NCBI GenBank assembly: GCA_965238275.1
Contig: OZ250186.1
Location: 1,920,001-1,984,000 of the forward strand
Length of the DNA stretch: 64,000 nucleotides
Origin: Nitrosopumilus sp.
Lineage (GTDB): Archaea; Thermoproteota; Nitrososphaeria; Nitrososphaerales; Nitrosopumilaceae
Reading direction: 5' to 3'
In this document: positions 1-64,000 of the stretch, in pieces
Numbering within the stretch: position 1 is the stretch's first letter
Layout: the number at the start of each line of letters is the position of its first letter
Program-made: the position numbers and the translations under genes
Notes under the pieces: model-generated
Seen by the model: the letters and a program-made list of their open reading frames with translations, nothing else
Databases searched by the model: none
Told to the model about the DNA's origin: nothing

Positions 1-88
1 TGACGTCCCTGTTGTTACGCAGAAACTCCTTTACCATTTTTGAGCGGTGCTGCGGTGCCCGGTCTGCTGTCACTGCCACCAGAGATTT
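1..88 (-). pseudogene. IS630-family transposase fragment (runs off window start)
   Basis: Manual minus-strand translation KSLVAVTADRAPQHRSKMVKEFLRNNRDV resembles the IS630 D-x-A-x-x-H segment (cf. MDKASQHRAS in 37762..38106). Confidence 0.55.
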
Positions 89-308
89 GAGGTGGATAGC
101 CAGCAAGAGCTGAAACGTGTTCAGCAATAATGCTTCTTGAACCCTCCGATGTGTATGAATGAGGAACCGCACTTGGGGCACCTGAACGGCCTGGCAGGAT
201 CGCCAGAGAGTATGCACGGCGGGACCACGTCGTTGCCGTGTGTTTTGCCGCAGAACCTGCATGCCATGGTGGACGTGGGGCACGGCACGTAAAAAATGAT
301 GCCGTTAT

Positions 309-596
309 GTGACGGCCGGCACTGGCATGCTTCTGGAAGAATTGCCGTCTGACTACAGGGAGTCTTTAATACATGCAGGACGCAACCGTGCCCATGATTG
401 GGACAGAACCATGAAAGACTGCGAGGAAGGCCTGCGCATGATAGCCGACCTGCGCCGAGATGCTGACAAGCAGGAAAAGGCCGGCAGGGCAAAATCTGCC
501 AAACTCATCAGGCATATTGCAGTCAGGTTCGAATGCATCGATTACGGACTGTACCTTTTAGAATACAAGCACGGTATCAAGATGTGCGATGACTAG
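309..596 (+). CDS. small hypothetical protein, 'C-x-x-YGLY-x-x-EY-x-x-G-x-K-x-C' family copy 1 (start uncertain)
   Basis: C-terminus FECIDYGLYLLEYKHGIKMCDD is homologous to ORFs at 18675..18896 and 54086..54265. Confidence 0.6.
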   Translation: MTAGTGMLLEELPSDYRESLIHAGRNRAHDWDRTMKDCEEGLRMIADLRRDADKQEKAGRAKSAKLIRHIAVRFECIDYGLYLLEYKHGIKMCDD

Positions 597-610
597 CGTG
601 TCGAACCAGA

Positions 611-772
611 CCAGCGGAAAACTCCCATTCACCGTCAAGGCGGCATTTGGCCATCCGCATACCTTGGGTCAGTCTTTTGCACACCATCACAAGTGGCAAG
701 TTTTTGTCGACTCTCAGATCCAACAGGGTAAATGCCATGGTCACCGCTATAACGGCAACACATGGCGTCTTT
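611..772. repeat. ~160-bp dispersed repeat, copy 1 (copy 2 at 5946..6106)
   Basis: Direct, diverged copies sharing e.g. CCATCACAAGTGGCAAGTT and TCACCGCTATAACGGCAACACATGGCGTCTTT. Confidence 0.85.
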
Positions 773-1064
773 TGCGCGTCGCTATAGGCACTGAAGGGGG
801 AATCGCTACCTGCAAAGGACGTCATGGAACTCGAACGCAACTACAGGCAGAAAGAGCCCGAGCAGTTCCTTGAAATGTATGATGCGGTGCGGGAAAGCCG
901 CAAGCAAAAAGATAGGGAATAGCAGCCATTTTAGAGAGGCATACGGCTCGCAGCCAGCACTTGGTTTTAAGGAATGATTGTGCCTGTTGCAGGCAAGCGC
1001 CTCTGATGCGACTAAACGGCACCTGACATGTAAATGATGAAAACAAAAATGAAAGGAATGACAG

Positions 1065-1952
1065 TCAGTTTCCAGGAGTCGTCGGGATTGCGATGAATGG
1101 CGTTCCGCCCTCACCTACTACAAGTGGTAGTTTTCCATCCCATGCCTTTGTCTTGAGCCATTCAATGTAGTTTGGATTTGTAGCCAGTGCGTCATTGATG
1201 ATGGCTATGGCTTCTGCCTCTCCCTTTGCCTCTGCGATGTTTGCATTTGCAAGACCTACGGCGTTGGCCTCTCTCTGTCTTGCCTCTACCTCGATTCTTC
1301 TAAGGTCGTTTTCTGCCTTGAGGGCCTTTTGCTCTGCCTCCACCTTTGCCTCTATTGCCTGCGAGAACAATGGCGAGAACTCAAAGTCGGTAATTGATAT
1401 GACTTCGGTTACCATTTCGAACTGGTTCAGCCTTTCTCGAATTGATATCTCTATGTCCTGCTTGACTAGGGGACGTTTTGTAATCAGTTCTTCTGCGTTG
1501 TAGTTGGCCGTTACCTGCTTAACTGTCTCCTCAATCGCGGGCTGGATAACCCTGTTTTCATAGTCCAGTCCCAGATTCTTGTATAGGCGGTGTATTGACT
1601 CCTTGTCCGGGTGGTAGTTTACAGTTACAGTAGTCTCTACTGTCTGCAGATCCTTTGATGCGCTTCTGGAGTGCTTTTCATACTTTAACGTACGAACCTC
1701 AATGTTGACTACCTCGTCCTGAAATGGCACTACAAAATGCAGCCCCTCATCAAGCGGAGGAATTGACACATCCACTGCGTTCCAGTGTAGGAGGACGCCC
1801 CTGTGCCCCGAATCTACAATCTTTACTGATGCAAATACTGCAACACCAACTACTATGAGTACTATGATGACTATGGCTACTCCTTTTGCCACATTCATGT
1901 TTACGTTGGTTCCAGGTGTTCTGTATCTTGACAATTGTACACGTATGAACAT
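1065..1952 (-). CDS. prohibitin/SPFH (band 7) membrane protein
   Basis: N-terminal TM helix, GLHFVVPF, SKDLQTV, AEELITKR, AIEAKVEAEQ coiled coil; true start may be a few codons downstream. Confidence 0.93.
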   Translation of the reverse strand: MFIRVQLSRYRTPGTNVNMNVAKGVAIVIIVLIVVGVAVFASVKIVDSGHRGVLLHWNAVDVSIPPLDEGLHFVVPFQDEVVNIEVRTLKYEKHSRSASKDLQTVETTVTVNYHPDKESIHRLYKNLGLDYENRVIQPAIEETVKQVTANYNAEELITKRPLVKQDIEISIRERLNQFEMVTEVISITDFEFSPLFSQAIEAKVEAEQKALKAENDLRRIEVEARQREANAVGLANANIAEAKGEAEAIAIINDALATNPNYIEWLKTKAWDGKLPLVVGEGGTPFIAIPTTPGN

Positions 1953-1981
1953 GCCCCTCTATTAGACCTTATGCATAGTAC

Positions 1982-3335
1982 AACTCTGTTTCCTAATTAC
2001 GCTCGACACAGATACTCGTCTGTGCAATTCTGCCTACGTCGTCGTCTTGCCCCCTTCCCTTGCAGTCCTTGGGCCGGGCTTGTAGGCTTGCACGATCCTT
2101 GGCGTGCCGTACCCGTTGTCGATTGCAGTATCGATCATCTGGTTGTACAGCTGCACCTTTCCGTATATCTCGGCCTTGACGTTCTCCCACTTGCGCGCGC
2201 TTATGCACTCGCCCAACACCCGCTTGAACGTGGAAAATACAATCTCGACTGACCACCGGTCGTTGTACCCTGACTCCCTGCGCCACGCCTTCTGGAATTC
2301 CCTCTTTTGTTCGCGCGTGAGGCCTGCAAACTTGCGTTCTGCCGTCTTGTCCATGCAGTCCAGGTCCCCCAGCTGCCTGAATCCTGCCTCCTTGCGGGGC
2401 ATGCACCCGTTCGCCTTTCCGGCAAAGTCGATGCGGACGGGAATCAGCGGCTCGATTCCCTGCTCGTCGCAGTACCTGCGGATCTTCTGGGTGTCGTACG
2501 CGCCGTCGGCTGCCGCCTTGGTGCCTGCAGAAGTGTCTGAGTTTGGTGATTTTTTTGCATTTGCAAGGGCCTGCCCCACCAGTTCCTCAAACTGCGGAGA
2601 GTCCCCGCACTTGTCGTCGGTTATGGCCACGGCGTAGATCTTTTTGGTTTTGGCATCCACCCCGACGTGCAGCTTTATGAAGCCCCGCCTGGTCCCCCAC
2701 TTTTCTGTCATCCAGTCGCCGCGGTTTGTGGGCTTGAGTCCAGTGGAGTCGAAGGCAAACAGCTTGATCTCGGCCCGGGTGCCGCCGTCTGAGAACCACG
2801 CAGAAGCCGTGCCGCTACCATCATCATTGTCTGCAACAGTGCAGCCAAGCTTGGTCATCCTCTTCTGGAACGCCGAGTACGTGGGCGCGTTTTCCTTGCC
2901 GACTATCGTCTCTGCCAGACCCTGGAGCTGCCTGTACCTTATGCCGGTGGCGTTTTTGAACAGGGATGCTGCTGCAAAGCACGCGTTTGAAAATACGTAC
3001 GGGCGGCCTACCTTCCCGCAGTTTAGCTTCTCGACTCCCTGAGTCAGGATCTCCGGGCTTATCTGGAGCGTCCACAACTGGCCGCGGTCTATGTACCTGC
3101 GGTCATCGTACTGGAACCGGCGTTCTTTGGATTTGAAAGATTTTTTAGCCTCATGCGTGCCCGTTTTGTCTGGAGAGGATGTGTTTTCAGTCATGGCTGT
3201 TACCTGACTGCCTGCACACCTCTCTGATCAATACGGTTTTCTATTGAAGATGTTTGATATGATGTTCAAATTCAACTGATCTGGCCTAATTCTGAACCTG
3301 TTGGGTGTGACTGGCGATAATTAGGAAACAAAGTT
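1982..3335 (-). mobile_element. IS5-family (IS903-like) insertion sequence, copy A, 1354 bp
   Basis: 18-bp TIR AACT(C/T)TGTTTCCTAATTA; 8-bp TSD CATAGTAC at 1974-1981 and 3336-3343; near-identical to 26520..27873. Confidence 0.95.
2034..3194 (-). CDS. IS5-family DDE transposase
   Basis: FDSTGLK, KLHVGVD, ADGAYD, RWSVEIVFSTFK motifs. Confidence 0.93.
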   Translation of the reverse strand: MTENTSSPDKTGTHEAKKSFKSKERRFQYDDRRYIDRGQLWTLQISPEILTQGVEKLNCGKVGRPYVFSNACFAAASLFKNATGIRYRQLQGLAETIVGKENAPTYSAFQKRMTKLGCTVADNDDGSGTASAWFSDGGTRAEIKLFAFDSTGLKPTNRGDWMTEKWGTRRGFIKLHVGVDAKTKKIYAVAITDDKCGDSPQFEELVGQALANAKKSPNSDTSAGTKAAADGAYDTQKIRRYCDEQGIEPLIPVRIDFAGKANGCMPRKEAGFRQLGDLDCMDKTAERKFAGLTREQKREFQKAWRRESGYNDRWSVEIVFSTFKRVLGECISARKWENVKAEIYGKVQLYNQMIDTAIDNGYGTPRIVQAYKPGPRTAREGGKTTT

Positions 3336-3353
3336 CATAGTACGAGGTTGGTG

Positions 3354-3500
3354 AATACATGATAACCCCACCCACCCACCACATGTGGCGGGCTGACCCC
3401 TGATTACGCATGGTCACAAAGACCTCGTTGGTGAATGGGGCTATCCGAGCTGCTGTGTTACTGGACTCCGAGTCCTGATAGATGTATGCAGCTACCGGCC
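3354..3500 (+). ncRNA. putative bridge RNA (target- and donor-binding internal loops) of the IS110 element
   Basis: Loop 1: CCCC/GGGG outer stem, GGTC-ACAAA-GACC inner hairpin, strands ATTACGCA and GTTGGTG match the flanks. Loop 2: AGCTGC/GCAGCT outer stem, GGACT/AGTCC hairpin, ATAGATG matches donor end. Conserved second copy at 54617. Confidence 0.8.
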
Positions 3501-3520
3501 TGTCACACAAAAAAAGGGAG

Positions 3521-4597
3521 GTGAAAGAAATAGAAAAGAGTATTGGAATCGACATAGGAAAGAGAAAGTGCGTAGTGTGTATAATGAAACACAAGGGGAC
3601 AATTCTCGAAGAGTCATCGTACGACAACACGTCCCGGGATGCATTGGATTTTGCAGAATACGTAAAGGCCACATACGGCCAGTGCAAGGCAGTCTGCGAA
3701 TCCACCGGAAACCACTGGATAAAGACTGCAGACGCCTTTGAATCTGTCGGAGTCCCGCTGACTCTTGCCAATCCGTTCAAGGTCAAGGCAATCGCATGGG
3801 CCAAAATAAAAAACGACACCATAGACGCAAGAACGCTTGCCCACCTGCTGCGGGCCGACCTGGTTCCAGGCTGCCACATAGGTTCGGCCGAATCCCGGGG
3901 AATTAAGCAGGTCCTCAGGTACCAGATGACCCTAGTGCAGAACCGAACAAAAGTGATCAACTTTATGCACACGCTGACAGACAAATACGACATAAATCCA
4001 AAGAATGCAGGAGCCAGCGTCTGGAGACCAAAGGTCCTAAAGTACCTTGAAGAGGCAGACATGAAGAATTCCAGGGACAGGTTTGTTCTGGACGGCTGCA
4101 TATCGCAGATACGGTACTACAACGACGAGATAAAAAAGACCGAAGACGAGATCAAGCGCTACGTCCGAGACGCCCACGCCCCGAAGATACTGCTGAGTAT
4201 GACGGGGATGAACGTGTTTTCTGCGGCGCTGCTGGCAGCAGAGATCGACACTATCGAAAGGTTTGAGAACCCAAAAAAACTCGTATCCTGGGCAGGCATG
4301 TGCCCGACGCTTCACCAGTCAGGCGACACGTCATACCACGGCAGGATGAAAAAGGACTCGAATCGGAAGGTCAACTGGATCATGATCCAGTGCGCGCTTG
4401 TGGCAGTGTTCCATGACGCAAGGATGAAGGAATACTACACGCGCCTCCTGAAGAGGCACAAGCACCACATCGCCATAACGCACGTCGCAAACAAGATGCT
4501 GACGATCATCTGGCACATGCTGACAGAAGGCAACCTGTACGAGGACAGAAACGAGAAACTGTACCGCGCCAAGATCAAAGAAGTCATGAAGGCGTAG
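3521..4597 (+). CDS. IS110-family (DEDD) recombinase/transposase
   Basis: GIDIGK, VCESTG, KNDTIDARTLA and SWAGMCPTLHQSG motifs; the ORF-track ATG 3482 lies inside the RNA, so GTG 3521 (or ATA 3530 after GGAGGTGA) is a more plausible start. Confidence 0.93.
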   Translation: MKEIEKSIGIDIGKRKCVVCIMKHKGTILEESSYDNTSRDALDFAEYVKATYGQCKAVCESTGNHWIKTADAFESVGVPLTLANPFKVKAIAWAKIKNDTIDARTLAHLLRADLVPGCHIGSAESRGIKQVLRYQMTLVQNRTKVINFMHTLTDKYDINPKNAGASVWRPKVLKYLEEADMKNSRDRFVLDGCISQIRYYNDEIKKTEDEIKRYVRDAHAPKILLSMTGMNVFSAALLAAEIDTIERFENPKKLVSWAGMCPTLHQSGDTSYHGRMKKDSNRKVNWIMIQCALVAVFHDARMKEYYTRLLKRHKHHIAITHVANKMLTIIWHMLTEGNLYEDRNEKLYRAKIKEVMKA

Positions 4598-4978
4598 ACG
4601 CAGAACCGGCAATGTCAGTAGACGATGATGCCGGATCTAGCGGATGCTGTGCACGAATCATGGGAATGGCGGGTGTTTTTACATGAATACGGGGTGTTTT
4701 TACATGAATGCTGGGGGGCCAGCCCCCCAGACCCCCCGAAGGAGGATTATGCATGTCACGCCGCGGGGCAAAAGCCACATTTTCTGCGGATCCGGCAGGA
4801 TTCTACTCGCAGGTAACGCTTAAGAAGGCAAAAAACATACCCAAGGTGACAAGTTGGACGCAAAACCTGGATAAGTCCGGGGATGGGTTAACATAGATGC
4901 GTAATTCCGATATGTCCTAATCTGAATATTTCCCGCCGCATTCTCACGGGCGGGGTCAGATACGGACGGGTTGGATCA

Positions 4979-5620
4979 TCAGGCGCACTCCGTGCAAACC
5001 GGGCCGCCGTAGGACGGTATCGGTATATTTAGCCGGCAGGCACACTCAAACCGGTTGAGGACCCGGATGTTCCATGAGATTGCTCGTCCCTTGGCAAACC
5101 GGCGCCGATTGTCTTCGCGCACGAACCTGCAGTGAAGCTGGTGCCGCCGGCTCTCCTCGGCCCCGAATATGCCTTCCACCAGGGCTCTTGTCTTGTACTC
5201 GTGCGAGTCAAACAGCCCGGCTGCCTTCTTCCTGCTTGGCTTGCCCCTGCTGACGGCGTCCTTTCTCTGCTTGATGTTGGGCGTCATGCCCATCCAGAAC
5301 AGATCCTTGAAGTTGTAGTCGGCGTCATACCCGCGGTCCGCATCAAAGACGTTCCCCGAAAAGTCAAACCCGCGGCGTCTGATCTCTGCCAGCATGACTG
5401 GCAGCATCGTGACGTCGTTGACGTTACCCGGCGTGGCAAACGTGACCAGCACAATCTGTAGTCCCAGGATGGCCGTTATGTGGTATTTCCAGTAGGTTTT
5501 TTGACGCATCTCGACGAAATTACGCTCCTTTTTGTAGGGTTTTTCGATGTCTTCGTACCTGGTAGTCTCCACCCCGCTGCTGTCTGCGGCCAGCGGCCCG
5601 TCCAGAAACCGGACATGAAT
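4979..5620 (-). pseudogene. 5'-truncated IS5/IS4-like DDE transposase
   Basis: ADSSG, DADRGYD, YKTRALVEGIFG motifs; N-terminus replaced by an IS630 remnant; probable distal end AGACCTTATGCATAGT at 1964. Confidence 0.75.
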
Positions 5621-5645
5621 CCTGAGATCAATGAATTTGGAGCAT

Positions 5646-5895
5646 CGTGCATGGCACAAGCTGTCTGCGTGCGTATCCGTCGTGGTTTGGTGCCTTCTCA
5701 GATGACCAGATACGGAAAATTCTCGACTACCAGATTCGGTTTTTTGTACCTCGTGTACCTGGTAATCGCCTCTCGGAGCATGCGCAGGCTGGTGTACGGC
5801 ACGTCAAGCACTGCCCGCTTGAGATCCCCCGGTACGTCTCTATGGCGCTCAGGTTCGGGGTTGCAGTTAGCAAGAAGACTGTCTCCGGGCCGTCT
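5646..5895 (-). pseudogene. IS630-family 3' remnant
   Basis: DNA similar to 37711..37960 (CCAGATTCGGTTTTTTGTACCTCGTGTACCTGG). Confidence 0.8.
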
Positions 5896-5945
5896 ATTCT
5901 AACATAATACGTATTGTCACATCATTTGTAGCACATCAAATCTGG

Positions 5946-6106
5946 CCAGTGAAAATCCCCATTCACCGTCAAGACGGTATTTGACCATCCGCATACATTG
6001 GGCCACTCTTTCGCACGCCATCACAAGTGGCAAGTTCGTGTCGACTCTCAGGTCCAACAGGGTAAATGCCAAGATCACCGCTATAACGGCAACACATGGC
6101 GTCTTT
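5946..6106. repeat. ~160-bp dispersed repeat, copy 2
   Basis: Diverged direct copy of 611..772. Confidence 0.85.
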
Positions 6107-6134
6107 CGTTTTTCACCATAGTAGTGTATGTTGT

Positions 6135-6491
6135 TCAGGACTCAAACGCATCTTTGAATACATCTAACGAGGCAAGGGGACTCTCTCTTCGTACCAAATC
6201 TTTTGCTTCATTTAGTGCCTTACGGCCTTTTTCAGTCATAATGTAATATTCGTATCCATTGACGGTTTCAGGTTGTCTTTTCTCTACCCACACAATCGAC
6301 ACCAACTCGTTCATAAGGTTAGCAAAGTCGCTACCTTCCTGTGCGCGTATGTTTGCATTTTTTGCAATGTTGTTTTTCGTTGCTGCTGGCGGGTTAATCG
6401 ATCCTAAATACACCATGACTGCAAGCTTTTTTCTGTCTTTGGAATGATGGGTCCTCTTCTTGTACGATCTTGGACGTCGATTATGCGGCAC
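6135..6491 (-). CDS. winged helix-turn-helix protein
   Basis: LVSIVWVEK...YYIMTEKGRKAL wing motif. Confidence 0.7.
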   Translation of the reverse strand: MPHNRRPRSYKKRTHHSKDRKKLAVMVYLGSINPPAATKNNIAKNANIRAQEGSDFANLMNELVSIVWVEKRQPETVNGYEYYIMTEKGRKALNEAKDLVRRESPLASLDVFKDAFES

Positions 6492-6528
6492 AACAACTCA
6501 CTTGATCCTAAATATTTACGAATATCTC

Positions 6529-7461
6529 CTAAGCCTCGACCATGTTTTTGAATCTTGCATCTTGCCAGAACCTGACAAATAACTCTTCTGTCTTTGCCCT
6601 CTTCTTGTTGTCGGGATTTATTGAAACTGCTACGAGAAGAGAATCAAGTGCTTCTTCTTGGTTTTTCTTTGAGAGAATTCTTGCCTTCTGATACCATGTC
6701 TCATCGTCTGCAGGATCTATGTTCTGGGCCTTTAGAATGCACTCCACTGCCTCTTCTGACCTCCCAAGCCCGTACAATGCTTCTGCTTTGTTTCCCCACG
6801 CCATGGGATTGCTTCCGACGAGAGTTATGGCCTTGTCGGCAACTTTCAGCGCTTTTGAAAAATCTTTCACCAGTATATGTTCGCCAGAAAGTGAAACGAG
6901 CATATCAACTGACCATGGATCCAAATCTGAAAGCTCCTCTAGCTGGGCTATGGCCTCATTGTGCTTGCCCATTCCCGAGAAGGTTTCTGCCCTGAGATCC
7001 AGCACGTGTGTATCTTTTGGATTTTCTCTGAGGAGTTTCTCAATCACGCCCATTGCTTCACCATACCTTTCCAACTCCAACAACGATCCAGCCTTTGTTG
7101 TTTGCACCCAAGATTCATCCAAACCGCATTCAACGGCCTTGTTTGCCGCATGAAGGCTGTCTTCAGGACGATCCATCGCAAGAAAGGCGATGCTTTTATT
7201 GACCCATGTTTCTGGAAAATCAGGATTCAATTCTAAAATTTTATCGTATGCAAGGGATGCCTCATCAAATCTCTCCATATCCGAGAGAATCTCTCCCTTC
7301 AAGGTCCATAACTCCAGACTGTCTGGCGTCTTGACCAGTTCCTTGTTTGTCATTAGTAGCGCGTCATCAAGGTCATCTTCATCCATCAGATCTCCGATAT
7401 CATCGATTATCTCTTCTGGTGCAGGATCCACGTATTCAATGGCCTTTCGAATGATCCTCAT
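6529..7461 (-). CDS. tetratricopeptide-repeat protein
   Basis: Repeated W-x-x-K-G/A...A...Y-x-x-x-L-x-L-N/D-P TPR units. Confidence 0.88.
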   Translation of the reverse strand: MRIIRKAIEYVDPAPEEIIDDIGDLMDEDDLDDALLMTNKELVKTPDSLELWTLKGEILSDMERFDEASLAYDKILELNPDFPETWVNKSIAFLAMDRPEDSLHAANKAVECGLDESWVQTTKAGSLLELERYGEAMGVIEKLLRENPKDTHVLDLRAETFSGMGKHNEAIAQLEELSDLDPWSVDMLVSLSGEHILVKDFSKALKVADKAITLVGSNPMAWGNKAEALYGLGRSEEAVECILKAQNIDPADDETWYQKARILSKKNQEEALDSLLVAVSINPDNKKRAKTEELFVRFWQDARFKNMVEA

Positions 7462-7807
7462 GTGTATAGGATTGGAATTAGAATATTTAAGGAAGGTATC
7501 AGAACTTTTGATGGTTGCATCAGGACTTTTGATGGCAGTGTCAGGACTTCTTTGACGGCATTCAGATTTTTTGTTTCCTGTTTAAAATAGATCAAACTTA
7601 TCAATCACCACATGAACAAAACAAAAATCTCCTTTGAAGGTGAGGAATCTGCCCTCAAAAAAACTCGGGTTAAAGATTTTCCTGTACCAGCAGATAAAAA
7701 ACCGGTTCAAACTCGTCAACAGAAAATTTCGTAATTGTTTCGCTTTTTGAAGTGCCCCCGATGGCCTAGCGGACATCCATGGTGCCGGGAATGAATCTAA
7801 TGATTTC

Positions 7808-10570
7808 GTGCTCGGGACGACAAAGTTAGGCCGTCGCGATCCAAATATGAGTGGGTGCCAATCCCTTCGAGAATTGCAAATGAAGGAATCGGCACGCCAG
7901 ACATGCTTGGAGGTGGAAGAATTTAAGGCAACGCACGAGCCCTCCTTGCCCTTACCACAAATCCCACCGGATGCAGGGGCGTGCATGAAATCAGGATGCA
8001 GGTGCTGCCGGTTCTGGGCAAGGGTGCTTGGTGACACGATCGGTTTGGCAGGCAAGATCCCGAAGGCTGCTGCTGCTGCTGCTGCCGAAGTTGCAGGCAG
8101 ACCATGTACCGGCTGCAAGGAGATCGAGGGCCTGCAGGCACTCGTCTCATCCCTCACAGAGGACAACAAGAGGTACGCCAAGGCCAACAGGGAGCTTAAC
8201 GCCAAGGCCAACAGGATCAACATCCCCACCGTGACCAAGAAAAAGGCAGGCCCAAGGAAGGCCGGCAGGCCCAAGGGGCAAAAACCCACCATCAACTGCA
8301 GGCCAAAACGCGTCGACCGCGTCGAGGAGATCGACTGCAAGGAATGTCCCGACTGTGGCAACGACAATCTTTCGGACGTGACTGACAGGTACGATCGCAT
8401 CGTGACTGTCATGCGCGTCATACTGGAAAACGTCAGGTACGTCATCAAGCGGCGCTGGTGCCGCGGGTGCAAAAAACAGGTCTCTGGAAGGGTTCCCGGC
8501 GCGGCAAAACACGCGCGCCGTTCATCAAACTTTGATGCGGCCATGACGTCCCTGAACATGAACGGTTTGTCGCATGCCAGGGCCGCAGAATTTGGCAGTG
8601 ACGCGTGGGGGCACAAAATCTCGCGCCCGTCTGCATACCGCGGCAAGATCAGGCAGGCAGAGCGCATGGCACCGGAGCGTGATTCTGTAAGAAAGCGCGT
8701 GTTAGAGGCGCCACACCTGAACGCAGACGAATTCCACTGGCCGTTGGGCGGCAAACGCGGCTACGGGATAGTGGCCCTGGCAAAAGACGCCTGCCTCGTG
8801 GAGGTGACCGGCTCGCGGGGCATCAAGACGCTTTGCCACACACTCCCGGACTACGGTGGAACCATAACGCAGGACTCGTATGCAGGATGGCTCCACGTGG
8901 GATCGTGCCGCCAGATGTGCGTGTGGCACCAGAGACATAATCCGTAATTGGGTATAACCACACGATTGGACGCATTGCAGGACAAATCCGGTTGATTGCA
9001 CGGAATTGCATGTCAATTCGAACTTACCCGATGATCAAAACTATACGTCAGCCGTGTTTTATTCTGATTGCCCATGTCAAAGCATGTCATTATACGACAA
9101 ATTAGCAAAAAAGCCCAAACTGTTCATCCGGTGCACTGGACTGACAGTCTCCGAATTTAATTTGGTGGCAGGGCGGCTGGCAAAAAAATACCCCAGGGCA
9201 GAGCAAAAGCGACTCTCCAAAAGAAGCAGGATGCGCGGCATTGGTGCCGGACGCAGGTGGAAACTGGATCTGAAAAACAGGTTTCTTCTGGTCCTGTTTT
9301 ATTACAGGACATACGCCACACAGGATCTTCTTGCCATGGTGTTTCAGGTGGGCCAGGCTAGCGTGTCCCGCAGCATGGGGGCACTGGAGCCGTCGATCCG
9401 GCAGTGCGTTCCGCTTCCGTCAAAGATCTACGCCAGCATCAAGGCCACCAAGACGCTTGACGATCTTGAGGAGATCATTCCGGGCCTGACTGCCCTGATT
9501 GATGCCTCCGAGCAGCAGATACAACGTCCCGGGCGCAAGGACATGGAACGGTCCCACTACTCGGGCAAGGCACACAGGCACACGTCCAAGGTCCAGTACA
9601 CATCGGCCACGGACGGCCTCATCCTTCACAAGACGGCATTCCCCGGGCAGGATCCACGACTTTGCAGTATTCAAAAAGAAACACCCGACATTCCCTGACA
9701 ACCTTCCACGCAAGGACGGGAGCAAGGACAAGAAAAGGATCAAGGTCAGAGAGATCCTGGATGGCGGATACCAGGGGATCAACAAGGAGTTTCCTGACCG
9801 GGATGCCGTAGTGCCGTACAAGAAGCAAAAAGGTGCAGAATTGTCCCCCGAGCAGAAGGAATTCAACAAAAAACACTCAAAGGTACGGGTGTATGTGGAG
9901 CACGCCATCCGCAGGGTCAAACGGTTTCGCATAATGGGCGGTGTCTACCGAAACCGCCTGAAAAAATATGACACCATCAATGACATCGTTTGCGGATTTG
10001 CCAACCTCAGGGTTCTCCTAGTCCGGGAAGCAATCGGGTAGGAGTCAAAAAACCTACACAATATAGGAAAATATGCATAATTTCTAATTACGGATTATGT
10101 CTCAGGAACGCCTGGTGCAAAAGGACGTCCTGACCAACCCCAAAGGTGACGTTCCAAAGTTTCTGGACAGGCTGTCGGCAATCCACGATAAGATTTATCG
10201 CGCATCCAGAATCGAGGACGGGCACACGAGGATCGTCGCGGCCCACTGCATAGACGCGGAGCTGCGCGGGCTGATGAACGAACCGTTTGCAGACGATGGG
10301 CACGGCACCATCGCCAGACACAAGAAGAGGAACCCCCGGGAGGGATACTTTATGACCACCTGCCTGCACGTGGACGGCATCGAGCCGGACAACAACGCAG
10401 TGGAGAGGGTCAACCGGAGGTTTGTGGCCATAAGGAGCGACGGGGGCGGAAACCGCTCCCAGAAGGGCATGGATGCCAACTCGATCCTGTTCACGCTGCT
10501 GGCAACTGACAGGATCAACGCGAACAGTTTCTTTGATCATCTGGTCCGCTCGTCCTCTGGAGACAGTTGA
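7808..10570 (+). pseudogene. IS66 transposase split by IS5 insertion (7808..8932 + 10106..10570)
   Basis: CPDCG zinc ribbon, NADEFHW, TQDSY, DNNAVERVNR; removing the insert restores the frame ...QMCVWHQ|ERLVQKD. Confidence 0.88.
8933..10102 (+). mobile_element. IS5-family (ISL2-like) element type B, 1170 bp, frameshifted transposase (9084..9698 / ..10041)
   Basis: TIR AGACATAATCCGTAATT; 3-bp TSD CAG; IDASEQ, LDGGYQG, RVYVEHAIRRVK motifs; frameshift near 9635. Confidence 0.9.
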
Positions 10571-10683
10571 GGCATCATCTGACGGCACGTATGGTGCATC
10601 ACGGGAAAAAAGATTCCACGGCAAGGGAAAGGCTGCACCTGCTCCACTGTTAGGCAGGCCACTTCAAAAAGCGAAACTGTTAC

Positions 10684-11001
10684 CAAAATCCATCCATGGC
10701 TGCCCTGCATGTCCTGCGCGACCCCCACAGCACCGGTTGCCTGACACATGTCAGGCCGCCGTGCCGGCCCGCCACCCGATTCGGGCACAACGCACCACGC
10801 CCGACAGCACCAAAAAAGGCCCACTTCGCAAGTCCGATCACCGGATCGGCCAAAATGCAGCTCAGCCGAGCCTCATCCCCGCCCGGAAAAAACCCTGAAT
10901 AATGCCAATTAAATGGGCATTTATGGCCGAAAACGTAGCTCAGTTGGTAATTAATCGGGGCAGATCAGGCACGAAATCGCTTCGCAAAGGCGACCTCTTA
11001 C
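10684..11001 (+). mobile_element. right-end remnant of IS66 type 2
   Basis: Reverse complement of 46665..46982, ends ...GGCGACCTCTTAC. Confidence 0.92.
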
Positions 11002-11041
11002 GAAAAAAGGGCCTTTTATGCATGGGAGTGGTGTTGGGTAG

Positions 11042-12166
11042 ATGTTCGGAAGAAAGAGGCAAAAGCAGCAGGAGGTTTCCGACACCAGTGTCCGCACCCA
11101 CGAGTCCGGATATATCATGCGGATCGGCGAGAGCCTGGTGCTGGCTCAGGAAGCCACGTCTCCAGAGGGCAACGGCTGGTTGTTGGCGACCAACAAGTCG
11201 CTTTTCTTCATCCACGGCAGCCGAGGCGTCTACCTGTACTTGGATCACGGCATGATCAAGTCGTTGGGGAACGAGAAGGGTAAGATTACCATCAAGTGGC
11301 TGGAGAAGGGTCGGCAGTTCGAGTTCCAGATGAGGCTGAAAGATGGGTTTTATACACCAAACGAGGCAGTCAACACACTCAACACGCGGTTCCAATACGC
11401 GGGGTCGGCATTCGAGCACATCGAACTGACCGGGAAGGAGATCTGGGAAGCCAGGAAAGACAGGCTTGAACGCATAGGACGGATATTGGGAAACATACGG
11501 AAGGAAGTAACCAGGCTGCAGCAGAAGAAAGAACTGGACCAAGAAGAACAGAAGGACCTAAAACGGGCCTTGTTCCATCAAACCGCGGCCGCCAAAAACG
11601 AGAGGTGTATTACGTCCATGCCGTTCGTGCGTTCTGCCAAGGTTCCAGCGCACGTTCCGCTTACCATGGTCTGGAATGATTGTTACTTTGACAACAAGAG
11701 GAAGTTGTACGTTACGTTCCGTAGGTTCCGCAACGGCTTGGGTCCGGAAACACTGGCCGACCAGAAGAAGTTGAATCCGGACGGTGAAGGCACGGTGTTT
11801 CCCATAGACATGGTGGACTTTCGTCACGGCTACCCCGCTATCGAAGTGAAGACCGAAGACGGGCACTATACTGCCAGCCTGTTGTGCACCATGGCCGAGG
11901 AGATGATTACCGAAGAGCTTGTCACTGCACTGTTGGGCACCCACGTTTCCTGGGACAACAGCGAAGAGGCGTACATGGGGCGGGTCTGGTACGAGACCGA
12001 AGCCACGCGCTGGATAGGGGGAGGCTTCTTCAAGATGACGGACGCCGAACGCGAAAAAGCGATAAAACACATTCCGTGGCTGAAAAACACCAATGATCCG
12101 GGCATTCCCTGGACAAAACCGTACAAGATCATTCCATTGAATGAAGGACAAGCAGCCAAACTGTAG
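11042..12166 (+). CDS. hypothetical protein, possible PH-like N-terminus; paralog of 14557..15337
   Basis: GNGWLLATNKSLFF (PH/GRAM-like); shared WNDCY, YETE, IPWxKPYKIIPLNE motifs with paralog. Confidence 0.7.
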   Translation: MFGRKRQKQQEVSDTSVRTHESGYIMRIGESLVLAQEATSPEGNGWLLATNKSLFFIHGSRGVYLYLDHGMIKSLGNEKGKITIKWLEKGRQFEFQMRLKDGFYTPNEAVNTLNTRFQYAGSAFEHIELTGKEIWEARKDRLERIGRILGNIRKEVTRLQQKKELDQEEQKDLKRALFHQTAAAKNERCITSMPFVRSAKVPAHVPLTMVWNDCYFDNKRKLYVTFRRFRNGLGPETLADQKKLNPDGEGTVFPIDMVDFRHGYPAIEVKTEDGHYTASLLCTMAEEMITEELVTALLGTHVSWDNSEEAYMGRVWYETEATRWIGGGFFKMTDAEREKAIKHIPWLKNTNDPGIPWTKPYKIIPLNEGQAAKL

Positions 12167-12468
12167 GGCCATGCAGGCAACATGGCTCGCACCACATTCC
12201 GGCCGCACATAAATACGGATTCCGCAATCACTGATGTGGAAAGATCATGGTTCAGCCGATCCCGACGACGTCGTGGAACGCTGCAAGGTATTTTGGCATC
12301 TCCGGTATTGCCAACCCGTCCCACCTTGCCAGGCCGGTCATGACCCAAAAGAACACGTGGCCGGCGTACCATAATCTGGAGGGCGTTTCAGTCGTCGGTG
12401 TTTGTCCCATGGTTTTACGGCCCGGTGAGCGCAAAAGGCCTTTTTTAACAGATGCCATTCCTGTCTGT

Positions 12469-13137
12469 ATGCTGCAGGAACTGGTATTCTTCAGGAACAC
12501 GTCAACCCTGGACGAGACGCTGTACACAAGTCCGGCCGGAAAGCTGTCGATACGGCAGACGATGATCCTCGGGGCCGGATGCGGCATTGTCATGCTGGCG
12601 GCCATGAACGCGTACAATGCAGACAACGACTTCATGGACGCGGCATACTACCTGCCGTTCCTGGCAATCCCGCTGGTGATCGGCCTGTACAAGCCCAAGA
12701 TACTGACCATGGACGAACTGCTCTATTCTGTCATGCTGTTTCTCATAAACGGCTCTTCGGTCAGGCAGATCCCCAAGCCAAAAAGGACCAGGGGCAAGGC
12801 AAGGGCGGTCAGGAACCCCAGCAGGCGCATTGGATATTACTCGCTGGAGCGGCAGTACGTTCAAAAGGAGAGGATCAGGGTCGTCACGGTGTCAGACCTG
12901 GGCAAGCCGACCAGGCTCAAACTGGTAATACAAAAGCCCGACGGCGGGGCCTTCAGGAACCATTTCGTCTCGATATACCTGGACGGCGTGCGCGTGACTG
13001 CGATGACCACGGACAGTGCAGGAGAAGTCGAGGCGCTCGTGACGCCAGGAACTGAAGGTAATCATTCACTGAAAGTCATGGCGAAAGGATACGACGAACC
13101 CGTCATAGACGGCGACATCAGGTTCAGGCGGGGATGA
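12469..13137 (+). CDS. PrgI/VirB3-like membrane protein with C-terminal beta domain (conjugation-related, tentative)
   Basis: LSIRQTMILG followed by two TM helices, typical PrgI layout; start chosen at ATG 12469. Confidence 0.5.
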   Translation: MLQELVFFRNTSTLDETLYTSPAGKLSIRQTMILGAGCGIVMLAAMNAYNADNDFMDAAYYLPFLAIPLVIGLYKPKILTMDELLYSVMLFLINGSSVRQIPKPKRTRGKARAVRNPSRRIGYYSLERQYVQKERIRVVTVSDLGKPTRLKLVIQKPDGGAFRNHFVSIYLDGVRVTAMTTDSAGEVEALVTPGTEGNHSLKVMAKGYDEPVIDGDIRFRRG

Positions 13138-13149
13138 GGTATTGTTAAC

Positions 13150-14496
13150 TTATCGGGGCCTGCCGGCAGTCCGGCGACTCCGAGCAATTTGAGATATCAC
13201 AAGACAGCCGCGCACTGGCGGTTCCTTCCTTGGAAGCCCGAACAAACGGGCGCCGTCCTCATGCTTGACGACGGCCATACCTGCCGCCGCGCCTCCCCGA
13301 ACCGATATGTTCACGGAGGCGTTTTCGTCCGCGTTCATTACGGACCTGCAACACGTGCAGTGGAAATCTGCCTGGTTTTCCCGGGATCTGGAATCTGTCG
13401 TTCCGCACCGGCAACATGTTTGGGACGTGTATGCTGCGGGCACAGTTTCATGGAGCGTGCCACTTTTTCTACAGCCCCATTCTATCGTATCCAGAAGGGA
13501 GCCGACGCGGGCGTATGCCATGCTGCGGTTCAAACCACGGTTACCCGGTGTGTCGTATTTTCGCTTCGCCATTGCCTGAAGGTTGAGATCCTCCACGACT
13601 ATCTTGCCGGCAAGTCCGGACAAAAAGCTCGCAGCCTGGCGCTCCCAGTTTTGGGCGCGGTTTGCAATCTTTTTGGCCTTGGTCTGGATTCTCCGGGTTA
13701 TTGATTTGTAATCCCGGGAGCCGCGCTTTTTCTTGGCTCGCTTGGAGTACAGTCTGGCAATGTCATCGTCCTTGTACCTTCTTGCATTTTCGGGCGGATC
13801 CATGAACCAGACGTGGTTGGTTCCGTCCTGCTGGAGCGAGACTGCCAGCGCGTGCTTTACGCCTGCGTCTATGCCGATAATCGGCCCGCCCACCTTCTTC
13901 TTCGGGGGATCGGGCTCGCGTATGCTGACGTGCAGTTCAATGTGGCCGTTCTTCCTTGTTAACGAGTACGACCGCATGTCCATGTCAGGCAGTCTGCGCG
14001 CGAGTTGGACTTGGCCAACGCCTGGAAGGTACAGCTTTCCACCATTCCGTGGTTTGGGTGTGGCCTGAGATATTACGGTATGCTGATTCTTGAACAATGT
14101 TTCGGGGTTCTTGCATCGTGGCTTGCGGCCGTCTTTGGCCAGTTTGCTTCTGGACCATCGCTTCTTCATGTTGGAGTATAGAAAACTGGAAACCGTTTCG
14201 CGCGCGCGGCAGCACGCGGCTCTCTGCAGGAGCGCGGGTCCCAGATTTTTGCCGCGCCTGAACTCGGTAAGCTTGTAATACGAATGGTACGTTCCGGGCA
14301 GGCTCGTCCATACCAGTCCGGGTATGGAATCCGGCTCCGCGCCCTGTTCCTCCAAAAACTCCCGCACGGTTTCTGCCTCGTCGTAGTACCACGCGACGGC
14401 GTGCTTGTAGACAATATCGTAATTTTTCCGCGCAGTCTCGAAGGAATCCTCGAACCTGGAATCATAGTATATTGGCACGCGGACGGTCTTGTACAT
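13150..14496 (-). CDS. tnpB: TnpB RNA-guided endonuclease (solo, IS1341-like)
   Basis: RuvC motifs GIDAG, VVEDL, NADENASVNI; YTSQTCCRCG...CTCC zinc finger; no adjacent tnpA. Confidence 0.9.
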   Translation of the reverse strand: MYKTVRVPIYYDSRFEDSFETARKNYDIVYKHAVAWYYDEAETVREFLEEQGAEPDSIPGLVWTSLPGTYHSYYKLTEFRRGKNLGPALLQRAACCRARETVSSFLYSNMKKRWSRSKLAKDGRKPRCKNPETLFKNQHTVISQATPKPRNGGKLYLPGVGQVQLARRLPDMDMRSYSLTRKNGHIELHVSIREPDPPKKKVGGPIIGIDAGVKHALAVSLQQDGTNHVWFMDPPENARRYKDDDIARLYSKRAKKKRGSRDYKSITRRIQTKAKKIANRAQNWERQAASFLSGLAGKIVVEDLNLQAMAKRKYDTPGNRGLNRSMAYARVGSLLDTIEWGCRKSGTLHETVPAAYTSQTCCRCGTTDSRSRENQADFHCTCCRSVMNADENASVNISVRGGAAAGMAVVKHEDGARLFGLPRKEPPVRGCLVISQIARSRRTAGRPR

Positions 14497-14556
14497 ACAG
14501 AATTATGGGCCGCATTTCATTTAAGCGCGGCAGAACTCATTACAAGTGATCACGGT

Positions 14557-15337
14557 CTAGGGTTTGGCAGCCTGTTCCTCATTCAATGGGATGATCTTGT
14601 ACGGCTTGATCCATGGAATATCGGGGTTGTTGGTGTATGCAAGCCAGGGCAGGTACTTCAAGCATATCTCCCGTTCTTTTTCCGTCAATTTGAAGAACTT
14701 GCCGCCTATCCGGCGCGGGGTCTCGGTCTCGTAATAGACAGAGCCCATGTTTATCAAGTCCTTTCTGTCAAAATAATGTTGAAGTTTAAACAATGTAATG
14801 ACAAGATCTTCTGTAATCATTTCCTCCGATAGTGTGCAGAGGATGCTGGTGCAATAATGACCATTTTTTGTCTCCCCTTGGAAAAGATCTAATGTTGCAA
14901 GTTTAAACAATGTAAGTGCCACTACCACTACCTGGATCATTTCCTCCGATACCGCTGGATATCCATAACAAAATGTCATTTCGCCCTGTGGGATCACTAC
15001 TCCCTCACAATCGGGATTGAGTTCCTTTTGGTTCGCTAGCATCTTTGGACCCAGGCCGTCGCGGAACTTGCGGAATGTGACGAAGACTTTCCTTTTTTTG
15101 TCATAATAACAATCATTCCAAATGTACTTGAGTGGGATATGGGCAGGGATTTTGGTAGATTTAACAACCGGCATCATTTCAGCATATTTTACATTTTGAC
15201 TGTAGTCTATCGCTAGACGTTGAAGAATCTCAAGTTCTTTTTTAGTCTCCTCGTTAAGTTGATCATTCTTTAGTTTTTCAATATCGTTCTGCAAATCCTC
15301 CAACTCCTTTTTATGAATACTAACCCTGTCCTTCCTA
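14557..15337 (-). pseudogene. paralog of 11042..12166, interrupted by TIR-flanked TnpB element
   Basis: RKDR...WNDCY...YETETPRRIGGKFF aligns to paralog; 5' part cut at TA 15336. Confidence 0.75.
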
Positions 15338-16783
15338 TAGCGGCGAGCGAAAGTTCGTGCAAACAGATCTCTCTGTAGCATGTCCTGATGCTCTTTCCGG
15401 CGCTCTGTCAGACCTTCCAATATTGTCGTCGTTGTCGGATCCAAGCCGACCTGTCGAATTGTTCATTCCAGAACTATCCGATCCGTGATCCTCGCGCCTT
15501 GTGACGACCTCGACACCTGCAATGGTGCCTCCACGATTCCCGTGGGCTTGGCCGCCAGTCTCCTCCGTATGGAGACAGTCATTATCCAAAATGTTTTTTG
15601 CCGCGTTCTTGTCGGCATGGTGGCACCATCCGCATGAGACGCAGACAAATGATTCGCCGTTCCTGGATTTCTTGTCCACTACCCCGCAGGCAGCGCATCT
15701 CTGGCTTGTATGTGCGTGTTCCACGCGTCTTGAAATTCCGCCTTTCTTTTTCATCTGCCATTCAAGCTGGATCCTGAACTCGCCCATTCTGGAATAGGCC
15801 ATCTCGCGGTTCAACCCCGTCTTTGAAGCCGCCCCGTTGGATCGCCTCATCTTGGTCAAATCCAGATCTTCCAAGAACAATACGGACAGTCCTTTTGTTA
15901 TCCGCCTGGCAATGTCGATCTCGTTGTGTTTTTGCCTGTTTGATATCTTTTTCAATTCATGCGTTACCTTGCGGCCGATCTCTTTCCATCTTCTGGAGCC
16001 TGCCTGGCATCTTGATCTAAGTGATTTCAGCTGATCAATCCTGTCGCCGTCATGCCTCTTGCAGCCTCCGGGGACATTGTGCAGTTTTTCGTTCCCATGC
16101 TCGTCTGCGACTGCCGCAAGGTGCCTGACTCCAAGATCCAGCCCTGCCTTGCATCCGCCGCCGCCACCACCGCCTGTCGCGGGTTCGGGGTCTGGGACTT
16201 CTATCTGCAAATGCAGTTTGAATTCGCGATCACCATCCTTGGTCTTACGCGTGACCTTGCCTGTGGTGTCAATCATCTGGAATGACACGAGCCTGCCTTC
16301 CGGAGCCTTCGTGCGTGGCCTTGCTTCCCAGAGTCCGGGCAGAAATACGGCTCCACTGTCTCGCAGTTTTGGCTTTCCGCGTGAATTCAGCGAGCGCAGC
16401 CTGGTTGTTTTCCTGCCGCGCCTCATCAGGCTGGACGGCTCGGTCCACCGATTGTGCTTGTACGTCTTCTTGTTCCCCAGCTTGATCTGCTTCTTGCGCC
16501 AGATGCGCTTGTTGTGCTTGAGCCGGTTTGCCTTGCGGAATTTGACTGCCGCCTGGAAAGCCTGTTTTGAGGCGGCCTCATGCATGTGGACGCTGCTGGC
16601 CAGGTTGAATTCCCTGCGCCATCCTGTTATCAGGTTGTTGACATCAAACTGTGTGATCCGTGAGTGTGCAAGTTTCATCATGATTGTCATGTCGTAAATG
16701 ATGTCTGTTTCCCGGGAGCATTTCACGATCTTGCGTGACAGTTCCCGAGATTGTGTTATCTTGATGATTTTACTGACAATCAT
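15335..16783 (-). CDS. tnpB: TnpB RNA-guided endonuclease
   Basis: GLDLG, FLEDL, HADKNAAKNI RuvC triad; TSQRCAACG...CVSCG zinc finger; stop codon formed by TSD plus flank. Confidence 0.9.
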   Translation of the reverse strand: MIVSKIIKITQSRELSRKIVKCSRETDIIYDMTIMMKLAHSRITQFDVNNLITGWRREFNLASSVHMHEAASKQAFQAAVKFRKANRLKHNKRIWRKKQIKLGNKKTYKHNRWTEPSSLMRRGRKTTRLRSLNSRGKPKLRDSGAVFLPGLWEARPRTKAPEGRLVSFQMIDTTGKVTRKTKDGDREFKLHLQIEVPDPEPATGGGGGGGCKAGLDLGVRHLAAVADEHGNEKLHNVPGGCKRHDGDRIDQLKSLRSRCQAGSRRWKEIGRKVTHELKKISNRQKHNEIDIARRITKGLSVLFLEDLDLTKMRRSNGAASKTGLNREMAYSRMGEFRIQLEWQMKKKGGISRRVEHAHTSQRCAACGVVDKKSRNGESFVCVSCGWCHHADKNAAKNILDNDCLHTEETGGQAHGNRGGTIAGVEVVTRREDHGSDSSGMNNSTGRLGSDNDDNIGRSDRAPERASGHATERSVCTNFRSPL

Positions 16784-16851
16784 ACCTGTAGTTGGGATTT
16801 ATTTTCTTAAAAAGGATCTCAAAAAATTGCACGAACTTTCGCTTTTCACTA
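15338..16851 (-). mobile_element. non-autonomous TIR element with TA duplication carrying only tnpB
   Basis: 25-bp TIRs TAGCGGCGAGCGAAAGTTCGTGCAA / TAGTGAAAAGCGAAAGTTCGTGCAA (21/25), flanked by TA at 15336-37 and 16852-53 (target CCTAGG). Confidence 0.88.
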
Positions 16852-17244
16852 TAGGATGCTGCCATACATCCCATGCATTTTTTGACACGTAATGCAGATA
16901 AGGGATCATGGACGTCGGGTGCGGGCTCCACGACAGCAACATGGAAGTCAAGGACTAGTGTCCTGCATGCGGTGCGTCTAAGACGGTACTGGTTCGTGTC
17001 CTGTTTGCCTGCAGCGATGGGCGGCCGTGGCAAAGTTGCCATTGGGCGGGAAAAATTTTTCCCATTCAATGGAAATCCGGGCAGCCGTGCAGAATTCGGC
17101 GTCATAAACTGCCGCCTGGCGTGCTGAAGGTGTATCTGGTGTGGATGCAAGGAATGCGTTGGCAACGGACAGAATCTCATAAAAGAAAGTTATAGCGCTC
17201 CCGCTATGCTGCTTAAATGCCGAGCGATTCTTGTCGGTGTGGGA

Positions 17245-17460
17245 ATGCACGTCAAAAAAATAAAGAAAGGACGGTACCTGTATTTTACCGAGATGCAGGG
17301 CGGCAAAAAAGTGGAGACGTACTGCGGCTCCGTTGACAGCCCTGCCTCGAAACTTAAGGTGCTGTCGTTGGAGAAGAAAAGATTGGAAAGGACACAGCAG
17401 GAGGATCTGGCCAACTTGGAGGCAATCCAGCTGCAGTTGGAGCCAATGACGGTCGCCTAG
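17245..17460 (+). CDS. small MGE-type putative DNA-binding protein
   Basis: KKIKKGRYLYF...KKVETYCG beta-strand pattern plus coiled coil, common in archaeal mobile elements. Confidence 0.45.
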   Translation: MHVKKIKKGRYLYFTEMQGGKKVETYCGSVDSPASKLKVLSLEKKRLERTQQEDLANLEAIQLQLEPMTVA

Positions 17461-17490
17461 CCTCTTTTAAGTAGGACGGCCACGGAATGC

Positions 17491-18303
17491 GTGTCTGAGT
17501 ATTACACCGAGGGGGCAGAGTCCGGTGGCCGAAAAAAGTACATCGTATTGGGCGCGGCTGGAATCGGAATAGTGGTGGTGGTGGTGGTGGTGGCGTTGCT
17601 GGCGTTTTCGGGAATGCTGGACATTACGGTAAATGACGAGCCCGTTGAGGTTCCAAAGATTGATGAAAACAGGCTGTACGTGTTTACGGGCATGCAGGAG
17701 ATAATGGAAGGGTTGGACGTGCCGGAAATAGAGGTCGTCCCAGTCCAGGAAAACGTTGGCGGCGCCAACACCGGGCTGGTTCCAGCAGAGAATGGGGTGA
17801 TTGAGGACGTGCAGGATGGCGACGTCCAAAGCCTTACGGAGCTGGCAATAAACAGGCTCGTCGATGCGCGCGAGGAGTTTGGGCTTGCCGACGAGCCTGC
17901 AGACGACGACGGCGGCCTGACCATGGAGGACATACTTGGGAGTGAACCGCCGGATCCGGAGGACGTGACGCAGCCGGGTGCCGACATACTTGAAAAGGTC
18001 GAAGAGTTCAAGAAGATACCCGCAGAGCCCGTCCCCGACGGCGCGACGTCCGGCACCGTGACGTGGGTGCTTACCGGAAATACCATCAACATAAACGAAG
18101 TCCTGATACATCTGACCGGAGTGCCTGCAGGCGGCGGGGTAGGCGACAGGGACAAGCTGATGCGGGAATGCCCGCGTGACACGCTGGTGCTGTATACTCT
18201 TGACGGAAGGGCGGATTCTGACGGCAGCAAGTACGGAAAGGTGTGGTGTTACGGCTATCCCCCGACTCCGCCAGAGAACAGCGTGAACAGCATCCTCAAA
18301 TGA
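17491..18303 (+). CDS. membrane-anchored acidic protein with thermonuclease/OB-fold-like C-terminus
   Basis: Single TM (VVVVVVALL), acidic linker, GNTININ...IHLTGV...KYGKVWC...VNSIL. Confidence 0.5.
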   Translation: MSEYYTEGAESGGRKKYIVLGAAGIGIVVVVVVVALLAFSGMLDITVNDEPVEVPKIDENRLYVFTGMQEIMEGLDVPEIEVVPVQENVGGANTGLVPAENGVIEDVQDGDVQSLTELAINRLVDAREEFGLADEPADDDGGLTMEDILGSEPPDPEDVTQPGADILEKVEEFKKIPAEPVPDGATSGTVTWVLTGNTININEVLIHLTGVPAGGGVGDRDKLMRECPRDTLVLYTLDGRADSDGSKYGKVWCYGYPPTPPENSVNSILK

Positions 18304-18448
18304 TTGCCCGCGTGACACGCTGGTGCTGTATACTCTTGACGGAAGGGCGGATTCTGACGGCAGCAAGTACGGAAAGGTGTGGTGTTACGGCTATCCCCCG
18401 ACTCCGCCAGAGAACAGCGTGAACAGCATCCTCAAATGATTGCCCGCG
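18169..18448. repeat. 136-bp perfect tandem duplication bounded by TGCCCGCG microhomology
   Basis: TGCCCGCG at 18169, 18305, 18441 with identical intervening units. Confidence 0.95.
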
Positions 18449-18488
18449 CGGCATGCCTGCTCTTTACGCGCAACAAGGCGGCACTGTG

Positions 18489-18678
18489 ATGTCAAAAGAC
18501 GACAAAAAGAGGCATGATAAAGACAGGCTGACCGAACTGCAAACTGCCAGCCGGCCTGCAAGACAAGATTGACGAGTACAGTAGAGATTCGGCAAAAAAA
18601 AAGAACCCAACCACGCCAAGATGATGGCACAAATGCAGGGACGAGATCAACGAATTACACAAAAAACCGGGATGCTAA
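18489..18678 (+). pseudogene. frameshifted homolog of small protein 54262..54441
   Basis: MSKDD... and ...CRDEINELHKKPGC* vs MSKDG...YRDRIAELRKKLGI*; stop overlaps convergent partner. Confidence 0.5.
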
Positions 18679-18896
18679 TCTTCGCACATCTTGACCCCGT
18701 GTTCGTACTCGATGGCGTACAAGCCGTATGACAGGCAGTCCAGCATGACGGCTATCCTTTTCCTATGTTCGGCAGTGTCAGGATCGGGATCCTTTTGCCC
18801 GGACAGGCGCATGTATTCGGCACCGCGCAGCAGTTCTTTGCAGTAATTCATGACATGGTGGAGGTGAGGTTTGATAAATGGATTCTGCGTGATCAA
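18675..18896 (-). CDS. small hypothetical protein, YGLY family copy 2
   Basis: LDCLSYGLYAIEYEHGVKMCED. Confidence 0.65.
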   Translation of the reverse strand: MITQNPFIKPHLHHVMNYCKELLRGAEYMRLSGQKDPDPDTAEHRKRIAVMLDCLSYGLYAIEYEHGVKMCED

Positions 18897-19330
18897 ACCG
18901 GAACGTTCGTTATTCTGGCCTGAACATCTCCTATCTTCCTTATGGTGGTTGGCGGTTCTGCTTCAAATGCGGAAAAAAGTGCTGTTTTGGTTGCGGGAAA
19001 ATCCATTGCACAAAAATTAATTTCGCCTAATTTTCGTATGATCCATAATGTGATACGCTGTTACCCAACATATCAGGTGCGTTTTAAATATGCTGATGAG
19101 GTCGGCTAGCGCCCCCTATCCCAGATTGTCCACCCCGAACAGGCGTTCAGTCCGGATGTTGGGTTGGTCGTGTTTTGGCAATTCCCTGTTTTGGGAGACT
19201 TGTAGCGGCAGGCCCACCTGTTCACTCGAATCTTTGAAAGAAATGGCGCCCGAATACAAAATGTGGTTACTGCACTCGACAGCATCGTGGTGTATAGCGT
19301 TAATATACTCCAATCATTTCAACCAACGGG

Positions 19331-19714
19331 TTGACCGTATCGTCCGTATCTAGAATGCAACTGACCCTGGAGGTCCTGGGAAAGGCAAAGGCCACATGCA
19401 GCCTCAAGAGGCACCTGTCTCCAAGAACCGTCGGCATCATAACAAGATCCCTCCCGATGGAAGGCTACGTCCACATGCTGGGCAAAAACATTCTGTATGT
19501 GGAGACCAGCATCGATTCCGGAATCGAGAGGGCAAGATCCGAGTTCAAGAAGGGAGATATTGCATTTCTGCCGTCCACCGGAAGCATGTGCTTCTTCATC
19601 AACGATGTTGTCTCTGCCAAGACCATGACGCCGCTTGGAAGGATTGAGGATGTCGATGCGCTCTCAGGCGTCAGATCCGGCGATACCCTGCACATCTATG
19701 ATGATGCTGCCTGA
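19331..19714 (+). CDS. cyclophilin-like fold protein
   Basis: RHLSPRTV...LP, GDIAFLPSTGSMCFF, conserved thaumarchaeal type. Confidence 0.8.
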   Translation: MTVSSVSRMQLTLEVLGKAKATCSLKRHLSPRTVGIITRSLPMEGYVHMLGKNILYVETSIDSGIERARSEFKKGDIAFLPSTGSMCFFINDVVSAKTMTPLGRIEDVDALSGVRSGDTLHIYDDAA

Positions 19715-20001
19715 TACAGGCGGTGTCCTGAATATCCGCCCACCGTCTTCACGGTTCCCTTGTCTGCCTGCTCCCTTAGGAAGGCGTTTGCAGTGGATAT
19801 CTTGATCCCTGTCTGCCTGGCAAGTTCCTGAACCGTGACCACCTTGGCATTTTGGATTATCCTCATGGCCTGCCGTTCGTTGATCCTGACTGTGATCTCG
19901 GCCTTTTTTGGTCCGCCTTCCTTGTCCTTCTTTCCCTTCTTTGTATCCCTGGACGATGATCTGTCCTTGGATGCTGGAGTGGGTTTTTTTGCTCCGCCCA
20001 T
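19696..20001 (-). CDS. rps25e: 30S ribosomal protein S25e
   Basis: MGGAKK, Lys-rich N-terminus, VVTVQELARQTGIKISTAN winged helix, HRLY. Confidence 0.85.
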   Translation of the reverse strand: MGGAKKPTPASKDRSSSRDTKKGKKDKEGGPKKAEITVRINERQAMRIIQNAKVVTVQELARQTGIKISTANAFLREQADKGTVKTVGGYSGHRLYQAASS

Positions 20002-20422
20002 GCCGATTCGGGCGGATATTCCTCTTATAAACGATGAATCCAGATGAAAATAAGAACCTAGTAATTATTCAAACCTCTCGTATGCATGCGCATCCATTTG
20101 GAGTCAGGCCAGACCGGCCGTCTGGCTTGGATCATGCGGCGTCTTGTATTCCGGATGGGATTGCCGGCCTGTTTGGTATTGCCTGCATGGCATGTGGCAG
20201 GCAACCCCTCCCCTGCCAAAAGGATTGCCGGCGTATTGCTTTTGGGCCCGCAGCATGAAATGCCCAAAATGGGTTTTTTTTGGCGGTACGGCCAATCTTG
20301 GATGGGAACGGCGCAAAAACAGTTCCGAAAAGTACCTGCAAAACCATCCTGCCCAAATCCTGACGGCGCAGACGCATCCCATTTTGCAAAACATACAAAA
20401 ACAAGACACTTGTTTCATTAAT

Positions 20423-22027
20423 GTGCAGACGAGGTTTATTTTTGTCACCGGGGGAGTGATGTCCGGTCTTGGAAAAGGCATAACCACATCGTCCATTGCA
20501 AAACTGCTGCAGCTGGCAGACCAGAAGGTCTCATGCGTCAAGATAGACCCGTACCTGAACTATGACGCAGGCACCATGAACCCTGTGGCCCACGGCGAGG
20601 TCTTTGTTACCGAGGACGGAGGCGAGTGCGACATGGATGTTGGAAACTATGAACGGTTCCTGAACCAGAACATCCCAAAAAGCCACAACATCACAACGGC
20701 CCAGGTGTACTCTGCGGTAATCGAGGCCGAACGGAGGGGCGAGTACCTTGGGGCATGCGTCCAGATAATACCCCATGTGACTGACAGAATCAAGGACAGG
20801 ATCAGGGATATAGCCCGGGATGAGAATCTGGACTTTCTGATTGTAGAGTGCGGCGGAACCGTGGGTGACATAGAGTCGCTGCCTTTTCTAGAGGCCCTCA
20901 GGCAGATGCGAGTCGAGGAGGGCTCCCGCGGGGTAGTCTTTGTACACGTCACACTGGCACCCGAGCTTGACGTGGTGGGGGAGCAGAAGACAAAACCCAC
21001 GCAGCACAGTGTCCAGGAACTGAGAAGGATAGGCATCCAGCCTGACCTCCTGGCGGTAAGATGCACCTCGCCGTTGCAGGAGGGCACGAAGAAAAAGATC
21101 GCGATGTTTACAAACGTGACTGCAGCAGACGTGCTGTCATGCCATGACGTGGACTCGGTCCTCAAGGTGCCCCAGATTCTGTACGACCAGGGAATCATGG
21201 ACTCGCTGTTTACAAAGTTTGGAAGGGTGGGAATGGTGAATGCCTCTGCCAACTGGGACAGATGGAACAGGATAGTGCGTGAGATGGCAGGTCACAGGGA
21301 TCACAAGGTAAGGATAGCAATGGTTGGAAAGTATGTCACACTCTCTGACAGCTACGTAAGCGTAAACCACGCCCTCAGGCACGCAGCCGCACAGATAGAA
21401 AGATCCGCAGACATCCACTGGCTGGACTCTGAATCCGTTACAGACGACTCGCTTTCCGGGTATGACGGCATTCTGGTTCCGGGAGGGTTTGGCCACCGGG
21501 GCTCGAAGGGGATCATCGGCGCTGCAGACTATGCGCGCAGGAACAACGTACCCTACCTTGGAATCTGCTTTGGATTTCAGATGGCCGCAGTGGCGTTTGG
21601 AAGATCCGTCATGAACATGCCTGGCGCGGCCTCCACTGAGATGGATGCCGATGCCGGCGATCCCGTGGTGGACCTGCTTCCGGAGCAGAAGGACGTCACT
21701 GACATGGGAGGATCACTCAGGCTGGGCGCAAACACCATATCGATAAGGGATGGCACCATTGCGCGGGGAATCTACAATGCCGAGGCCATCTGCAGGAGGC
21801 ACCGGCACAGGTACGAGATAAACCCGGGATACATCCCAGAGTTTGCAAAGAACGGCCTGCTGTTCTCTGCTGAAAGCGACGGCGGGAGGAGGATGGAGAT
21901 ACTTGAGATACCAGGCCACAAATTCTATCTGGGGGTCCAGTTCCATCCGGAGTTCAGCAGCAGGCCGGGATTCCCTGAGGAGTCCTTTGCGGCATTTGTC
22001 AGGGCAGCAGCAGCATCCGGGGGCTGA
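20423..22027 (+). CDS. pyrG: CTP synthase
   Basis: FVTGGVMSGLGKG, KIDPYLN, KTKPTQHSV, GICFG, HRHRYE, QFHPEF; start set at GTG 20423. Confidence 0.98.
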   Translation: MQTRFIFVTGGVMSGLGKGITTSSIAKLLQLADQKVSCVKIDPYLNYDAGTMNPVAHGEVFVTEDGGECDMDVGNYERFLNQNIPKSHNITTAQVYSAVIEAERRGEYLGACVQIIPHVTDRIKDRIRDIARDENLDFLIVECGGTVGDIESLPFLEALRQMRVEEGSRGVVFVHVTLAPELDVVGEQKTKPTQHSVQELRRIGIQPDLLAVRCTSPLQEGTKKKIAMFTNVTAADVLSCHDVDSVLKVPQILYDQGIMDSLFTKFGRVGMVNASANWDRWNRIVREMAGHRDHKVRIAMVGKYVTLSDSYVSVNHALRHAAAQIERSADIHWLDSESVTDDSLSGYDGILVPGGFGHRGSKGIIGAADYARRNNVPYLGICFGFQMAAVAFGRSVMNMPGAASTEMDADAGDPVVDLLPEQKDVTDMGGSLRLGANTISIRDGTIARGIYNAEAICRRHRHRYEINPGYIPEFAKNGLLFSAESDGGRRMEILEIPGHKFYLGVQFHPEFSSRPGFPEESFAAFVRAAAASGG

Positions 22028-22049
22028 TGAGGCGGCTACCCTGCCTGCC

Positions 22050-23051
22050 CTATCCTATCTTCGATATGACGTAGATCCTCTGTCTTGCATCCCTGGTGGA
22101 TACCTTCTTTTTGACGTATCCCTTCTTGAGCAGATGGCTCAGGGCCAGCCTGATGGTTCTCTCCGGGAGCAGCGTCTTGCTTGCCAGGTTCTTCTGCGTC
22201 AGGGCGCCTTCGTACTCTAGCGTCTTTAGGAGCAGCTTGGAGCTTGGCGGCATGCTGAGCAGATCCTCGGCAAGATGGACCTTCTTTGCCAGGGCAGATA
22301 TTGCAGTGGAGTCTTTTTTGAGCCTGACTATGCTGGCAGGCGGAAAGAACTGGGTGCACTCCACAGTCTTGCCCACCTTGTAGCGGTCCCTGCCGTCAAG
22401 GACAACCTCGCAGTGGTACCTTGCAGAGATGTCGTCTATCTCAATCGAGCTGCTGTTTGATACTATTATCGGCCTCCTAGTCACGTCAATGGAGTTGACA
22501 GAGATTATCCCAAATACTGCAGAGTCCTGAAACAGCACGGGACCGCCTGCAGACATGGAGTATGCAGAAGAGCCTATGGGGGTGGAGACTATCACCCCGT
22601 CGCTGTTGTCGTGCCACACCTCCTCCCCGTTGACGCGCAGCGTATGCTCCATGAGTATGGCGCTCTTTGCAGAGAACACTGCAACGTCGTTGAGCACGGG
22701 ATATACGCTCCTGCCGTCTATCTTTACTCCGAGACGGGGAACCTTGTCGACTACGTACGTTTGCGTCTTTAGGATGCCTGCGTAGGATGCAAACTCCCGC
22801 AGATCAACCTGTGCAAGGATTCCGTCTGCCTCGCCTTCGTTGATTCCCAGTACGGGCAGGGTCACATCAAATGTTTGATGAAAGTAGCTTCTGACTCCCC
22901 TGTCTCCGCCCAGGACTATTATGCAGTCTGCGTTCTGTATCTTGGATTTTGTAATTACAAACGACTTGATTCCAAGATCATCTAAAATCTGCTTGATGGT
23001 CCTTGCCGCCTGTTCGGTGTTGCCAGATCCGTAGATTCCTATCTGCACCAA
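22050..23051 (-). CDS. nadK: NAD(+) kinase with C-terminal winged-HTH
   Basis: GGDRG, LND, DGVIVSTPIGSSAYSMSAGGP; MarR-like tail DARQRIY. Confidence 0.9.
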   Translation of the reverse strand: MVQIGIYGSGNTEQAARTIKQILDDLGIKSFVITKSKIQNADCIIVLGGDRGVRSYFHQTFDVTLPVLGINEGEADGILAQVDLREFASYAGILKTQTYVVDKVPRLGVKIDGRSVYPVLNDVAVFSAKSAILMEHTLRVNGEEVWHDNSDGVIVSTPIGSSAYSMSAGGPVLFQDSAVFGIISVNSIDVTRRPIIVSNSSSIEIDDISARYHCEVVLDGRDRYKVGKTVECTQFFPPASIVRLKKDSTAISALAKKVHLAEDLLSMPPSSKLLLKTLEYEGALTQKNLASKTLLPERTIRLALSHLLKKGYVKKKVSTRDARQRIYVISKIG

Positions 23052-23456
23052 GAGAATGGGCCGTCAGGGTAATAAATCCATTCGTGGTGGTTTTTGCGGC
23101 CCTTTTATACAAACTGGGGCATTGGGGCATGACATCGCACTACGGGGTGCTGCGCCCGGTAACGCCAGGCGATCGAGAGTGGGTTGTGGTTAGTCCGGCA
23201 TCTGGAATCGGAGGGGCTGACCGAACGTGACATGGAAGGCTCTCGGTGTGCATAAGGGAGACGGAGTGCCGGGTGGAGAGACGGTAGCACTAGGCCAGAG
23301 TGAGCGGACGGCAGGCATGTGATAGCATTCAGTGTTTGCCCAAGAATGAAAATGTGCACATCATTACAAAACCGTGCCAAGATGAACGGAACATGATTTT
23401 ATGCAGCCACGCATGCGCAACGACATATTAGCACATGCAGCATCCACCAAAAGAGA

Positions 23457-24797
23457 TTGACAATTTTCACAGTAACGTGGCAGGACGTACAAGACTACCT
23501 AAGATGTCCCAAGATTGTGGCAGTCAAGACACGCAACAGTCTGCGCACCCGGACACCCATACGGGCTGCCACGCCCAAACGATCTGGTATCAGTACCCAT
23601 GAAATCGGTGTTGCCGGTGAAATAACCACAAAGCACATGCTCACGGGGGTTGAATCCGGATACGCATCGCCAGAACTGGGAGGCGGGCATCTTGGCAGTT
23701 CTGACTCCAGAGACGACCGCGCGGAGAGAATATCCCGCATGAAGATAGATCTGGAAAAGCACGGCGTGGCGCTGAACGGTGCCATTAGGGACATACTGAA
23801 AGACACCATAGAAGGCATGGACGAGATCAAGAGACAGATTGGTGACCAGTATGGGGATGTCAGCATCATAGGACGCGGCGAATCCCGCAATGGGTGGTTG
23901 CTGAGCACATCCAAGCCAGACTTTATCGCACTTGCAGGAGATCAGAAAAAGCTTGTTCTGGTAGAGGTCAAGAATACCGAGGCGGTAAACTCCACCGCGC
24001 ACAGGTTCCAAGCCCAGTTTTACAACACGGTGGGTGCAAAATTCGGCATAACCGTAATGGAGACGTACGGTCAGCCCAACTTGATGAAGATAGCGCCCAT
24101 GACCACGCACCACAAAACGTCAGAAACCATACTGGTCTATCCGAGACACGGCAAGTTCGAAGTGATCAAGGACAAGGTAAGTGTAGACAAGAAGATAGTG
24201 CAGGGAATCTGGATGGCAAAACAGCTTGGAATGAAGGGCAAGGCTCCAAAGACGGATTGCGACAGCAGCTGTCCGCACCACCGCTATTGCCGGCTTCCAG
24301 AGGGAAATATCGAGGTTGCAGTTCCGTTGCCTTTGGCATATTCAAAGGGCAAGGTGGAACACGGTGTTGACCTTGACTCCGTATACTGGAAACGGTTTCT
24401 CTCCAACAGCGGCATTACTGGTATCCGGTCCAGATTCAGGCTGGACTCGTGGTATGAAAAAATCGAAATTGGCAAGATCACCGATCCCGCAGAGCGCAAG
24501 TCCAGACTCGGGAGCCTAGAAAAATCAAAACGTGATTTTGAAGACGCCATTGTAGAGAGGACCGGGATCGAGAAAAAGTGGTTCGACGGCAAGGCGTACT
24601 TGAAAAGCGGTGGCACCGAGACAGACAAAGATGTCGAAAGGGACATGCCAAACGAGTTAGAGGCGTGGAAAAAAATCCTGGGTGCAAGGAGGCTCAAGAG
24701 TAGCAAGGTTAACGCAAAAAAGCAGGCAACGCGCATATACACGCTCCCGCAAGACAGCACAAGTTTTGTAAAAAAATCTTGGGGGAAGTGGATTTGA
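23457..24797 (+). CDS. solo Cas4-like PD-(D/E)XK nuclease with Fe-S cysteines and C-terminal extension
   Basis: YLRCP, KPD...VEVK, QAQFY, CDSSCPHHRYC. Confidence 0.7.
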   Translation: MTIFTVTWQDVQDYLRCPKIVAVKTRNSLRTRTPIRAATPKRSGISTHEIGVAGEITTKHMLTGVESGYASPELGGGHLGSSDSRDDRAERISRMKIDLEKHGVALNGAIRDILKDTIEGMDEIKRQIGDQYGDVSIIGRGESRNGWLLSTSKPDFIALAGDQKKLVLVEVKNTEAVNSTAHRFQAQFYNTVGAKFGITVMETYGQPNLMKIAPMTTHHKTSETILVYPRHGKFEVIKDKVSVDKKIVQGIWMAKQLGMKGKAPKTDCDSSCPHHRYCRLPEGNIEVAVPLPLAYSKGKVEHGVDLDSVYWKRFLSNSGITGIRSRFRLDSWYEKIEIGKITDPAERKSRLGSLEKSKRDFEDAIVERTGIEKKWFDGKAYLKSGGTETDKDVERDMPNELEAWKKILGARRLKSSKVNAKKQATRIYTLPQDSTSFVKKSWGKWI

Positions 24798-25411
24798 TCT
24801 TGCTTCTGCTCCACTCCACATGCGCCCGCATCGGATATTCCTTTTATCCAAACATACATCTCATCTCACGCCGTCCGTGCTGATGCTGGTAAAGATCTGA
24901 ATTGCAGGCATTCACTGTTCTGCGGCCGCGGCGAGTTTGACAGTACGGTCAAGGACGGCAGAACTGGGAATAGAAGAACTGCTTCCAGCAATGCCGGCGC
25001 CAGTCAGCCGAACCTGCCAGCATCACGGCGCTGACTGCAGGTGTCAAATGATCGGATCCCCTTTTATCTGATTCAAATCTGCCTTGCATGCCAGAGACGA
25101 ACCTATTCCAAAAGAGAGGCGGCACGATTGTACTGCAGAGAAACGTGCACCACAAACTGTCCGTGGCCGAGGGAATGCATGTCTTTTCGATGCTTGCCTC
25201 AGTTGCCCACAAATGTCACAAGCAGGAGATATTGCCACGCACCGCTGGAATCACTCATCAGGGATCCAGACGGGACAATATTCAAACCGCCCCCGTGTGA
25301 AGAAGAAATACCCGCAATAGCAATCACGGCTTAAATTATTGAGGAACCTGAGGATATACAATTTATATACATTACAAGTTTATATACATACAAATATATA
25401 CACATACAAGT

Positions 25412-25699
25412 TTGTATAATACTGTGAATACGGGGCAGGGAACAAGACGTCATAGCCCCAATCTGGACACCGTCCTCATGGTCGAAAGGCTGGTCGCCAA
25501 AGAGCACGAGTTTGCCTCAAGACACCAGCTCTGGCGGGCGCTACCAAAGCAGGTCCAGTACCAGACGTTTAAGGGAATTCTGGAGTATCTGGAAGACTCT
25601 AACAAGATCATGGTAGACAAGAAAGGCAGCGTGACGTGGATTTTCACGGACAACCCAAAGCTGGAAAATCTGCACAGGGTTTCCAAAAGGCTGCGTTAG
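25412..25699 (+). CDS. small winged-helix protein (putative antitoxin)
   Basis: PNLDTVLMVE...LWRALPK...YQTF..IL.YLE.SNKI pattern typical of archaeal TA-associated proteins. Confidence 0.65.
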   Translation: MYNTVNTGQGTRRHSPNLDTVLMVERLVAKEHEFASRHQLWRALPKQVQYQTFKGILEYLEDSNKIMVDKKGSVTWIFTDNPKLENLHRVSKRLR

Positions 25700-25709
25700 C
25701 AGCGTCACT

Positions 25710-26027
25710 TCAGTACCCAAACCTGTTTTCGTATTCCCCGTGATCCAGAACTTCCAGTATTGTGACTACTTTGGAATCGCTAGTTCCTGAAACCGTATAC
25801 GTCATCCTATGCCCTTTGCCTAGCCTTATCCTGAAGAGGGTGTGGATCCCGTATCTTCTCACATACAGTTTAGGCCAAAGGCTGCGTTTGATCCTGTCCC
25901 CAAGCTCAGGGTTCCTTTTCAGCAAGTCCAGAACATGGTCAATCTCCCTGTATTGATCCGATGAGTCGTCAAGCGACGAAAAAAACTTGAGAAATATCGG
26001 TCCACCCTCAACCATAATTTCAGTCAC
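25710..26027 (-). CDS. RelE/ParE-like toxin
   Basis: LKRNPELGD...LFRIRL..GHRMTYT...ILEVLDH..YE.RFGY. Confidence 0.7.
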   Translation of the reverse strand: MTEIMVEGGPIFLKFFSSLDDSSDQYREIDHVLDLLKRNPELGDRIKRSLWPKLYVRRYGIHTLFRIRLGKGHRMTYTVSGTSDSKVVTILEVLDHGEYENRFGY

Positions 26028-26163
26028 AGGTTTTCCAGATCTTTCAAGTCCAGTTAAGCATTTAGACTCTGTTCAAATAAGGTGATCTGACACATACTGG
26101 CTGGATGTTGGTTGGGATCCACAATTTTGAAGAGCCGGAATTTTGGAACGGAGCCTTGAGGAT

Positions 26164-28085
26164 CTAAAACGAATTTTTGGTGTGGTACCTATAGATAGTT
26201 GGCTTGCCCGCGGTGCTGTGGCCCGTATAGATACCTTGTTTACTACTCATGCTTGCCCCCACTCGATCTATTTTTCCCTGATCGAAATACTGATTCAGGG
26301 CCACTTGGATTTCCTTTTCTTCAAATTTGTTCAAGCGTCTGATGTTCGCAGCAATATCAGACGATGATTCGACACTCATGATCGTTGATTGTAATTCATA
26401 CAGTTCCTCTCGGGTATGACGAGTGTCTTGAAAATATCTGTCATCATAATCAAAGAAATGTGTGGTTGCCATGGTGGACAAAAAAAGAGCCAGATTGTAT
26501 TTAGGTTTTACGTCATTGCAACTTTGTTTCCTAATTATCGCCAGTCACACCCAACAGGTTCAGAATTAGGCCAGATCAGTTGAATTTGAACATCATATCA
26601 AACATCTTCAATAGAAAACCGTATTGATCAGAGAGGTGTGCAGGCAGTCAGGTAACAGCCATGACTGAAAACACATCCTCTCCAGACAAAACGGGCACGC
26701 ATGAGGCTAAAAAATCTTTCAAATCCAAAGAACGCCGGTTCCAGTACGATGACCGCAGGTACATAGACCGCGGCCAGTTGTGGACGCTCCAGATAAGCCC
26801 GGAGATCCTGACTCAGGGAGTCGAGAAGCTAAACTGCGGGAAGGTAGGCCGCCCGTACGTATTTTCAAACGCGTGCTTTGCAGCAGCATCCCTGTTCAAA
26901 AACGCCACCGGCATAAGGTACAGGCAGCTCCAGGGTCTGGCAGAGACGATAGTCGGCAAGGAAAACGCGCCCACGTACTCGGCGTTCCAGAAGAGGATGA
27001 CCAAGCTTGGCTGCACTGTTGCAGACAATGATGATGGTAGCGGCACGGCTTCTGCGTGGTTCTCAGACGGCGGCACCCGGGCCGAGATCAAGCTGTTTGC
27101 CTTCGACTCCACTGGACTCAAGCCCACAAACCGCGGCGACTGGATGACAGAAAAGTGGGGGACCAGGCGGGGCTTCATAAAGCTGCATGTCGGGGTGGAT
27201 GCCAAAACCAAAAAGATCTACGCCGTGGCCATAACCGACGACAAGTGCGGGGACTCTCCGCAGTTTGAGGAACTGGTGGGGCAGGCCCTTGCAAATGCAA
27301 AAAAATCACCAAACTCAGACACTTCTGCAGGCACCAAGGCGGCAGCCGACGGCGCGTACGACACCCAGAAGATCCGCAGGTACTGCGACGAGCAGGGAAT
27401 CGAGCCGCTGATTCCCGTCCGCATCGACTTTGCCGGAAAGGCGAACGGGTGCATGCCCCGCAAGGAGGCAGGATTCAGGCAGCTGGGGGACCTGGACTGC
27501 ATGGACAAGACGGCAGAACGCAAGTTTGCAGGCCTCACGCGCGAACAAAAGAGGGAATTCCAGAAGGCGTGGCGCAGGGAGTCAGGGTACAACGACCGGT
27601 GGTCAGTCGAGATTGTATTTTCCACGTTCAAGCGGGTGTTGGGCGAGTGCATAAGCGCGCGCAAGTGGGAGAACGTCAAGGCCGAGATATACGGAAAGGT
27701 GCAGCTGTACAACCAGATGATCGATACTGCAATCGACAACGGGTACGGCACGCCAAGGATCGTGCAAGCCTACAAGCCCGGCCCAAGGACTGCAAGGGAA
27801 GGGGGCAAGACGACGACGTAGGCAGAATTGCACAGACGAGTATCTGTGTCGAGCGTAATTAGGAAACAGAGTTGTCATTGCAAAAACATTGACTGTGGAT
27901 TGTATGACATCACCTACTGCCGTTTGTGAAAATCTGGATTCATTGAACTCAGCGGGAGATAGCAAACCTATTGCTGTCACGAATTCATCATGGTCATTGT
28001 AGAGTTTTAGCAAGCCACCTTGCGCATTAACAATTTTCATTTCAATGTTAATGTCAGCCCATGTGCCAGAATTTACAAAAGCCAA
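26164..28085 (-). pseudogene. low-GC hypothetical gene interrupted by IS5 copy B (28085..27874 + 26511..26164)
   Basis: Open frames on both sides of the IS; joining needs one extra base in the T-run at the insertion site. Confidence 0.45.
26520..27873 (+). mobile_element. IS5-family (IS903-like) insertion sequence, copy B
   Basis: Same TIRs as copy A; 8-bp TSD GTCATTGC at 26512-26519 and 27874-27881; transposase 26661..27821 identical in protein. Confidence 0.95.
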
Positions 28086-28113
28086 CGTAAACGGTTCATA
28101 ATACTCTGGAACG

Positions 28114-28315
28114 AGCTCTGGTAAGTTCTAGTGATCTGATCACCAAAATCTACCACCAAGGTGCAGATGTGACCAAGCTCGTTTTTGAACAGACCCGTGG
28201 AAAACACCACACTTTTGAACACCGTAACGAAAGGCGGCGGGATTGAATCTGGAGAAGATCCTAAAACACACTTTTGAACAGCGAATGGCAGAGATCATTA
28301 GAATTTAACAGAGCC
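28114..28315 (+). repeat. ~200-bp MITE-like unit (GGCTCTG...CAGAGCC family), unpaired copy
   Basis: Ends AGCTCTGGTAAG / AATTTAACAGAGCC, three TTTTGAACA motifs, homologous to 31744 and 32870 units. Confidence 0.9.
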
Positions 28316-28784
28316 TTGATTTGGGGCTCTGTTAAATTTTGGTGATCTCGAATGTTTACTGTTCAAAAGTGCGTTTTTGGTTCTTCTCCAGATTTGATTT
28401 CACTATATTTCATCATGGTGTTCAGGTGTGGTGCATTCCAAAAGTCTGTTCAAAAGTGAGATGAACGGCATCTGAACCTTGGTGTTAAATTTTGGTGATC
28501 AGATCACTAAAAATTCCAGAGCCCCCAAGGAGGCTCTGTTAAATTCTAGTGATCTCTGCTGTTCACTGTTGAAAAGTGTGTTTTTGGATCTTCTCGACGA
28601 AGGCAAATTCGATTTTGTATCGACTAGCAACCTGCACCATTTAGAAATACATGCCGGCAAGTTCCTCACGCACATGCACAATCAGCTCAAGGAAGAACTG
28701 CACCAGGAACACAACAAAGACACGGACGGTTAACGTTCTATTCAGCCATAGCGATATTCGATTCTTTTTGTTTGATAGTATAAT

Positions 28785-30381
28785 AGAAGATATGCGTAAT
28801 CCGCCCATTTCGCCAACTCGGTCATAAAAAACCGGAAAAATACGGCCTAAAACTACTCGTGTCTGGCATGTGGCAAGTCCGTTCACCCCAAAATCCAAAA
28901 TGACGTGCGCAGCCTTGCAGCACTTCATCGTGCCCTGAATTCTACTTGACCGGAGCTTGGGAGCAGGCCCTGTCCCAGTCTACTGACGTCTTCCACTGCC
29001 CCGGTGGTGGCGGGCCCTTTTCCATGCAGTCCCACAAAAGATTCAGGTTTACCAGCCCTGTGATCACGTTGAACTCCCTGTTGAACCCGGCTGCGTTGCC
29101 GTCGTACGGGTCGGTGAGGCGCGCGTAGCGCTTGAGCCTGCCTATCGTGTGCTCCACCAACACCCGGGTGGAGTTGATCCTGTGGTTGTGCTTTTTTTGC
29201 TCCGGCGTCAGCGGCGTGTCCCTGGTCTTCTTGTGCGGGATCTCCGGCGTGGTGCCGGGCAGGTGGTCTGCGATTCCCTGGTAGCCGCGGTCGACGAATG
29301 GGTGGCACCTGTCTGATTCTGGCAGGTCCGGATCGTGCATCGCCTTCTCCCACTTTCCAAACGGCATGGGGCGTTCCTTGAGCAGCGTGATGTCGCCGAC
29401 TGACCCGACGGTGCTTTTTGATATGCCGATCACCACCCCGTTCCGGTTGGTGTACACGTTGGTATTGTTGGTAAACTTTTTCTTCTTGCCGGAGTATTTC
29501 ATGCGCCGGACTGACTTTACGGACGGGCGCTGTATGGGGCAGTGCGTGCCGTCTATGAAGATCTCGCCCCCATCCGATCCGGGCACGATCTTCTTGAAAT
29601 CTTCCCTGGTCGGGGCAGCAGCTACCTCCTCGGATATGTTGTCTGCCGTCGGAAGTATTCCTGCCAGCATCGCGTCCATCACAGGAAAGTACCGGGACAC
29701 GGTGGACTGGTCTATCCCGAAGAACGCGGCAAGCGTTCCCTGCGTGATGTTTTCCTTTTTGTGCATCAGCGCCATGAGCAGCGCGTGCCTCAGGTGCAGC
29801 TTGCACCGGTTTCCGGGATCGGAGGCCCGGGATGCGTTATCGCAGAACAGCGGCATCTGGCCCGAATGCGTCAGAAACACCTTGGCCCGCTCCAGCATGT
29901 ACCGGAACTGTTCCCCGTCTGCCAGCGTGGCATGGCGGAGCTTGTCCCCGTCGCGTATTATGTCGTCTAGCACCTCTAGCAGATGCAGCGCGGGCCCCTT
30001 GCCGGGGTTCCAGCCATCGTCCCTGCTCTTCCACAGGCCGCGCTCAAGGCCCAGCTCCCTGTCTTTCTGCTCCAGCTTTTTGTCTTTCTGCTTTAGAATA
30101 TTTTTTAGGCTTTTGTTTTCCTGCTCCAGCTTTTTGTCTTTCTGCTCCAGCTTTTTGTCTTTCTGCTTTAGAATATTTTTTAGGCTTTTGTTTTCCTGCT
30201 CCAGCTTTTTGTCTTTCTGCTCCAGCTTTTTGTCTTTCTGCTTTAGAATATTTTTTAGTCTTTTGTTTTCCTGCTGCAACTTGTATATGATCTGATCAGG
30301 CGAGTCTGGCATTTGATGTGAGACACGATCGTGCCTGATCTAAATTTATCGATGTGGACAGGGGGATTACGCATATTCTCT
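28785..30381 (-). mobile_element. IS5-family element type C
   Basis: TIR AGA(AG/GA)ATATGCGTAATCC; 3-bp TSD AAT. Confidence 0.9.
28942..30312 (-). CDS. IS5-family DDE transposase with N-terminal heptad-repeat coiled coil
   Basis: FIDGTH, YSGKKK, VDRGYQG, RVLVEHTIGRLK; repeats LEQKDKK/LEQENKSLKNILKQKDKK. Confidence 0.9.
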   Translation of the reverse strand: MPDSPDQIIYKLQQENKRLKNILKQKDKKLEQKDKKLEQENKSLKNILKQKDKKLEQKDKKLEQENKSLKNILKQKDKKLEQKDRELGLERGLWKSRDDGWNPGKGPALHLLEVLDDIIRDGDKLRHATLADGEQFRYMLERAKVFLTHSGQMPLFCDNASRASDPGNRCKLHLRHALLMALMHKKENITQGTLAAFFGIDQSTVSRYFPVMDAMLAGILPTADNISEEVAAAPTREDFKKIVPGSDGGEIFIDGTHCPIQRPSVKSVRRMKYSGKKKKFTNNTNVYTNRNGVVIGISKSTVGSVGDITLLKERPMPFGKWEKAMHDPDLPESDRCHPFVDRGYQGIADHLPGTTPEIPHKKTRDTPLTPEQKKHNHRINSTRVLVEHTIGRLKRYARLTDPYDGNAAGFNREFNVITGLVNLNLLWDCMEKGPPPPGQWKTSVDWDRACSQAPVK

Positions 30382-30402
30382 AATGGGTGCTTGGAGCATG
30401 TT

Positions 30403-30624
30403 TCATTTGTGGCTGTCTCGCTGCTGCACTAAACTGACTATCTTCGTCGTATAGCCTAACCACTCGTCATAACACGCTTCTTCTTCTGATTTTGCGCGCA
30501 CCATGCCGCCTGCGTGGCCGGCAATTTCGCATTTTTCGCGGCGGTTGGTTGCGTTTCCGAGCCTCTTGTCTGCGTCCCTCACTTTTTCTTCAAGCGATGC
30601 AAGCATGGAATCATACGATGTCAT
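30403..30624 (-). CDS. small hypothetical helical protein
   Basis: ATG overlaps stop of the ABC gene (ATGA); MTSYDSML...QRDSHK. Confidence 0.45.
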   Translation of the reverse strand: MTSYDSMLASLEEKVRDADKRLGNATNRREKCEIAGHAGGMVRAKSEEEACYDEWLGYTTKIVSLVQQRDSHK

Positions 30625-31451
30625 CTTCCAGCCCCGTCGCGGACTTTCCGCGCCAACTCCAGCACTTTCTCGTCTTCCGGGTGGCGGGGGTGCGGCAGGT
30701 CGTTTTTGATATCGGATGAAATCTCCCCGGGCCGCTTGGTGAACCGTATTATCCTCGTGCCAAGCACAGCGGCCTCCACAGGATCGTGCGTCACGAATAT
30801 TATGGTCTTGTTCGTGCGCTGCCAGATCAGCTGCAACTCCATCATCAGGTCGGTCTTGGTGGAATGATCCAACGCGGAGAACGGCTCGTCCATGAGCAGC
30901 ATGTCCGGATCCATCGCCAGTGCCCTGGCGATCGACACGCGCTGCTTCATGCCCGTGGACAACTGCTTGACGTACGTGTCGGCAAACGTGCTCAGGCTCA
31001 TCATGTCGAGGAACCTGGCCGATATCTTGGCGCGCTTTTCTTTTGGGATCTTTGCCATCCTCAGCCCGAACTCCACGTTGTCGCGCACGTCCAGCCACGG
31101 GAACAGCGTGTCCTCCTGGAACACCATTATTCGCTCCGGCGACGGGTCACCTATCTGTTTGCCGTACGACAGTATGCGGCCGCCGTCCGGTTCCATGAAG
31201 CCGCTAATCATGCGCAGCAGCGTGGACTTGCCACACCCGCTGGGCCCGGTAAGGCAGACGAACTCCCCCTCGCGGATCTTCAGGCTCACGTCCTTTAGCG
31301 CCAGCAGATCCCCGGCGACATGGTATGTCTTGCAAACGCTTACGCTTTCAATGGCATGCATGATGAACATCATGGCATGGTTTGTTAAAAACGCTCGCTT
31401 GATCCGACCATATATTAAATTTATATGATGTTTCGATGATAAAACAAGCAT
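30621..31451 (-). CDS. ABC transporter ATP-binding protein (TauB/SsuB/NrtD type); start likely ~31360
   Basis: Walker A GPSGCGKST, LSTGMKQRV, LLMDEPFSALD, FVTHD; no permease/SBP nearby. Confidence 0.93.
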   Translation of the reverse strand: MLVLSSKHHINLIYGRIKRAFLTNHAMMFIMHAIESVSVCKTYHVAGDLLALKDVSLKIREGEFVCLTGPSGCGKSTLLRMISGFMEPDGGRILSYGKQIGDPSPERIMVFQEDTLFPWLDVRDNVEFGLRMAKIPKEKRAKISARFLDMMSLSTFADTYVKQLSTGMKQRVSIARALAMDPDMLLMDEPFSALDHSTKTDLMMELQLIWQRTNKTIIFVTHDPVEAAVLGTRIIRFTKRPGEISSDIKNDLPHPRHPEDEKVLELARKVRDGAGR

Positions 31452-32070
31452 GGGAATCGGTCAGTGCGAGTCATGCTCTGGAAAAACACATACTGCATTG
31501 CGTCTATGTGAAACGTGCGCAAATACACAGGACAGGTGTGCACAATGCGGGGAACACAGACCCAAAGTCGAAGGGCTTATGGTGTGTGAAAATTGCGACA
31601 ATCGCTAGCCCTAGATGAGACTTTTGTAAATTGGCCGTGTCATTTCTTGCGCCGGCGCCTGTCCCTCACGCCGCCTAACAAGTCGGCGTAGTCGCGATTC
31701 TGCCACACCGTGTATCATTTCTTTCCCCGTATAGGGGTAAGTCAGCTCTGGTAAATTCTAGTGATTTGATCACCGAAATCTACCACCAAGGCGCGTGTGT
31801 GGTCCAGCTCACTTTTGAACAGCATTATTGGGGGCATGACACTTTTGAACACCCTGACGACATGCGGTGGGGACGAATCTGGAGAAGATCCTAAAATGCA
31901 CTTTTGAACAGCGAACATTAGAGATCACTAGAATTTAACAGAGCCCCCAAGGACATGTTGTTGCAGTTGATCGTATTTGACTACAAAAGGTTGCCAGAAC
32001 CCCCACTGTCGGTGCTACCGTGAGTTACTTCTGGGAAGACTAGGGTTTGAAGAAAATTTAAAAGAAACAA

Positions 32071-32265
32071 ATGACAATTACATTCATGAGCAATAATGAT
32101 GATTTGGACAAAGCCAGACAAGTCGCGAATGACATGATAAACACGCTAGAAGAAGCAGACCAAGCCTTGGAGAATGCAGAAACCATTGAAGAAGCAAGAC
32201 AAATTTGCGGTGAAATAGAGTCCGATGCACGAAACCTACAGAATGAATTGCCAGACACTGCATAG
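32071..32265 (+). CDS. small acidic helical protein (E2 cargo)
   Basis: 64 aa, D/E-rich amphipathic helices, low GC, 2 bp before next ORF. Confidence 0.6.
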   Translation: MTITFMSNNDDLDKARQVANDMINTLEEADQALENAETIEEARQICGEIESDARNLQNELPDTA

Positions 32266-32267
32266 AA

Positions 32268-32855
32268 TTGGCCAACGAAAAAGACACTATAGAACAGATA
32301 CGTGCAAAAATACGCGAGTATGTTGGAAAATTAACGGAACTGCTGTCTGGCGGACCGCGCAATCCGGAAGAGATTGCGTATTTCATCAATCAGGTTGCAG
32401 AATTGCTAAACGTTGGCTGGGTTTTTCGGTGGTTTACCTTGAACTACAAACGGATGCTGGATGTGGCAGGCTTGTCGTTTTGCATCGCCGGCATCATGTT
32501 GTTGATGTTTGGCAATGATTTCACGGTTCCAAATGTTGTCTGGCTTTCAGTGCTTGTCTTCACTACGGCTGGCTGGGGCGTTTTCCTCCTGATGTTTCCC
32601 GGCCCGGCTTCCTTTGGAACGAAGCCAAAGACCAAAATCGACGCCGCGTGGTGCCTGGCGTTCATGGCGTGGATGGCGTTTGTTGCGCTTGGCGTTACGG
32701 CAGCAGCGATACAGACGGCAAACCGCGGATTCGCTGATCCTGCCGGTTATGTCGTGGTGGCTGCTGCTGTATTGGCCACTTACAGGGTGGCAGTGCCTAG
32801 AATGGTATTTGGGGCCAACGCCGCATCGATTTTACGCGGAAGATCCATCAAATAG
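32268..32855 (+). CDS. four-TM membrane protein with soluble N-terminus (E2 cargo)
   Basis: Four hydrophobic segments; operon-like with 32071. Confidence 0.65.
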   Translation: MANEKDTIEQIRAKIREYVGKLTELLSGGPRNPEEIAYFINQVAELLNVGWVFRWFTLNYKRMLDVAGLSFCIAGIMLLMFGNDFTVPNVVWLSVLVFTTAGWGVFLLMFPGPASFGTKPKTKIDAAWCLAFMAWMAFVALGVTAAAIQTANRGFADPAGYVVVAAAVLATYRVAVPRMVFGANAASILRGRSIK

Positions 32856-33230
32856 CTGGCACTACAGGCGGCTCTGGAACTTTTAGTGATCTGATCACCA
32901 AAATTTAACACCAAGGTTCAGATGCCGTTCATCTCACTTTTGAACAGACTTTTGGAATGCACCACACCTGAACACCATGATGAAATATAGTGAAATCAAA
33001 TCTGGAGAAGAACCAAAAACGCACTTTTGAACAGTAAACATTCGAGATCACCAAAATTTAACAGAGCCTGATTTGGGAAAAACACACAAAGAGTTAACAG
33101 AGTGCATCCACGCAAAGGTAACAAGCCCTGACGCCCATGTGCCTATGAGGATAATTCACAAATCCGCCTGCCGCCTGCATGTGGCACCAAATACACAAAA
33201 CGCCATGAAAAACCCCATGCAACAAATCCA

Positions 33231-34106
33231 TTACAGATCCCGAAACTTTACCATGTTGTAAAAGTACGACGCGTTTGTCTGGATGGATCCCCTGCGTGGA
33301 ATCTTCTGCAGTCCGACGTTCTTTGAGTCGAGTGCCGCCTGGGCGGCGCCCCCGGCAAAGCAGAGTGCCCACAAAAAGTCCCTCTCCCTGAGCATGGTAC
33401 AGCAGAATGCCGCACAAAAGATGTCGCCAATGCCGGTCGTGTCGTGAATGCGCTTGCTTGGGATGGTAATGGAGTATATCTTGTCCTCCACCAGAAGCGA
33501 GACTTCTGTCTTGTCTGTCAGCAGGACGTATTTGGCTCCCTTCTTCTGGAGCGCCCTCATCATGTCTGTGCCGGTTCCCCCGTCAACCATGCATCTGGCC
33601 TCGTCAGGATTGACCTTGATGGCGTCGACTCCGGACAGGTCAAGATCCGTACCCTCTAGTATTATGCGGTTTTGCGGATCCGTCCCCCTTAGAAACCCCT
33701 GTGGATCAACAAGAAGAAAGCTAGAGTCGCCCTTGATTCCCTCAAAGACATCGTCGGATATCTCGTGAAATATCGGGCTCACTATGTGCCCGTCTGCATC
33801 CGTCTTAGAGTACGGTATCGGCTCGCACCGGTTTTCAAGCACGAGCGTCCTGTCTGCCCCGTCAATGGCGATGGCAAACCTGGTGGTTCCCCTGTCAGAT
33901 TCGCATCCTGTGTGGCTTATCTTGTTCTCTGCGAGGTACTGGCTTGGAAAGTCTGCGCCGAACCTTGTATGCAAGTCTACATCAAACTTGAACTGCCTGG
34001 CAGTAATCCCGCAGTAGCATGCAGGGCCGCCAATCTGTTTATACCTTTCCCCGCCGATTGTGATCGTGTCTATTGCGCAGTGGGCAAAGATGGACAGCTT
34101 CACCAT
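33231..34106 (-). CDS. PfkB-family carbohydrate kinase
   Basis: GGPACY, VDPQG, KVNPDE, DTTGIGDIF. Confidence 0.92.
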   Translation of the reverse strand: MVKLSIFAHCAIDTITIGGERYKQIGGPACYCGITARQFKFDVDLHTRFGADFPSQYLAENKISHTGCESDRGTTRFAIAIDGADRTLVLENRCEPIPYSKTDADGHIVSPIFHEISDDVFEGIKGDSSFLLVDPQGFLRGTDPQNRIILEGTDLDLSGVDAIKVNPDEARCMVDGGTGTDMMRALQKKGAKYVLLTDKTEVSLLVEDKIYSITIPSKRIHDTTGIGDIFCAAFCCTMLRERDFLWALCFAGGAAQAALDSKNVGLQKIPRRGSIQTNASYFYNMVKFRDL

Positions 34107-34393
34107 CTACACAGTCATGATATGGGATTTAGTTTTTTGCATTTTCCTTTTCGCAACAGTCCCTGCAGATGATTTTTCTCTTTAGTACCACCAAATCCAT
34201 TCCCGAGCGTAGGCATTCATGACACAGACCGCGCATTACATATCACCTATAATTACGCCATCCATGCTTAAAAGATGCTACTGCGGCGCGACGCAAAAGT
34301 CCATTCAAAACAAAAGAAAGCGGTAGTGCGTGGGGTCATGGCGGTTCGGGACCCGTCAATACAAGGAAAAGATTTTTCTGCCCGGCCTCTGGA

Positions 34394-34981
34394 TTGCCCG
34401 TATTGAGAACCGCCCTTCTGGCACTTGTTGTACTGTTTCTTGTACTGGTTCCGTTGTCCGTGTGGCTGACAGAGGGATCTGGCAGCGTAGACGGGATCCC
34501 GACAGGCGGCCCTGTTGTCTTGGGAGTCACAATCGCGTTATCCATAATGTCGTGGTCGGCCTTTTCGTGGACATCCAAGAGATTCAGCCTTTCTGGAGTC
34601 CTGCTCTGCGTAATTACGGGTGCGTCCCTTGTGCTCCCGTTCCTCAGTGTTCTTGGGCCGTTTGCCGGGATCATCGTGGGGATTGTCGCGGGATTTTCGG
34701 CCTCGCGGCTGCAAAGAAGGATGGAGGATCCCTCGCAGAATCGACAGTTGAAGCTGGCCGTCATGACGCTTGTTGCAGCATATATTGGCTTAACGGCAGT
34801 TGCCTTGGGAGCGTCTAGTCCGCACATCTGGGACACCGGCGATGGCATCGGCGCATGGACAGGCACTCCGGAAGGAATGGAGCAGCAGGTTCTTCCGTTC
34901 GACCTTGTTGGGCTTGTCCCGCTTTTGGCGTCTGCCACGTCCTTGGGGGCAACCGTACTGCTAATCCGGGTCCGGAAGTGA
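34394..34981 (+). CDS. hypothetical multi-pass membrane protein
   Basis: Five to six hydrophobic segments. Confidence 0.6.
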   Translation: MPVLRTALLALVVLFLVLVPLSVWLTEGSGSVDGIPTGGPVVLGVTIALSIMSWSAFSWTSKRFSLSGVLLCVITGASLVLPFLSVLGPFAGIIVGIVAGFSASRLQRRMEDPSQNRQLKLAVMTLVAAYIGLTAVALGASSPHIWDTGDGIGAWTGTPEGMEQQVLPFDLVGLVPLLASATSLGATVLLIRVRK

Positions 34982-35238
34982 GGCCTGGAAGTATTCTGTC
35001 CGGGACGGAACCATTTTTTTGTACAGTTCTCATCAAATACGACAACCGGTTCACGCCAGTCGTCCTGCATGCGCATTTCCCAGACACGGCCAGGCATCCG
35101 AGCATGGCGTACGATATCTGCACAGACTTTTGCGTGCCGCTGTGATTAGGTCCGGTGGCGTGTGGCATGTGGCAGGCAGGAAGAGACCATACCTGCACAC
35201 ATTCTCAAGTATAAATAGCGTCTATTCCATGCCCTGTT

Positions 35239-35451
35239 ATGGGAGTAATATCCAAAGGTGCAAAGTGCAATGTGGACGGGTGTGACCTGGATGGTGCGCG
35301 ATCCATTAACACGCTGCGGGTGCAGAGTGCGGGGCTTCGCGTAAGCTCTGCCGGGAAGAAGGCCGTGTTGTGCAAGGAGCACTACAAGGAATGGAAGAAG
35401 GAGTCAAAGGATGATCGTGACCTTGAGCGCGCCAGGTATGACAGATTTTAG
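35239..35451 (+). CDS. small conserved Zn-binding protein
   Basis: CNVDGC...LCKEHYKEWKK; AT-rich promoter-like TATAAATA upstream. Confidence 0.7.
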   Translation: MGVISKGAKCNVDGCDLDGARSINTLRVQSAGLRVSSAGKKAVLCKEHYKEWKKESKDDRDLERARYDRF

Positions 35452-35528
35452 CCTGTCTGTGTTCTTGATGTGATGGGAATTAATTCCGCCTTGATTTGGC
35501 CAATGATGCCATTCCCAACCGACGCCTG

Positions 35529-36706
35529 CTATGCATTCTTGTGTGAGTCTTTTGAGATCTTTTTACGGACGGGATTATCAAAGTAGTCCCTGCTGAGCCT
35601 GTCATACATGCTGCCTATCCTTTTGTACAGCCTTTTTGGCTTCCTTGGCTTCTGGCCGCTAAGCACGTACAGTGCCAGAATGGGAAACGCGATGGTCACA
35701 TCAGCATACACTGTCACCATTCCCTGGTGCGCGTCCTGAACCTTGCCCCAGCTCTTTCCCTCCTGCAGCGTGGCACCTGACAGCCCTCCCGTGTCGGGCC
35801 GTGCGTCTGTAATCTGAATGATGTAGTCCTGTCCCCCGTCGTCTCTTCTGAGTATCTGGTCAAGCAGCGGTCCTGTCTGCTGGGCCGTGTTCTTTGGGAC
35901 CCCTCCCCCCAGTTCCAGAATGCCTGACTTTTCAGAGTCGTACAGGAGTTGGCCGCGCGCGCCTCCCTACACTGTCACCATTCCCTGGTGCGCGTCCTGA
36001 ACCTTTGCTGCCTGCTCGATTATCTCCCTTACAAAATCCAGGTTGTACCTCTTGTCTCTTAGACGGTGGACGGCCAGGTTGAGGGCCAGCGAAGAGTCCT
36101 TTATGGTGGATATGTACACTTTTCAGAGTCGTACAGGATTGCTGCCACGTCGTACTCGTATGCTGCCGTGACAAAGCTCTTCTCGGGATGTTTTGCGTTC
36201 TCTGCACTGATCCTTCCCATCATGTTGCAAAACTCTGCAGTCGTAAACGGCCTGTCCGTCATGCCTGCCCCGATCTTTTGGATTATCTGATCCTCTGCCT
36301 CCAGCGTCTCATAAAACTTGATAAACACGTCCCTGATCCTGACGATCTCGTTTTGATACAGCCTCATATCGTCCACCTGGGAGCTTCCCTGCTTCACCGG
36401 CAGCCCCCACGCAAAATGATCCTCGTGGTATACGTTGGCGCCCGTGGTAATTATCCAGTCTACAAACCCCCTCTCAATGAGCGTCTTTATTATTCCCCCG
36501 AATCCGACCGGCGTCAAGGCCCCTGACACTGTAAGGCAGATGGTCGCATCCTCCTGGATCATCCGGGCATACAGCTTTGCAGCCTCCCCAAGCTTCCTTC
36601 CGTTGAACCCCGAACCCTCAAAGACGTCCACCAGATCCCCTATGCCCATGCCGGGCTCAAGCTTGATGTGCGGTATGTCTTTTCCATGAAACTCGTGCGG
36701 GTTCAC
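35529..36706 (-). pseudogene. dys: deoxyhypusine synthase, apparently disrupted by patchwork insertions (probably artefactual)
   Basis: GALTPVG, ITTGANVYHE; middle part encodes GGGVPKN and TGGLSGATLQEGKSWGK; frame broken at 35948-36004 and 36118-36146. Confidence 0.88.
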
Positions 36707-36852
36707 ATCTGAAAAATAATCTGTACTGTAATAATACTTGCTGGTTGGAGGACTCGCTTGGGTTCAGAGGCGTGCCGGGATCCGGTTGCGTGCGTCGGCC
36801 CATGCCAGACTACTACTTGGTTTGCATCTGAATGCGGCATCCCAAATTGGGC

Positions 36853-37317
36853 TCAGAACATGATATAGTCAAGGGCAGACGCATCACTGATCAGTCTTGT
36901 GTGCCTGGTGCCCAGAACGTAGCCGTTTTTGATATCAACCACCGGAATCCATCGGTTGGTGGATGTGTAGTGCCTCTTTTCTGCAAGCTCGCGCTCTATT
37001 GCCTCTATGTTAAACTCGCCCTCCTCCACCTCCTGCGTGGTAAGGTGCTTGATTGTGATTAGAATCTTGGTAACCTTTACCCTGTCTCCAAACTTCCATC
37101 TTGAGGTCGGTATCTCGTCGGAGACCTCCAGAACCTTGATCTTCATCTGTTTCTTTCCAAACGCGTCGTGGCTGACCAGCGTCTTTTCATCCGTAAACTC
37201 TTCAAAACTGATCCTGGAGTTTACCTCTGCATCAGATATTGTATCCAGCAACGATTTTGAGTCTAATCCGGGGGGAGATGCATCGGACTCGTTATCACTC
37301 ATGGGTTGAATCCACAT
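36853..37317 (-). CDS. conserved hypothetical protein
   Basis: Clean 154-aa ORF with host-like composition. Confidence 0.6.
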   Translation of the reverse strand: MWIQPMSDNESDASPPGLDSKSLLDTISDAEVNSRISFEEFTDEKTLVSHDAFGKKQMKIKVLEVSDEIPTSRWKFGDRVKVTKILITIKHLTTQEVEEGEFNIEAIERELAEKRHYTSTNRWIPVVDIKNGYVLGTRHTRLISDASALDYIMF

Positions 37318-37569
37318 TCATCATTAAAAACGGTTTGCAAACCTAGTGGCACTACCCCCATGGCAGATATTGGAATGCGGACTAGGCATGCAGCATGTAT
37401 CGAATGCGTGTTGTACCCCACTTTGAGCTGGAACCATTAATAACGTAGAATCATATACAATACATGGGGAGTGACACAGCTGAAGAGTGAATACGAGTAC
37501 GTAATGTCCATAAGCGATAAACTGGGTAAGTATCTGGGAGATTGGATGTCTGTAGTTGATGAGGATATA

Positions 37570-38963
37570 TACCAGCAATGAAAAATTCATATCAAAATCG
37601 CTCATAAATTTTTGATGCAACAGCCGTCTCTGGAAATTACGAGGTGCGTTGAATTCCCAAATGACGAGAAAAGACGCCCCGAACATTAGACATTGCATGC
37701 TCTGGTGCGCCGTGCATGGCACACGCTAGGCGGCGTGGGTCCGGTGCGGTTTGATGTCGTTCTAGATGGCCCTGTACAGAAAGTTTTCAACGACCAGATT
37801 CGGTTTTTTGTACCTCGTGTACCTGGTGATCGCCTCGCGGAGCATGCTCAGGCTGGTGTACGGCACGTCAAGCACTGCCCGTTTGAGATCCCTCCAGTAC
37901 GTCTCTATGGCGCTCAGGTCCGGGGTCGCAGTTGGCAGGAAGACTATCTCCAGGCCGTCTGTGCCATCAAGCAGTTTGCGTATGTTTGATGCCCTGTGCT
38001 GGGAGGCCTTGTCCATGATCAGGCAGATCTTCTTGAACCTGTACATCGCCTGCCTTAGAAAGTCCTCAAAGGTGTCCTTGGTAAACGCGTCGTACTGCCG
38101 GAACATGCCCCTGCCGTCCGTGGTGATTAGTCCATGGATTATCGTCTTGGAGTGTGAGCCGGTGTACGTGAAAAACGCCCGTATTCGTAACTGTTCGGTT
38201 TCCCGAAGTCACCTCATGATCTAGGCACGAATCTATCATGGAACGACCGTTTTTATCGGCAAAACGTGATTTTTTCGTGCCTGTGGTTGGTTTTACTTCG
38301 GGAAACCGATCAGTTACCCGTATTCCCTTCCTGGTGTAGCCGCGTCTTCGCGGCCGCGCATCGGAGATTACTATGGACTCGTCCTGTATCGCTACGACTG
38401 TTCCTTCACTGTTCTTTTTTTTATAAGCTCTGGCATCTCTTTTTGGAATTTCCTGATCTCCTCGTCAGGCGCCCTTCTTGCATGTTTTCCTACTGGAACC
38501 TTCTGGGAATAGCCCCACCCGCGCAGTATCTGGCGCACATATCCGAGTTCGTACCTTACTCCGGTCTTCTGTTGGATGTATTGCTGCATCTCCATGCCCG
38601 TCCAGACAGGTTTCCTGCATGCGGCCTTTCTGATCTTCTTCATGTCTGCCTTGCTCGCCTTGGTCGGCCTGCCGGAACGCGGCATGTTTCCCAGCCTGTC
38701 AAATCCAACTTCCAGGTAGCGCTCGTGCCACTTGTAGCCCCACGAGGCTGACTTTCCCAGGGATTTTGCAGAATCCCTCATGGTTATCCCGTCACGTTTG
38801 ACTCTGATGATCAGCATCATGCGGTCCTTGGTATCGCAGTCTGTCTCAGCGGCGTATCTTTTCAACATCGTCTTGATCTTCATTGACTATGCTACGTGAA
38901 ATAAGCATAATTTCACATGGAGTTAAAATATTTTACAATCACATCAATTTTTCATCTTTGGTA
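37570..38963 (-). mobile_element. IS630-family element (orfA 38392..38883, orfB to 37762), interrupted by a MITE
   Basis: TIR TACCA(GCA/AAG)ATGAAAAATT, TA TSD; HTH orfA ending at an A8 slippery run; MDKASQH, PDLSAIETYW. Confidence 0.92.
38187..38317. mobile_element. 131-bp IS66-type MITE
   Basis: TIR GTAACTG(T/A)TCGGTTTCCCGAAGT; 8-bp TSD CCGTATTC at 38179-38186 and 38318-38325. Confidence 0.93.
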
Positions 38964-39490
38964 TAGTTGCCGCTGGGCAGGATGCAAAAGCAGTATATGA
39001 TAAAGCTAGGAAGAAGTATCTTGGCCGAACTCCATTTGTCATGAAGATTCCCAAAGAAACAGTAATGCTGCTTTAGCCTGGATTTCAATGCCCGCTGCAT
39101 ACCAAAGACGATCGACAATCACCATTCGCTACATTAATCATCGTGATCCCGGTGGCGCACAATAAAAACTCCCAATATACATTTCTCAAAATCCTACGCA
39201 ATTTATAAAATTATAATTTTTAAAAACTGTCCGTAGATTGAACTCAAGATTTGTTAGAATGGATCTATTGCATGACGGCGACTATAAAATACGGTATGTC
39301 TGCTGTTTTATGTGGGCATGATTGTTTTATGCGCGATTTATTTAGTATCCCATATTGGCAGATTGTGAATGGGTTCATACTGGTATAATTATGACCACTA
39401 TGCCAGTTCACAATCATCAATTCCAAGTTATGATGATTTTTGTTCTTTGCTGTTTTTTTGGATATGGTGTTGGCAGTACACAAGACCATC

Positions 39491-40036
39491 CTATTCTGCG
39501 GCAAACGGCATTTTGTAATCCTTCAGGGTAATCTCCTCCCGCAGGCTGCCTGTACCTGCAAACGTCCTGCCGTCATAGCTGCATGTGCAGCTGGTGACGT
39601 CCCTGGACTCGTCCCACACCTTGTAAAACTCCCGCAGTTTTCTGCCCTCATATCTTCCAAGGCCCACCCTCTTCTTTGAGAGGAACTTGAAGGCAAGCAC
39701 CACCTTTCTCTTCCTGTATATCTCGAATATGTCCATCCACTCCATGCACCGCATTATCTGCTCTGCGGGGACGGGAAGGGACATGGTGGTTCCTGACTTT
39801 GCCTCTATCACGAGCATGGTTCTTTTGGATGTGCTGACTGCCAGCACGTCTGGCAGTCTGATGCTAGGCGATCCCAGCCGAAACGCCTTCCAGTCATGCG
39901 TGCTGTTGAACCTCCTGACCAGGGTATCCTCCCACGCATACCCTCTCTGCCTGCGTATCCTGGATGCCGCTATGTTGTTGCTGTTGGATGCCTCCCTTGG
40001 AATCTCCTCTGTCCGTGCCACCACAATAGCATCCAA
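39491..40036 (-). CDS. Holliday junction resolvase Hjc-like nuclease
   Basis: GYAWE, PDVLA, VIEAKS. Confidence 0.8.
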   Translation of the reverse strand: MDAIVVARTEEIPREASNSNNIAASRIRRQRGYAWEDTLVRRFNSTHDWKAFRLGSPSIRLPDVLAVSTSKRTMLVIEAKSGTTMSLPVPAEQIMRCMEWMDIFEIYRKRKVVLAFKFLSKKRVGLGRYEGRKLREFYKVWDESRDVTSCTCSYDGRTFAGTGSLREEITLKDYKMPFAAE

Positions 40037-40238
40037 TCCAGTGCGATATATGTTAAGACAGCCGTCTGCTGACGATGGTGCATTACCGGATTTGTCCTGT
40101 GGTCTGACTGCTTCCCTCCCTCCGGAGTTCTCCTGCTCCTTCAGACAGAATCCTGCTGCTGCTGCTGCTGCTGCTGCTACTGCTACTGCTGCTGCCTGTA
40201 CGCAGTGAGTTTATCAAACCCATGCGCCTCATCTGATC

Positions 40239-41081
40239 ATGCTTGATGGAATGGTCAGGGACCTGGCCATGATAAAACAAGAGTTTGCGAGAAGTTATGA
40301 CCGGGGCGCGCACATACAGGAGGTGCTTCCGGCATCGGCATCTGACAGGTTTCCGATTGACGAGGATCACGTGAGGCTCCTGCACGGCTTTGCCCAAAAG
40401 AACCCCATCTACACCGGCTCATACGAGCAGACCTTCGCGGGGGTTCGGTGCCGCATCTACGAGGGCGACATCAACGAGTACTGGCTGAACAGCATAAAGC
40501 ACGGTTCCAGCTGCCAGCCGTTCTACCCCACGTGGATGGTATCGGCGTATCTGATGGCGCTGACTGCACGGGATATGGGATACGGCCACCTGGTGGACAT
40601 AGGATCCGGCGACGGCCGCATAGCATTCTGTGGGAAGATACTGGGGCTTGGGGCGCGCAGCATTGAGATTGATCAGACGCTGGTGGACCTGCAGGAGACG
40701 ATTGCGGATGCCACCTGCCAGAACTTCAATCCGGAATGTGCAGACGCATTAGAGTACGACTACTCCGGGCTGGACATGGATCGTCCGGCCTTCTTTATCG
40801 GCGGGCTTCCTCAGATGGGGGGAGACATTCTGGCAGCCAGCATAGTCGAGAAGATCAGCGGCATGCCGCAGCTCAAAAGGAGCGCGGGACTGGTCCTTGC
40901 AGGGACCCACTCCAAGAGGCACCTCTCGGGAAACATCAAAAACGGGGGCTGGAACCCCCTTCTTGACAGGTATGGGCTGGAAGTGGTGGATACAGTCTCC
41001 CTGCCCACCGTCTGGACATTCGACCAGGCATCTGACACGCCCTACATCTACGCCCGGTTCAGGGATACGGTACAGTCCTGA
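40239..41081 (+). CDS. putative SAM-dependent methyltransferase
   Basis: LVDIGSGDGR, SIEID motifs. Confidence 0.7.
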   Translation: MLDGMVRDLAMIKQEFARSYDRGAHIQEVLPASASDRFPIDEDHVRLLHGFAQKNPIYTGSYEQTFAGVRCRIYEGDINEYWLNSIKHGSSCQPFYPTWMVSAYLMALTARDMGYGHLVDIGSGDGRIAFCGKILGLGARSIEIDQTLVDLQETIADATCQNFNPECADALEYDYSGLDMDRPAFFIGGLPQMGGDILAASIVEKISGMPQLKRSAGLVLAGTHSKRHLSGNIKNGGWNPLLDRYGLEVVDTVSLPTVWTFDQASDTPYIYARFRDTVQS

Positions 41082-41089
41082 TGAGTATC

Positions 41090-41404
41090 CTATTCCACGT
41101 GGAACCTGTAGTCTCCTTCTGATGCTACGGCGCACCGCCGCATCCGGACTGCCTGGCCCACCCTTGGCGCCTGTGAAATCTCTGCCATTACCCTTACGGC
41201 GCCACCCTCAAACTCCACCATGCAAAAGTACCTGCCGCCCTGTCCGGAGTATTCAAGGATTCTGCCCTCAAAGCTGCCCCTTCTAAGCGACACGGGACCC
41301 ATGCACCGGCTGCAAATCTCGGATGCAGGCCAGACCACCCTTCTGCACGCGGCGCATTCGGGGATGCAGAACCTGCCCCGTGCCAGCTCGGACCGGAAGC
41401 TCAT
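41090..41404 (-). CDS. DUF35 Zn-ribbon/OB-fold protein
   Basis: CAAC...CSRC; coupled to thiolase. Confidence 0.85.
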   Translation of the reverse strand: MSFRSELARGRFCIPECAACRRVVWPASEICSRCMGPVSLRRGSFEGRILEYSGQGGRYFCMVEFEGGAVRVMAEISQAPRVGQAVRMRRCAVASEGDYRFHVE

Positions 41405-42516
41405 CCCTCCTCCAGCACCAGCACCGTCGATGACGTCGCGGCAGCCGACATGTTGTGGACCAGTCCGACGCGCGCATCCTCAACCTGTCTGGGCCCTGCC
41501 CTTGCCTGGAGCTGCCGTGCAATCTCCACTGTCTGGGCTATCCCGGTGGCCCCAAGCGGATGCCCCGCCCCGATCAGGCCCCCGCGCGGATTAACCGTAA
41601 AGCTGCCGGTATCATACGCCTCCTGTATCATCCCAAGACCCGCCCCTTTTTTTGCAAGCCCCGTGGATTCCAGTGCCAGGGGTTCGCAGACGGAGAATGC
41701 GTCATGCACCTCTGCCACGTCGATATCTTGTATGTCGCAGCCTGCCATCTCCAGGGCGTGATGTGCTGCATCCCTTGTCGATTCCAGGGAGTCAAACGAG
41801 GAATTCCCTCCGAATCCTGCCGACGTGGTCTTTTGTCCAATCCCCCTTATCCACACCGGCGCGTCACATATTCCCCTCATTGCCTCCTCTGAGGCAAGAA
41901 GGATCGAGGCGCCGCCGCTGCACGGCCTGGAGCAGTCCAGCATCCTCAGATCGTCAGTCAGTCTCCGGGATGCTGCCACCTCCTCCCTGGTGTACGTCCT
42001 TTTGGAGAGTGCCTCCGGATTGCCGCGCGCCTGCCTGTGGTTCTTTACCGGCACCACTGCCAGATCCTCGTCTGATACGGCAAACCGCCTCTTGTATGCC
42101 CTGGTAATGATGCTGCCCCAGAATATCGGATGCTTGAACTCCCCCCGGGAACTGTCCCATTCCAGAACCCGTCCGGGACTGTCATGCCTCTCTGCCCCTG
42201 ATACCAGGACAGTCTCTGCCAGGCCTGATGCGATATATGCATACCCCGAGACTATCGAGTTGGTACCAGAGTTGCACAGGTTCTCCACCGAATGGGCGGT
42301 TCGGGGCCTGATTCCCATCGTCTCTGCCAGGATGGGGGCAAGGTACTTTGAGTTGCTGTTTGTGGATACCAGGACGGCATCCACGTCGCCCCTGTCTATG
42401 CCCGGATTATTCACAAACAGGTCTCCTGCAGACTGCTGCAGCAGCACCTCAACCTGTATGTCCTCCATGGTAAACGGCGTCGTCCCGTATCCTGCGATTC
42501 CGACCCTACCTGCCAA
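41401..42516 (-). CDS. thiolase (acetyl-CoA acetyltransferase family)
   Basis: VENLCNSG, EVHDAF, NPRGGLIGAGHPLGATG. Confidence 0.93.
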   Translation of the reverse strand: MAGRVGIAGYGTTPFTMEDIQVEVLLQQSAGDLFVNNPGIDRGDVDAVLVSTNSNSKYLAPILAETMGIRPRTAHSVENLCNSGTNSIVSGYAYIASGLAETVLVSGAERHDSPGRVLEWDSSRGEFKHPIFWGSIITRAYKRRFAVSDEDLAVVPVKNHRQARGNPEALSKRTYTREEVAASRRLTDDLRMLDCSRPCSGGASILLASEEAMRGICDAPVWIRGIGQKTTSAGFGGNSSFDSLESTRDAAHHALEMAGCDIQDIDVAEVHDAFSVCEPLALESTGLAKKGAGLGMIQEAYDTGSFTVNPRGGLIGAGHPLGATGIAQTVEIARQLQARAGPRQVEDARVGLVHNMSAAATSSTVLVLEEG

Positions 42517-43471
42517 GAAACGTCTCCACCAGCAGATTAAACGACTCCATGGTATTGTCTCCAACCGGATTGAACTGGATTATGGGCAGGTCCATTCCCG
42601 TCTCCCTGAACCTGGCAAGCTGCCTCCTGCACTCCTTGGGGGTTCCATATATGGCAAGTTCGCTTAGCATGGAGTCCGGTACCAGCCTGTGGTTTGTCTT
42701 GAACCCAGTCCTCTTGAACTCGCCATATATCCCTGCAGTCTCGCGCTCATACCCACAGCGTCCAAGAAACTCGCGGTACACCCTTCCCACCGAGATGTAA
42801 AACGCCAGGGTTCTTTTTGCCCTGGCAATTGCAGCCTCCGAATCCTCCGAGACGCATGTGATTATCTGGCATGCCACGTCAATCTCCCCCTTTGGGCGCA
42901 TCTGCCGTATGGTATCCCTCATCTCCTCCAGCGGCCTGAGATAGAATATCACCCCGTCTCCAACCTCCCATGCCAGGTTTACCATCCCCTGGTTGACGGC
43001 AGCCAGGTATATGGGAATCCTTCTCTTGGGGCGGACCAGCAGCTCAAAGTTCTTCAGGTGGAATGCCTGCCCAGAGTGGTTTATCGGATCCCCTGACAGT
43101 GCCTTTCTGATCACCCCGACATACTCCCTCATCCGCTGCAGGGGGCGCCTGAACCCGTATCCGTGAAGATCCTCCACTATGGGCATGCTGCTGGTGCCCA
43201 GCCCCAGAACCATCCTCTGGCCGGATAGTGCGTCTGCGGTGGCTGCCCCCATGGCAATCAGCGCAGGGCTCCTTGAGTATATGTTGATTATCGAGGAGCC
43301 TATCCTCTGCGAGGTCGTGACGCCGGATACTGCCCCGAGCATTGCAAAGTTCTCCATCCCCCATGTCTCCGGAATCCATATGGTGTCTACGTGCGTGCCT
43401 GACAGTATCCGGGAACACTCCATCACCTGGTCCACTGTCAGCAGGGATCCAAGGCTGCATGAAATCCGCAT
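42506..43471 (-). CDS. luciferase-like (F420-dependent) oxidoreductase
   Basis: IWIPETWG, RSPALIAM, LGLG, IPIYLAA. Confidence 0.9.
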   Translation of the reverse strand: MRISCSLGSLLTVDQVMECSRILSGTHVDTIWIPETWGMENFAMLGAVSGVTTSQRIGSSIINIYSRSPALIAMGAATADALSGQRMVLGLGTSSMPIVEDLHGYGFRRPLQRMREYVGVIRKALSGDPINHSGQAFHLKNFELLVRPKRRIPIYLAAVNQGMVNLAWEVGDGVIFYLRPLEEMRDTIRQMRPKGEIDVACQIITCVSEDSEAAIARAKRTLAFYISVGRVYREFLGRCGYERETAGIYGEFKRTGFKTNHRLVPDSMLSELAIYGTPKECRRQLARFRETGMDLPIIQFNPVGDNTMESFNLLVETFLGR

Positions 43472-43748
43472 GAATGCTGTACGGCCATGCCATATTCTAG
43501 TGTATGGGAATCATGCCCGGAAACCCACACCACCAGATGATGCCAAGATGCCATCTGATGCCTTGTCCTTTTCTGAGGCCCCCGCAGGCTCCGCCGGATT
43601 GGATTCTCCTCTGATCTCCCCTGGGGCGGCATGCCAAACGTGCAGGCCCGGTTCCCTTGCAGGAGCCGATGCCGGCTTTTTGCATGTGCGCGGCATGGTA
43701 CCTGATGCCATACCCTGAATGTTCAGTTGTTTTAGCAACAGGTAAATT

Positions 43749-43937
43749 TTGATTGAGGCTGGGTATTATCATATTCTGAATGGAACAGTAGACATGAGCG
43801 AACAGATTGTCGGTAAGGGCCCACACGGCCATGCATTCTGGCAGGATGTTGCAGTATACGCATCAAGCACCACTGATGAGGGATTCGTTGAAGAGATGGC
43901 ATACATGATAGTCACGCTGTACCGAACAGGTGCCTGA
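43749..43937 (+). CDS. small hypothetical protein
   Basis: 62-aa ORF filling a gap between core genes. Confidence 0.35.
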   Translation: MIEAGYYHILNGTVDMSEQIVGKGPHGHAFWQDVAVYASSTTDEGFVEEMAYMIVTLYRTGA

Positions 43938-43939
43938 TA

Positions 43940-44602
43940 CTATACCGTTTTCATTCTTGATGCGCACTCTTCTATGTCCTTGAATGAGTCTATCGAGTAC
44001 CACCAGACGTCCCTGAACTTTACCGTGCCCAGCCTGCCTCTTCTGGCGTACTCTGGAAAGAGCGTCCTTTCTATGTCCCCGACGTCTGGCAGATCCCCTG
44101 CTATGTCCCTTTGAAGATGGTATATCCCGGCATTCATCCACATGTCGTGAATCCGGCCCTTCTCCTTGAATCCCGTTATGGTGTTGCCGTCTGTCTCCAG
44201 TATGCCAAACCCCGTCTTCAATTCGACTGAGGCCACGGCGTTGGGTACCCCGATGATCCTCTCCAGGTTGATATCTGTCAGGACGTCGCCGTTCATTACC
44301 AGAAACGACTCGCCTGCAACCCTGTCTGCTGCCCTCTTGATGGCGCCGCCGGTACCGAGGGGGGACTCTTCCACTGAGAACCTTACGTTGATCCCCATGT
44401 CCTTGGCGTGCATGTGGTTCTCTATCATTTTGGACTTGTATCCCGTGCAGACTATCACGTCTGCTATCCCGTATTCCTTGAGGTATCTCATCTGCCATTC
44501 TATGAGAGGAACGTTCCCTACGGGTACGAGGGGCTTTGGGACATAGTCTGTAACGGGCCTGAGCCTCTTACCGCGTCCCCCTGCCAGTATTATTGCATCC
44601 AA
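43940..44602 (-). CDS. sugar-phosphate nucleotidyltransferase
   Basis: ILAGGRGKRLRP, PKPL, EESPLGTGGAI, NGD, NAGIY. Confidence 0.95.
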   Translation of the reverse strand: MDAIILAGGRGKRLRPVTDYVPKPLVPVGNVPLIEWQMRYLKEYGIADVIVCTGYKSKMIENHMHAKDMGINVRFSVEESPLGTGGAIKRAADRVAGESFLVMNGDVLTDINLERIIGVPNAVASVELKTGFGILETDGNTITGFKEKGRIHDMWMNAGIYHLQRDIAGDLPDVGDIERTLFPEYARRGRLGTVKFRDVWWYSIDSFKDIEECASRMKTV

Positions 44603-44814
44603 CCAGAAATACTCCGTTCCCAGGCTATATCAAAATTTCAGATCATGGCCGGGTGCATGATGGCGTGACGTCGAATCCGGCAGCAATCACTGCTCTGTCA
44701 GGTAGTAGTGCAGCTCCGTATAGCACTCTACACAATAGTCCTCAAAGTCTGTATGGTCGCAGTCATAGACCTTTGCCACGTCTGCACTGCACTTGGCACA
44801 CGTGGGCATGTGCC

Positions 44815-45219
44815 TCAGCCTGCGGCGCGGGATTTTCTTATCTTTATCCCACCCAGTGCCATGATTATGGCGCCGACTGCAATCAGCGCGCCGCCCTCGC
44901 CTACAGCCCTTGCCGTGTTCCCGTCTTCCCCGGCGGCTGCTATGAAGATTCCGCCTCCGATTACAACCAGGACTCCGGTTATTATCAGCATGATGCCAAG
45001 TCCCATAAACGGCGGCTTCTTGGCGATAAAGAATGCAATGAACGACAGGATTATCGGGGGAAATCCGAACCCTATTCCGCGGACCATCCCGTCAAATGGC
45101 AGAAATCCGTCCCCTCCGCCGCCTCCGCCTACCATGACGTCGGCACCATACACCACCAGCAGCACAATTGATATTCCGGACAGCACAATCGGGACAGATA
45201 CCATGTCTGAGATCTTCAC
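44815..45219 (-). CDS. four-TM hypothetical membrane protein
   Basis: Four hydrophobic helices, Gly-rich loop. Confidence 0.7.
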   Translation of the reverse strand: MKISDMVSVPIVLSGISIVLLVVYGADVMVGGGGGGDGFLPFDGMVRGIGFGFPPIILSFIAFFIAKKPPFMGLGIMLIITGVLVVIGGGIFIAAAGEDGNTARAVGEGGALIAVGAIIMALGGIKIRKSRAAG

Positions 45220-45288
45220 TATGAATTAATAAACCTACTACGACGGGATTTTCCGACCGGCTTTTAAAGGAAATTCCATCGCAGGGAG

Positions 45289-46653
45289 ATGACTGCGCAG
45301 AAAAGGCCAAAAAAAGGAGACCGCCTGCGCGCGTTTGCCACCGTGAGGTACTGGATTGGGCAGCTGAACGAGAGCGGAATCAAGCACGACATCAGCATTG
45401 CCACAAGCACCAAGGATCTCTACCTGTACCATCTGGTCATGTTCGACGAATGGCTGGCCGGGCGCGAGTTCGACGTGCGGGTGCAAACAGTAGTGGATGG
45501 CAGGATAGTCCGCAAGACCGCCCAAAGGTCGTTTGAGCATGTGGAGGAACTGCTGTATTTCGGGGAGGAAGGCAACGAGAAGGAGGTAAAGAAGATAATC
45601 AGCCAGTACCTGGCGGATCCGCGGCACAGGCACCTGAGACGCTCCACGAAAGTCGGCATGTGCACGGCGATCAAGTCGTACCTTGACGCGCACGACGTGT
45701 TCACGAACGCCAAGATTAACGGGCGCAAGAACGACGAGGCGGAATTCACCGAAGAGCCCGGGCTTGACATCACGGAGTTCTACAAGATGATGACTGCCGG
45801 CAAGATAAACCCGCTGACGCGCGCCGTGATGTTGGTGAAATTCCAAGCTGGGTTGGACTCGTCCACGCTCGCCGACAGGTTCAACTTTTACGCGTACCCG
45901 CAGATAGCAAAATACTGCGGAATCCCCGACCATGAAAAGTGGGATCTTGACAAGTGCCCCGTCCCGATCAGGCTGAGGCGCGTGAAGACCACCATCAAGT
46001 ACACTACGTTCATCGACCGCGATGCCCTGTCCGCAGTCAAGGACTACCTGGCATGGAAGGAGAACCTCCACGGCCCGCACGACCCCGAAGCCCCCATGTT
46101 TACCACCACCAGAGGCAAGCCGATACACGGGAAATGGATCTCGGATGCGTTCAAAAGAGTCGCGAACAGTTCCGGAACCCAAAAGCAGCTGGCACCCGGC
46201 GTCCTCAAACTAAAATCGCACGGCGTGCGGCACCTGCTGAAAAGCACGCTGAAGGCCTGCGGGTGCATGGATTATGCAGCCGACCACATCATCGGGCACG
46301 CGCCCAAGGATCCCTACGACCAGGGGGCAAAATATTACCCAGAGACGTTGAGGCTCGAATACGCCAAGGCGTCGCACAAGATCAACATATTCTCCCACGT
46401 GCAGTCGGTGGTGGACGACCCCGAACCGCCGGGAGGCGCCGATGAGAAACTGAACGACGCCCTGGCCGAGATGAAGGAACTGCGTAGCCAACTCAACGAG
46501 ATAAAGGACGCAAACGAAAAAAGGATCGAGAGGGGGAACGGTTCGACCGCGACGAACGCGACGCTGCGCGAACTGTTGCGCAAACTTTTGGACGGCGACG
46601 GCGATGCCGGCACGGTAAGCGCCATCAGGAAGCACCTGGACGGAACAGAATAG
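45289..46653 (+). CDS. tyrosine recombinase/integrase
   Basis: SHGVRH, IIGH, Y nucleophile region (DPYDQ), RRVKT; the first catalytic Arg position reads AGLDS. Confidence 0.85.
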   Translation: MTAQKRPKKGDRLRAFATVRYWIGQLNESGIKHDISIATSTKDLYLYHLVMFDEWLAGREFDVRVQTVVDGRIVRKTAQRSFEHVEELLYFGEEGNEKEVKKIISQYLADPRHRHLRRSTKVGMCTAIKSYLDAHDVFTNAKINGRKNDEAEFTEEPGLDITEFYKMMTAGKINPLTRAVMLVKFQAGLDSSTLADRFNFYAYPQIAKYCGIPDHEKWDLDKCPVPIRLRRVKTTIKYTTFIDRDALSAVKDYLAWKENLHGPHDPEAPMFTTTRGKPIHGKWISDAFKRVANSSGTQKQLAPGVLKLKSHGVRHLLKSTLKACGCMDYAADHIIGHAPKDPYDQGAKYYPETLRLEYAKASHKINIFSHVQSVVDDPEPPGGADEKLNDALAEMKELRSQLNEIKDANEKRIERGNGSTATNATLRELLRKLLDGDGDAGTVSAIRKHLDGTE

Positions 46654-46664
46654 GGCCTTTTATT

Positions 46665-48878
46665 GTAAGAGGTCGCCTTTGCGAAGCGATTTCGTGCCTG
46701 ATCTGCCCCGATTAATTACCAACTGAGCTACGTTTTCGGCCATAAATGCCCATTTAATTGGCATTATTCAGGGTTTTTTCCGGGCGGGGATGAGGCTCGG
46801 CTGAGCTGCATTTTGGCCGATCCGGTGATCGGACTTGCGAAGTGGGCCTTTTTTGGTGCTGTCGGGCGTGGTGCGTTGTGCCCGAATCGGGTGGCGGGCC
46901 GGCACGGCGGCCTGACATGTGTCAGGCAACCGGTGCTGTGGGGGTCGCGCAGGACATGCAGGGCAGCCATGGATGGATTTTGCAGGATTTATACCGTTGC
47001 TGCCCGCTGCTGCTGCTGCCGGTATTTTTTCGACCATGCCTCGCATGTAGTCGACCAAAAAGTCGTGCGGGTTGACGCCGCGCATCCTGCACGTCTCGCG
47101 GATGCTGGCCAGGACGGCGTGGTTGTATGCGCCGGCAAGGCTCTTGCTGCCGCCTGAGACCTTCCGGGATGCGACGCTGGGCCGCAGGGGGCGCTCGGCA
47201 TCGTTGTTATGGCACTTTGTGCTGAGGCGGATGAATGGGAACAGGTGGGTGATCTCGCGCCGCAGCCGCTTGACAAACCGCTTGCAGTGGGGTTCGGTGT
47301 AGCTGCCAGACATCAGGCGCCTCACCCGGGCCAGGAGGTTGCGCACCTTGAGGTTTCGCGCGGCCGCATCGTCGTTCGGGTTGAGTCCCTTCTCTGCGTG
47401 CCAGGAATCGATGATTATCCCCTTTAGGGCCTTGGCAAACTTTTTGAATTCTGGCCCCGGGTTTTTCATGGTCAGGGTGCGGATGATCTCGCGGAGGTAG
47501 TGGTAGTGGCACTTTTGGTGGGTCCTGCCGATGCGGTTCCACGCGGAGTGTGAATCAGAGGTGACGTGGCCTGCGTACCCTCCAAGCAGGGTCTCCAGCA
47601 CGTCTCCTCCCCGGCGCTTGTCCACGTAAAAGACAGTCGAGTTGTCACCGACTAGTATCCACAGCCAGTACAGCACACCGGCTACCCTCCAGCTGGTCTC
47701 GTCCCCGAAGACATGCTCTGAGAAGAATATCTCCTCGAGCATCTCCTCGTAGAGCGGGTGGAGGGATCCTGTCACGGCATCCACGTGGCCGATGACAGTC
47801 GACTTTGCAAGGTCCGTGTGGTAGATTATGTTGATCAGCTTGCGGATGGGTTCGTAGGGAATGTTGTACATCCTCATCGTCGTCTCAAGGCACGTCAGGC
47901 TGGCGCCGAACCGTCCACCGGGGACGACCCCTGGGATCTCGGGGGCAAACTGCCTGCCGCATTCCCTGCAGTACCTGCGGACGACGGTATACTGGATGCC
48001 GGTCAGCTTCCCGTCGATAATCTCCTCGACTACCCGGATGGTCACCTCGGTGGGCTCCTTCGAGAGGGCATGGCCGTGCGGGCAGGCGGGCATGTCAACT
48101 AGCTTTTTTTCGGATATCGGGGGAGGATCACGGCCGGTGCGCAGGCAGACGACCTTCCTGAACGGGTCTGGTGCAGGCCCGGGTGATTCCCGGAGCCGCT
48201 TCTGGGAGCGGCGGCTTTTGATGCCCAGATTCTCGGCTGCCAGCGCCGAGTTGGCCGCGCGCGCCTCCCTTAACTGAGAGGCATGCTCTGATGCCTGCCG
48301 TTCCAGGCGGGCTATCCTGTCCATGACTGCCTGCGAGACGTCGCATCCCTGCAGGAGGGCGGCGTTTTCTGCCCTCAGCTTCTCTATCTCGGAGTCCTTT
48401 TGTTCTATCTCGGAGTCCTTTTGCACGTTCTCTTCTTCCAGCAGTTTGATCCTGGCATCCATCTCCGTCAGCATCGCGTGTTCCCCTGAGAAGGCCTCTG
48501 CCTCCTCCTTCAGCTGCTCGATGTCTTTTCTCAGTGCCATGCTCTCCTCGTCCTTGGATTTGAGCATGTCCAAGACGGATTCGAAGAGGGACTTGGTGTC
48601 GGTTACGGAGTTCCAGTCAATCTTTTCCAGGTCGATTACAGGCGCCACGCCATAACACGGGAAGGCATGATCCATAAAGCTTTTGGGCACGCAGCGCCTG
48701 CCGGAAAATGCGGCGCAAAAGATCCAACCGGAAGAGCCTTGATCCGAAAACCGCCCTGCCTGAGGACCGTGTTGATAACGTGCAATTAATCGGGTATTTA
48801 TGGTCAAAAACGTAGCTCAGTTGGTAATTAATCGGAACAGATCAGGCACGGAATCGCTTCGCAAAGGCGACCTCTTAC
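46665..48878 (-). mobile_element. IS66-family element (type 2, single-ORF) with ~95-bp imperfect TIRs
   Basis: Ends GTAAGAGGTCGCCTTTGCGAAGCGATT...; flanks CTTTTATT / CTTTTTTC do not match. Confidence 0.93.
46768..48807 (-). CDS. IS66 transposase (real start probably ~48650)
   Basis: Coiled coil, CPHG/CRECG zinc ribbon, GDETSW, TSDS, QKCHYH, NNDAERPLR. Confidence 0.9.
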   Translation of the reverse strand: MTINTRLIARYQHGPQAGRFSDQGSSGWIFCAAFSGRRCVPKSFMDHAFPCYGVAPVIDLEKIDWNSVTDTKSLFESVLDMLKSKDEESMALRKDIEQLKEEAEAFSGEHAMLTEMDARIKLLEEENVQKDSEIEQKDSEIEKLRAENAALLQGCDVSQAVMDRIARLERQASEHASQLREARAANSALAAENLGIKSRRSQKRLRESPGPAPDPFRKVVCLRTGRDPPPISEKKLVDMPACPHGHALSKEPTEVTIRVVEEIIDGKLTGIQYTVVRRYCRECGRQFAPEIPGVVPGGRFGASLTCLETTMRMYNIPYEPIRKLINIIYHTDLAKSTVIGHVDAVTGSLHPLYEEMLEEIFFSEHVFGDETSWRVAGVLYWLWILVGDNSTVFYVDKRRGGDVLETLLGGYAGHVTSDSHSAWNRIGRTHQKCHYHYLREIIRTLTMKNPGPEFKKFAKALKGIIIDSWHAEKGLNPNDDAAARNLKVRNLLARVRRLMSGSYTEPHCKRFVKRLRREITHLFPFIRLSTKCHNNDAERPLRPSVASRKVSGGSKSLAGAYNHAVLASIRETCRMRGVNPHDFLVDYMRGMVEKIPAAAAAGSNGINPAKSIHGCPACPARPPQHRLPDTCQAAVPARHPIRAQRTTPDSTKKGPLRKSDHRIGQNAAQPSLIPARKKP

Positions 48879-48901
48879 CTTTTTTCACCTTCATACATAA
48901 G

Positions 48902-49348
48902 AGACATAATCCGTAATTGGGCATAACCACGCGATTGGACGCATTGCAGGACAAATCCGGTTGACTGCATGGAATTGCATGTCAATTCGAACTTACCCAA
49001 TGATCAAAACTATACGTCAGTCGTGTTTTATTCTGATTGCCCATATCAAAGCATGTCATTATACGACAAATTAGCAAAAAAGCCCAAACTGTTCATCCGG
49101 TGCACTGGACTGACAGTCTCCGAATTTAATTTGGTGGCAGGGCGGCTGGCAAAAAAATACCCCAAGGCAGAGCAAAAGCGACTCTCCAAAAGAAGCAGGG
49201 TGCGCGGCATTGGTGCCAGACGCAGGTGGAAACTGGATCTGAAAAACAGGTTTCTTCTGGTCCTGTTTTATTACAGGACATACGCCACACAGGATCTTCT
49301 TGCCATGGTGTTTCAGGTGGGCCAGGCCAGCGTGTCCCGCAGCATGGG
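48902..49348 (+). mobile_element. 5' fragment of IS5 type B
   Basis: Near-identical to 8933..9380 including left TIR. Confidence 0.92.
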
Positions 49349-49606
49349 GGGCCGGGGCCGCGCGTTCCGCGGGCCGGCATCCGCGCGTGCCTTGCATGCT
49401 GCCAAGGCAAACCAGTTTATAGCCAGAGCCGCCCAACCGAGACATCATGGCCGCCTGTAACCTCTTCCGATTCGATGCGTTCCGGGCCCTGGCCCACTTT
49501 GAGGCAGCCTATGGGTAGCTTGCAGCGTCCTGACGGTTGCGGCCGCGGCGGCGTCCTGCGTGGGGATCCCGCCCCCTCCCCGCGGCGCGAAGGCGGGGGA
49601 AGCGTC

Positions 49607-50392
49607 TTGAGCAAAGCCGTGATCCAGCAGAGGACGGACAGCCACTTCTCAAGGATCGCCCCGAGGTACGGGGACCTGCGGACGACAGACTCTGATCACA
49701 TCCTGCACATAAGGAACCGGCTGCCCAAAAAGTCCCGGATCGTGATGGCAGACGTAGGCTGCGGCGACGGGCGGTACTCGGCGGATCTTCTGAGGTGCCT
49801 GGGGGACGGCTGCTACCTTCACTGCATCGACTTCAACGAGAGCATGATCAGGCACCTGAGGGCCCGCCTGGCGGGCCGCGGCATCCTTAACTTCTGCGCC
49901 GCGCCGGGGGATGCCGGCAAGCTGCCTCTGGAAAACGACACCATGGACTGCATCGTGACGTTCAACGCCATCCACCACTTTGACGTCCAAAGGTTTTTGG
50001 CGGAGGTCTACGGGTGCCTCAAGGACGACGGCCGCGCGTTCATCTACACGCGGCTGCGGAGCCAGAACTCGAGGAACATCTGGGGACGGCACTTCCCGCT
50101 GTTTGCCGAGACCGAGGATCGCCTGTACGAGCTCGACGAGCTGCGGCACGCCGTCAGGAAGGCGGACATGAGGGTCGCCCGTGCCGACGTGTTTGGACAC
50201 GACAGGGCGTCCAGCTTGGCGGACCTCGTAAGCAGGGCAGAAAGCAGCCACTATTCCACGTTCGACCTGTACGGCAGATCCGAGTTCAGAGAGTCACTGG
50301 CCGCGTTCAGGCAGAACCTTGCCGACAACTTTGACGACCTGGACGACATCCGGTGGCGGGACGAGAACATCCTCATCGAGATCAGCAAGTAG
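49607..50392 (+). CDS. class I SAM-dependent methyltransferase
   Basis: ADVGCGDG, IDFNESM, GDAGKLPL, FNAIHHF; start set at TTG 49607. Confidence 0.88.
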   Translation: MSKAVIQQRTDSHFSRIAPRYGDLRTTDSDHILHIRNRLPKKSRIVMADVGCGDGRYSADLLRCLGDGCYLHCIDFNESMIRHLRARLAGRGILNFCAAPGDAGKLPLENDTMDCIVTFNAIHHFDVQRFLAEVYGCLKDDGRAFIYTRLRSQNSRNIWGRHFPLFAETEDRLYELDELRHAVRKADMRVARADVFGHDRASSLADLVSRAESSHYSTFDLYGRSEFRESLAAFRQNLADNFDDLDDIRWRDENILIEISK

Positions 50393-50485
50393 CGCCGCGG
50401 CCGGCCGCTGCGTCGGGGGACGGGTCAGGCACGACCGCGTACCGCCTGCAGGCGGTGCCGCCCGGCTGCAGGACCTGCCACGTAA

Positions 50486-50866
50486 GGGTGTTGGTGGAGC
50501 ACACGATAGGCAGACTCAAGCGCTACGCGCGCCTCACCGACCCGTACGACGGCAACGCAGCCGGGTTCAACAGGGAGTTCAACGTGATCACAGGACTGGT
50601 AAACCTGAATCTTTTGTGGGACTTTATGGAAAAGGGTCCGCCACCGCCAGGGCAGTGGAAGACGTCAGTAGACTGGGACAGGGCCTGCTCCCAGGCTCCG
50701 GTCAAGTAGAATTCAGGGCACGATGAAGTGCTGCAAGGCTGCGCATGCTGTTTTGGATTTTGAGGGGAACGGACTTGTCACATGCCCGACACGAGTAGTT
50801 TTAGGCCGTATTTTTCCGGTTTTTTATGGCAGGGTTGGCAAAATGGATGGATTACGCATATCTTCT
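50486..50866 (+). mobile_element. 3' fragment of IS5 type C
   Basis: Similar to reverse complement of 28785..29167, ends GGATTACGCATATCTTCT. Confidence 0.92.
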
Positions 50867-51136
50867 ATTAGGCAGATGGGGAAAATTACGTGTAAAGGAC
50901 TATTCGTATCGAGTTGGACAGGGTTTACATTTACCATCCACTAATGATGCATCTTCACGGCCAACGCAACTACCATGTTCGAATTGCAACGTGTCACGTG
51001 CTTGCGCACACACTCTTGAATCACTCTTACACCACATTACACGTTCTGCCATGTTTCATTGCATAACCACTTTTAATTATAGGTTCCTTCCACCGAGTTT
51101 TTCCTGATTTAAATAAAATCCGTCCCATAACAAATC

Positions 51137-51382
51137 ATGGAACTAATGTCCGACGAGCAATGGAAGGTGATTCAGGATGACTCCAAGATGCCATTGCAGG
51201 AACGCGCCGAACTCTTTGCCAAGAGGTGGCTGACAATGACTGATTGGGACAACCTGCAGTCAGAGTTTGCCGCCGTCGCCCAAAAAACACTACATGACGA
51301 TGCAGTCAACACCGTGCTCAAGGCAGGCAACATTCCTTCTGGAATGGAGAAAAGAAGGCCACGCGACATCATGCTGCCGTAA
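51137..51382 (+). CDS. small hypothetical protein
   Basis: 81-aa ORF with TTTAAATAAA upstream. Confidence 0.5.
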   Translation: MELMSDEQWKVIQDDSKMPLQERAELFAKRWLTMTDWDNLQSEFAAVAQKTLHDDAVNTVLKAGNIPSGMEKRRPRDIMLP

Positions 51383-51385
51383 TCA

Positions 51386-53305
51386 CTATTGGTACATCTG
51401 TCCAAACATTCTGCTGTCTTTGGGTTTCTGTGCATCTACGTCGTTTTTGAATTCCGTAACTTCTGTTTTCTTCGGCTTCGCCATCTCGGCACAATTCTCC
51501 TGCATATTTTCATTGAACTGCGTCGCCCGTTCCGCAAGCGGCTCAGTCACCTCCCCTATCCCGAATTCTTTCGGAAGCGCGCCTTGCATTATCGGGCCTG
51601 CTGCACCTGCCATGGCACCAAGACCAAACGCTGTCGCCTTGTCCCAGAATGACGGTTTCTTTGCCCCTTCTGGCAGTTCCGGATTCGGCTCCGTAAGGCC
51701 GTGTTTCTGCCAAAATGACGGTTTCTTCTTTGGCGTCTCTTTCTGTCCGGCATCATCTGCGCCGGCATCAGTGCTGGCATCATCAGGAACATATCCACTG
51801 CTGCCCGCACCAGGAGGCGGTGTCCTCGTGTCGCCGCCTGGCATCACGCTTGGAATGACGCTTGGCCCACCACCCGCACCAAAACCGGTAGTACCGACAC
51901 CGGGAGCGCCAGCACCGGGAGCGCCACCTGGCATTATTTGGGCCTCGTTGACATTTGGCTGCATGCCTCCGCCGCCGCCTCCGCCGCCCAACATGCCAGT
52001 CTGGATGGCCGAAGAGACGGTACCGCCGACCACGCCCTTAGCAACGCCCAGTGCTGGACCGGCAGCGCCGCCTATTGCACCCGCGCCACCTATTGCACCC
52101 ATGCCGCCACTTACTGCCGCGCTTACAGTCGTGGCAGCAGCGATCAATGCGGCCTTCATCGCTTCCATCACCTCACCCTTGGTAGTCATCAACAACGAGC
52201 CGCCGACAGACGTGACTGCAGAAGAGCACAGAAAACACACGCATACCGCGGACAGCCAGCGTATCAGTGCCGGCTGGTCAAACGACGACTGCAGGTATGC
52301 CACTCCCGCGGTAAATATGATGGCAGACAATATTGGCGCCATCATCAAACCAAATATGGCGTTGACGTAGTCGCTGGCGTGCCGGTCAAATTTTGGAATC
52401 AGCGTCATCGGGAGAAATACCGGAATGGAAATCAAAATTATCATGGTGAGCACCACGCGCAGCACCCCCGTCACCCACATCTCCATACCGAGCAAAATCA
52501 CCACGTACGCCTTGAAGACGCCCAGGAACGCAATCGATATCGTCTCTTCCATGAATCTTGCCGGATCCACCAGGAACGTCGACCATGCCTCGGGATCCCA
52601 CGTGCTTGGCGGTATGATGTGCCCTGCCTCCATCCACAGCCACGCAGAACGCGCCGACGCGCGGCCCTCCAGCGTGGTCTGGTCTATCACAAGTCCGGTC
52701 AGGCCGATGTCCGTCCTGTCCTCGGGGAACGGCGCCATCAGGTACAGCGCCATCCCCTCTATTACCATCGCGGCCGGATCCCAGATGATTGGAAGTATCA
52801 TGATAATGACCAGGAACGGGATGACTTTCTTGACCCGCTCCACGGCGTTGGACTCGCTGGTAAAGCCGGTGCCGGACATCACGTACTCCATGACCGATAC
52901 CGCCACGACAAACATCATTATCACGATTGAATACTGCGCCAAAAACCAGTAGAACTTCAGGTATCCGGTCTCCTTGGCCTCGCACCCGGATCCGCCGCCG
53001 CCGCCGCCGCCGCCGCCCTCCGTGCATGTTTCAGACGCCTGAGCGCATTCCCAGGAAACGTGGTCTCCGCTTTCGTTGCATTCTGGAGTAGTAAGCACCC
53101 GCGCCCCGTCGTCGGCATACTCGTGGAACGTCGGCATGTCGGTGAGTATGGTCGGCAGTTGCAGCCCGGCAAGCGTGACAAACGACTGGCTTACGGCGAT
53201 TATGCCGGCAACCACAATTAGCATGATGGCAAGCATTCCCATTATGGTAAACACGCCGCGCCGTTTTGCCATGGTTTGGAGGATGCTTTGGCATTTAAGG
53301 GGCAA
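51386..53305 (-). CDS. VirB6/TrbL-like conjugative membrane protein (tentative)
   Basis: Multiple TM helices followed by a long Gly/Ala-rich C-terminal tail, island context. Confidence 0.6.
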   Translation of the reverse strand: MPLKCQSILQTMAKRRGVFTIMGMLAIMLIVVAGIIAVSQSFVTLAGLQLPTILTDMPTFHEYADDGARVLTTPECNESGDHVSWECAQASETCTEGGGGGGGGGSGCEAKETGYLKFYWFLAQYSIVIMMFVVAVSVMEYVMSGTGFTSESNAVERVKKVIPFLVIIMILPIIWDPAAMVIEGMALYLMAPFPEDRTDIGLTGLVIDQTTLEGRASARSAWLWMEAGHIIPPSTWDPEAWSTFLVDPARFMEETISIAFLGVFKAYVVILLGMEMWVTGVLRVVLTMIILISIPVFLPMTLIPKFDRHASDYVNAIFGLMMAPILSAIIFTAGVAYLQSSFDQPALIRWLSAVCVCFLCSSAVTSVGGSLLMTTKGEVMEAMKAALIAAATTVSAAVSGGMGAIGGAGAIGGAAGPALGVAKGVVGGTVSSAIQTGMLGGGGGGGGMQPNVNEAQIMPGGAPGAGAPGVGTTGFGAGGGPSVIPSVMPGGDTRTPPPGAGSSGYVPDDASTDAGADDAGQKETPKKKPSFWQKHGLTEPNPELPEGAKKPSFWDKATAFGLGAMAGAAGPIMQGALPKEFGIGEVTEPLAERATQFNENMQENCAEMAKPKKTEVTEFKNDVDAQKPKDSRMFGQMYQ

Positions 53306-53347
53306 AAACCGGCTGCCGGCCTTTTATGCCGCGCGCAAATTCATCCC

Positions 53348-54001
53348 ATGGAAGAGATCCGCATGGCGTTGTTTCTTGGAATGTTTGCCGTGCTTGGGTG
53401 GTATGACTTTCGGACCCGCGAGATAGACGACAGGCTGTTTCTCGTATTCGGTGCTGCCGGTGCCGCACTGTACGTGTTTGACTGGCAGGACACGGACTCG
53501 TATGCGGTGCTGCTGGTACTGTGTTCTACATCGGCTGCAGTCATGCTGTGGAGGCTCAAGGTGTGCGGCACGGCCGACATGTTTGCCATAATTGCCGGCG
53601 CCGTCATATACCCTGTCTACGCGGGGTTCGTGCCCACCATGCTGATGGTGTTTATCGGCGGTATAGTGTTTGGCGTGGCCTTCACTGTTGGCGGGAACGT
53701 GCTGTTCAACGTGTCTGATGCTGCACGTGGCAGGCTGTTTGGCGACGTGTCTGACGGACGCATGCGCAAATGCCTTGCGTTCTTTTTGGTTCACCGACAG
53801 CGCGGGTTTGACAAGCACGTCTTTCTGGCAGAAGATACCGTGAAAGGCAGGCGCAGGCTGAAGATGGGGCGCAAGTCGGCCAGCCAGAAATTTGCAGGGC
53901 CGTCCACGCGCAACTACGTCGAGTACGCGCCCCCGTTCATAACGTTTGCAGCCGTGTCAGCGTTCTTTGTGGTTGCAGTCGCGTACGCGTACCAGTGGTA
54001 G
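53348..54001 (+). CDS. prepilin/preflagellin peptidase (A24 family)
   Basis: YDFRTREIDD, GTADMF catalytic aspartates, C-terminal PFITF. Confidence 0.8.
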   Translation: MEEIRMALFLGMFAVLGWYDFRTREIDDRLFLVFGAAGAALYVFDWQDTDSYAVLLVLCSTSAAVMLWRLKVCGTADMFAIIAGAVIYPVYAGFVPTMLMVFIGGIVFGVAFTVGGNVLFNVSDAARGRLFGDVSDGRMRKCLAFFLVHRQRGFDKHVFLAEDTVKGRRRLKMGRKSASQKFAGPSTRNYVEYAPPFITFAAVSAFFVVAVAYAYQW

Positions 54002-54085
54002 GACGGCCGGAACCGCGTGTTGTGACCAGCATCTTGCCTGTCGTGCTACCACAAAACTCATTTACCATCCACGCACCATGTCATC

Positions 54086-54265
54086 ATGGACTGTGAGGAA
54101 GGCTTGCGCATGGTAGCACGTCTTCGCCAGACCGCAGACGAGGACGAAAGGGCAGGGAAATTAAAATCGGTCAATGCCTTGAGGGAACTCGCGCTCGCCT
54201 TTGAGTGTGTGGATTACGGCCTGTACATGTTCGAGTACAAGTACGGGATCAAGACGTGTGACTAG
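54086..54265 (+). CDS. small hypothetical protein, YGLY family copy 3 (below ORF-track cutoff)
   Basis: MDCEEGLRMVARLRQTADEDERAGKLKS...FECVDYGLYMFEYKYGIKTCD*. Confidence 0.7.
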   Translation: MDCEEGLRMVARLRQTADEDERAGKLKSVNALRELALAFECVDYGLYMFEYKYGIKTCD

Positions 54266-54441
54266 ATCCCGAGTTTTTTGCGCAATTCGGCTATCCTGTC
54301 CCTGTAGCCTTGTGCTAGCGGCAACGCGGCTGCAAATTCAACCGCCTTCACGGGATCGTCGCATATTTGCTTAGTCCTAGCCGGGATCTTCGCGTACTGT
54401 TTCTTCAGCACATCCAATTCTTCCTCGCCGTCTTTGGACAC
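54262..54441 (-). CDS. 59-aa helical protein convergent with YGLY copy 3
   Basis: MSKDGEEELDVLKKQYAKIPARTKQICDDPVKAVEFAAALPLAQGYRDRIAELRKKLGI*; stops overlap in CTAG. Confidence 0.55.
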   Translation of the reverse strand: MSKDGEEELDVLKKQYAKIPARTKQICDDPVKAVEFAAALPLAQGYRDRIAELRKKLGI

Positions 54442-54509
54442 GGGATGCAGTACGCGTTCAGCATAAAAGGAGTCGCATGAGCCAATCTATGACTTGGCCG
54501 TTCCTTGAA

Positions 54510-54594
54510 TGGGAAGGGCGGGATTTGAACCCGCGAACCCCTTGGAGAGAGAGGGGGGATCTTAAATTCCCCCGCATTTGGCCAGGCCGTGCTA
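54510..54594 (-). tRNA. 5'-truncated, degenerate tRNA-Leu(TAA)-like gene
   Basis: T-arm GCGGGTTCAAATCCCGC, 3' acceptor CCTTCCCA, anticodon loop TTTAAGA, long variable arm; 5' acceptor strand replaced by TIR inserted at TA. Confidence 0.6.
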
Positions 54595-54616
54595 TAGTGA
54601 AAAGTGAAAGTTCGTG
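54595..54616 (+). mobile_element. isolated TIR of the TnpB-carrying TIR element family
   Basis: TAGTGAAAAGTGAAAGTTCGTG, 21/22 identical to TIR at 16851..16830, preceded by TA. Confidence 0.85.
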
Positions 54617-54763
54617 AATACATGATAACCCTGCCCACCCACCACATGTGGCGGGCTGACCCCTACAATTGCATGGTCACAAAGACCTGGTTCGTGAATG
54701 GGGCTATCCGAGCTGCTGTGTTACTGGACTGCGAGTCCTGATAGATGCATGCAGCTGCCGGCC
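54617..54763 (+). ncRNA. orphan IS110 left end / bridge RNA with different target guides
   Basis: Scaffold nearly identical to 3354..3500; target-loop strands changed to AATTGCA and GTTCGTG; no transposase follows. Confidence 0.8.
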
Positions 54764-54829
54764 CCGCATAATGATTAAACCGCTCAGAATATAACAAAAA
54801 CCGGTGCAAGGTTGAAGTTTGAGGAACGG

Positions 54830-55651
54830 ATGTGGAGTGATCTGGATCCTGCCAAGAAATACGCCGTGATGGACACGATGGTGCTGCTTATGGCGTTCCG
54901 TTATTCCGGCTAGACGACAAGAGACATCAGGGACACACTGGACGGACGCGTAATACTCATGGTTCCGTGCATCATTCGCGAGGCGTTTAACGTGTACAAA
55001 GAGATGGGCATCAGGGAGGACATCCTGGATTTTGAAGCGTTCGTAAATGAGAAGATGTGGGCCAGGTTCGGCGCATTGGTGACGGTAGGTCCGAGCCATA
55101 AGACGCGCAATGCCGCGTCAAGGACCCACAAAGAACAAAAGTATTGCAACAAGGAAGGCGCGTGCCTTTCGTACGTGGACTGCCTGATGCTGCGCCTGGC
55201 AGTCGAGAACCTGAACGTGGACGTACTGACCGAAGACGCCACGCTAATACGGGCGATATGCGCAGAATGTGGGTTTCTTGGTCGTCCGAGAACTTGTCGT
55301 GCCCTGAGCAACTACTACAACAGGCGGTTCTACGTCTCCAACATGATCCATTGGCTGGCACGCGGCAATCCTTTCGTCAACATACAGGACGTGTTGTGGG
55401 ACACGGAATACGAGTTCGACGGCTCGTGGCGCGTGATCGTGTCTGAAACGCCCACGCTGAGCGTCAGAATGGAAAAGATTGGAGACACGCGTGCGCCTTG
55501 CCCGTTTGCAGACGAACGGGGGGCGCTTGACGCGATACTGGCGTGCTGGAGTGCCGAGTACGGCGACTACTGCCGCAGCCACCATTCAAGCGAGTTCATG
55601 GACACGTGCACGTGTGGAAGATACCCGTATGATGAAAATACGGATTCATGA
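54830..55651 (+). pseudogene. PIN-domain protein with in-frame TAG at 54911
   Basis: VMDT (before stop), IIRE, LSYVDC, LTED acidic motifs; Cys-rich tail. Confidence 0.65.
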
Positions 55652-55929
55652 CTGGATTAGCCGAAAGCCTGCAGGTTCCTGTACTTGCAGCCTGTCAAAC
55701 GCAGGAATGAAATCGTGCGGCTTGCACGGTCGTTTGAAAGATTTTACTACAGGCTGAACGGGTCAGACAAGCCAATGGCTTGGCCGAAGTGGGGCATGCA
55801 GGACAAGATGCGTCCAGCGTGCAGATGACATGTAGATCATGATTTCTAACTTGTGATTGTAACAGAAATATACGCACTGGCAGTCAGCACATGCACCATA
55901 TTTTTATAAAAACGCCCATAACGTGACGC

Positions 55930-56385
55930 ATGGACTTTTTCGAATGGTGGGATTCGGCCCCGTGCAGGCATGCCAACGCGGCATGCGGGCTGTACGGACA
56001 CAGCATAATATTCGGTTGCACCAACTGCCGCACACAGGCAACGTTCTCGCTCCATGACGACAAAACGGAATTTCACGTATCCATATCAGACGGCGGAAAA
56101 ACGAGATTCAACCACGTCGATATGGGCGATGCCGCACGGTTTGCCATGCGGATGGGCCGGATATTCATGCCCGAACAGGGCGCGGATCCGGAAAGCAGGA
56201 CATTTGAAAAAGACCGCGCAAGGCTTCGGGAACTGGTCGGGCTGCTTGACAGGCACGCGGATCTCACCGGCGGCGGCAAACTCATGCTGGTGGACGGCGC
56301 CGGGGCCACGCAAAAGTGCTCAAGATGCGGCGAGGCAGGATTCGAGGAGGCAGGGTGCCAGGCGTGCGGGTACATGGCGTCTTGA
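55930..56385 (+). CDS. hypothetical Zn-ribbon protein
   Basis: CTNC and CSRCG...CQACG motifs; TTTTATAAAA upstream. Confidence 0.6.
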   Translation: MDFFEWWDSAPCRHANAACGLYGHSIIFGCTNCRTQATFSLHDDKTEFHVSISDGGKTRFNHVDMGDAARFAMRMGRIFMPEQGADPESRTFEKDRARLRELVGLLDRHADLTGGGKLMLVDGAGATQKCSRCGEAGFEEAGCQACGYMAS

Positions 56386-57065
56386 TGTGGCATCGTGCAT
56401 GCCTGATTGCGGCTCATGACTGTGGTTCTGCCGAATTTCCCACATAGAATGATCTACCGACAACTTCCCAGTCTCTTTGGGAATGCATCAACATGGCATT
56501 GCGCCCATGTTGCCGCTGCTGTACTCATAACGCCTGTTTTTCATGTGGTGTTGATACCTGCAGGGAGAAAGATTTCTTGCTCGGGGTTCTGGCGGCAGGC
56601 GTTGCCATTGGAATTGCGGGCATGTTTGCTTACACGTCATTGGAACGGAACAATCCGTTCAAGGCACCGTCATAGGGGAGCACGTGGATCCCTCGGACGT
56701 GCTCGATTTTGCACTGGGGTTTGCGGCCGGTCCGGACACGTTCCTGACCCACACACATGCAGCCGACATCATGCAGAAACTTGATTCGTAATCGGTAACA
56801 GGATCTGGCCGTGGAGCATCATTCGTGTGCTGAACTCCGTTCTCAAAATAAAAAAACGCATTAAAGTCAACGCCATCAGGCCATGCCCCTTCCATTGCAC
56901 CCTCAAGCCTGAAACCAGATGAAGAAGTACAGAACAGGCATAATTGCACCGGCCGCTGTTCTTTGCCAGCTCCTCGTCACTGCAGACGCTGCGTGTGATG
57001 CAACCCATGTGGTTTGGATTGGATGCACGTATACGCGTCAATTGACGGCATCATCAGATGACGTA

Positions 57066-57482
57066 CTATGAGAGAAAACTCTCTTCGGCCTTCCTGACCC
57101 TTGCCACCACATATATCCGGCTTGGGTGTTTGCCGCCTCCCGGTGACATGTTTGCGCCAAAAAAGTCAGGCTCGCCGAGCCGTCTGATGTCGTCGTTGCT
57201 CCATGCCCGCTGCCATGAAGGCGGGTGCGGTGTGCCAAGCTGGGTTTTTCTGACGTATTTTTCATGTTCCCCGGATCTAATATCATGGTTTATCTCCCGG
57301 GTGCAGCCATCACAGAGATACCTCTTCGTGCCCCTGTCAATCCACTTCCAATACTGTTCCTTTGTACGTTCGGGTTCCATTCCCTGACAGGCCGGACATG
57401 CGTATGCCATACCGTGCAACGGTACGGATTTTATAAAATTGTTGTCAGTCACCGCCACGCTCCAGCGCCCTCTTGATGACAC
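57066..57482 (-). CDS. hypothetical CxxC Zn-finger protein
   Basis: CPAC...CDGC. Confidence 0.4.
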   Translation of the reverse strand: MSSRGRWSVAVTDNNFIKSVPLHGMAYACPACQGMEPERTKEQYWKWIDRGTKRYLCDGCTREINHDIRSGEHEKYVRKTQLGTPHPPSWQRAWSNDDIRRLGEPDFFGANMSPGGGKHPSRIYVVARVRKAEESFLS

Positions 57483-57565
57483 CCGGCGTGGAGAATCGCT
57501 TCTTCATGGGTGCTGGAAGTGCCGCCCAGGGTCAGTGCATGACTGGCTTGCCCCATCACTGATAT

Positions 57566-58165
57566 ATGGCAGGCAAAAAATCCCAAACCATGCCGAGCCC
57601 GTGGCAGACCAAGCCCGTAATTAAAATAGAGAACGTGGTCGCTACCGCGTCCGTGGGCCAGACGATGGACCTGCGCGACATCCAAGAAAAATTTCCGGGC
57701 ACCGAGTACCACCCGGAACGGTTCCCAGGTTTGGTGTTCAGGCTCGCGGTGCCAAAGACTGCCACTCTGATATTCAGGACAGGCAAGATGGTGTGCACAG
57801 GTTCCAAGTCAAAAGAGATGGCAGCCGAGGCGGTAGACACCGTGGTGAAAAAACTCAGGAAGGGCGGCATCGACATACGAAACGACGCGACAGTCACGGT
57901 CCAAAACATCGTGGCCGCAATAAACCTGGGCGGAAGAATCCACCTTGAAAAGGCCGCAAGGACGCTGCCGCGCAGCATGTACGAGCCCGAGCAGTTCCCG
58001 GGTGTGATACACAGGGTCGTGGATCCAAAGACTGTCATACTGGTGTTTGCCTCAGGCAAGCTGGTGTGCGCCGGCGCCAAGAAAGAGGAGGACGTGTTCC
58101 GCTCCGTGCACAACCTGCACGCGCTTTTGGAAGAGAAGGGCCTAATGATCTACGAATCCATGTGA
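57566..58165 (+). CDS. tbp: TATA-box binding protein
   Basis: IENVVATA, YHPERFPGLVFR, LIFRTGKMVCTG; second repeat QNIVA, YEPEQFPG, FASGKLVCAG. Confidence 0.96.
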   Translation: MAGKKSQTMPSPWQTKPVIKIENVVATASVGQTMDLRDIQEKFPGTEYHPERFPGLVFRLAVPKTATLIFRTGKMVCTGSKSKEMAAEAVDTVVKKLRKGGIDIRNDATVTVQNIVAAINLGGRIHLEKAARTLPRSMYEPEQFPGVIHRVVDPKTVILVFASGKLVCAGAKKEEDVFRSVHNLHALLEEKGLMIYESM

Positions 58166-58450
58166 ATGGAATTCAACGAAACACCTTTCTACCCAAACCC
58201 GCAATCCGTGCTGATGTCGGAACGAACCCGTAGCAATTGGTGGTTTTTGTTGCCCATATTTTTGGGCGTGGTTGGCGGCCTGATATCGTACTTTGTCATA
58301 CGCTCGGACGATCCCGACAAGGCAAAGAACAACCTGTACCTTGGCATCGCACTGACCGTGGTCGAAGTGGCGGCAAGTTTGGCGTTCTACTGGATTCTCT
58401 TGAATGTTAACTTGTTCCCGGGTTCTTCTGCAATCCCTGGTAGTGACTGA
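58166..58450 (+). CDS. small two-TM membrane protein
   Basis: RSNWWFLLPIFLGVVGGLISYF..RSDDPDKAKNNL, common thaumarchaeal type. Confidence 0.7.
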   Translation: MEFNETPFYPNPQSVLMSERTRSNWWFLLPIFLGVVGGLISYFVIRSDDPDKAKNNLYLGIALTVVEVAASLAFYWILLNVNLFPGSSAIPGSD

Positions 58451-58699
58451 GGTTCTCCTGCATCATCGGTTGGTGGCACAAATTCAGGATCTTCTCCAGA
58501 TTTACTTGCTGTTTTACGCACCGTTATGCCATTCCCCATTAAATCATAATTCCTCTAGGGAGAATCTGCCAGTTGTGATGGATAATCCCAGTCATTGCCA
58601 TGACATGCATTGATGGGACATCCATCACGCCAAGGCCAGTCTGGGCTACGTGTGTCGCTGCCGTTGCTACAGCTGCCGTTGCTACTGCTGCTGCTGCGA

Positions 58700-59846
58700 C
58701 TACGCTGCTGCTGCAGCAGCTGCTGCATTACTGATGAGGGTGATCTGCTTGTCCGTTCCAGATATGACGATCCCTGCGGCCTCTGCGGGTGTAATTTTGC
58801 CAATGCCGCCATGGGGGCGGAAAAAGTTGTGGTGGACGATCATCAGCCGCACAAGCGCGGGACTTTCTGTCCCGAACTCGCGGGCGGTCTTGATGCGATC
58901 CTTGAATTCACCGTTAAGCCTCTCGTGCTTGTTGTTATGACTGAAGCGGTTCTTCAGGTGAATCTCCCGGACGTGGATCAGCCTGAAGCCGTTGCGTCTC
59001 CAAAACGCCCTGCGGGCGGCAGGACAAAACGCCTGCAGGCCGTCTGTTACCAGCACCCACGGGGTGGTTCCGGCCAGATTCCTTGCGGCTGCAAACAGGG
59101 GGGCGGGTCTGTAGTTGAGTTTTGTCTCAGACACGTCATGGGACAGTATGAACCTGCTGGCGCCGTCCATGACGGCAAAAAGCCACCGCGCCTGCGCGCG
59201 AACCTTGAAATGTATCTCGTCACAGTGCCACTTGTAGCTCGTGCGCGGCTGCAGCCGCCTTGAATATTCATCCATCAGCGTCGAATAATGCGCAGTCCAC
59301 CTGTATATCGTGCTTGAATGCACGGTTGTTCCGTCCTGTGCCATCACTGCCTGCACCGCAGCGCAGGACAGCCCGTACGCTGCCTCCCTGAGTGCCCGGG
59401 ATATCGCCTCTGGGCCGGCATGGCGCTTCTTGAAGCCCGGCCGTCCGGAGAATGTCCGGCCGCACGGCTTACACCGGTACCGCCGGATCGGCCCGTACGC
59501 GTTGTGTCGGTGCCCGTTGCGTGCAAACACAGTCGACTTGCAATGGTGGCATGCAGTCTGAGGCATGCTAATGACAATTGTATTTTGGTTCCTGCACCGG
59601 TCCCACATCCGGCCAAGCAACACGTCCACTGCCCGCACGTGCTTGCACAGGCCGTCACAATTGACGTAATGCTGGCACGCGCATACAAACCCGGCAGAGC
59701 CAAGAATCACCAGATACCACAGTCCTGGAATAGACTGCGATGCCACATTCCATCGTCTGAGACTTGGTCATCCTCACCTGCTTTGGGTCGTCACTGATCA
59801 CCTGTCCCTGCCTTGCCGCCGTTTTGGCGCGTTTTGCCCTGTTCAT
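58700..59846 (-). CDS. IS6-family DDE transposase with SWIM and IS1-like Zn fingers; frameshift near 59750
   Basis: CAC...CKH, CHHC/CKPC, WHCDE, VTDG, NNKHERLNGEFK. Confidence 0.82.
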
Positions 59847-59917
59847 AAATAAACCAATTGGTATTATTACATAGATCTTTCTACCAGTCTTAAATAACAG
59901 GCAGCTAAAAAAAATTC

Positions 59918-60094
59918 ATGACCCAGTGGGCCAAAGACGCCAAGGAATTTACCGTTTCTGTGATCAAAAACGAGAAGCGTCTGACAAACTACAGCTACAT
60001 ACCAAAACCGATACTTGAAATGCTTGGCAATCCCGACAAACTAAAGTTTGTCATTTCCGGCGATGACATAATGGTGCGCAGACCAGACGAGTGA
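59918..60094 (+). CDS. 58-aa AbrB/SpoVT-like DNA-binding protein (below ORF-track cutoff)
   Basis: MTQWAKDAKEFTVSV...SYIPKPILEMLGNPDKLKFVISGDDIMV. Confidence 0.7.
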   Translation: MTQWAKDAKEFTVSVIKNEKRLTNYSYIPKPILEMLGNPDKLKFVISGDDIMVRRPDE

Positions 60095-60204
60095 ATCTGG
60101 AGAAGATCCTGTGCCCGTTTTGTCTGGATTGTGTCACCAACCGATGATGCAGGAGAACCGGCCATTACTAAGGCATAAATAACGTTTTAAACGAAACTTA
60201 ACAC

Positions 60205-60681
60205 TTGCCGGATATAAAAGAGGCTGAGCTGACAGAGCCGAAGGCTTTGGATGCTGAACCCGAGGAGAATGTAGGTTTGAACAAGGCACTTGCCACTTAT
60301 CGAAAACTGATAGAGAATGACGGCAAAAACGTACTGACAGAAGAGCAACAGGAGTCACTGGAGAAGAAGATAAAGGAGATCGAGAACAGGGAGGTGGTAG
60401 AGAGGATTGATGATCACGAGCCAGTCGAGATACCGTTTGACGGCACCATACTGATTGGCCCTCCGACGCTGACTAGGTTTGAGAAGGCAAGAATTATGGG
60501 GGCAAGGGCACTGCAGCTGTCACTGGGGGCACCTCCATTCATACCAATTCCAAAGACTGCAAGAATCTCGCTGGACATATCCATGGAGGAGCTGGAGCAG
60601 AGGGTCATACCAATCACCATACGAAGGGTTCTGCCAAACGGCGACTACCAGAATATACCAATTACCAATTTTGAAAAATGA
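60205..60681 (+). CDS. rpoK: DNA-directed RNA polymerase subunit Rpo6/K
   Basis: LTRFEKARIMGARALQLSLGAP, IPITIRRVLPNG. Confidence 0.95.
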   Translation: MPDIKEAELTEPKALDAEPEENVGLNKALATYRKLIENDGKNVLTEEQQESLEKKIKEIENREVVERIDDHEPVEIPFDGTILIGPPTLTRFEKARIMGARALQLSLGAPPFIPIPKTARISLDISMEELEQRVIPITIRRVLPNGDYQNIPITNFEK

Positions 60682-60732
60682 ACCATTGGTCGATAAAACT
60701 TAAAAGAATAGAAAATTTCTGATTGTTAAATA

Positions 60733-61014
60733 ATGTCACTAAGAGGAGCAGACGGAACGATACAGGATCGCATAACGATTGAACACGATCCAGTCATGGA
60801 GTCAGTGGCGTACGTGCTGTCCAGACTGGATGGTGTCGGCAGACTGGCCTTGAGATCAAAAGGCAACTCCATCCCAAACGCGGTGGCAGTGGCAAACATC
60901 ATCAGGGATATGAACACGGGGGTCAGGGTGCAAAAGATTATCCTGGATACGGAATCGGCCCCCGGAATAGGCAGAATGACATCAACAGTAGAGATAATAC
61001 TGGACAGGTCCTAG
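60733..61014 (+). CDS. Alba-family nucleic-acid-binding protein
   Basis: LRSKGNSIPNAVAVANII...STVEIIL. Confidence 0.8.
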   Translation: MSLRGADGTIQDRITIEHDPVMESVAYVLSRLDGVGRLALRSKGNSIPNAVAVANIIRDMNTGVRVQKIILDTESAPGIGRMTSTVEIILDRS

Positions 61015-61430
61015 TAGACGCTTCCGGGACCCTTGAGCAGCATGTTCTCGCATTCTTTGCACACCTGCTCATCAATGTTGGACTCTAGGTTGTGGTGTAT
61101 CTCGCATATCAGCAGACTGGACTTTATGTAATTGCAGAGTCCGATGAATTTTGAGAGGCTCGAAGGCGTGTAGGCCAAGTCAGACGAAAGGTGGTCGCTC
61201 AGCTCGTCTATCATGACTGCGACCTGCTCTTCTGCCAGGAGCTTCATGATCAGGGACGGATCCCCACGCGTGCCGCGGATGTAGTTGCTTATTGCCGCCT
61301 GGGTGACGCCGAGCATCTTTGAGATTTCATCCTCCCTGATGTTATGTTCCTCTGCAAGCTTTTTTGCAAGGATGGCCCTCAATGCGGGAATCAGGGTCTT
61401 GGACTCAATCTCGGCAGGCAGAAGCATCAA
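61011..61430 (-). CDS. HTH transcriptional regulator
   Basis: PAEIE...IPALRA..AKKL...ISKMLGVTQAAISNYIRGTRG, CEIH...C..C. Confidence 0.85.
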   Translation of the reverse strand: MMLLPAEIESKTLIPALRAILAKKLAEEHNIREDEISKMLGVTQAAISNYIRGTRGDPSLIMKLLAEEQVAVMIDELSDHLSSDLAYTPSSLSKFIGLCNYIKSSLLICEIHHNLESNIDEQVCKECENMLLKGPGSVY

Positions 61431-62088
61431 CTCTTAAAAACCCATAAGGGATTTAAATCTTGCAACGCAGGGTGCTGCAAAACCAGTTGACGGGCACCTG
61501 CCGGTACGCCAGACGGAGGGTGCCGTCCCCACATCGTTTGTAATATGCAGTTTATGCTTGTCTGAATTTGGTATCCACCTTGGATCCGGCTGCTGCCAAT
61601 CACGTCTCCTGCAGGACAGTGGCATAGTCATGACGCTGGGGCTGTCATTTTGGAGACGCTTTGGCCATCAGCCGATTTTGCAATAGCCCGGAACACGTGT
61701 GAAAACAGAAGGGGTTATCCCAGACTAACAGATGATGTCTGCAGTTGCCGTCAGGAACGCGATGGCCTCTGCATGGTTCAAGTGGGGTTTTGCGGCGACT
61801 GGCAGGGGACGCCACGGCAATCCAGATCGGTTCGGCTACAGGTTACAGATGGCATCTTGTCCGAGGACTGGCCGAGATCCGGACAGGCTTTGCCACGAAA
61901 TCAGCGAGGCTGTTTGGCGCATTGGGACCAAACAGGCTACGCCTCATGTCAACTGACGCGGCAAACTCCTGGGCGTTCATAGCATATCCTTTTGGCATGT
62001 TGCGCGGCCTTAATTCACAGTTTCTTTGAGATGCGAGGGACCGTCAGGGTCTGAGGTGTGTCTAGTCTGCCAAACCTTGCGGCATCTG

Positions 62089-62553
62089 CTATTCTGCTAG
62101 CCATCTTACCAAGGCTTTGTTTGGATCTGCAAGCTCGTCTATGCCTGTGTAGTACCAGTCTTGCCAGCCTTTCTTTGGCAGACCCGTAAACAGCATCAGG
62201 TTGAGCGGGTACGCATCGCTGTCAGCGCACCGGCGAAAATCATCACGGAACAAAAATACATCCTTGCCCCACGCGATTGCCATGCCAAGCTCAACCATCA
62301 CGCCCTCGTCTGGCGGAGTTCCGTTAACCACCGCAAAAATTCCGTCTGCGTCTTTAACGTCTTGCATGTCAGAACGGCCGATCTTGTACGGACTGTTGTC
62401 TCCGGGCCTGTCTTTTTGGTTGTTTCGCTCAAAAGGCTCCCACACCTCGGCTCCGAGTTTGTCTAGCAGCTTTACAAGATCTTGCAACGGTCCCGCTTTT
62501 TGTTGTGCGGAGAACCCGTACGGGTTTGCAAGATAGAGCGTCTTTTTTGTCAT
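62089..62553 (-). CDS. nucleoside 2-deoxyribosyltransferase-family protein
   Basis: YLANPYGFS, D.GVMVELGMAIAWGK, NLML. Confidence 0.88.
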   Translation of the reverse strand: MTKKTLYLANPYGFSAQQKAGPLQDLVKLLDKLGAEVWEPFERNNQKDRPGDNSPYKIGRSDMQDVKDADGIFAVVNGTPPDEGVMVELGMAIAWGKDVFLFRDDFRRCADSDAYPLNLMLFTGLPKKGWQDWYYTGIDELADPNKALVRWLAE

Positions 62554-62643
62554 TCCTTAGTACTTTCTTTTTGCATTTTGTTTGTATTTGTTTCGAAATG
62601 TGTAATCTTGAACACATGCATAATTCTGCCTACCGATTGCAGT

Positions 62644-62717
62644 AAGGAATGCCACCCCAATACACATCCCCTAGGCCGAAAGGAATGCCACCCCAATACA
62701 CATCCCCTAGGCCGAAA
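62644..62717. repeat. 36-bp tandem duplication
   Basis: AAGGAATGCCACCCCAATACACATCCCCTAGGCCGA twice, no spacer. Confidence 0.92.
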
Positions 62718-62953
62718 AAGCTATCATGAGAACCAAGACATCCGGTTGAAGACGGACAATAGGAGATACATCCAGGACGGCGCGTCTTACCCGATGACCA
62801 TATTTTAAAAAAGACACCAAACTATCATCACGAATACCGAAGGAAGTATCCTCAATTGGCTCAAGTCCAACGGCATAAACCTACGCAAGCCGGATGGACA
62901 TTACACGCTAGCGCACCGCGGTGAAAGGCCGAACACGCATCTGGGCAGACATG

Positions 62954-63123
62954 AGACATAATCCGTAATTAGAAATTATGCATATTTTCCTATATTGTGT
63001 AGGTTTTTTGACTCCTACCCGATTGCTTCCCGGACTAGGAGAACCCTGAGGTTGGCAAATCCGCAAACGATGTCATTGATGGTGTCATATTTTTTCAGGC
63101 GGTTTCGGTAGACACCGCCCATT
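62954..63123 (-). mobile_element. right end of IS5 type B
   Basis: Reverse complement of ~9933..10102, cut at ATT by type C element. Confidence 0.9.
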
Positions 63124-64000
63124 AGAGAATATGCGTAATCCCCCTGTCCACATGGAACAGGAAAACGATAAATTTCTAATCAGGCAGCTGGAACAGAAAG
63201 ACAAAAAGCTGGAACGATCTGGAACAGAAAGACAAAAAGTCCTCAATCTAAAGCAACAAAAAGCTGGAACAGAAAGACAGGGAGTTGGGCCTTGAACGCG
63301 GCCTGTGGAAGAGCAGGAACGATCTGGAACCCTGCATGCACCAGAGGTGCTAGACGGCATAATACGCGACGGGGACAAGCTCATGTCACGCTGGCAGACG
63401 GGGAACAGTTCCGGTAGCTTGCATTCGGGCCAGATACCGCTGTTCCGCGATAACGCATCCCGGGTCTCCGAGCAAACTGCTGCTCCTAGCTTATCCGCAA
63501 AAAGGACAACCCCGCCCAAAGCCCGGTACAATGGATGCGATGACTGGCAGGAAAAGCTGCTGCCCCGACCAAGGAGGATTTCGATCGTGGATATTCATAG
63601 ACGGCACGCACTGCCCCGTGCATCTGTAAAGTCAGTCCGGCGCATGAAATACTCCGGCAGACGTGTCGCCGGGGTGGTGATGATCAAAAAGCATCAGTCG
63701 GCGACATCACGCTGCTCAAGGAACGCCCCAGGCAGCAGGAAAACAAAAGCCTAAAAAATATTCTCCACCCGGGTGTTGGTGGAGCACGCCAGAAAGACAA
63801 AAAGCTGGACGTGATCAGAAAGACAAAAAGCTGGGACGCAGGAAAACAAAAGGGCCGATAAAAAATATTCTAAAGCACGACTAAAGACAAAAAGCTGGAG
63901 CAGAAAGACAGGGAGCTGGGCCTTGAGCGCGGCCTGTGGAAGAGCAGGGACGATGGCTGGAACCCCGGCAAGGGGCCCGCGCTGCATCTGCTAGAGGTGC
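63124..64000 (+). pseudogene. scrambled IS5 type C sequence
   Basis: Begins with TIR AGAGAATATGCGTAATCC, then short deleted or shuffled pieces of 28942..30381. Confidence 0.8.

Follow-up and report, generated by a model that had tools for sequence, protein, structure and literature searches.

The window, a 64,000-nt stretch of an archaeal chromosome, contains a 1,544-bp IS110-family element body (3354–4897, + strand) with a TG core on either side. This is the sole full-length copy in the 2.2-Mb genome, in which every other copy is truncated. Its insertion target is the terminal inverted repeat of another insertion sequence (IS), a DDE-type element denoted ISB: the left target half GTTGG (3347–3351) and the left TG (3352–3353) precede the element, and the right TG, with the remainder of the ISB repeat as right target half CGTAAT, follows it (4898–4905). 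Empty ISB ends read GGTTGG-TG-CGTAATTC, with a single TG where the occupied site carries one at both junctions, and these empty sites set the ends of the element. Another ISB copy, located beyond the window, has a perfect empty GTTGG-TG-CGTAAT site at each of its ends, at genome positions 387080 (+) and 388242 (−).

Subterminal inverted repeats, which the original prediction had described as IS1111-like, lie 5 and 3 nt from the left and right element ends, respectively (ATGATAACCCCACCC, 3359–3373, and GGGATGGGTTAACAT, 4880–4894). Their 15-nt arms are complementary at 12 of 15 bases (80%), and in relatives similar motifs adjoin both ends. The AT-rich motif of the left repeat has a conserved position in relatives and may be the archaeal TATA box of the RNA predicted below. 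Within the element, the gene is flanked by an upstream non-coding region of 134–176 nt, depending on the start codon, and by 300 nt of downstream non-coding sequence (4598–4897), a region whose length in relatives lies between about 60 and about 450 nt. The downstream region holds a tandem 21-nt repeat (4664–4705) that, compared by eye, resembles the right ends of related elements.

The recombinase gene occupies 3530–4597 (+). Mechanical ORF calling starts it at ATG 3482, inside the second RNA loop; the position homologous to the start in relatives is ATA 3530, and GTG 3521 is also in frame, giving an open frame of 358–371 codons. A Shine-Dalgarno-like GGGAGGTGA (3516–3524) is conserved in relatives ∼12 nt past the RNA closing stem. 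In the closest relative (genome G110), inspected by eye, the homologous start is likewise ATA and lies behind an in-frame stop, so ATA may be the start that is used. The protein matches the Pfam pair PF01548 (DEDD_Tnp_IS110) and PF02371 (Transposase_20) with E values of 9e-23 and 1.8e-22, each passing its curated cut-off, and NCBIfam NF033542, “IS110 family RNA-guided transposase,” with 225.8 bits against a cut-off of 140. Residues D, E, D, D, and S, in the motifs IGIDIGK, CESTG, KNDTIDAR, and HQSGD, align with IS621 D11, E60, D102, D105, and S241 (catalytic residues numbered as in PMC11208158); the S belongs to the conserved Ser-Gly pair of the C-terminal domain. The IS110-family assignment made from the sequence alone thus stands, as does that of an archaeal host, whose SSU and LSU rRNA genes are best matched, in clan competition, by the archaeal models. 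The methanogen marker MCR alpha was not found in the host genome.

Upstream of the gene lies the core of a predicted bridge/seek-type non-coding RNA (3388–3503, +), delimited by a consensus fold and pair counts, in which a closing stem (3388–3392 with 3499–3503) encloses two arms, each with an internal loop. Both loops had been proposed in the original prediction and are recovered by folding the single sequence and by a consensus fold of 20 relatives. The covariance analysis that it suggested as a check, run on these 20 related copies from 17 genomes, yields five covarying helices, with 93.2% of 425 cells paired and compensatory changes in 15 of 22 pairs. None of 500 shuffles reaches any of five measures, and slid controls are 32%–51% paired. 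The variable positions among the 20 relatives are exactly the unpaired loop strands; the stems keep pairing. G:U pairs outnumber A:C (25 versus 6), which favors a + strand transcript. We also considered an RNA read from the minus strand and rejected it (88.7% paired versus 93.2%); its guide geometry is still not that of IS621.

The strings discussed below exist in the DNA as well, and the RNA is so far a prediction, which leaves room for a reading in which the left-end motifs work as DNA, repeating flank and end sequences as recombinase-binding or DNA-DNA pairing sites. We regard this as very improbable: the covarying stems are rich in G:U, pairing only in the + strand transcript, variation is confined to the loop strands, and in the studied relatives the RNA is described as essential and as co-purifying with the protein (PMC11187229, PMC11208160).

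The four putative guide strands, all read on the + strand, face both flanks and both element ends. In the first loop, the 5′ strand (3403–3411, right target guide) contains ATTACG-CA, the complement of top-strand TG and CGTAAT, and the T that comes next pairs with the element's final A. The 3′ strand (3427–3436, left target guide) reads GTTGG-TG, the left flank and core, and continues with AAT, the three bases with which the element begins. In the second loop, TGTGTT (3454–3459) complements the left element end AATACA with one G:T, and ATAGA-TG (3478–3484) equals the right end and core. Every string in the original prediction lies where it was placed, and the two first-loop matches prove longer than described: GTTGGTG, at 3347–3353 and 3427–3433, is part of a 10-nt repeat (GTTGGTGAAT) with only two occurrences in the window (0.19 matches expected), and ATTACGCA (3403–3410), the reverse complement of TGCGTAAT (4898–4905), extends to a 9-nt match that includes the last base of the element. 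ATAGATG occurs at 3478–3484 and 4893–4899. The 9-mer ATTACGCAT is found six times in the window, and strings like TGCGTAAT are end motifs of other IS elements there; the argument against chance therefore rests on permutation tests, not on the 9-mer count.

In these tests (20,000 shuffles each), guides in other copies track their own DNA partners, and no shuffle scores as high for any of the three guides tested in this way. The left-flank guide matches at 96 of 133 positions in 19 elements (37.4 expected), the right-flank guide at 61 of 84 in 14 elements (25.7 expected), and the guide for the left element end at 96 of 120 in 20 copies (66.9 expected). In 14 of 17 relatives, the right-end guide recurs exactly, as a 7-mer lying beyond the 3′ end of the gene and always just after a subterminal repeat. 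Right ends were located by this donor-loop 7-mer alone, and the right-flank test is therefore independent of the guide being tested. In an independent set of 28 distinct genome and guide combinations, none used in model building, the left flank matches at 95 of 140 positions (40.9 expected; again 0 of 20,000 shuffles as high). As read from sequence, the relations are exact and far beyond chance, and the covariation of guides with flanks, whose failure would have counted against the original prediction, is observed.

The fit is not uniform. Within the independent set, at least 4 of 5 positions match in 17 of the 28 combinations and at most 3 of 5 in the other 11, many of which are weak model hits that look decayed; copy L091 of genome G041 matches at none of 5. 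Flank matches reach only 3 of 7 positions in copies c3 and c5; G071, G066, and G041 show a poor fit of the right flank, and in G176 the fit requires a 1-nt shift. Seven copies in G041 carry one common guide and sit in near-identical flanks, which argues that the guide predates insertion. The suggestion that the AAT after the first-loop core matches donor sequence is borne out in that it follows the left element end in relatives; the signal is weak (41 of 60 versus 37.7 in shuffles, with 377 of 20,000 as high). The data do not support a “handshake” of the donor loop with the right flank: 11 of 42 positions agree, against 9.7 expected.

In each loop, the complement of the top strand lies 5′ of the complement of the bottom strand. 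This is the guide order described for IS1111 seekRNAs, with the top-strand complement first (PMC11187229), and the opposite of that described for IS621 (PMC11208160). The layout thus mixes subgroups, combining the guide order and long subterminal repeats of IS1111 with the upstream RNA of IS110/IS621. The original prediction had recognized IS1111-like repeats beside an upstream RNA and missed the guide order, which puts its description on firmer ground, the order being that of IS1111 and not of IS621.

Could the element instead be an ordinary IS621-type member of the IS110 group, its reversed guide order an artifact of strand or orientation? Two features agree with the published account of IS621 (PMC11208160): the RNA is encoded at the left end, ahead of the gene, and its target loop precedes its donor loop. 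However, whichever strand is read, the core adjoins the inner stem in one of the two loop strands and the outer stem in the other, where in IS621 both cores are described as facing the inner stem, and the G:U counts fix the + strand. The 15-nt subterminal repeats also contrast with the 2–3 bp given for the IS110 group (PMC11208160). We consider an IS621-type assignment highly unlikely.

IS621 (PDB 8wt6) resembles 3354–4897 in its DEDD and Ser recombinase, whose five catalytic residues are identical, in its left-end RNA with a target-binding and then a donor-binding loop, in its four guide strands, three with the dinucleotide core, and in extra guide-adjacent (“handshake”) bases that match the other DNA partner. 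In 3354–4897, in contrast to IS621, both the bottom-strand guide (AAU) and the top-strand guide (U) are followed by such bases. IS621 differs in the order of guides within each loop, in its CT rather than TG core, in its repeats of 2–3 bp, and in having a separate 5′ stem-loop where here a closing stem joins the two arms. Its protein match is also weak: in pairwise comparison, IS621 (E 2.2e-11) and ISCro4 (E 8.6e-12) each align in two pieces. The IS5075 transposase, also compared pairwise, aligns over 95% of the recombinase (E 3e-14, 21.6% identity).

The IS1111 group (ISEc11, ISKpn4, ISPa11; IS4321/IS5075) shares subterminal inverted repeats (7–17 bp in the group, 15 nt here), the guide order, and preferential insertion into the terminal inverted repeats of other transposons; Partridge and Hall reportedly found in 2003 that IS4321 and IS5075 target the terminal repeats of the Tn21 family. 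The group differs from 3354–4897 in having its RNA downstream of the gene at the right end instead of upstream at the left (3388–3503), a trait to which exceptions are on record (PMC11187229); the archaeal host of 3354–4897 is a further difference. Among these exceptions, ISMtsp17, ISHvo10, and ISAcp5 are described as IS1111-type or diverged, with upstream or two-sided long non-coding regions (Siddiquee et al., 2024, PMC11187229). Compared by description only, they resemble 3354–4897 in this respect, with its 134–176 nt upstream and 300 nt downstream. The RNA model built here does not recognize the IS5075 locus, and finds nothing significant beside it or in the closest named relative, on a Haloarcula plasmid and with 34% protein identity (best E 0.17 and 0.054, respectively). 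No Rfam family matches, two sub-threshold minus-strand matches being attributable to chance. So far, the RNA family is limited to the archaeal clade of 3354–4897.

A second copy in the window (54617–54768, +) is RNA-only with its fold intact, scoring 144.8 bits against the RNA model versus 154.1 bits for the first copy, the highest of all copies. Its donor-loop guides are those of the first copy and its target-loop guides differ: they read GTTCG-TG and the complement of TG-CAATTGT, and its left flank, GTTCGTG, is the same as its own guide. The corresponding target GTTCG-TG-CAATT is found uninterrupted at 16825–16836 (−), 18 nt in from the end of a repeat that has 26 matches. The original prediction had taken this empty site as evidence for a TG rather than an AT core in 3354–4897. 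The site is an empty paralog of the target of the truncated copy at 54617, not of 3354–4897, and TG is nevertheless favored: the element's own empty sites (387080 and 388242) and those of the 16825 type each carry TG once, and the TG core holds for both kinds. In the independent set, the left flank ends in TG in 23 of 28.

RNA-only copies recur in the family, with four in G000, and G110 has 12 RNA matches versus one truncated gene. Near copies c2, c3, and c4 we found no predicted right end joined to core and right flank, which identifies them as solo left ends and not long cargo elements. An origin of solo copies by recombination at a donor-like string inside the RNA gene was considered and rejected, as the breakpoints of c2–c5 are not at that string. 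ISPpu9 of Pseudomonas putida is described as having extra stand-alone ssr9 RNA genes elsewhere in its genome (PMC12288879); it shares this trait with the 3354–4897 family and differs in its bacterial host and in an RNA downstream of the gene.

Considered together, these data make it very probable that 3354–4897 is an intact IS110-family insertion sequence of an archaeal chromosome, most likely moving by RNA-guided recombination. The sequence relations, the covariation, the covarying fold, the protein family, the catalytic residues, and the TG core read from empty sites support this directly. By analogy with experiments on IS621, ISEc11, and ISEc21, the element would also produce the RNA, bind it, form a circle, and exchange strands. 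In such a model, transcription of the left end, in the same direction as the recombinase gene, would yield an RNA of ∼120–150 nt, probably the leader of that gene, which would fold into the closing stem and two arms, with an internal loop in each. The strands of the first loop would jointly specify the target GTTGG-TG-CGTAAT, a segment of another IS's terminal inverted repeat. The 5′ strand of the second loop would pair with the left end AATACA and its 3′ strand with the right end and core ATAGA-TG, the two jointly specifying the joined ends of the excised circle. The RNA-bound DEDD/Ser recombinase would then exchange strands at the TG core.

A bolder joint reading, which we think unlikely but worth stating, has three parts. 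The element would represent a third bridge-RNA layout, with IS1111-type loops, long subterminal repeats, and the RNA at the left end; the left repeat would carry a TATA box driving one transcript for both RNA and recombinase; and fold-intact RNA-only copies with a shared donor loop, such as 54617–54768, would act as alternative guides in trans. If all this were true, guides of the 54617 type would direct the single intact recombinase, with its element, to the ends of another IS of high copy number, and the family would live as a parasite on other insertion sequences, equipped with a small guide library.

RNA-guided recombination by IS110 and IS1111 elements was discovered in 2024, and the tests described there are on bacterial elements (PMC11187229, PMC11208160). 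Archaeal IS110 recombinases have been published (10.1101/2024.06.21.599552), as have IS1111 members in which the non-coding region is upstream or doubled (PMC11187229), and relatives of this clade may be among the ISfinder elements with a predicted RNA position in the supplementary tables of two 2024 papers. The present analysis adds a well-supported archaeal family, which occurs in 20 of the 151 genomes sampled from the class and supplies dozens of natural guide and target pairs. Its core is TG, and its covarying RNA fold is absent from Rfam. The family indicates that guide order and RNA position, two traits separating IS1111 from IS110, can be uncoupled, a point relevant to the evolutionary movement of the RNA from one element end to the other. 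The element is a candidate programmable recombinase native to archaea, and its use of other IS elements' terminal repeats as insertion sites is of interest for mobile-element competition in IS-rich genomes.

That the genome has one full-length copy and leaves two perfect target sites unoccupied counts against current activity. The same element may be a fossil, its guide and flank matches recording a past insertion of a copy that no longer moves. The truncation of all other copies in the genome and the ATA at the homologous start fit this view, as does a search of the assembly that allowed up to 1 mismatch and found no copy of the circle junction 16-mer ACATAGATGAATACAT (ACATAGA-TG-AATACAT). 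In the contigs of four sequencing runs, which would rarely show a circle, none joins the element ends or spans an empty site. Set against this are a frame that is still open with all five catalytic residues, the top-scoring RNA among the copies, two ends that still match the donor loop, and the G110 relative, whose ATA behind an in-frame stop suggests that ATA may serve as a start. On balance we consider loss of activity less likely than not.

The contigs of the four runs also provide a separate observation, kept apart from the evidence above. They break at the target loop, and their loose ends carry other guide sequences on the same scaffold, a hint of variants.

The IS110-family element (window positions 3354–4897, plus strand) has a TG core on each side and a recombinase gene inside, and short strings in its upstream non-coding region match its ends and flanks; all those quoted in the original prediction were found where it had placed them. 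In loop 1, the target loop, the 3′ strand GTTGGTGAAT (3427–3436) repeats the left flank, the core, and the element's first three bases (3347–3356) and occurs at these two places only in the 64-kb window, with 0.19 matches expected. The 5′ strand of this loop, ATTACGCAT (3403–3411), is a perfect complement of 4897–4905, comprising the element's last base, TG, and CGTAAT. In loop 2, the donor loop, the 3′ strand (3478–3484) is identical to the right end plus core, ATAGATG, and the 5′ strand TGTGTT (3454–3459) complements AATACA at the left end, allowing one G:T. The element ends also carry 15-nt subterminal inverted repeats (3359–3373 and 4880–4894). A 9-mer of the flank/guide match turns up six times in the window, since other IS elements in this DNA have TGCGTAAT-like strings as end motifs, so the case rests on comparative tests and not on the 9-mer count.

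TGCGTAAT is an IS end motif that recurs in this genome. Additional ATGCGTAATCC strings lie at 28792–28800, 30366–30374, 50851–50859, and 63131–63139; the pair at 28792 and 30366, inverted and ∼1.6 kb apart, resembles terminal repeats belonging to a further type of IS.

The recombinase open reading frame, called mechanically at 3482–4597, contains both Pfam domains of IS110-family transposases and scores 225.8 bits against the NCBI model “IS110 family RNA-guided transposase” (cut-off 140). Searched against the PDB, it aligns with the IS621 (E = 2.2e-11) and ISCro4 (E = 8.6e-12) transposases, and the aligned residues include counterparts of the IS621 catalytic residues D11, E60, D102, D105, and S241, with roles as described in PMC11208158. 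One 2.2-Mb contig makes up the host genome, whose SSU and LSU rRNA are archaeal. This is its only full-length copy; one other is 5′-truncated, and four, including that at window 54617, consist of the left 120–150 nt alone. The codon homologous to the relatives' start (3530–3532) is ATA, where relatives have ATG or TTG 5–9 nt after GGAGGTGA. The closest relative (locus L017, genome G110) also has ATA at this place, with an in-frame TGA just upstream, which suggests that the recombinase may be translated from a non-canonical ATA start.

Among 201 genomes of the same family, recombinase homologs (30%–59% identity) were found in 25, including this one, many with several copies, and the regions upstream of these genes align with the left end of the element. 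Four sequences from this genome and one from each of 16 others (20 in all) were aligned and folded with RNAalifold, giving a closing stem and two arms with an internal loop in each. On this consensus 93.2% of 425 cells are paired and 15 of 22 pairs show changes on both sides, figures that carry some bias in favor of the structure, which was drawn from the alignment on which it was scored. None of 500 shuffles matched any of five fold measures, and sliding the partners by 1–3 columns left 32%–51% of cells paired. Despite the shared alignment, the slid controls and compensatory changes clearly favor the fold. G:U cells outnumber A:C cells by 25 to 6, so the folding strand is that of the gene.

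The four loop strands, taken from fixed alignment columns, were compared with the DNA around each element. Over the 7 nt of left flank before TG, 96/133 positions agree in 19 elements (the other lies at a contig end and has no flank), against 37.4 with flanks dealt randomly. To locate right ends, the DNA downstream of the gene was searched for exact copies of the donor-loop 7-mer and of nothing else; it is present in 14 of 17 elements, the first match being used in the two that have two, and two of the three that lack it have truncated genes. At the right ends so located, the 6 nt after TG match the complement of the loop-1 5′ strand at 61/84 positions (versus 25.7). At the left end, the element's first 6 nt match that of the loop-2 5′ strand at 96/120 (versus 66.9). 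For each of these three comparisons, none of 20,000 shuffles was as high; guides thus covary with flanks in other copies, an outcome on which the original prediction had staked its reading. Its further proposal, that AAT after the loop-1 core matches donor sequence, holds for this element (the 3427–3436 repeat) but is weak across relatives (41/60 versus 37.7; 377 of 20,000 shuffles as high), although in two elements with differing left ends (ACT and GA) the post-core bases change in step. The loop-2 counterpart bases do not track the right flank (11/42 versus 9.7).

A covariance model was built from the 20-sequence alignment. It matched 120 places, spread over 20 of the 151 genomes sampled from the class; the element's own family contributed 15 of 80 genomes, and three other families contributed 4 of 29. 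One matching genome, G077, was left out of use. From these, 40 places were taken (G110, 12/12; G006, 6/7; G041, 10/12; G065, 7/20; G248, 3/3; G261 and G283, one each), and dropping three members of the first set and collapsing same-guide repeats per genome left 28 independent combinations. In these, the 5 nt beside the core match the flank at 95/140 positions (versus 40.9; 0/20,000 shuffles as high), with 4 or 5 positions matched in 17/28 and a flank ending in TG in 23/28. Most of the 11 poorly matching combinations come from copies that score low and look decayed; one locus in G041 (L091) has a good model score, yet its guides differ from its flank. The same genome holds seven copies that share one guide in near-identical flanks, which fits a choice of site by the guide.

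RNA-only left ends are common, at window 54617–54768 (plus strand), at genome positions 1090162, 1092044, and 1201923, and in G110 (12 RNA matches versus one truncated gene). The 54617–54768 copy keeps the full fold and the donor-loop guides of the intact element, but differs in its target guides; it may either work in trans or be no more than debris. In three sequencing runs (X1–X3), the target loop (window 3432) is a break point for metagenome contigs, which run on with other guides on the same scaffold, which suggests that variants with different targets co-exist.

The right flank of the element is the beginning of a repeat that codes for a DDE transposase. In an uninterrupted copy of this repeat, one end (genome 387080) reads GGTTGG-TG-CGTAATTC and the other (388242) carries the same 13 bases, GTTGG-TG-CGTAAT, inverted and uninterrupted; the element therefore inserted within the terminal inverted repeat of another IS, and two perfect target sites are left unoccupied. 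TG is single in the empty site and present at both junctions of the element. The left flank of the 54617 copy is GTTCGTG, and GTTCG-TG-CAATT occurs at 16825–16836 (minus strand), 18 nt in from one end of a repeat with 26 genome matches, and at many other places. The empty site at 16825 cited in the original prediction thus belongs to the target of this second copy and not to that of the intact element, and it still supports the TG core, which uninterrupted sites of both target kinds bear out by having TG once.

Other IS elements lie nearby. A 1,355-bp IS with a DDE transposase (PF01609, PF13737; 1982–3336) ends 17 nt before the element and has 13 near-identical full-length genome copies (98%–100%), so it was active very recently. 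The 210 nt at 5891–6100 are 87% identical to DNA directly upstream of three IS110-family transposases of a second type (genome 504144, 827317–827527, and 2149651; 27%–34% identity to this recombinase); standing alone, they are a solo left end of this second, distant family. Beyond the window, at genome 828605 and 2148252, this second type adjoins the high-copy target repeat of the 54617 copy, its junction 5–7 bp from that copy's insertion point and the repeat homology beginning at GTTCGTGCAATT. The same IS end seems to be used as target by two different RNA-guided IS lineages.

Durrant et al. place the RNA in the left end of IS110-group members and in the right end of IS1111-group members. Siddiquee et al. 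(PMC11187229) define IS1111 by subterminal inverted repeats and describe IS1111 seekRNAs with the top-strand complement first, and second in ISEc21, a member of IS110; they also name elements whose non-coding region departs from the usual position, including ISMtsp17 (upstream) and ISHvo10 and ISAcp5 (both sides). Our element resembles IS1111 in having the top-strand complement first in both loops and long subterminal repeats, whereas its upstream RNA is IS110-like. In the “handshake” idea of Hiraizumi et al. (PMC11208158), the extra bases adjoin the top-strand guides; candidates here are the U after CA, which pairs with the element's last A, and AAU after the bottom-strand guide. A total of 662 archaeal IS110 recombinases have been reported (10.1101/2024.06.21.599552). 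No description of an archaeal bridge RNA was found in the literature searched; the supplements of the 2024 papers may cover such elements.

Considered together, these data give good support for a genuine RNA-guided IS110-family element in an archaeon, with a layout that mixes IS1111 and IS110 traits, its movement being read by analogy. As in bacterial experiments, the RNA would be made from about 3386 onward and bound by the recombinase, the element would be excised as a circle with its ends joined as ATAGA-TG-AATACA, and strand exchange would take place at TG. The left subterminal repeat has an AT-rich part, some 25 nt upstream of the closing stem, which could be an archaeal TATA box. Conserved GGAGGTGA lies about 12 nt after the RNA, which may therefore be the leader of the recombinase mRNA.

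Downstream of the gene, 300 nt are non-coding, compared with about 60 to 450 nt in relatives, a range that makes an essential role for this region unlikely. It contains two tandem 21-nt units (GGGTGTTTTTACATGAAT..., 4664–4705) resembling the right ends of related elements (cf. GGCGTTTTTACCATAGG-TG in a relative's genome, G059); similar tandem units at genome 1179025 and 1179044 share this arrangement, and the units may be what is left of an earlier right end. The 5′ part of the RNA (3386–3400, 15 nt) is 87% complementary to a G+C-rich hairpin region at 4715–4729, which may reflect chance or pairing of the RNA with the 3′ end of the mRNA.

What the first reader, a model, noticed from the sequence alone, without database searches (positions are those of the whole stretch)
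15336..16853. TnpB packaged in a TIR/TA-duplication (IS630/Tc1-mariner-type) element: a Fanzor-like architecture in an archaeon
Seen: tnpB is the sole gene between 25-bp inverted repeats (21/25 identical, inner 17 bp perfect) flanked by TA, inserted in CCTAGG within a gene. The ORF runs through the right TIR and stops on TA+G. A third TIR copy lies at 54595, also after TA. Established: IS200/IS605/IS607 tnpB elements lack TIRs and TSDs; TA duplication with CTAG preference is an IS630 hallmark; eukaryotic Fanzors occur in TIR transposons with the omegaRNA ending at the element end. Inference: TnpB with a canonical D-E-D site was captured by an IS630-type element mobilised in trans. The omegaRNA should end in the TIR with guide ~(TA)GGAAGGACAGGGTTAG and a TAM near ...ATCC(TA). 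TnpB-IS630 links may already be reported in some bacteria, so novelty needs a literature check.
Basis: partly seen in the sequence, partly recalled or inferred. Interest (0 to 1): 0.88.

Follow-up and report, generated by a model that had tools for sequence, protein, structure and literature searches.

The report
TnpB riding an IS630-type transposon
A 1.5-kb mobile element in an archaeal genome carries only an RNA-guided nuclease gene (tnpB) but has the inverted-repeat ends and TA duplication of an IS630 transposon, a combination first reported in 2023, so this is a clear new example and not a new kind.

Summary
Window 15336-16853 is a 1514-bp element plus a duplicated TA. It has 25-bp inverted ends (21/25 identical, inner 17 perfect) and tnpB is its only gene.

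- **Copies.** The 2.2-Mb genome holds at least 18 copies with both ends. 17 are flanked TA..TA and one TG..TG.
- **Target duplication.** Two paralogous empty sites show the 2-bp duplication.
- **Transposases.** The genome has no Y1 and no serine TnpA hit, but 34 IS630-type DDE_3 hits. One 1.1-kb IS630 subfamily has intact transposases and ends that match the tnpB element at 21/25.
- **Relatives.** TnpB relatives at 73%, 55-57% and 45-48% identity in two other genomes keep the same ends.
- **Guide RNA.** The 3' ~240 nt form a covariation-supported RNA: 23 compensated pairs, 97% of cells paired against 32-47% in slid controls. It ends inside the right repeat.
- **Flank bias.** The base before the tnpB-5'-side TA is C in 37/37 insertions. 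It is C in 13/31 on the other side. This looks like a TAM.

The kind is already in print. Altae-Tran et al. 2023 (PNAS) describe IS630-linked TnpBs with symmetric ends, and solo TnpBs with ends nearly identical to those of transposase-bearing systems. I file it as a new, well-resolved archaeal member of a known kind, interest about 0.5.

The parts
15320..15335 (-). Predicted guide segment of the omegaRNA (16 nt of 3' flank, read on the minus strand); also the target in an empty site
   Evidence: Inference only, from the position directly after the right end and TA, and by analogy with Fanzor guide RNAs that extend about 15 nt beyond the TSD (PMC10711439, passages). No RNA ends were mapped.
15336..15337 (.). 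TA target-site duplication, right-end side; supplies the first two bases of the tnpB stop codon
   Evidence: 17 of 18 copies TA..TA, 1 of 18 TG..TG; empty-site colinearity.
15338..15362 (.). Right-end (tnpB 3' side) 25-bp terminal inverted repeat
   Evidence: 21/25 identical to the left TIR of the IS630 subfamily D1 element in the same genome.
15338..15576 (-). OmegaRNA-like structured scaffold (about 240 nt), overlapping the tnpB 3' tail and ending inside the right TIR
   Evidence: RNAalifold on 21 sequences: 55 pairs, 23 with compensatory changes. Controls: 97.1% of cells paired against 31.8-46.5% when slid, and 0/500 shuffles reach the covariation score. Synonymous divergence is depressed in this region.
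15335..16783 (-). tnpB ORF, 482 aa; the TnpB core is about residues 1-405 (15569-16783), and the remaining ~77 codons overlie the RNA scaffold
   Evidence: Pfam. RuvC D/E/D and the CxxC..CxxC zinc finger are aligned to solved TnpBs and invariant in 7 homologues: D216, E305, D391, C363, C366, C381, C384. Core dN/dS is 0.15-0.25 for the four pairs with dS of at least 0.30.
16827..16851 (.). Left-end (tnpB 5' side) 25-bp terminal inverted repeat
16852..16853 (.). TA target-site duplication, left-end side
16854..16856 (-). TAM-like flank (TCC on the tnpB strand, directly 5' of the TA)
   Evidence: The base next to the TA is C in 18/18 copies in this genome, 18/18 in G017 and 1/1 in L033. Position -3 is T in 15/18 copies here. 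TAM function is inferred.
14557..15335 (-). Downstream part of the interrupted host gene (unknown function)
   Evidence: ORF list; no Pfam hit above cut-off; the frame is restored with 16854-16951 when the element and one TA are removed.
54593..54619 (+). Solo TIR of the left-end type, preceded by TA; no tnpB behind it

Best explanation
This is a non-autonomous insertion sequence of the IS630 (Tc1/mariner-like) type whose only cargo is a functional tnpB with its guide RNA. Step 1, inferred: an IS630-family DDE transposase encoded elsewhere in the genome (subfamily 'D', about 337 aa, HTH plus DDE_3) binds the 25-bp inverted ends and moves the element by cut-and-paste into TA, duplicating the TA. 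The ends and the duplication are shown; the transposase identity is inferred from end similarity. Step 2, structure shown but RNA ends inferred: transcription through tnpB yields an RNA of about 240 nt whose scaffold overlaps the last ~77 codons of the ORF and includes the right inverted repeat. It very probably includes the TA as well. The next ~16 nt of flank serve as the guide. Step 3, inferred: TnpB with this RNA recognises the unoccupied form of its own insertion site. That form is a TAM consisting of ..(T/A)-N-C plus the TA, followed by the flank. TnpB cuts it, and recombination with an occupied genome copy re-installs the element. That would explain why every retained insertion has C next to the TA on the tnpB-5' side only. 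The layout is the one described for eukaryotic Fanzors, here in an archaeon.
For: Ends and duplication:
- 18 elements have both ends; 17/18 are flanked TA..TA and 1/18 by a direct TG..TG, which fits a duplication and not part of the repeat.
- Removing the element and one TA makes the flanks colinear, without a gap at the junction, with paralogous sequences in 2 independent cases: 122/133 and 120/132 identical for one, 189/237 and 186/237 for the other.
- Contigs from 4 other public runs match the element only, with different flanks; the matches stop at 15334-15336 and at 16854.

Transposase candidates:
- The genome is 99.9% complete in 1 contig, with 0 Y1_Tnp hits, 0 Resolvase hits and 34 DDE_3 hits.
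- IS630 subfamily D elements (1093-1104 bp) have TA duplications and open transposase frames: 358 aa with HTH and DDE_3 domains, and 337 aa.
- Their ends match the tnpB element at 15-21 of 25 positions. IS630 subfamilies A, B and C match at 7-12 of 25.

Not a chance capture:
- TnpBs at 73% (L033), 55-57% and 45-48% identity (G017) lie in ~1.48-1.51-kb elements with the same type of TIR and TA.
- G017 also has 16 DDE_3 hits and 0 Y1 hits, and IS630 copies with related ends.

TnpB function:
- The D/E/D residues and the zinc finger are conserved.
- Core dN/dS is 0.15-0.25 for the four pairs with dS 0.30-0.86.
- 10 of 18 copies keep the full ORF.

RNA:
- 55 consensus pairs, 23 of them compensated.
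- 97.1% of cells paired against 31.8-46.5% when slid; covariation score 0.402 against at most 0.118 when slid; 0/500 shuffles reach it. One helix pairs upstream GAGC with GCTC inside the right TIR.

Flank asymmetry:
- C next to the tnpB-5'-side TA in 37/37 insertions.
- The equivalent base on the other side is C in 13/31.
- Fisher p = 2e-7, computed on the first 30/30 against 13/31.
- Other subfamily-D ends have C in 12/18.
- 5 further contigs in other runs also match through that base.
Against: - No transposition, RNA 3' end, TAM or cleavage was measured.
- The transposase assignment rests on 25-bp end similarity alone; nothing beyond the TIRs is shared.
- No autonomous copy with tnpB and an IS630 transposase inside one pair of ends was found in this genome; the two long copies are explained by nested unrelated ISs.
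- IS630-D ends themselves prefer C before TA (12/18; 5 of 6 in G017 by my reading). Part of the flank signal is therefore transposase preference.
- Cut-and-paste excision leaves a break or a footprint, not a clean empty site, so the benefit of TnpB is less obvious than for IS605. The 2026 review makes the same point (PMC13565253, section 6.2).
- The contigs in RNA libraries that run through the right end into flanks carry no strand information and could be DNA carry-over.
- Rfam has no matching family.
Confidence: 0.75

Rival explanations
1. The element is as described, but TnpB is a passenger with no role in keeping the element. The C bias on the tnpB-5' side would then come from an asymmetric target preference of the transposase complex (the two ends differ at 4 of 25 positions) or from some other orientation effect, not from a TAM.
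For: IS630-D ends in general prefer C before TA: 12/18. The symmetric counterpart is partly enriched on the other side: G at +1 in 9/18 and A at +3 in 10/18 by my count. No TAM assay exists.
Against: 37/37 against 13/31 is a far stronger asymmetry than a symmetric dimer would be expected to give. Position -3 differs between TnpB subfamilies that share the same end type: T in 15/18 here, A in 8/11 for the G017 ends found with the L034-type query. TnpB is under purifying selection and the RNA shows compensatory change, so the nuclease module is maintained for some use.
Confidence: 0.17
2. An ordinary IS200/IS605- or IS607-type tnpB element landed by chance inside a MITE or IS630 remnant, so the TIRs are unrelated to tnpB mobility.
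For: Solo tnpB elements of the IS1341 group are common (recalled). The window holds a second, single-copy tnpB (13150-14496) without TIRs.
Against: At least 18 copies with distinct flanks all end at the same TIRs. Homologues down to 45% identity in other genomes keep them. The RNA scaffold pairs with the right TIR. No Y1 or serine recombinase was found in either genome tested: (G017 was tested for Y1 only).
Confidence: 0.03
3. The TnpB has been repurposed (for example as an RNA-guided regulator, or as a nuclease acting on other targets) and the element spreads purely as an IS630 MITE-like parasite.
For: TnpB exaptations are known (recalled: TldR). The ORF has an unusually long tail that lies over the RNA scaffold.
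Against: The catalytic D/E/D residues are intact and invariant. The guide position is flank-derived in every copy, as in mobile TnpBs. The copy number and the divergence of copies (down to 79% protein identity) indicate ongoing mobility and not a fixed host gene.
Confidence: 0.05

Closest known systems
IS630-associated TnpBs (the 'DDE-6' large branch) and solo TnpBs with ends like those of transposase-bearing systems: Altae-Tran et al. 2023, PNAS (PMC10691335; passages read)
   Same: tnpB lies within symmetric inverted ends of an IS630-type transposon. The tnpB 3' end is within 250 bp of the element end. Trans-mobilisation of solo copies and a link to Fanzors are both proposed there.
   Different: The published text describes elements that also carry the IS630 DDE transposase and a separate HTH protein. 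This family carries tnpB alone, and I found no autonomous version in this genome. Whether this TnpB falls in the DDE-6 branch could not be tested, because the supplements are closed. The TA duplication shown by empty sites, the RNA covariation and the one-sided flank bias are worked out here. I did not see them in the passages I read.
Fanzor1 and Fanzor2* in eukaryotic cut-and-paste transposons: Bao & Jurka 2013 (PMC3627910, search listing only); Yoon et al. 2023 (PMC10711439, passages); review PMC13565253 section 6.2
   Same: A TnpB-family nuclease is the sole or accessory gene of a TIR/TSD transposon. The TIR, and by inference the TSD, form part of the guide RNA scaffold. The 5' TSD is part of the TAM. 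Non-autonomous copies occur.
   Different: The host is an archaeon. The protein is TnpB-sized, with canonical RuvC residues. Its best PDB sequence matches are bacterial ISDra2-type TnpBs. No eukaryotic features were examined.
IS200/IS605 (IS1341-group) and IS607 solo tnpB elements
   Same: Same protein family; the omegaRNA is at the 3' end with a flank-derived guide; many non-autonomous copies.
   Different: This element has 25-bp TIRs and a TA duplication, and neither TnpA type was found in the genome.
IS630-family insertion sequences and their MITE derivatives
   Same: 25-bp TIRs beginning TAG/TAC, a TA duplication, a leaning towards CTAG targets, and trans-mobilised non-autonomous derivatives.
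   Different: The cargo is an RNA-guided nuclease, not a transposase or nothing. The flank preference is one-sided.

Membership tests
TnpB (OMEGA RNA-guided nuclease) | OrfB_IS605 RuvC-like domain plus zinc-ribbon TNB domain | tested here: met
   PF01385 at 44.7 bits (cut-off 30.5); PF07282 at 59.9 bits (cut-off 26.3).
TnpB (OMEGA RNA-guided nuclease) | Catalytic D-E-D triad and CxxC..CxxC zinc finger | tested here: met
   Aligned to solved ISDra2-type TnpBs. D216, E305, D391, C363, C366, C381 and C384 are invariant in 7 homologues.
TnpB (OMEGA RNA-guided nuclease) | Structured omegaRNA at the 3' end reaching the element end | tested here: met
   Covariation. The RNA itself was not observed with strand or end information.
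TnpB (OMEGA RNA-guided nuclease) | RNA-guided, TAM-dependent DNA cleavage | not testable with these tools
   Only an indirect flank bias is available.
IS630 family (as a non-autonomous derivative) | Terminal inverted repeats related to those of an IS630 transposase-bearing element | tested here: met
   21/25 identical to the D1 left end; 7-12/25 to IS630 subfamilies A, B and C.
IS630 family (as a non-autonomous derivative) | TA target-site duplication | tested here: met
   17/18 copies TA..TA; two paralogous empty sites.
IS630 family (as a non-autonomous derivative) | Encodes a DDE_3 transposase | tested here: not met
   tnpB is the only gene between the ends. The element is therefore non-autonomous and not an IS630 member in the strict sense.
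IS630 family (as a non-autonomous derivative) | Mobilised by an IS630 transposase | not testable with these tools
   Candidate transposases are intact in the genome.
IS200/IS605 | Y1 (HUH) TnpA in the element or genome; no TIR, no TSD; insertion 3' of a fixed tetra- or pentanucleotide | tested here: not met
   0 PF01797 hits in G000 and in G017. TIRs and a TSD are present.
IS607 | Serine recombinase TnpA | tested here: not met
   0 PF00239 hits in G000.
'DDE-6' TnpB branch of Altae-Tran et al. 2023 | Phylogenetic placement among IS630-linked TnpBs | not testable with these tools
   The branch sequences are in supplements that are closed. Locus scans with alignment A2 found nothing in the viral or metagenome contig collections.
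Fanzor | Eukaryotic or eukaryotic-virus host | tested here: not met
   The genome is prokaryotic (single 2.2-Mb contig). It shares a GTDB genus with a MAG whose record title reads Nitrosopumilus sp.. It works like a Fanzor element but is not one.

The most novel reading that the evidence does not exclude
The strict one-sided flank rule is C next to the TA on the tnpB-5' side in 37/37 insertions. The next informative base switches between TnpB subfamilies (T in one, A in another). This would be natural evidence that a prokaryotic TnpB actively selects or rescues insertions of a cut-and-paste DDE transposon. Under this reading an archaeal lineage reached the Fanzor solution independently or ancestrally: TSD read as part of the TAM, TIR and TSD folded into the guide RNA scaffold. 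Its survival would depend on two unlinked partners, a trans-acting IS630 transposase and its own nuclease.
Probability: 0.45. Interest if true: 0.65.

Novelty: new member of a known kind. Interest (0 to 1): 0.5.

Why it matters
TnpB-family nucleases are thought to pay their way by restoring transposons that excise cleanly, as IS605 and IS607 do. How they help cut-and-paste DDE transposons is an open point for the prokaryotic IS630-linked TnpBs and for Fanzors alike. This family offers a compact natural system:
- more than 18 copies with distinct flanks, the closest pairs 96-98% identical in protein;
- exact ends and a target duplication backed by empty sites;
- a covariation-backed guide RNA;
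- a candidate trans-acting transposase in the same genome;
- a predicted TAM.

These features make the question testable in a heterologous host. The family is also a possible source of a ~405-aa-core nuclease with a short C/TA-type TAM.

Tried and rejected
- **Rfam** (evalue mode, 13000-17200): only a sub-threshold SECIS hit; no omegaRNA family.
- **Autonomous version.** The 3.4-kb and 7.4-kb copies are ordinary copies with nested unrelated ISs. One nested IS sits inside the left TIR with an 8-bp duplication.
- **Locus scans** with the 7-protein alignment A2 found no relatives in metagenome contigs or viral contigs. The genome-contig scan found one locus, L033.
- **Word-based homologue search.** 24 clusters at 45% identity or more, then a drop to 34%. 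No names and no context.
- **Class-wide genome search.** 5 of 401 genomes at E <= 1e-40, counting G000. The 38%-identity relatives (G183, G152) and the 45% single copy in G000 (L038) did not show a pair of D-type TIRs. L038 has only a right-end-like end. G152 has a 13-bp inverted repeat of another sequence, which I did not follow up.
- **Protein constraint on the ORF tail.** Third-position variability is only slightly raised, 0.22 against 0.18. dS in the tail is depressed, with dN/dS 0.5-0.8 in the diverged pairs. I read the tail as constrained as RNA; whether it is translated stays open.
- **Pseudoknot.** I looked by eye for a pseudoknot between the last bases before the guide and a loop. A candidate in this genome's copies is not kept in G017, so I dropped it.
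- **Public runs.** No contig in the four laid runs covered the flanks of this insertion, so no empty or occupied allele comparison was possible. The RNA-library contigs show presence only.
Full report
**1. What is at the coordinates**

- Window 15336-16853 holds a 1514-bp element, 15338-16851, written TAG...CTA on the tnpB strand. It is flanked by TA on both sides.
- Its ends form an inverted repeat. The repeat finder gives 30 nt at 87% because the target itself is palindromic, TCC-TA-GGA.
- The 25 nt after each TA are 21/25 identical. The inner 17-mer occurs exactly twice in the window, on opposite strands, where 0.01 matches are expected by chance.
- The only long ORF between the ends is tnpB: 15335-16783, minus strand, 482 aa. 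It matches Pfam OrfB_IS605 and Cas12f1-like_TNB above their cut-offs.
- The ORF has no stop inside the element. Its stop is the TA of the duplication plus the first flank base.
- Deleting the element and one TA in silico restores CCTAGG. It also joins two minus-strand frames into one ORF...WQHP|RKDRV..., for a protein with no Pfam family.

**2. It is a repeated, mobile unit with a 2-bp duplication**

- The window lies in a single-contig genome of 2.217 Mb, GC 52.7%, 99.9% complete.
- Pattern searches find 18 elements with both ends. 16 are 1490-1666 bp. Two are enlarged by nested, unrelated ISs.
- There are 6 further right ends. Four of these adjoin full-length tnpB matches.
- All flanks differ. 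17/18 copies are flanked TA..TA. One is flanked by a direct TG..TG, which fits a target duplication and not part of the inverted repeat.
- For two elements the flanks lie in repeated DNA. After removal of TAG...CTA plus one TA they align with paralogous copies with no gap at the junction:
  - 122/133 and 120/132 identical for one element;
  - 189/237 and 186/237 identical for the other.
- Contigs from four other public runs, three of them RNA libraries, match the element at 95-99%. The matches stop at 15334-15336 and at 16854, with different sequence beyond.

**3. Which transposase**

- The genome has no Y1_Tnp hit and no Resolvase hit. The control genomes ring for both. It has 34 DDE_3 hits.
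- These IS630-type elements fall into several subfamilies with different ends.
- Subfamily D is 1093-1104 bp. It includes one copy inserted in a (TAG)n run with a clean TA duplication. Two copies have open transposase frames: 358 aa with HTH and DDE_3 domains and 337 aa.
- Their 25-nt ends match the tnpB element at 15-21 positions, with 21/25 for the tnpB right end against the D1 left end. That equals the match between the tnpB element's own two ends. Subfamilies A, B and C match at 7-12 positions.
- With a degenerate D-type end motif and up to 2 mismatches, the tnpB right ends are picked up alongside the IS630-D ends.
- Nothing beyond the TIRs is shared.
- I conclude, by inference, that the element is moved in trans by an IS630-D transposase.

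**4. Not a chance capture**

- Among 40 relatives, one genome of the same genus (G017) has many homologues, at 55-57% and at 45-48% protein identity. A named MAG record (L033, titled Nitrosopumilus sp.) has one at 73%.
- In all three groups the gene lies in a 1.48-1.51-kb element with the same type of 25-bp ends and TA.
- G017 has 16 DDE_3 hits and no Y1 hit, and IS630 copies with related ends.
- The family is small and patchy:
  - 5 of 401 genomes of the class at E <= 1e-40, counting G000;
  - 24 protein clusters at 45% identity or more in the large protein collection, then a drop to 34%;
  - nothing in the viral or JGI metagenome contig scans.
- More distant relatives (38%) and one 45% single copy did not show a pair of such ends.

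**5. The nuclease and its RNA**

- The RuvC D/E/D residues and the CxxC..CxxC finger align to solved ISDra2-type TnpBs. They are invariant among 7 homologues.
- 10 of 18 copies keep the full ORF.
- Between diverged copies the core has dN/dS 0.15-0.25 at dS 0.30-0.86. The protein is therefore under purifying selection.
- The last ~77 codons behave differently: dS is several-fold lower and dN/dS is 0.5-0.8 in the diverged pairs.
- An alignment of this region from 21 copies (8 from this genome, L033, and 12 from G017) gives a consensus structure of 55 pairs, 23 with compensatory changes.
- With my controls:
  - 97.1% of cells are paired, against 31.8-46.5% when the partners are slid;
  - 23 covarying pairs, against 3-6 when slid;
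  - covariation score 0.402, against at most 0.118 when slid;
  - 0/500 shuffles reach the score.
- The structure spans about 15576 to 15343 on the minus strand. Its last helix pairs upstream GAGC with GCTC inside the right TIR.
- The structure was predicted on this same alignment, which favours it over the slid versions. The number of independent pair types in several helices is still hard to explain otherwise.
- Rfam holds no matching family.
- No strand-specific or end-resolved RNA data were available. RNA-library contigs that run from tnpB through the right end into flanks (for example 228 nt beyond it) are only weakly suggestive.

**6. A one-sided flank rule**

- Oriented on the tnpB strand, the base immediately 5' of the left TA is C in:
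  - 18/18 copies here;
  - 18/18 left ends in G017;
  - the one L033 copy.
- The mirror position at the right end is C (read outward) in 9/18, 4/12 and 0/1.
- Fisher p = 2e-7, computed for the first 30/30 against 13/31.
- Other D-type ends in this genome have C in 12/18. The transposase therefore seems to lean towards CTAG, but that cannot give 37/37 on one side only.
- Five more contigs in other runs match one base past the left TA, through that same base.
- Position -3 is T in 15/18 copies here. It is A in 8/11 of the G017 left ends found with the L034-type query.
- The simplest reading is a TAM of the form (T/A)-N-C followed by the TA.
- In an empty site this motif sits directly before the 3' flank that the RNA would carry as guide. 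In the occupied site the same flank is preceded by ...GCTA-TA, which lacks the C.
It is supported indirectly but not shown.

**7. Comparison with what is known**

- Altae-Tran et al. 2023 (PMC10691335; passages read) report:
  - a large TnpB branch, DDE-6, associated with IS630-family DDE transposases and a separate HTH protein;
  - tnpB 3' ends within 250 bp of the transposon end in most examined cases;
  - solo TnpBs surrounded by ends nearly identical to those of transposase-bearing systems;
  - a possible link to Fanzors.
- A 2026 review repeats this and states that in Fanzors the 5' TSD is read as part of the TAM and the 3' TSD sits in the RNA scaffold (PMC13565253, section 6.2 read).
- Yoon et al. 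2023 show TIR and TSD within Fanzor guide RNA scaffolds, with guides reaching about 15 nt beyond the TSD (PMC10711439, passages).
- The kind of element is therefore already known.
- What this case adds:
  - a high-copy archaeal, strictly non-autonomous family;
  - ends and target duplication backed by paralogous empty sites;
  - an identified candidate helper IS in the same genome;
  - a covariation-backed RNA;
  - a natural TAM-like signal.
- I could not test whether the protein belongs to the DDE-6 branch, because the supplements are closed.

**8. Verdict**

- Observation: confirmed.
- Interpretation: supported.
- Novelty: new member of a known kind.
- Interest: about 0.5. It is still above ordinary, because the system is unusually clean for testing how a TnpB cooperates with a cut-and-paste DDE transposon.

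Noticed in passing
window 13150-14496 (minus strand): A second tnpB (448 aa, about 34% identical to the first) lies directly downstream of the interrupted host gene. It is single-copy and has no detectable inverted ends. A ~170-bp stretch elsewhere in the genome (G000 1198749-1198917) matches both of its borders, like an ends-only miniature derivative.
   Followed up: partly
window 54610-54760, also window 3347-3500 and three other genome sites: A ~150-nt conserved, hairpin-rich repeat occurs 5 times in the genome (80-92% identical). It lies directly behind the solo TIR at 54593. ARAGORN finds no tRNA there. It may be a small RNA gene or a MITE.
   Followed up: partly
whole genome; in the window at about 37846-38160 (minus strand) and across the window start: The genome is very rich in IS630-type transposases: 34 DDE_3 hits in at least four end-sequence subfamilies. 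It also has 34 TnpB zinc-ribbon hits of several families.
   Followed up: partly
window 15335-15569 (tnpB tail) and homologues: The tnpB frame stays open across nearly the whole RNA scaffold in every subfamily. In this genome's family it has no stop of its own and ends on TA plus a flank base, so 7 of 18 copies read on into the flank. In G017 it ends on a TAG about 35 nt before the element end. It is unclear whether the tail is translated.
   Followed up: partly
G000 951043-952543: This copy has a diverged left end and core (dS 0.86 against the window copy) but a tail and right end with dS 0. It looks like a recombinant between subfamilies.
   Followed up: no
G000 1873225-1873252 and 1874350-1874360: The IS630-D1 copy sits inside a (TAG)n microsatellite. 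A further solo D-type end lies 266 bp upstream, at 1872987.
   Followed up: no
G000 614931-616532, 642579-645958, 1724459-1726124: Two copies share a ~90-bp insertion at element position 980 that truncates tnpB. Another copy has a ~165-bp replacement near the RNA region. These may be small MITE insertions.
   Followed up: no
L054 (G152) about 1017-2450: A 38%-identical tnpB in another genus is bracketed by a perfect 13-bp inverted repeat (GGGAATTATATAC) 1434 bp apart. This may be another TIR-bounded tnpB family.
   Followed up: no

What the first reader, a model, noticed from the sequence alone, without database searches (positions are those of the whole stretch)
28114..33076. Nested 'pack'-type transposons with ~200-bp inverted termini, 8-bp TSDs and end-adjacent targeting
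Seen: E2 (28325-33068; 199-bp inverted ends, TSD TGATTTGG) is inserted 1 bp from the CAGAGCC end of unit 28114-28315. E3 (28532-31945; TSD CCCAAGGA) is inserted 0 bp from the inner CAGAGCC end of E2's left unit. Each full unit has its own short TIRs, an inner dyad (TAGTGATC-T-GATCACC), three CACTTTTGAACA-type boxes and an AATCTGGAGAAGA box. Neither encodes its own transposase; both carry cargo. Established: GGCTCTGTT ends and 8-bp TSDs resemble IS6 (IS6100/IS26); long TIRs with captured genes recall eukaryotic Pack-MULEs. Inference: a MITE-pair gene-capture system that accumulates cassettes next to previous ends, integron-like in outcome.
Basis: partly seen in the sequence, partly recalled or inferred. 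Interest (0 to 1): 0.82.

Follow-up and report, generated by a model that had tools for sequence, protein, structure and literature searches.

The report
Nested IS6-like MITE-bounded cargo transposons
Two gene-carrying mobile elements that lack a transposase of their own, bounded by short IS6-like repeat units, sit one inside the other in an archaeal genome, each inserted right beside the tip of an earlier copy; this is an archaeal variant of a known kind of compound transposon.

Summary
E2 (28325-33068) has 202-nt inverted ends, 200 of 202 identical, and the exact 8-bp duplication TGATTTGG. E3 (28532-31945), nested inside it, has CCCAAGGA.

Genome-wide, 5 exact and 1 one-mismatch 8-bp duplications occur among 108 end pairs (about 0.002 expected). 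A seventh element has extended ends. None of 31 single units (47, 68-71, 120 or 202 bp) has a duplication.

The insertions are discrete. A sister element sits in an IS whose 9 other copies are intact across the site. One metagenome contig joins 28316 to 33069, which is an E2-free allele.

The tips (GG, G at position 7), the 8-bp duplication and a shared 17-bp subterminal box point to IS6-like transposases acting in trans. The only IS6-like gene in this genome is a zinc-finger form scoring below NCBIfam's cut-off.

The two ends of each element are sisters (94-99% identical in 5 of 7), direct or inverted. With the bare single units, this fits IS26-style copy-in transposition.

Four of 9 duplicated insertions, in two genomes, abut a resident tip.

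The Pack-MULE and integron comparisons are analogies only. Verdict: new archaeal, MITE-only variant of pseudo-compound transposons. Interest is moderate.

The parts
26065..26135 (+). 71-bp member of the same terminus family (GACTCTGTTCAAATAAGGTGATC ... GATCCACAATTTTGAAGAGCC); no TSD
26520..27874 (+). Unrelated IS5-family IS (1355 bp, 13 copies in the genome, ends AACTYTGTTTCCTAATTA), transposase ORF 26661-27821. It is not the parent of the units.
28114..28315 (+). U1, a 202-bp unit: palindromic inner end, three CACTTTTGAACA boxes, GAATCTGGAGAAGATCC box, outer tip ...TTTAACAGAGCC. It continues, after E2, into the extension at 33069-33105.
28317..28324 (.). Left copy of E2's target duplication TGATTTGG (1 bp after U1's CAGAGCC)
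28325..33068 (.). E2, a 4744-bp non-autonomous compound element with inverted 202-bp sister ends
   Evidence: E2-free joint 28316>33069 in 1 contig of run X3
28325..28523 (-). U2L, left end unit of E2 (outer tip GGCTCTGTTAAATT at 28325, inner tip CCAGAGCC at 28516-28523)
28524..28531 (.). Left copy of E3's target duplication CCCAAGGA, 0 bp from U2L's inner tip
   Evidence: contigs covering 28483-28780 in runs X2 and X4 bridge this junction
28532..31945 (.). E3, a 3414-bp non-autonomous element nested in E2 (1814 bp without the secondary IS)
28532..28595 (-). E3 left end: 64-bp outer piece of a unit, ending in the GGATCTTCTC box (57/64 identical to the outer 64 bp of U3R)
28781..30382 (-). Secondary insertion: 1.6-kb IS5-family IS with its own TIRs (TAGAAGATATGCGTAATCC...) and transposase ORF 28942-30312, which has a tandem-repeat N-terminus
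   Evidence: absent (joint 28780>30381) in 4 of 4 runs
30621..31451 (-). E3 cargo: solitary ABC-transporter ATPase gene. Homologous 1-kb segments occur without unit ends in two other genomes (84% and 79%).
31450..31608 (+). E3 cargo: 52-aa Cys-rich ORF (weak zinc-ribbon hits only)
31744..31945 (+). U3R, full 202-bp unit forming E3's right end
31946..31953 (.). Right copy of CCCAAGGA
32071..32855 (+). E2's own cargo: ORFs of 64 aa (32071-32265) and 195 aa (32268-32855, hydrophobic). No Pfam family reaches its cut-off.
32870..33068 (+). U2R, right end unit of E2 (200/202 identical to U2L in inverted orientation)
33069..33076 (.). Right copy of TGATTTGG
33077..33105 (+). Terminus-like 'extension' (window 33076-33105; its first base lies in the duplication) of the U1 unit (GGAAAAACACACAAAGAGTTAACAGAGTGC). 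The same piece flanks the outer tip of the unit at genome 982023. A more diverged form flanks 983173, and a related form flanks the unit at L038 10581.
58451..60111 (-). Copy, with a disrupted end, of the 1694-bp IS6-like IS ('fam25': TIR GGTTCTCCTGCATCATCGGTTGGTG..., the same GGATCTTCTCCAGATTC box, 9-bp TSDs in 3 intact copies). It is the only IS6-like transposase type in this genome and so the candidate helper.

Best explanation
E2 and E3 are non-autonomous compound transposons. Their ends are members of a family of IS6-like miniature elements:
- a 47-bp palindromic 'mini', made of two 23-bp tips back to back;
- forms of 68-71, 120 and 202 bp;
- a ~240-bp form with an extra outer tip.

They carry unrelated host-type genes and no cognate transposase, so they must be moved in trans by an IS6-like DDE transposase.

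The most likely route is the copy-in (replicative) pathway known for IS26. A single unit attacks nearby DNA. This either excises a circle holding one unit plus neighbouring genes, or inverts a segment between two inverted sister copies. Re-insertion of the circle, or of the whole composite through its two outer tips, gives unit-cargo-unit flanked by an 8-bp duplication. The same intramolecular events strip the duplications from single units.

New insertions land preferentially in the 8 bp that abut a resident tip, probably because transposase bound at that tip recruits the incoming complex. This is how E2 came to lie beside U1's internal tip, and E3 beside the inner tip of E2's left unit.

Shown: discrete insertions with TSDs, empty sites, sister ends, bare single units, recurrent insertion next to tips, and absence of a cognate transposase in cis.

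Inferred: the identity of the helper, replicative chemistry, circles, and the recruitment mechanism.
For: 1. TSDs. There are 5 exact and 1 one-mismatch 8-bp TSDs among 108 end pairs, and the rest are random. A seventh element at genome 981986-983207 has a 9-bp direct repeat outside extended ends.

2. Empty sites. The element mini-PAPS reductase-mini (genome 1986442-1987689) lies in an IS. The reconstructed empty site runs uninterrupted through 9 other copies in this genome, at up to 99.3% identity, and through 4 loci of another genome. There the flanks overlap by 8 bp. An E2-free joint 28316>33069 occurs in 1 contig of 1 of 4 runs.

3. IS6 likeness.
- The tips read GGCTCTG..., with G1, G2 and G7, and the TSD is 8 bp. 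These are the conserved features quoted for IS6/IS26 ends (passages of PMC6807381 and PMC7986276).
- The 17-bp box GGATCTTCTCCAGATTC is shared with both ends of the resident IS6-like IS.
- That IS's transposase matches NCBIfam's IS6 model best, over the model's full length (E 1.2e-23).
- Homologues occur in 61 of 151 genomes of the genus.
- 5 of the 7 autonomous copies with definable ends make 8-bp TSDs, and some have GGTTCTGT... tips.

4. Sister ends. Paired ends are 200/202 (E2) and 198/202 (the 982 element) identical, inverted. They are 44/47 and 45/47 identical, direct, in two mini-bounded elements. Non-paired 202-bp units are 75-91% identical.

5. Bare single units. 0 of 31 single units has 5 or more of 8 flanking matches. 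None has an 8-mer repeat within 70 bp. The review states that IS26 loses its flanking repeats through intramolecular replicative transposition.

6. Tip targeting. E2 lies 1 bp and E3 0 bp from a resident tip. In another genome, an element with TSD CCAATCTG lies 0 bp from the tip of a 121-bp unit. Another there has a one-mismatch TSD overlapping a degenerate tip. That is 4 of 9 duplicated insertions.

7. No IS6-type gene lies inside E2 or E3.
Against: - No autonomous element with exactly these tips was found in this genome.
- The resident IS6-like IS has different tips (GGTTCTCCTG, no G7) and makes 9-bp TSDs in 3 of 3 intact copies.
- Its transposase scores below NCBIfam's IS6 cut-off (83.9 against 125 bits). 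It is only borderline for Pfam's DDE_Tnp_IS240: 24.6 bits when scanned as a protein and 27.1-27.2 against a cut-off of 27 in the genome search.
- IS6 pseudo-compound transposons have direct flanking copies, but E2 and the 982 element have inverted ones.
- IS26's known targeted reaction creates no new TSD, whereas these tip-adjacent insertions do.
- No scrambled TSD partners were found among the 94 ends. The replicative history of single units is therefore not demonstrated.
- Every cargo is single-copy in the genome. No donor site and no second copy of any composite was seen.
- The E2-free allele rests on one short-read contig.
Confidence: 0.65

Rival explanations
1. This is a dedicated MITE-pair gene-capture system, Pack-MULE-like in form, that stacks cassettes next to previous ends, with an integron-like outcome.
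For: - Seven cargo elements with unit ends and TSDs occur in one genome, with diverse cargo: PAPS reductase, a HEPN/nucleotidyltransferase pair, UbiA-like plus UbiE-like genes, an ABC ATPase and membrane proteins.
- Four of 9 duplicated insertions abut a resident tip.
- A further tip-8 bp-tip junction lies at the genome's coordinate origin.
Against: - Only one stacked locus per genome was seen.
- Five of the 9 insertions lie away from family tips. One of them is 128 bp inside an unrelated IS.
- There is no integrase, no recombination site and no promoter logic.
- Cargo is single-copy and includes fragments and secondary ISs.
- The features are those expected of ordinary IS6-type compound elements and arrays. 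Nothing requires a dedicated system.
Confidence: 0.2
2. These are ordinary cut-and-paste MITEs and compound elements of a different DDE family that also makes 8-bp TSDs (for example IS1595, ISL3 or IS256-like). The resemblance to IS6 ends is coincidental. Single units lack TSDs because they are old.
For: - The cognate autonomous element was not identified in this genome.
- The resident IS6-like IS differs in its tips and in TSD length.
- Units are diverged from one another (75-91% identity), so many may be old.
Against: - No IS1595-type transposase exists in the genome (0 matches to PF12762).
- None of the multi-copy ISs whose ends I could define has such tips, apart from the IS6-like one.
- The GGATCTTCTCCAGATTC box is shared with the IS6-like IS.
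- The flanks of the 31 single units show no residual TSD signal at all. The mode is 3 and the maximum 4 of 8 matches, as for random sequence. Yet the arms of several minis still match each other closely.
Confidence: 0.15
3. The structure is an assembly artefact, or a chance juxtaposition of independently inserted units.
For: The locus is repeat-dense. Short-read contigs break in it, and no listed piece spans the whole stretch.
Against: - The exact TSDs are far beyond chance.
- Contigs from runs of two studies bridge the U2L/E3 junction (28483-28780) and E3's interior. A contig of run X4 carries 30 bp of U2R joined to the right flank (33039-33300).
- The same architecture, with TSDs, occurs in another genome.
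Confidence: 0.02

Closest known systems
IS6/IS26-family pseudo-compound transposons, translocatable units and IS26 arrays
   Same: - 8-bp TSD and tips with GG and G7.
- Cargo bracketed by two near-identical copies of the end element.
- Copies often lack TSDs.
- New units are added next to a resident copy.
(Passages of PMC7986276 and PMC6807381.)
   Different: - The end elements here are 47-240-bp transposase-less units, not ISs.
- The host is an archaeon. Records holding the same tips are titled Cenarchaeum and Nitrosopumilus MAGs.
- Two composites have inverted ends.
- Tip-adjacent insertions make their own 8-bp TSD, unlike IS26's conservative targeted reaction.
- The candidate helper is a ~400-aa zinc-finger form scoring below the IS6 model cut-off.
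TIME-COMPs (composites bounded by two Tn3-derived MITEs) and mobile insertion cassettes
   Same: These are non-autonomous elements in which MITE-type ends bracket passenger genes and are moved in trans. (Abstract starts of PMC13367494 and 10.1101/2025.11.05.686661 in the search listing. The properties of mobile insertion cassettes are recalled.)
   Different: They belong to a different transposase family (Tn3, or IS231 and others) and occur in bacteria. As far as I recall, no preference for resident tips is reported for them.
Insertion of IS30- and IS3-family elements into their own terminal repeats
   Same: An element inserts at the inverted repeat of a resident copy. [quoted passage not shown]
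   Different: These are other families with copy-out-paste-in chemistry and 2-4-bp spacers (recalled). Here the spacer equals the 8-bp duplication.
Pack-MULEs (plants)
   Same: Long terminal repeats bracket captured host gene pieces, with no transposase in cis.
   Different: They are eukaryotic Mutator-superfamily elements with longer TSDs (recalled as 9-11 bp). No MULE feature was tested or seen here, so this is analogy only.

Membership tests
IS6/IS26-family derived element | 8-bp target-site duplication | tested here: met
   Exact 8-bp repeats flank E2, E3 and 3 other elements. One more has a single mismatch. The feature is quoted from PMC7986276.
IS6/IS26-family derived element | Terminal inverted repeats beginning GG with G at position 7 | tested here: met
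   The tips read GGCTCTG(G/T)T.... The criterion comes from the abstract passage of PMC6807381. That paper also argues that archaeal and long zinc-finger forms may not belong in the family.
IS6/IS26-family derived element | Mobilised by an IS6-family DDE transposase | tested here: inconclusive
   There is none in cis. The only candidate in the genome matches NF033587 end to end but scores 83.9-86.5 bits against a cut-off of 125. It has different tips and 9-bp TSDs. Relatives in the genus make 8-bp TSDs.
IS6 pseudo-compound transposon | Flanking copies in direct orientation | tested here: inconclusive
   Direct in the two mini-bounded elements (44/47, 45/47) and in the internal 710/713 pair (196/200). 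Inverted in E2 (200/202) and the 982 element (198/202).
IS6 pseudo-compound transposon | Cointegrate (copy-in) mechanism | not testable with these tools
   It is inferred only, from sister ends and TSD-less single units.
MITE | Short, non-coding, terminal inverted repeats, multi-copy | tested here: met
   nhmmer gave 51 hits and the tip search gave 94 terminus-like sites. Unit sizes are 47, 68-71, 120 and 202 bp.
MITE | Each copy flanked by its own TSD | tested here: not met
   0 of 31 single units has 5 or more of 8 matching flanking bases. None has an 8-mer repeat within 70 bp.
Pack-MULE | Mutator-type TIRs and TSD, and a MULE transposase somewhere in the genome | not tested
   No MULE search was run. 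The TSD here is 8 bp and the tips are IS6-like. The Pack-MULE criteria are recalled.
Integron | Tyrosine-recombinase integrase with attI/attC cassette sites | tested here: not met
   None of the 8 ORFs scanned in 26661-34106 hit a tyrosine-recombinase integrase family; the only DDE hits belong to the two IS5-family ISs. Insertions carry TSDs and inverted tips, which are transposase signatures.

The most novel reading that the evidence does not exclude
In sponge-associated ammonia-oxidising archaea, a transposase-less family of IS6-like ends, as small as a 47-bp palindrome, runs a complete IS26-style gene-shuffling cycle in trans. It picks up neighbouring genes as unit-plus-cargo circles or inversions, and re-inserts them with a built-in preference for the 8 bp abutting a resident tip. 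Cargo therefore nests and stacks at pre-marked sites. This would be a self-targeting mode with a target duplication, which is not described for the IS6 family.
Probability: 0.3. Interest if true: 0.7.

Novelty: new variant of a known kind. Interest (0 to 1): 0.55.

Why it matters
IS26-type compound elements are known mainly as drivers of resistance-gene assembly in bacteria. According to the review read here, ISfinder lists only two IS6 MITEs.

This locus shows the same logic in an archaeon, built wholly from miniature ends. An 8-bp TSD marks insertion beside resident tips, and at least one insertion is polymorphic in natural populations.

It offers a compact, testable substrate (47-bp ends) for asking how IS6-like transposases choose targets and whether archaeal forms use copy-in chemistry. 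It may also help explain the heavy rearrangement of these IS-rich symbiont genomes.

Tried and rejected
1. The IS5-family IS just left of U1 (26520-27874) as parent. Rejected: its ends, defined from 13 copies, are unrelated.

2. A parent among multi-copy ISs. I defined the ends of the repeated ORF clusters with 3 or more copies. Only the IS6-like 'fam25' shares anything, namely the tip GGTTCT and the 17-bp box. Some clusters gave no clean ends.

3. A diverged IS6-like gene in the genome. tblastn and NF033587 found only fam25 copies and weak hits inside other ISs. PF12762 (IS1595) gave 0 matches. The sixth PF13610 hit (L006) is an IS3-type gene.

4. Scrambled TSD partners from recombination or replicative inversion. 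An all-against-all test of the flanks of 94 ends found none beyond the known pairs and a few one-mismatch chance hits.

5. An empty site for E2 in the nearest relative (G017). Synteny breaks here: its left flank maps to genome 1389936-1391400.

6. An E3-free joint was not listed among the contig joints. Contigs cannot show absence.

7. Two other joints (31945>33079 with 11 extra letters; 28285>33044) have sides of 26-29. I read the first as the paralogous unit at genome 982023 and the second as another paralogous unit copy, not as alleles.

8. Rfam: only 3 sub-threshold hits (ES173 twice, MIR847), taken as chance.

9. A tandem 'mini + IS' in G017 (L061) proved to be a 116-bp tandem duplication of flank plus IS end, not a targeted insertion.

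10. The 8-mer AACAGTAA shared by the flanks of the 710/713 pair lies in box-like sequence, so I did not count it as a TSD.

11. Two of 31 single units have 6/8 inverted flank matches. I did not pursue this.

12. Not used: structure prediction, fold search, complex prediction and the big protein searches. Supplementary files of the papers were not opened. ISfinder's MITE entries and TIR tables in supplements could bear on the comparison of tips.

Full report
**What is at the locus**

- U1 is a 202-bp unit at 28114-28315.
- One base after its CAGAGCC comes TGATTTGG (28317-28324).
- A second unit follows in the opposite orientation (28325-28523/6).
- Its mirror image lies at 32867-33068, followed again by TGATTTGG (33069-33076).
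- The two arms are 202 nt and 99% complementary, 200/202.
- Directly after the inner CCAGAGCC tip of the left arm comes CCCAAGGA (28524-28531).
- Then a 64-bp outer piece of a unit (28532-28595) and 3.1 kb of other DNA.
- Then a full unit (31744-31945), and CCCAAGGA again (31946-31953).

So E3 (3414 bp) is nested in E2 (4744 bp), and both have exact 8-bp target duplications.

**What the elements carry**

E3 holds:
- a solitary ABC-transporter ATPase gene (30621-31451, minus strand);
- a 52-aa Cys-rich ORF;
- a 1.6-kb IS5-family IS with its own inverted repeats and transposase.

That IS is a later arrival. Contigs of 4 of 4 public runs laid on the stretch join 28780 to 30381. E2's own cargo is two ORFs of 64 and 195 aa without family. 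None of the 8 ORFs scanned across 26661-34106 hit an IS6-type transposase or an integrase family.

The IS5-family IS immediately left of U1 (26520-27874) has 13 near-identical copies with unrelated ends. It is not the parent.

**The family in the whole genome**

The window lies in a 2.22-Mb single-contig genome that is very rich in ISs. It has 104 clusters of repeated ORFs of at least 180 aa, counting antisense frames.

A profile of the units finds 51 hits. A search for the 23-nt tips, allowing up to 6 substitutions, finds 94 terminus-like sites.

The family has several sizes:
- a 47-bp palindromic 'mini' that is just two tips back to back (GGCTCTGGTAAATTCTAGTGATC-T-GATCAC...CAGAGCC);
- forms of about 68-71 bp;
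- a 120-bp form;
- the 202-bp unit.

Some 202-bp units carry a further 8 + 30 bp ending in another tip-like motif (GAGTTAACAGAGTGC). U1 is one of them. The sequence beyond E2 (33069-33105) matches the extensions at genome 981986-982022 and 983174-983207. E2 therefore sits inside a ~240-bp unit, 1 bp beyond an internal tip.

**Which things transposed**

I tested every left/right terminus pair 40-30000 bp apart, 108 pairs in all, for identical 8-bp flanks.
- Five are exact: genome 708592-713380, 1110135-1113604, E2, E3 and 1986442-1987689.
- One has a single mismatch: 672574-673524.
- The other 102 follow the random expectation.

A seventh element (the 982 pair) has a 9-bp direct repeat just outside its extended ends. 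All seven are cargo-carrying.

Their cargoes are a PAPS reductase, a HEPN/nucleotidyltransferase pair, UbiA-like and UbiE-like genes with a frameshifted TnpB, small unknown ORFs, and the window's genes. Each cargo is single-copy in the genome, apart from embedded ISs and short repeats.

Single units are different. None of 31 has more than 4 of 8 matching flanking bases, and none has an 8-mer repeat within 70 bp. An all-against-all flank test found no displaced partners.

**Proof of insertion**

The mini-PAPS reductase-mini element sits in a copy of another IS.
- Joining its flanks with one copy of the duplication gives a sequence that runs uninterrupted through 9 other copies of that IS in this genome, at up to 99.3% identity. 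It also runs through 4 loci of a second genome.
- In that second genome the two flanks overlap by exactly 8 bp.

For E2, one contig of run X3 joins 28316 to 33069, with 61 letters on the U1 side and 9 letters fitting either side. This is the E2-free allele. A contig of run X4, from the same sample, carries the occupied right junction. Contigs of two studies bridge the junction between E2's left unit and E3 (28483-28780). These are short-read contigs, so the support is limited.

**Which transposase**

The genome has one IS6-like type, which I call 'fam25'.
- It is a 1694-bp IS with three intact copies and several partial copies.
- Its tips read GGTTCTCCTGCATCATCGGTTGGTG, and it makes 9-bp duplications in 3 of 3 intact copies.
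- Both its ends contain the same GGATCTTCTCCAGATTC box as the units.
- Its 404-aa product has an N-terminal zinc-binding region.
- It matches NCBIfam's IS6 model over the model's full length, at E 1.2e-23, but below the cut-off (83.9 against 125 bits). Pfam gives only borderline rve and DDE_Tnp_IS240 hits.
- No other IS6-like gene and no IS1595-type gene was found.

Homologues occur in 61 of 151 genomes of the genus.
- Ends and duplications could be defined in 7 of 30 loci. Of these, 5 make 8-bp and 2 make 9-bp duplications.
- Several 2.3-2.7-kb members have tips such as GGTTCTGTAACGTT, GATTCTGTAAAGTT or GGTTCTGTGTAATC, some of them with a GATCTTCT box about 30 bp in.
- One such element lies in the second genome that also holds the units. 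By my count, 13 of the first 20 tip bases match the units.

The units' tips have G1, G2 and G7 and an 8-bp duplication. These are the conserved IS6/IS26 end features quoted in the passages I read. The cognate helper is not pinned down. Harmer and Hall also argue that archaeal and long zinc-finger forms may deserve their own family.

**How it most likely works**

The two ends of a composite are sisters.
- They are 200/202 and 198/202 identical, inverted, in E2 and the 982 element.
- They are 44/47 and 45/47 identical, direct, in two mini-bounded elements.
- They are 196/200 identical, direct, in an internal pair.
- Non-paired 202-bp units are only 75-91% alike.

Three things are what the copy-in pathway of IS26 predicts: sister ends, duplications around composites, and bare single units.
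- Intramolecular attack either deletes a circle holding one unit plus neighbouring DNA, or inverts a segment between inverted sister copies.
- Re-insertion gives unit-cargo-unit with a flanking duplication.
- Intramolecular events remove the duplications of single copies.

The review says this last point explicitly for IS26, and also describes insertion next to a resident copy and IS26 arrays. This mechanism is inference. No circle, cointegrate or donor site was seen.

**Insertion beside tips**

E3 lies 0 bp and E2 1 bp from a resident tip. In the second genome:
- a 1292-bp element with the duplication CCAATCTG lies 0 bp from the tip of a complete 121-bp unit;
- a 3459-bp element with a one-mismatch duplication overlaps the degenerate tip of an 81-bp unit.

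That is 4 of 9 duplicated insertions. A random site lies within 1 bp of one of 94 tips with probability about 2 in 10,000 (my arithmetic).

A further tip-8 bp-tip junction, without a duplication partner, lies at the genome's coordinate origin. Two truncations fall at the GGATCTTCT box.

I take this as real self-targeting, probably through transposase bound at resident tips. It resembles the insertion of IS30 and IS3-family elements into their own repeats, which the review mentions. It differs from IS26's conservative targeted reaction in creating a duplication.

**Distribution and context**

The 202-bp unit was found in 3 of 31 genomes searched, the own genome included. Exact tip matches in the species collection fall in 9 stretches. 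Their records are titled Cenarchaeum sp. and Nitrosopumilus sp. MAGs, plus one contig titled Candidatus Poribacteria.

Two of those genomes have 26 and 7 tip sites, against 0 for the reversed control pattern.

In the nearest relative, synteny breaks exactly at this locus.

The ATPase segment of E3 occurs at 84% and 79% identity in two other genomes without unit ends. This fits cargo of host origin.

**Comparison with known systems and verdict**

The closest known systems are:
- IS6/IS26 pseudo-compound transposons and arrays;
- composites bounded by two MITEs (TIME-COMPs; abstract starts seen);
- mobile insertion cassettes (recalled).

Pack-MULEs and integrons are analogies of outcome only.

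Four things are new here: an archaeal host; ends that are miniature, down to 47 bp; both direct and inverted sister ends; and tip-adjacent insertion with a duplication.

I did not find this described. Two literature searches on Cenarchaeum or sponge with MITE or IS terms, and on IS6, MITE, archaea and cointegrate, returned nothing on it. That is a limited search of open-access text.

I rate it a new variant of a known kind, of moderate interest.

Noticed in passing
window 28781-30382: The IS5-family IS inside E3 is missing (joint 28780>30381, 4 letters fitting either side) in contigs of 4 of 4 public runs. It is therefore a recent or strain-specific insertion.
   Followed up: partly
window 30051-30282: The N-terminus of that IS's transposase is encoded by tandem 21/54/75-bp repeats, giving KDKKLEQ-type repeats. 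Other copies in the genome differ in length and identity (88-100%).
   Followed up: no
whole genome (G000): The IS load is extreme: 104 clusters of repeated ORFs of at least 180 aa (antisense frames included), the largest with 26, 21 and 17 members. Many of these ISs are 91-97% identical to copies in a second genome, G073.
   Followed up: partly
window 33151 onward, against L029 (G017): There is a synteny breakpoint at the locus. In the nearest relative, the DNA left of the pfkB-like kinase gene matches genome 1389936-1391400, not the window.
   Followed up: partly
genome 2216659-2216668 plus 1-37, and 46-166: The assembly's coordinate origin cuts through a 47-bp mini. It is followed by 8 bp (CTCAAGTC) and a 121-bp unit, a tip-8 bp-tip junction with no TSD partner.
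   Followed up: partly
window 31954-32041: The ~88 bp of E2 next to E3's right duplication have copies (79-83% identity) at four other places. One lies directly beside the outer tip of the single unit at genome 1064633. The nature of this repeat is unknown.
   Followed up: no
genome 1064432-1064633 and 1110135-1110181: Two of 31 single units have flanks that are inverted repeats of each other at 6 of 8 positions (GCCAGCAT/ATGCTGTT and AGTCCGGC/GCCGGCAT). Several tips are preceded by CAT. This may be chance.
   Followed up: no
window 58451-60111: The window's copy of the IS6-like IS has about 16 extra bases between its GGATCTTCTCCAGATTC box and its terminal repeat at one end.
   Followed up: no
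L061 1105-1260 (G017): A 116-bp tandem duplication comprises 20 bp of flank plus the first ~95 bp of an IS6-like IS. As a result, the 9-bp duplication CTCATGGCC appears three times.
   Followed up: yes
L094 1501-2517 (G073) against window 30384-31395: Homology of E3's ATPase segment to the other genome stops within 3 bp of the point where the secondary IS is inserted in the window. This may be coincidence or a module boundary.
   Followed up: no
window 28353-28414, 32979-33040, 28250-28390: Sub-threshold Rfam hits (ES173 at 30.4 bits against a gathering score of 90; MIR847 at 29.3 against 184) fall on the units. I take them as chance matches to palindromic sequence.
   Followed up: yes

Follow-up and report, generated by a model that had tools for sequence, protein, structure and literature searches.

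When a bridge RNA lies at a locus that has no recombinase gene, is it a working guide or the remains of an element? This question is raised by a short module found in the window, that is, the whole 64,000-nucleotide stretch of Nitrosopumilus sp. DNA that was analysed. The module (54617-54763, plus strand), which we call the orphan, corresponds to the left end of a truncated IS110-group element, as defined by alignment and consensus structure, and it stands in the terminal inverted repeat (TIR) of an element carrying tnpB. An intact sister, copy A, lies at 3354-4899 on the same strand. The original prediction took the orphan for a natural re-programming of the RNA of copy A, directed against the TnpB-carrying element and able to act in trans with the recombinase at 3521. 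Below we consider the RNA and its flanks, the relation between guides and insertion sites in the family, and the readings that these data permit. Whole-genome searches were carried out on the closed genome of 2,216,668 bp.

The orphan module and its flanks

Alignment within the window bore out the reported near-copy: 54617-54763 aligns gap-free with 3354-3500 of copy A, with 13 mismatches over 147 nt (92% identity), the homology ends at 54763, and the loop strings that had been quoted are exact. Eight of the 13 differences fall in the target loop, which makes up 23 of the 147 positions (hypergeometric P = 8.5e-5): six in its 5′ strand, at 54665-54670, and two in its 3′ strand, at 54689 and 54693. 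The other five are at 54632, 54633, 54731, 54748 and 54757. The donor loop is that of copy A except at 54731, in the hairpin loop, and at 54748, the position after the core. Conserved stems and donor loop together with a changed target loop, as originally described, are therefore what the alignment contains.

The consensus structure of 28 scaffolds obtained with RNAalifold has 27 base pairs, and compensatory changes are seen at 15 of these. A closing stem (columns 44-52/160-168) is accompanied by a first loop closed by CCCC/GGGG and a second one closed by AGCTGC/GCAGCT, each interrupted by a hairpin. The same two-loop layout is described for IS110-group bridge RNAs in the sections of PMC11208160 and PMC11208158 used here, and the scaffold can be identified, from its predicted structure, as a bridge RNA of this group. 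In the orphan, the 5′ strand of the target-binding loop (54664-54674, plus strand) is the reverse complement of ATG-CAATTGT, comprising the core and the right target half. The 3′ strand (54688-54699, plus strand) reads GGTTCG-TG-AAT and is made up of the left target half, the core and, in a handshake-like arrangement, the 3 nt with which the element starts. The donor-binding loop (54711-54756, plus strand) is closed by the stem 54711-54716/54751-54756 and consists of a 5′ strand (54717-54725), a hairpin (54726-54738) and a 3′ strand (54739-54750). This 3′ strand contains GATAGATG, the right-end terminus, followed by CAT, and the 5′ strand motif TGTGTT complements the left terminus AA(C/T)ACA, as read by eye.

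All pairs of both loop stems and of the hairpins are kept in the orphan, and it deviates at one of 59 highly conserved columns, at which copy A deviates as well. The closing stem, mapped by hand from the alignment columns, pairs 54650-54658 with 54759-54767 (span 54650-54767, plus strand), and its four outer positions, 54764-54767, fall past the homology break at 54763/54764. As a result, the orphan keeps seven of the nine closing pairs, of which two are fortuitous and involve the new flank; copy A keeps all nine. Rfam gave no match in the window at the gathering score and none at E values up to 10 within 54550-54850. Single-sequence folds (z = -0.61 for copy A and -1.69 for the orphan) were not informative alone. 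The sole RNA run yielded one 184-nt contig of a relative, at 54838-55015 and with 16 differences, and no contig over the scaffold. Among metagenome contigs, which mix paralogues and other organisms, 19 of 24 variant rows of the scaffold fell in the two guide strands.

To the left, the orphan is bordered by the outer 24 bp of a left TIR, cut after GTTCGTG (54593-54616, plus strand). This flank equals 16830-16853 (minus strand), the left TIR of the TnpB-carrying element in the window, except for T instead of C at 54605, and so the proposed location within that TIR proved right. A Y-tolerant pattern of the 24-bp flank matched both copies with 0 mismatches against a shuffle expectation of 0.00, and about 20 TnpB elements of the genome begin on the left with this 24-mer. 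The last two bases of the TIR fragment, TG, are the recombination core; the core thus occupies TIR positions 23-24 and the insertion point follows position 24.

To the right, tblastn with the protein of 3482-4597 as query found no recombinase homologue near the orphan, including the 3 kb downstream, which are unique sequence. The 15-mer of the right end occurs in the genome at 288224, 1328179 and 1924885 and nowhere downstream of the orphan, so the absence of recombinase and right end on this side is confirmed. The right junction predicted for the orphan had 0 exact matches genome-wide and two unrelated ones at one mismatch, and neither the right junction nor the other half of the disrupted TnpB element was found in the genome.

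The surroundings of the orphan contain other features. Its TIR fragment adjoins a partial, diverged copy of tRNA-Leu(UAA) without the 5′ end (54506-54592, minus strand, 84%), which may be an old integration site. The true tRNA-Leu(UAA) gene is at genome positions 1154610-1154699, and the TIR fragment begins where the true gene has TA. ARAGORN called no tRNA in the window, and a suppressor tRNA, considered on account of the tRNA-like anticodon loop, was rejected in favour of the partial copy. Downstream, the ORF 55930-56385 (plus strand) shows a sub-threshold match to the Cas12f1-like_TNB zinc ribbon (22.4 bits, cut-off 26.3). We did not accept it as a remnant of the lost TnpB, since tblastn with the TnpB of the window reached only E = 0.28 there. 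After this ORF comes a gene for TATA-binding protein (PF00352, 1.2e-55) at 57566-58165 (plus strand).

Guides and insertion sites in the element family

Copy A comprises a bridge-RNA module (3354 to about 3505), a recombinase ORF directly downstream of this structured RNA (3482/3521-4597) and the right end GGGTTAACATAGATG. Its recombinase carries the domains DEDD_Tnp_IS110 (9e-23) and Transposase_20 (1.8e-22), and the relatives of this protein are labelled Nitrosopumilus sp. The 3′ strand of its target loop, GTTGG-TG-AAT, combines the left flank with the TG core and the three bases that open the element, and the right junction, ATG-CGTAAT, is complementary to the 5′ strand. TG alone is common to the two junctions (GGTTGG-TG on the left; GA-TG followed by CGTAAT on the right), and there is no further duplication. 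The empty site GGTTGGTGCGTAAT is found uninterrupted at the ends of an insertion sequence of about 1.16 kb encoding a DDE_Tnp_1 transposase (genome 387079 and 388243), copies of which are located at 387079/388243 and 760992/762155. Since GGTTGGTGCGTAAT is the terminus of this insertion sequence, copy A is inserted in its TIR. Copy A and two relatives in a sister genome (L058 and L059, see below) are placed after position 8 of that TIR. The TIR interrupted by copy A flanks it at window positions 3346-3353 and from 4900 onward, with a remnant transposase ORF at 4979-5659 (minus strand). A different DDE_Tnp_1 transposase gene (386 aa; 2034-3194, minus strand) lies directly upstream, so that insertion sequences are piled up at this end of the window.

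The TnpB-carrying element of the window, whose left TIR the guides of the orphan match, occupies 15336-16853 (minus strand). It is about 1.5 kb long, tnpB is its only gene (OrfB_IS605 and Cas12f1-like_TNB), and about 20 full or partial copies of such elements are present in the genome. Their imperfect inverted ends, TATAGTGAAAAGCGAAAGTTCGTGCAATT on the left and TATAGCGGCGAGCGAAAGTTCGTGCAAAC on the right, always start with TA. A 1362-bp element at genome positions 1872987-1874348 has ends similar to these and encodes an IS630-type DDE_3/HTH transposase. At the locus L083, no inverted repeats were detected at seed 9, and a looser scan gave an imperfect TIR of 17/24. On the basis of the similar ends and the TA starts, the TnpB elements look like IS630-type derivatives, in which TnpB appears to ride in non-autonomous IS630-like elements. 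An association of TnpB with IS630, surrounded by TIRs, is reported in the portion of a 2026 review (PMC13565253) that deals with it.

The orphan guides specify GTTCG-TG-CAATT(GT), through the strands GGTTCG-TG and TG-CAATTGT, and the TIR reads AAGTTCG-TG-CAATTTT; the guides thus fit, as had been proposed, the left TIR of the very type of element in which the orphan sits. The exact empty 12-bp site announced for the TnpB element is also there, as GTTCGTGCAATT, uninterrupted at 16825-16836 (minus strand). Genome-wide, GTTCGTGCAATT has 14 exact occurrences, all in left ends of TnpB elements: 11 in intact TIRs, two in TIRs interrupted 6 bp upstream and one in an aberrant end. None of the 14 sites is an occupied target.

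Seven left-TIR copies depart from the consensus 24-mer, and five of these differ within GTTCGTG (GTCCGTG twice, GTTCATG twice, GTTCGTA once), a set that is too small, and made up of copies too closely related in part, for any conclusion. In addition, a 15-19-bp piece of the IS110 right terminus lies reversed at genome positions 1328179-1328193, between the promoter region and the ATG of the tnpB of another element, and resembles what an insertion at another site would leave behind once deleted.

The agreement between guides and flanks extends to the whole family. The scaffold is present in 17 of 101 sampled family genomes, a tally that includes this genome and the unpublished G077. Forty-five scaffolds were collected, 43 of them with a recognisable left boundary, giving 31 distinct pairs of flank and guide. 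Across these pairs, the 3′ guide matches the five bases of the left flank before the core at 126 of 155 positions, compared with a cross-pair mean of 1.69 out of 5, and no permutation among 10,000 reached 126 (largest value, 82). Kinship among copies inflates this test, but the pairs span several genera of Nitrosopumilaceae. The covariation of guide and flank over the collected copies, proposed as a check of the original prediction, therefore holds. For elements whose right end was found, the right flank matches the 5′ guide at five to seven of seven positions in most cases, as read by eye, and poorly in three or four elements (L015, L016, L027). In 20 of the 45 scaffolds, the 7-mer of the donor-loop 3′ strand reappears at a GGTTAAC-like terminus located 0.6-3.5 kb downstream, many loci having ended before the expected right end. 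Two truncated scaffolds in the genome (1090160-1090278 and 1092042-1092160) have identical left flanks and form a tandem duplication with a spacing of 1882 bp; unlike most copies, they have a 3′ guide that fits the flank poorly (2/5).

The left TIR of the TnpB elements is also the target of a second, distant IS110-family element. It is inserted there twice, 6 bp upstream of the site of the orphan, after TIR position 18 and with an AG core. One copy is at genome positions 827315-828604 and the other, about 320 bp longer, around 2148252-2149860 (minus strand). Its recombinase is 27-34% identical to that of copy A and is frameshifted, DEDD_Tnp_IS110 and Transposase_20 being on two overlapping frames. 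The RNA at its left end contains ACACGAACTT and GCGAAAGA, which match the two halves of the AG-core site.

A sister genome, OZ244651.1 (G101; judging by its coordinates, G368 of the 401-genome sample is the same genome), provides further cases. Its scaffolds L061 and L064 have the left guide of the orphan, GTTCGTG, and are located in related TATA...AAAGTTCGTG ends, and their right guides, TGCATTT and TGTATTT, resemble the continuation of empty ends (TGCAAAT, TGGATTA). L064 is truncated in the donor loop and the recombinase of L061 is shortened. Out of seven TATA...AAAGTTCGTG ends fetched in G101, only one (L076) adjoins a TnpB homologue. L058 and L059, in the same genome, share the left flank of copy A (GAGGTTGGTG); on their right side, covered by L036 and L042, the flanking sequence runs on into the other TIR of the DDE_Tnp_1 insertion sequence. 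Given that copy A sits in the TIR of that insertion sequence and the second IS110 type twice in the TnpB-element TIR, targeting of TIRs by IS110-family elements is real and recurrent here, with ends of insertion sequences as habitual targets. The notion that these elements reside in the ends of other transposons is thus borne out by the orphan, by copy A and by the second element. IS110 left ends themselves also serve as insertion targets: two G101 scaffolds (L038 and L071) are interrupted at different points by an element beginning with TATACCAGCAA.

Origin and present state of the orphan

In G101, each guide variant is paired with its own recombinase, 74-95% identical to that of copy A, and the orphan has substitutions outside the guides in common with other lineages of that genome (CCCTGCCC). 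Taken together, these two facts argue that the orphan is a diverged sister element and not a re-programmed copy A. The natural re-programming of the 3354 copy has to be abandoned on these grounds, and the same pairing speaks against one recombinase served by interchangeable guides.

Loss of the recombinase is common among these scaffolds. It is missing at four of the five scaffold copies in the genome; three others besides the orphan break inside the donor loop, and recombinase fragments are found elsewhere, at 287163-287951 and 1064223-1064432. Of 18 loci fetched from G101, five have a scaffold match without a recombinase within about 1.5 kb (L064 and L069-L072) and several others have truncated genes. 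A full-length element with the guides of the orphan was searched for in metagenome contigs, with 0 stretches containing the 20-mer of the 5′ target loop and 0 containing the 23-mer of the left junction. With at most one mismatch, the junction pattern of the orphan occurs in two of 401 family genomes, this one and G101, and in G101 both copies have also decayed.

We read the orphan as a relic because decay of the scaffold is common, its closing stem is broken, neither an occupied target nor the right junction was found in the genome, and guide variants come with their own recombinases. Most probably, it is the 5′-terminal remnant of a decayed sister of copy A and is now inert. This account starts from what is seen at the locus, namely the identity of the scaffold, the architecture of the RNA, the match and covariation of guides and flanks, the TIR context and the missing recombinase and right end; from there we infer the order of events and the present inertness of the remnant. 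The parent element would have had its own DEDD recombinase and its own bridge RNA. Guided by the target loop of this RNA, the circle of the element would have entered the left TIR of an IS630-like element with tnpB, at the TG of TIR positions 23-24 and in a fixed orientation. A subsequent deletion or rearrangement would then have taken everything past 54763, including recombinase gene and right end as well as what remained of the TnpB element on that side.

Some features of the orphan weigh against a relic and favour instead a functioning free-standing guide that is loaded on the recombinase of 3521-4597 and brings the circle of copy A to the left TIRs of TnpB elements, or makes donor-like sites recombine with target sites there. 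The retained RNA is undamaged, with both loops complete, every loop stem and hairpin paired and a single deviation among the 59 conserved columns. Its donor loop fits the ends of copy A and should recognise them, and its change from T to C at 54748, the handshake-like position, gives, in a by-eye reading, Watson-Crick complementarity to the first base of the right half of the TIR target. Besides, 14 perfect 12-bp targets are at hand in the genome, and the parts of PMC11208160 and PMC11187229 considered here show experimentally that the RNA works in trans for other family members, IS621 and ISEc21, in E. coli. A promoter for its transcription would perhaps lie in the left terminus, which is conserved and AT-rich, some 25 nt before the closing stem. 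Against such a guide, all 14 targets are unoccupied and the right junction is absent from the genome, the outer part of the closing stem is lost, and scaffolds in these genomes are as a rule truncated, at arbitrary points. Moreover, the junction motif is confined, among the 401 family genomes, to this genome and the decayed copies of G101. We therefore consider a free-standing guide improbable. The action in trans and the arms race against the TnpB element that the original prediction envisaged found no backing in these data; use of the orphan RNA by the 3521 recombinase is mechanistically possible but unsupported. It is likewise improbable that a stand-alone bridge RNA has been retained, with its own left-end promoter, and gives the sole intact recombinase (3521-4597) a second specificity for the left TIRs of TnpB elements. 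On such a reading, one recombinase with a small guide repertoire would colonise or rearrange a rival family of mobile elements.

Very unlikely is an orphan that forms the left end of an enlarged, cargo-carrying IS110 derivative, with a right end far downstream and mobilised in trans. A 2026 preprint, in the part that bears on this point, reports that IS110 elements can expand to a large size (10.64898/2026.08.14.744561), but none of the three right-end 15-mers given above lies downstream of the orphan, no right end adjoins the CAATTTT... remainder of the TIR anywhere in the genome, and the 3 kb that follow are unique and free of recombinase. Least credible of all is an assembly chimera joining an IS110 left-end repeat to unrelated sequence: the scaffold is multi-copy and its depth is inflated in metagenome contigs, but both junctions recur without any difference in contigs from three runs of two studies (54300-54663/54643, 54636-54723 and 54701-55300), although one of the runs may be the source sample, and the locus is thus not an assembly artefact.

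Understood as a relic, the orphan documents, as it stands, the decay of an element and a nested insertion. The locus is a clean natural example of target loops that diversify on a fixed scaffold and donor loop; in addition, IS110-family elements of ammonia-oxidising archaea land in the ends of other transposons, and the same TIR has been hit by two unrelated IS110 lineages, 6 bp apart. It also offers natural pairs of guide and target ready for testing an archaeal bridge recombinase. Should use in trans be demonstrated, the orphan would provide the first example from nature of a bridge recombinase that relies on a guide from beyond the element encoding it. The main texts of the full-text papers searched describe neither trans use of an orphan bridge RNA nor IS110 elements that target TIRs of TnpB or IS630 elements; the supplementary target tables of PMC11208160 and PMC11187229 may list such cases.

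Class membership and comparison with known systems

The features that define the IS110 group are distributed unequally between the two copies in the window. The covarying two-loop RNA at the left end, the target-loop strands that match and covary with the insertion site and the donor-loop strands that match the termini of the element itself are all present; for the orphan, the site is represented by the left junction only. The core dinucleotide at both junctions and a precise empty site are seen on copy A, and the orphan again contributes its left junction. A recombinase beside the RNA is found in copy A (3482-4597) and not in the orphan, which for this reason is a fragment of an IS110-group member and not a complete member. 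The RNA downstream of the recombinase and the long right end of the IS1111 group are not found here, the RNA of copy A being upstream of the gene. Recombinase domains, position of the RNA, loop architecture, guide covariation and core repeat all point to assignment of the element family to the IS110 group.

A fixed position and orientation within the TIR of another transposon is common to the orphan, copy A and the second IS110-family element. IS4321 and IS5075 reportedly target the TIRs of other transposons, and they resemble the elements studied here in using one fixed position and orientation inside such a TIR and in having many equivalent target copies. The elements described here differ from them in belonging to the IS110 group, with the RNA 5′ of the gene, in their archaeal host and in their targets, one being the TIR of a TnpB-carrying IS630-like element and the other that of a DDE_Tnp_1 insertion sequence.

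The orphan ssr9 copies of ISPpu9 in Pseudomonas putida, as presented in the relevant part of PMC12288879, are likewise pieces of an IS110-family element that code for a small RNA, stand unlinked to the transposase gene and may need the transposase in trans. According to the same part of that paper, Ssr9 is not a bridge RNA and its copies are flanked by both end boxes and MITE-like, whereas the orphan has the left end only. ISEc21 and its seekRNA, in the part of PMC11187229 used here, share the IS110 type, and formation of the circle and targeted insertion depend on a non-coding region upstream, supplied either in cis or in trans. The result for ISEc21 is experimental and comes from E. coli; the elements reported here are known from sequence alone.

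The closest parallel is with IS621 and the IS110 group as depicted in the consulted sections of PMC11208160 and PMC11208158. Common to both are a recombinase with DEDD and Transposase_20 domains; a non-coding RNA that precedes the gene in the left end; a pair of internal loops, of which one pairs with the target halves and the other with the ends of the element; a core dinucleotide at both junctions with no other duplication; and handshake-like positions after the core. The bridge RNA of IS621 is transcribed from a promoter at the circle junction and bound by the recombinase. The differences are the lack of an Rfam family match for the RNA analysed here, an orphan without recombinase, an archaeal host of the Nitrosopumilaceae, and a core of TG instead of the CT of IS621. 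Also, in both loops the strand that has the left-flank sense follows the hairpin on its 3′ side here and is 5′ of it in IS621 (LTG and LDG), so that the order looks mirrored in this comparison, which was made with IS621 only. What is new is the archaeal host, the TG core, the apparently mirrored strand order and the convergence of two IS110 lineages on the TIR of a TnpB-carrying IS630-like element.
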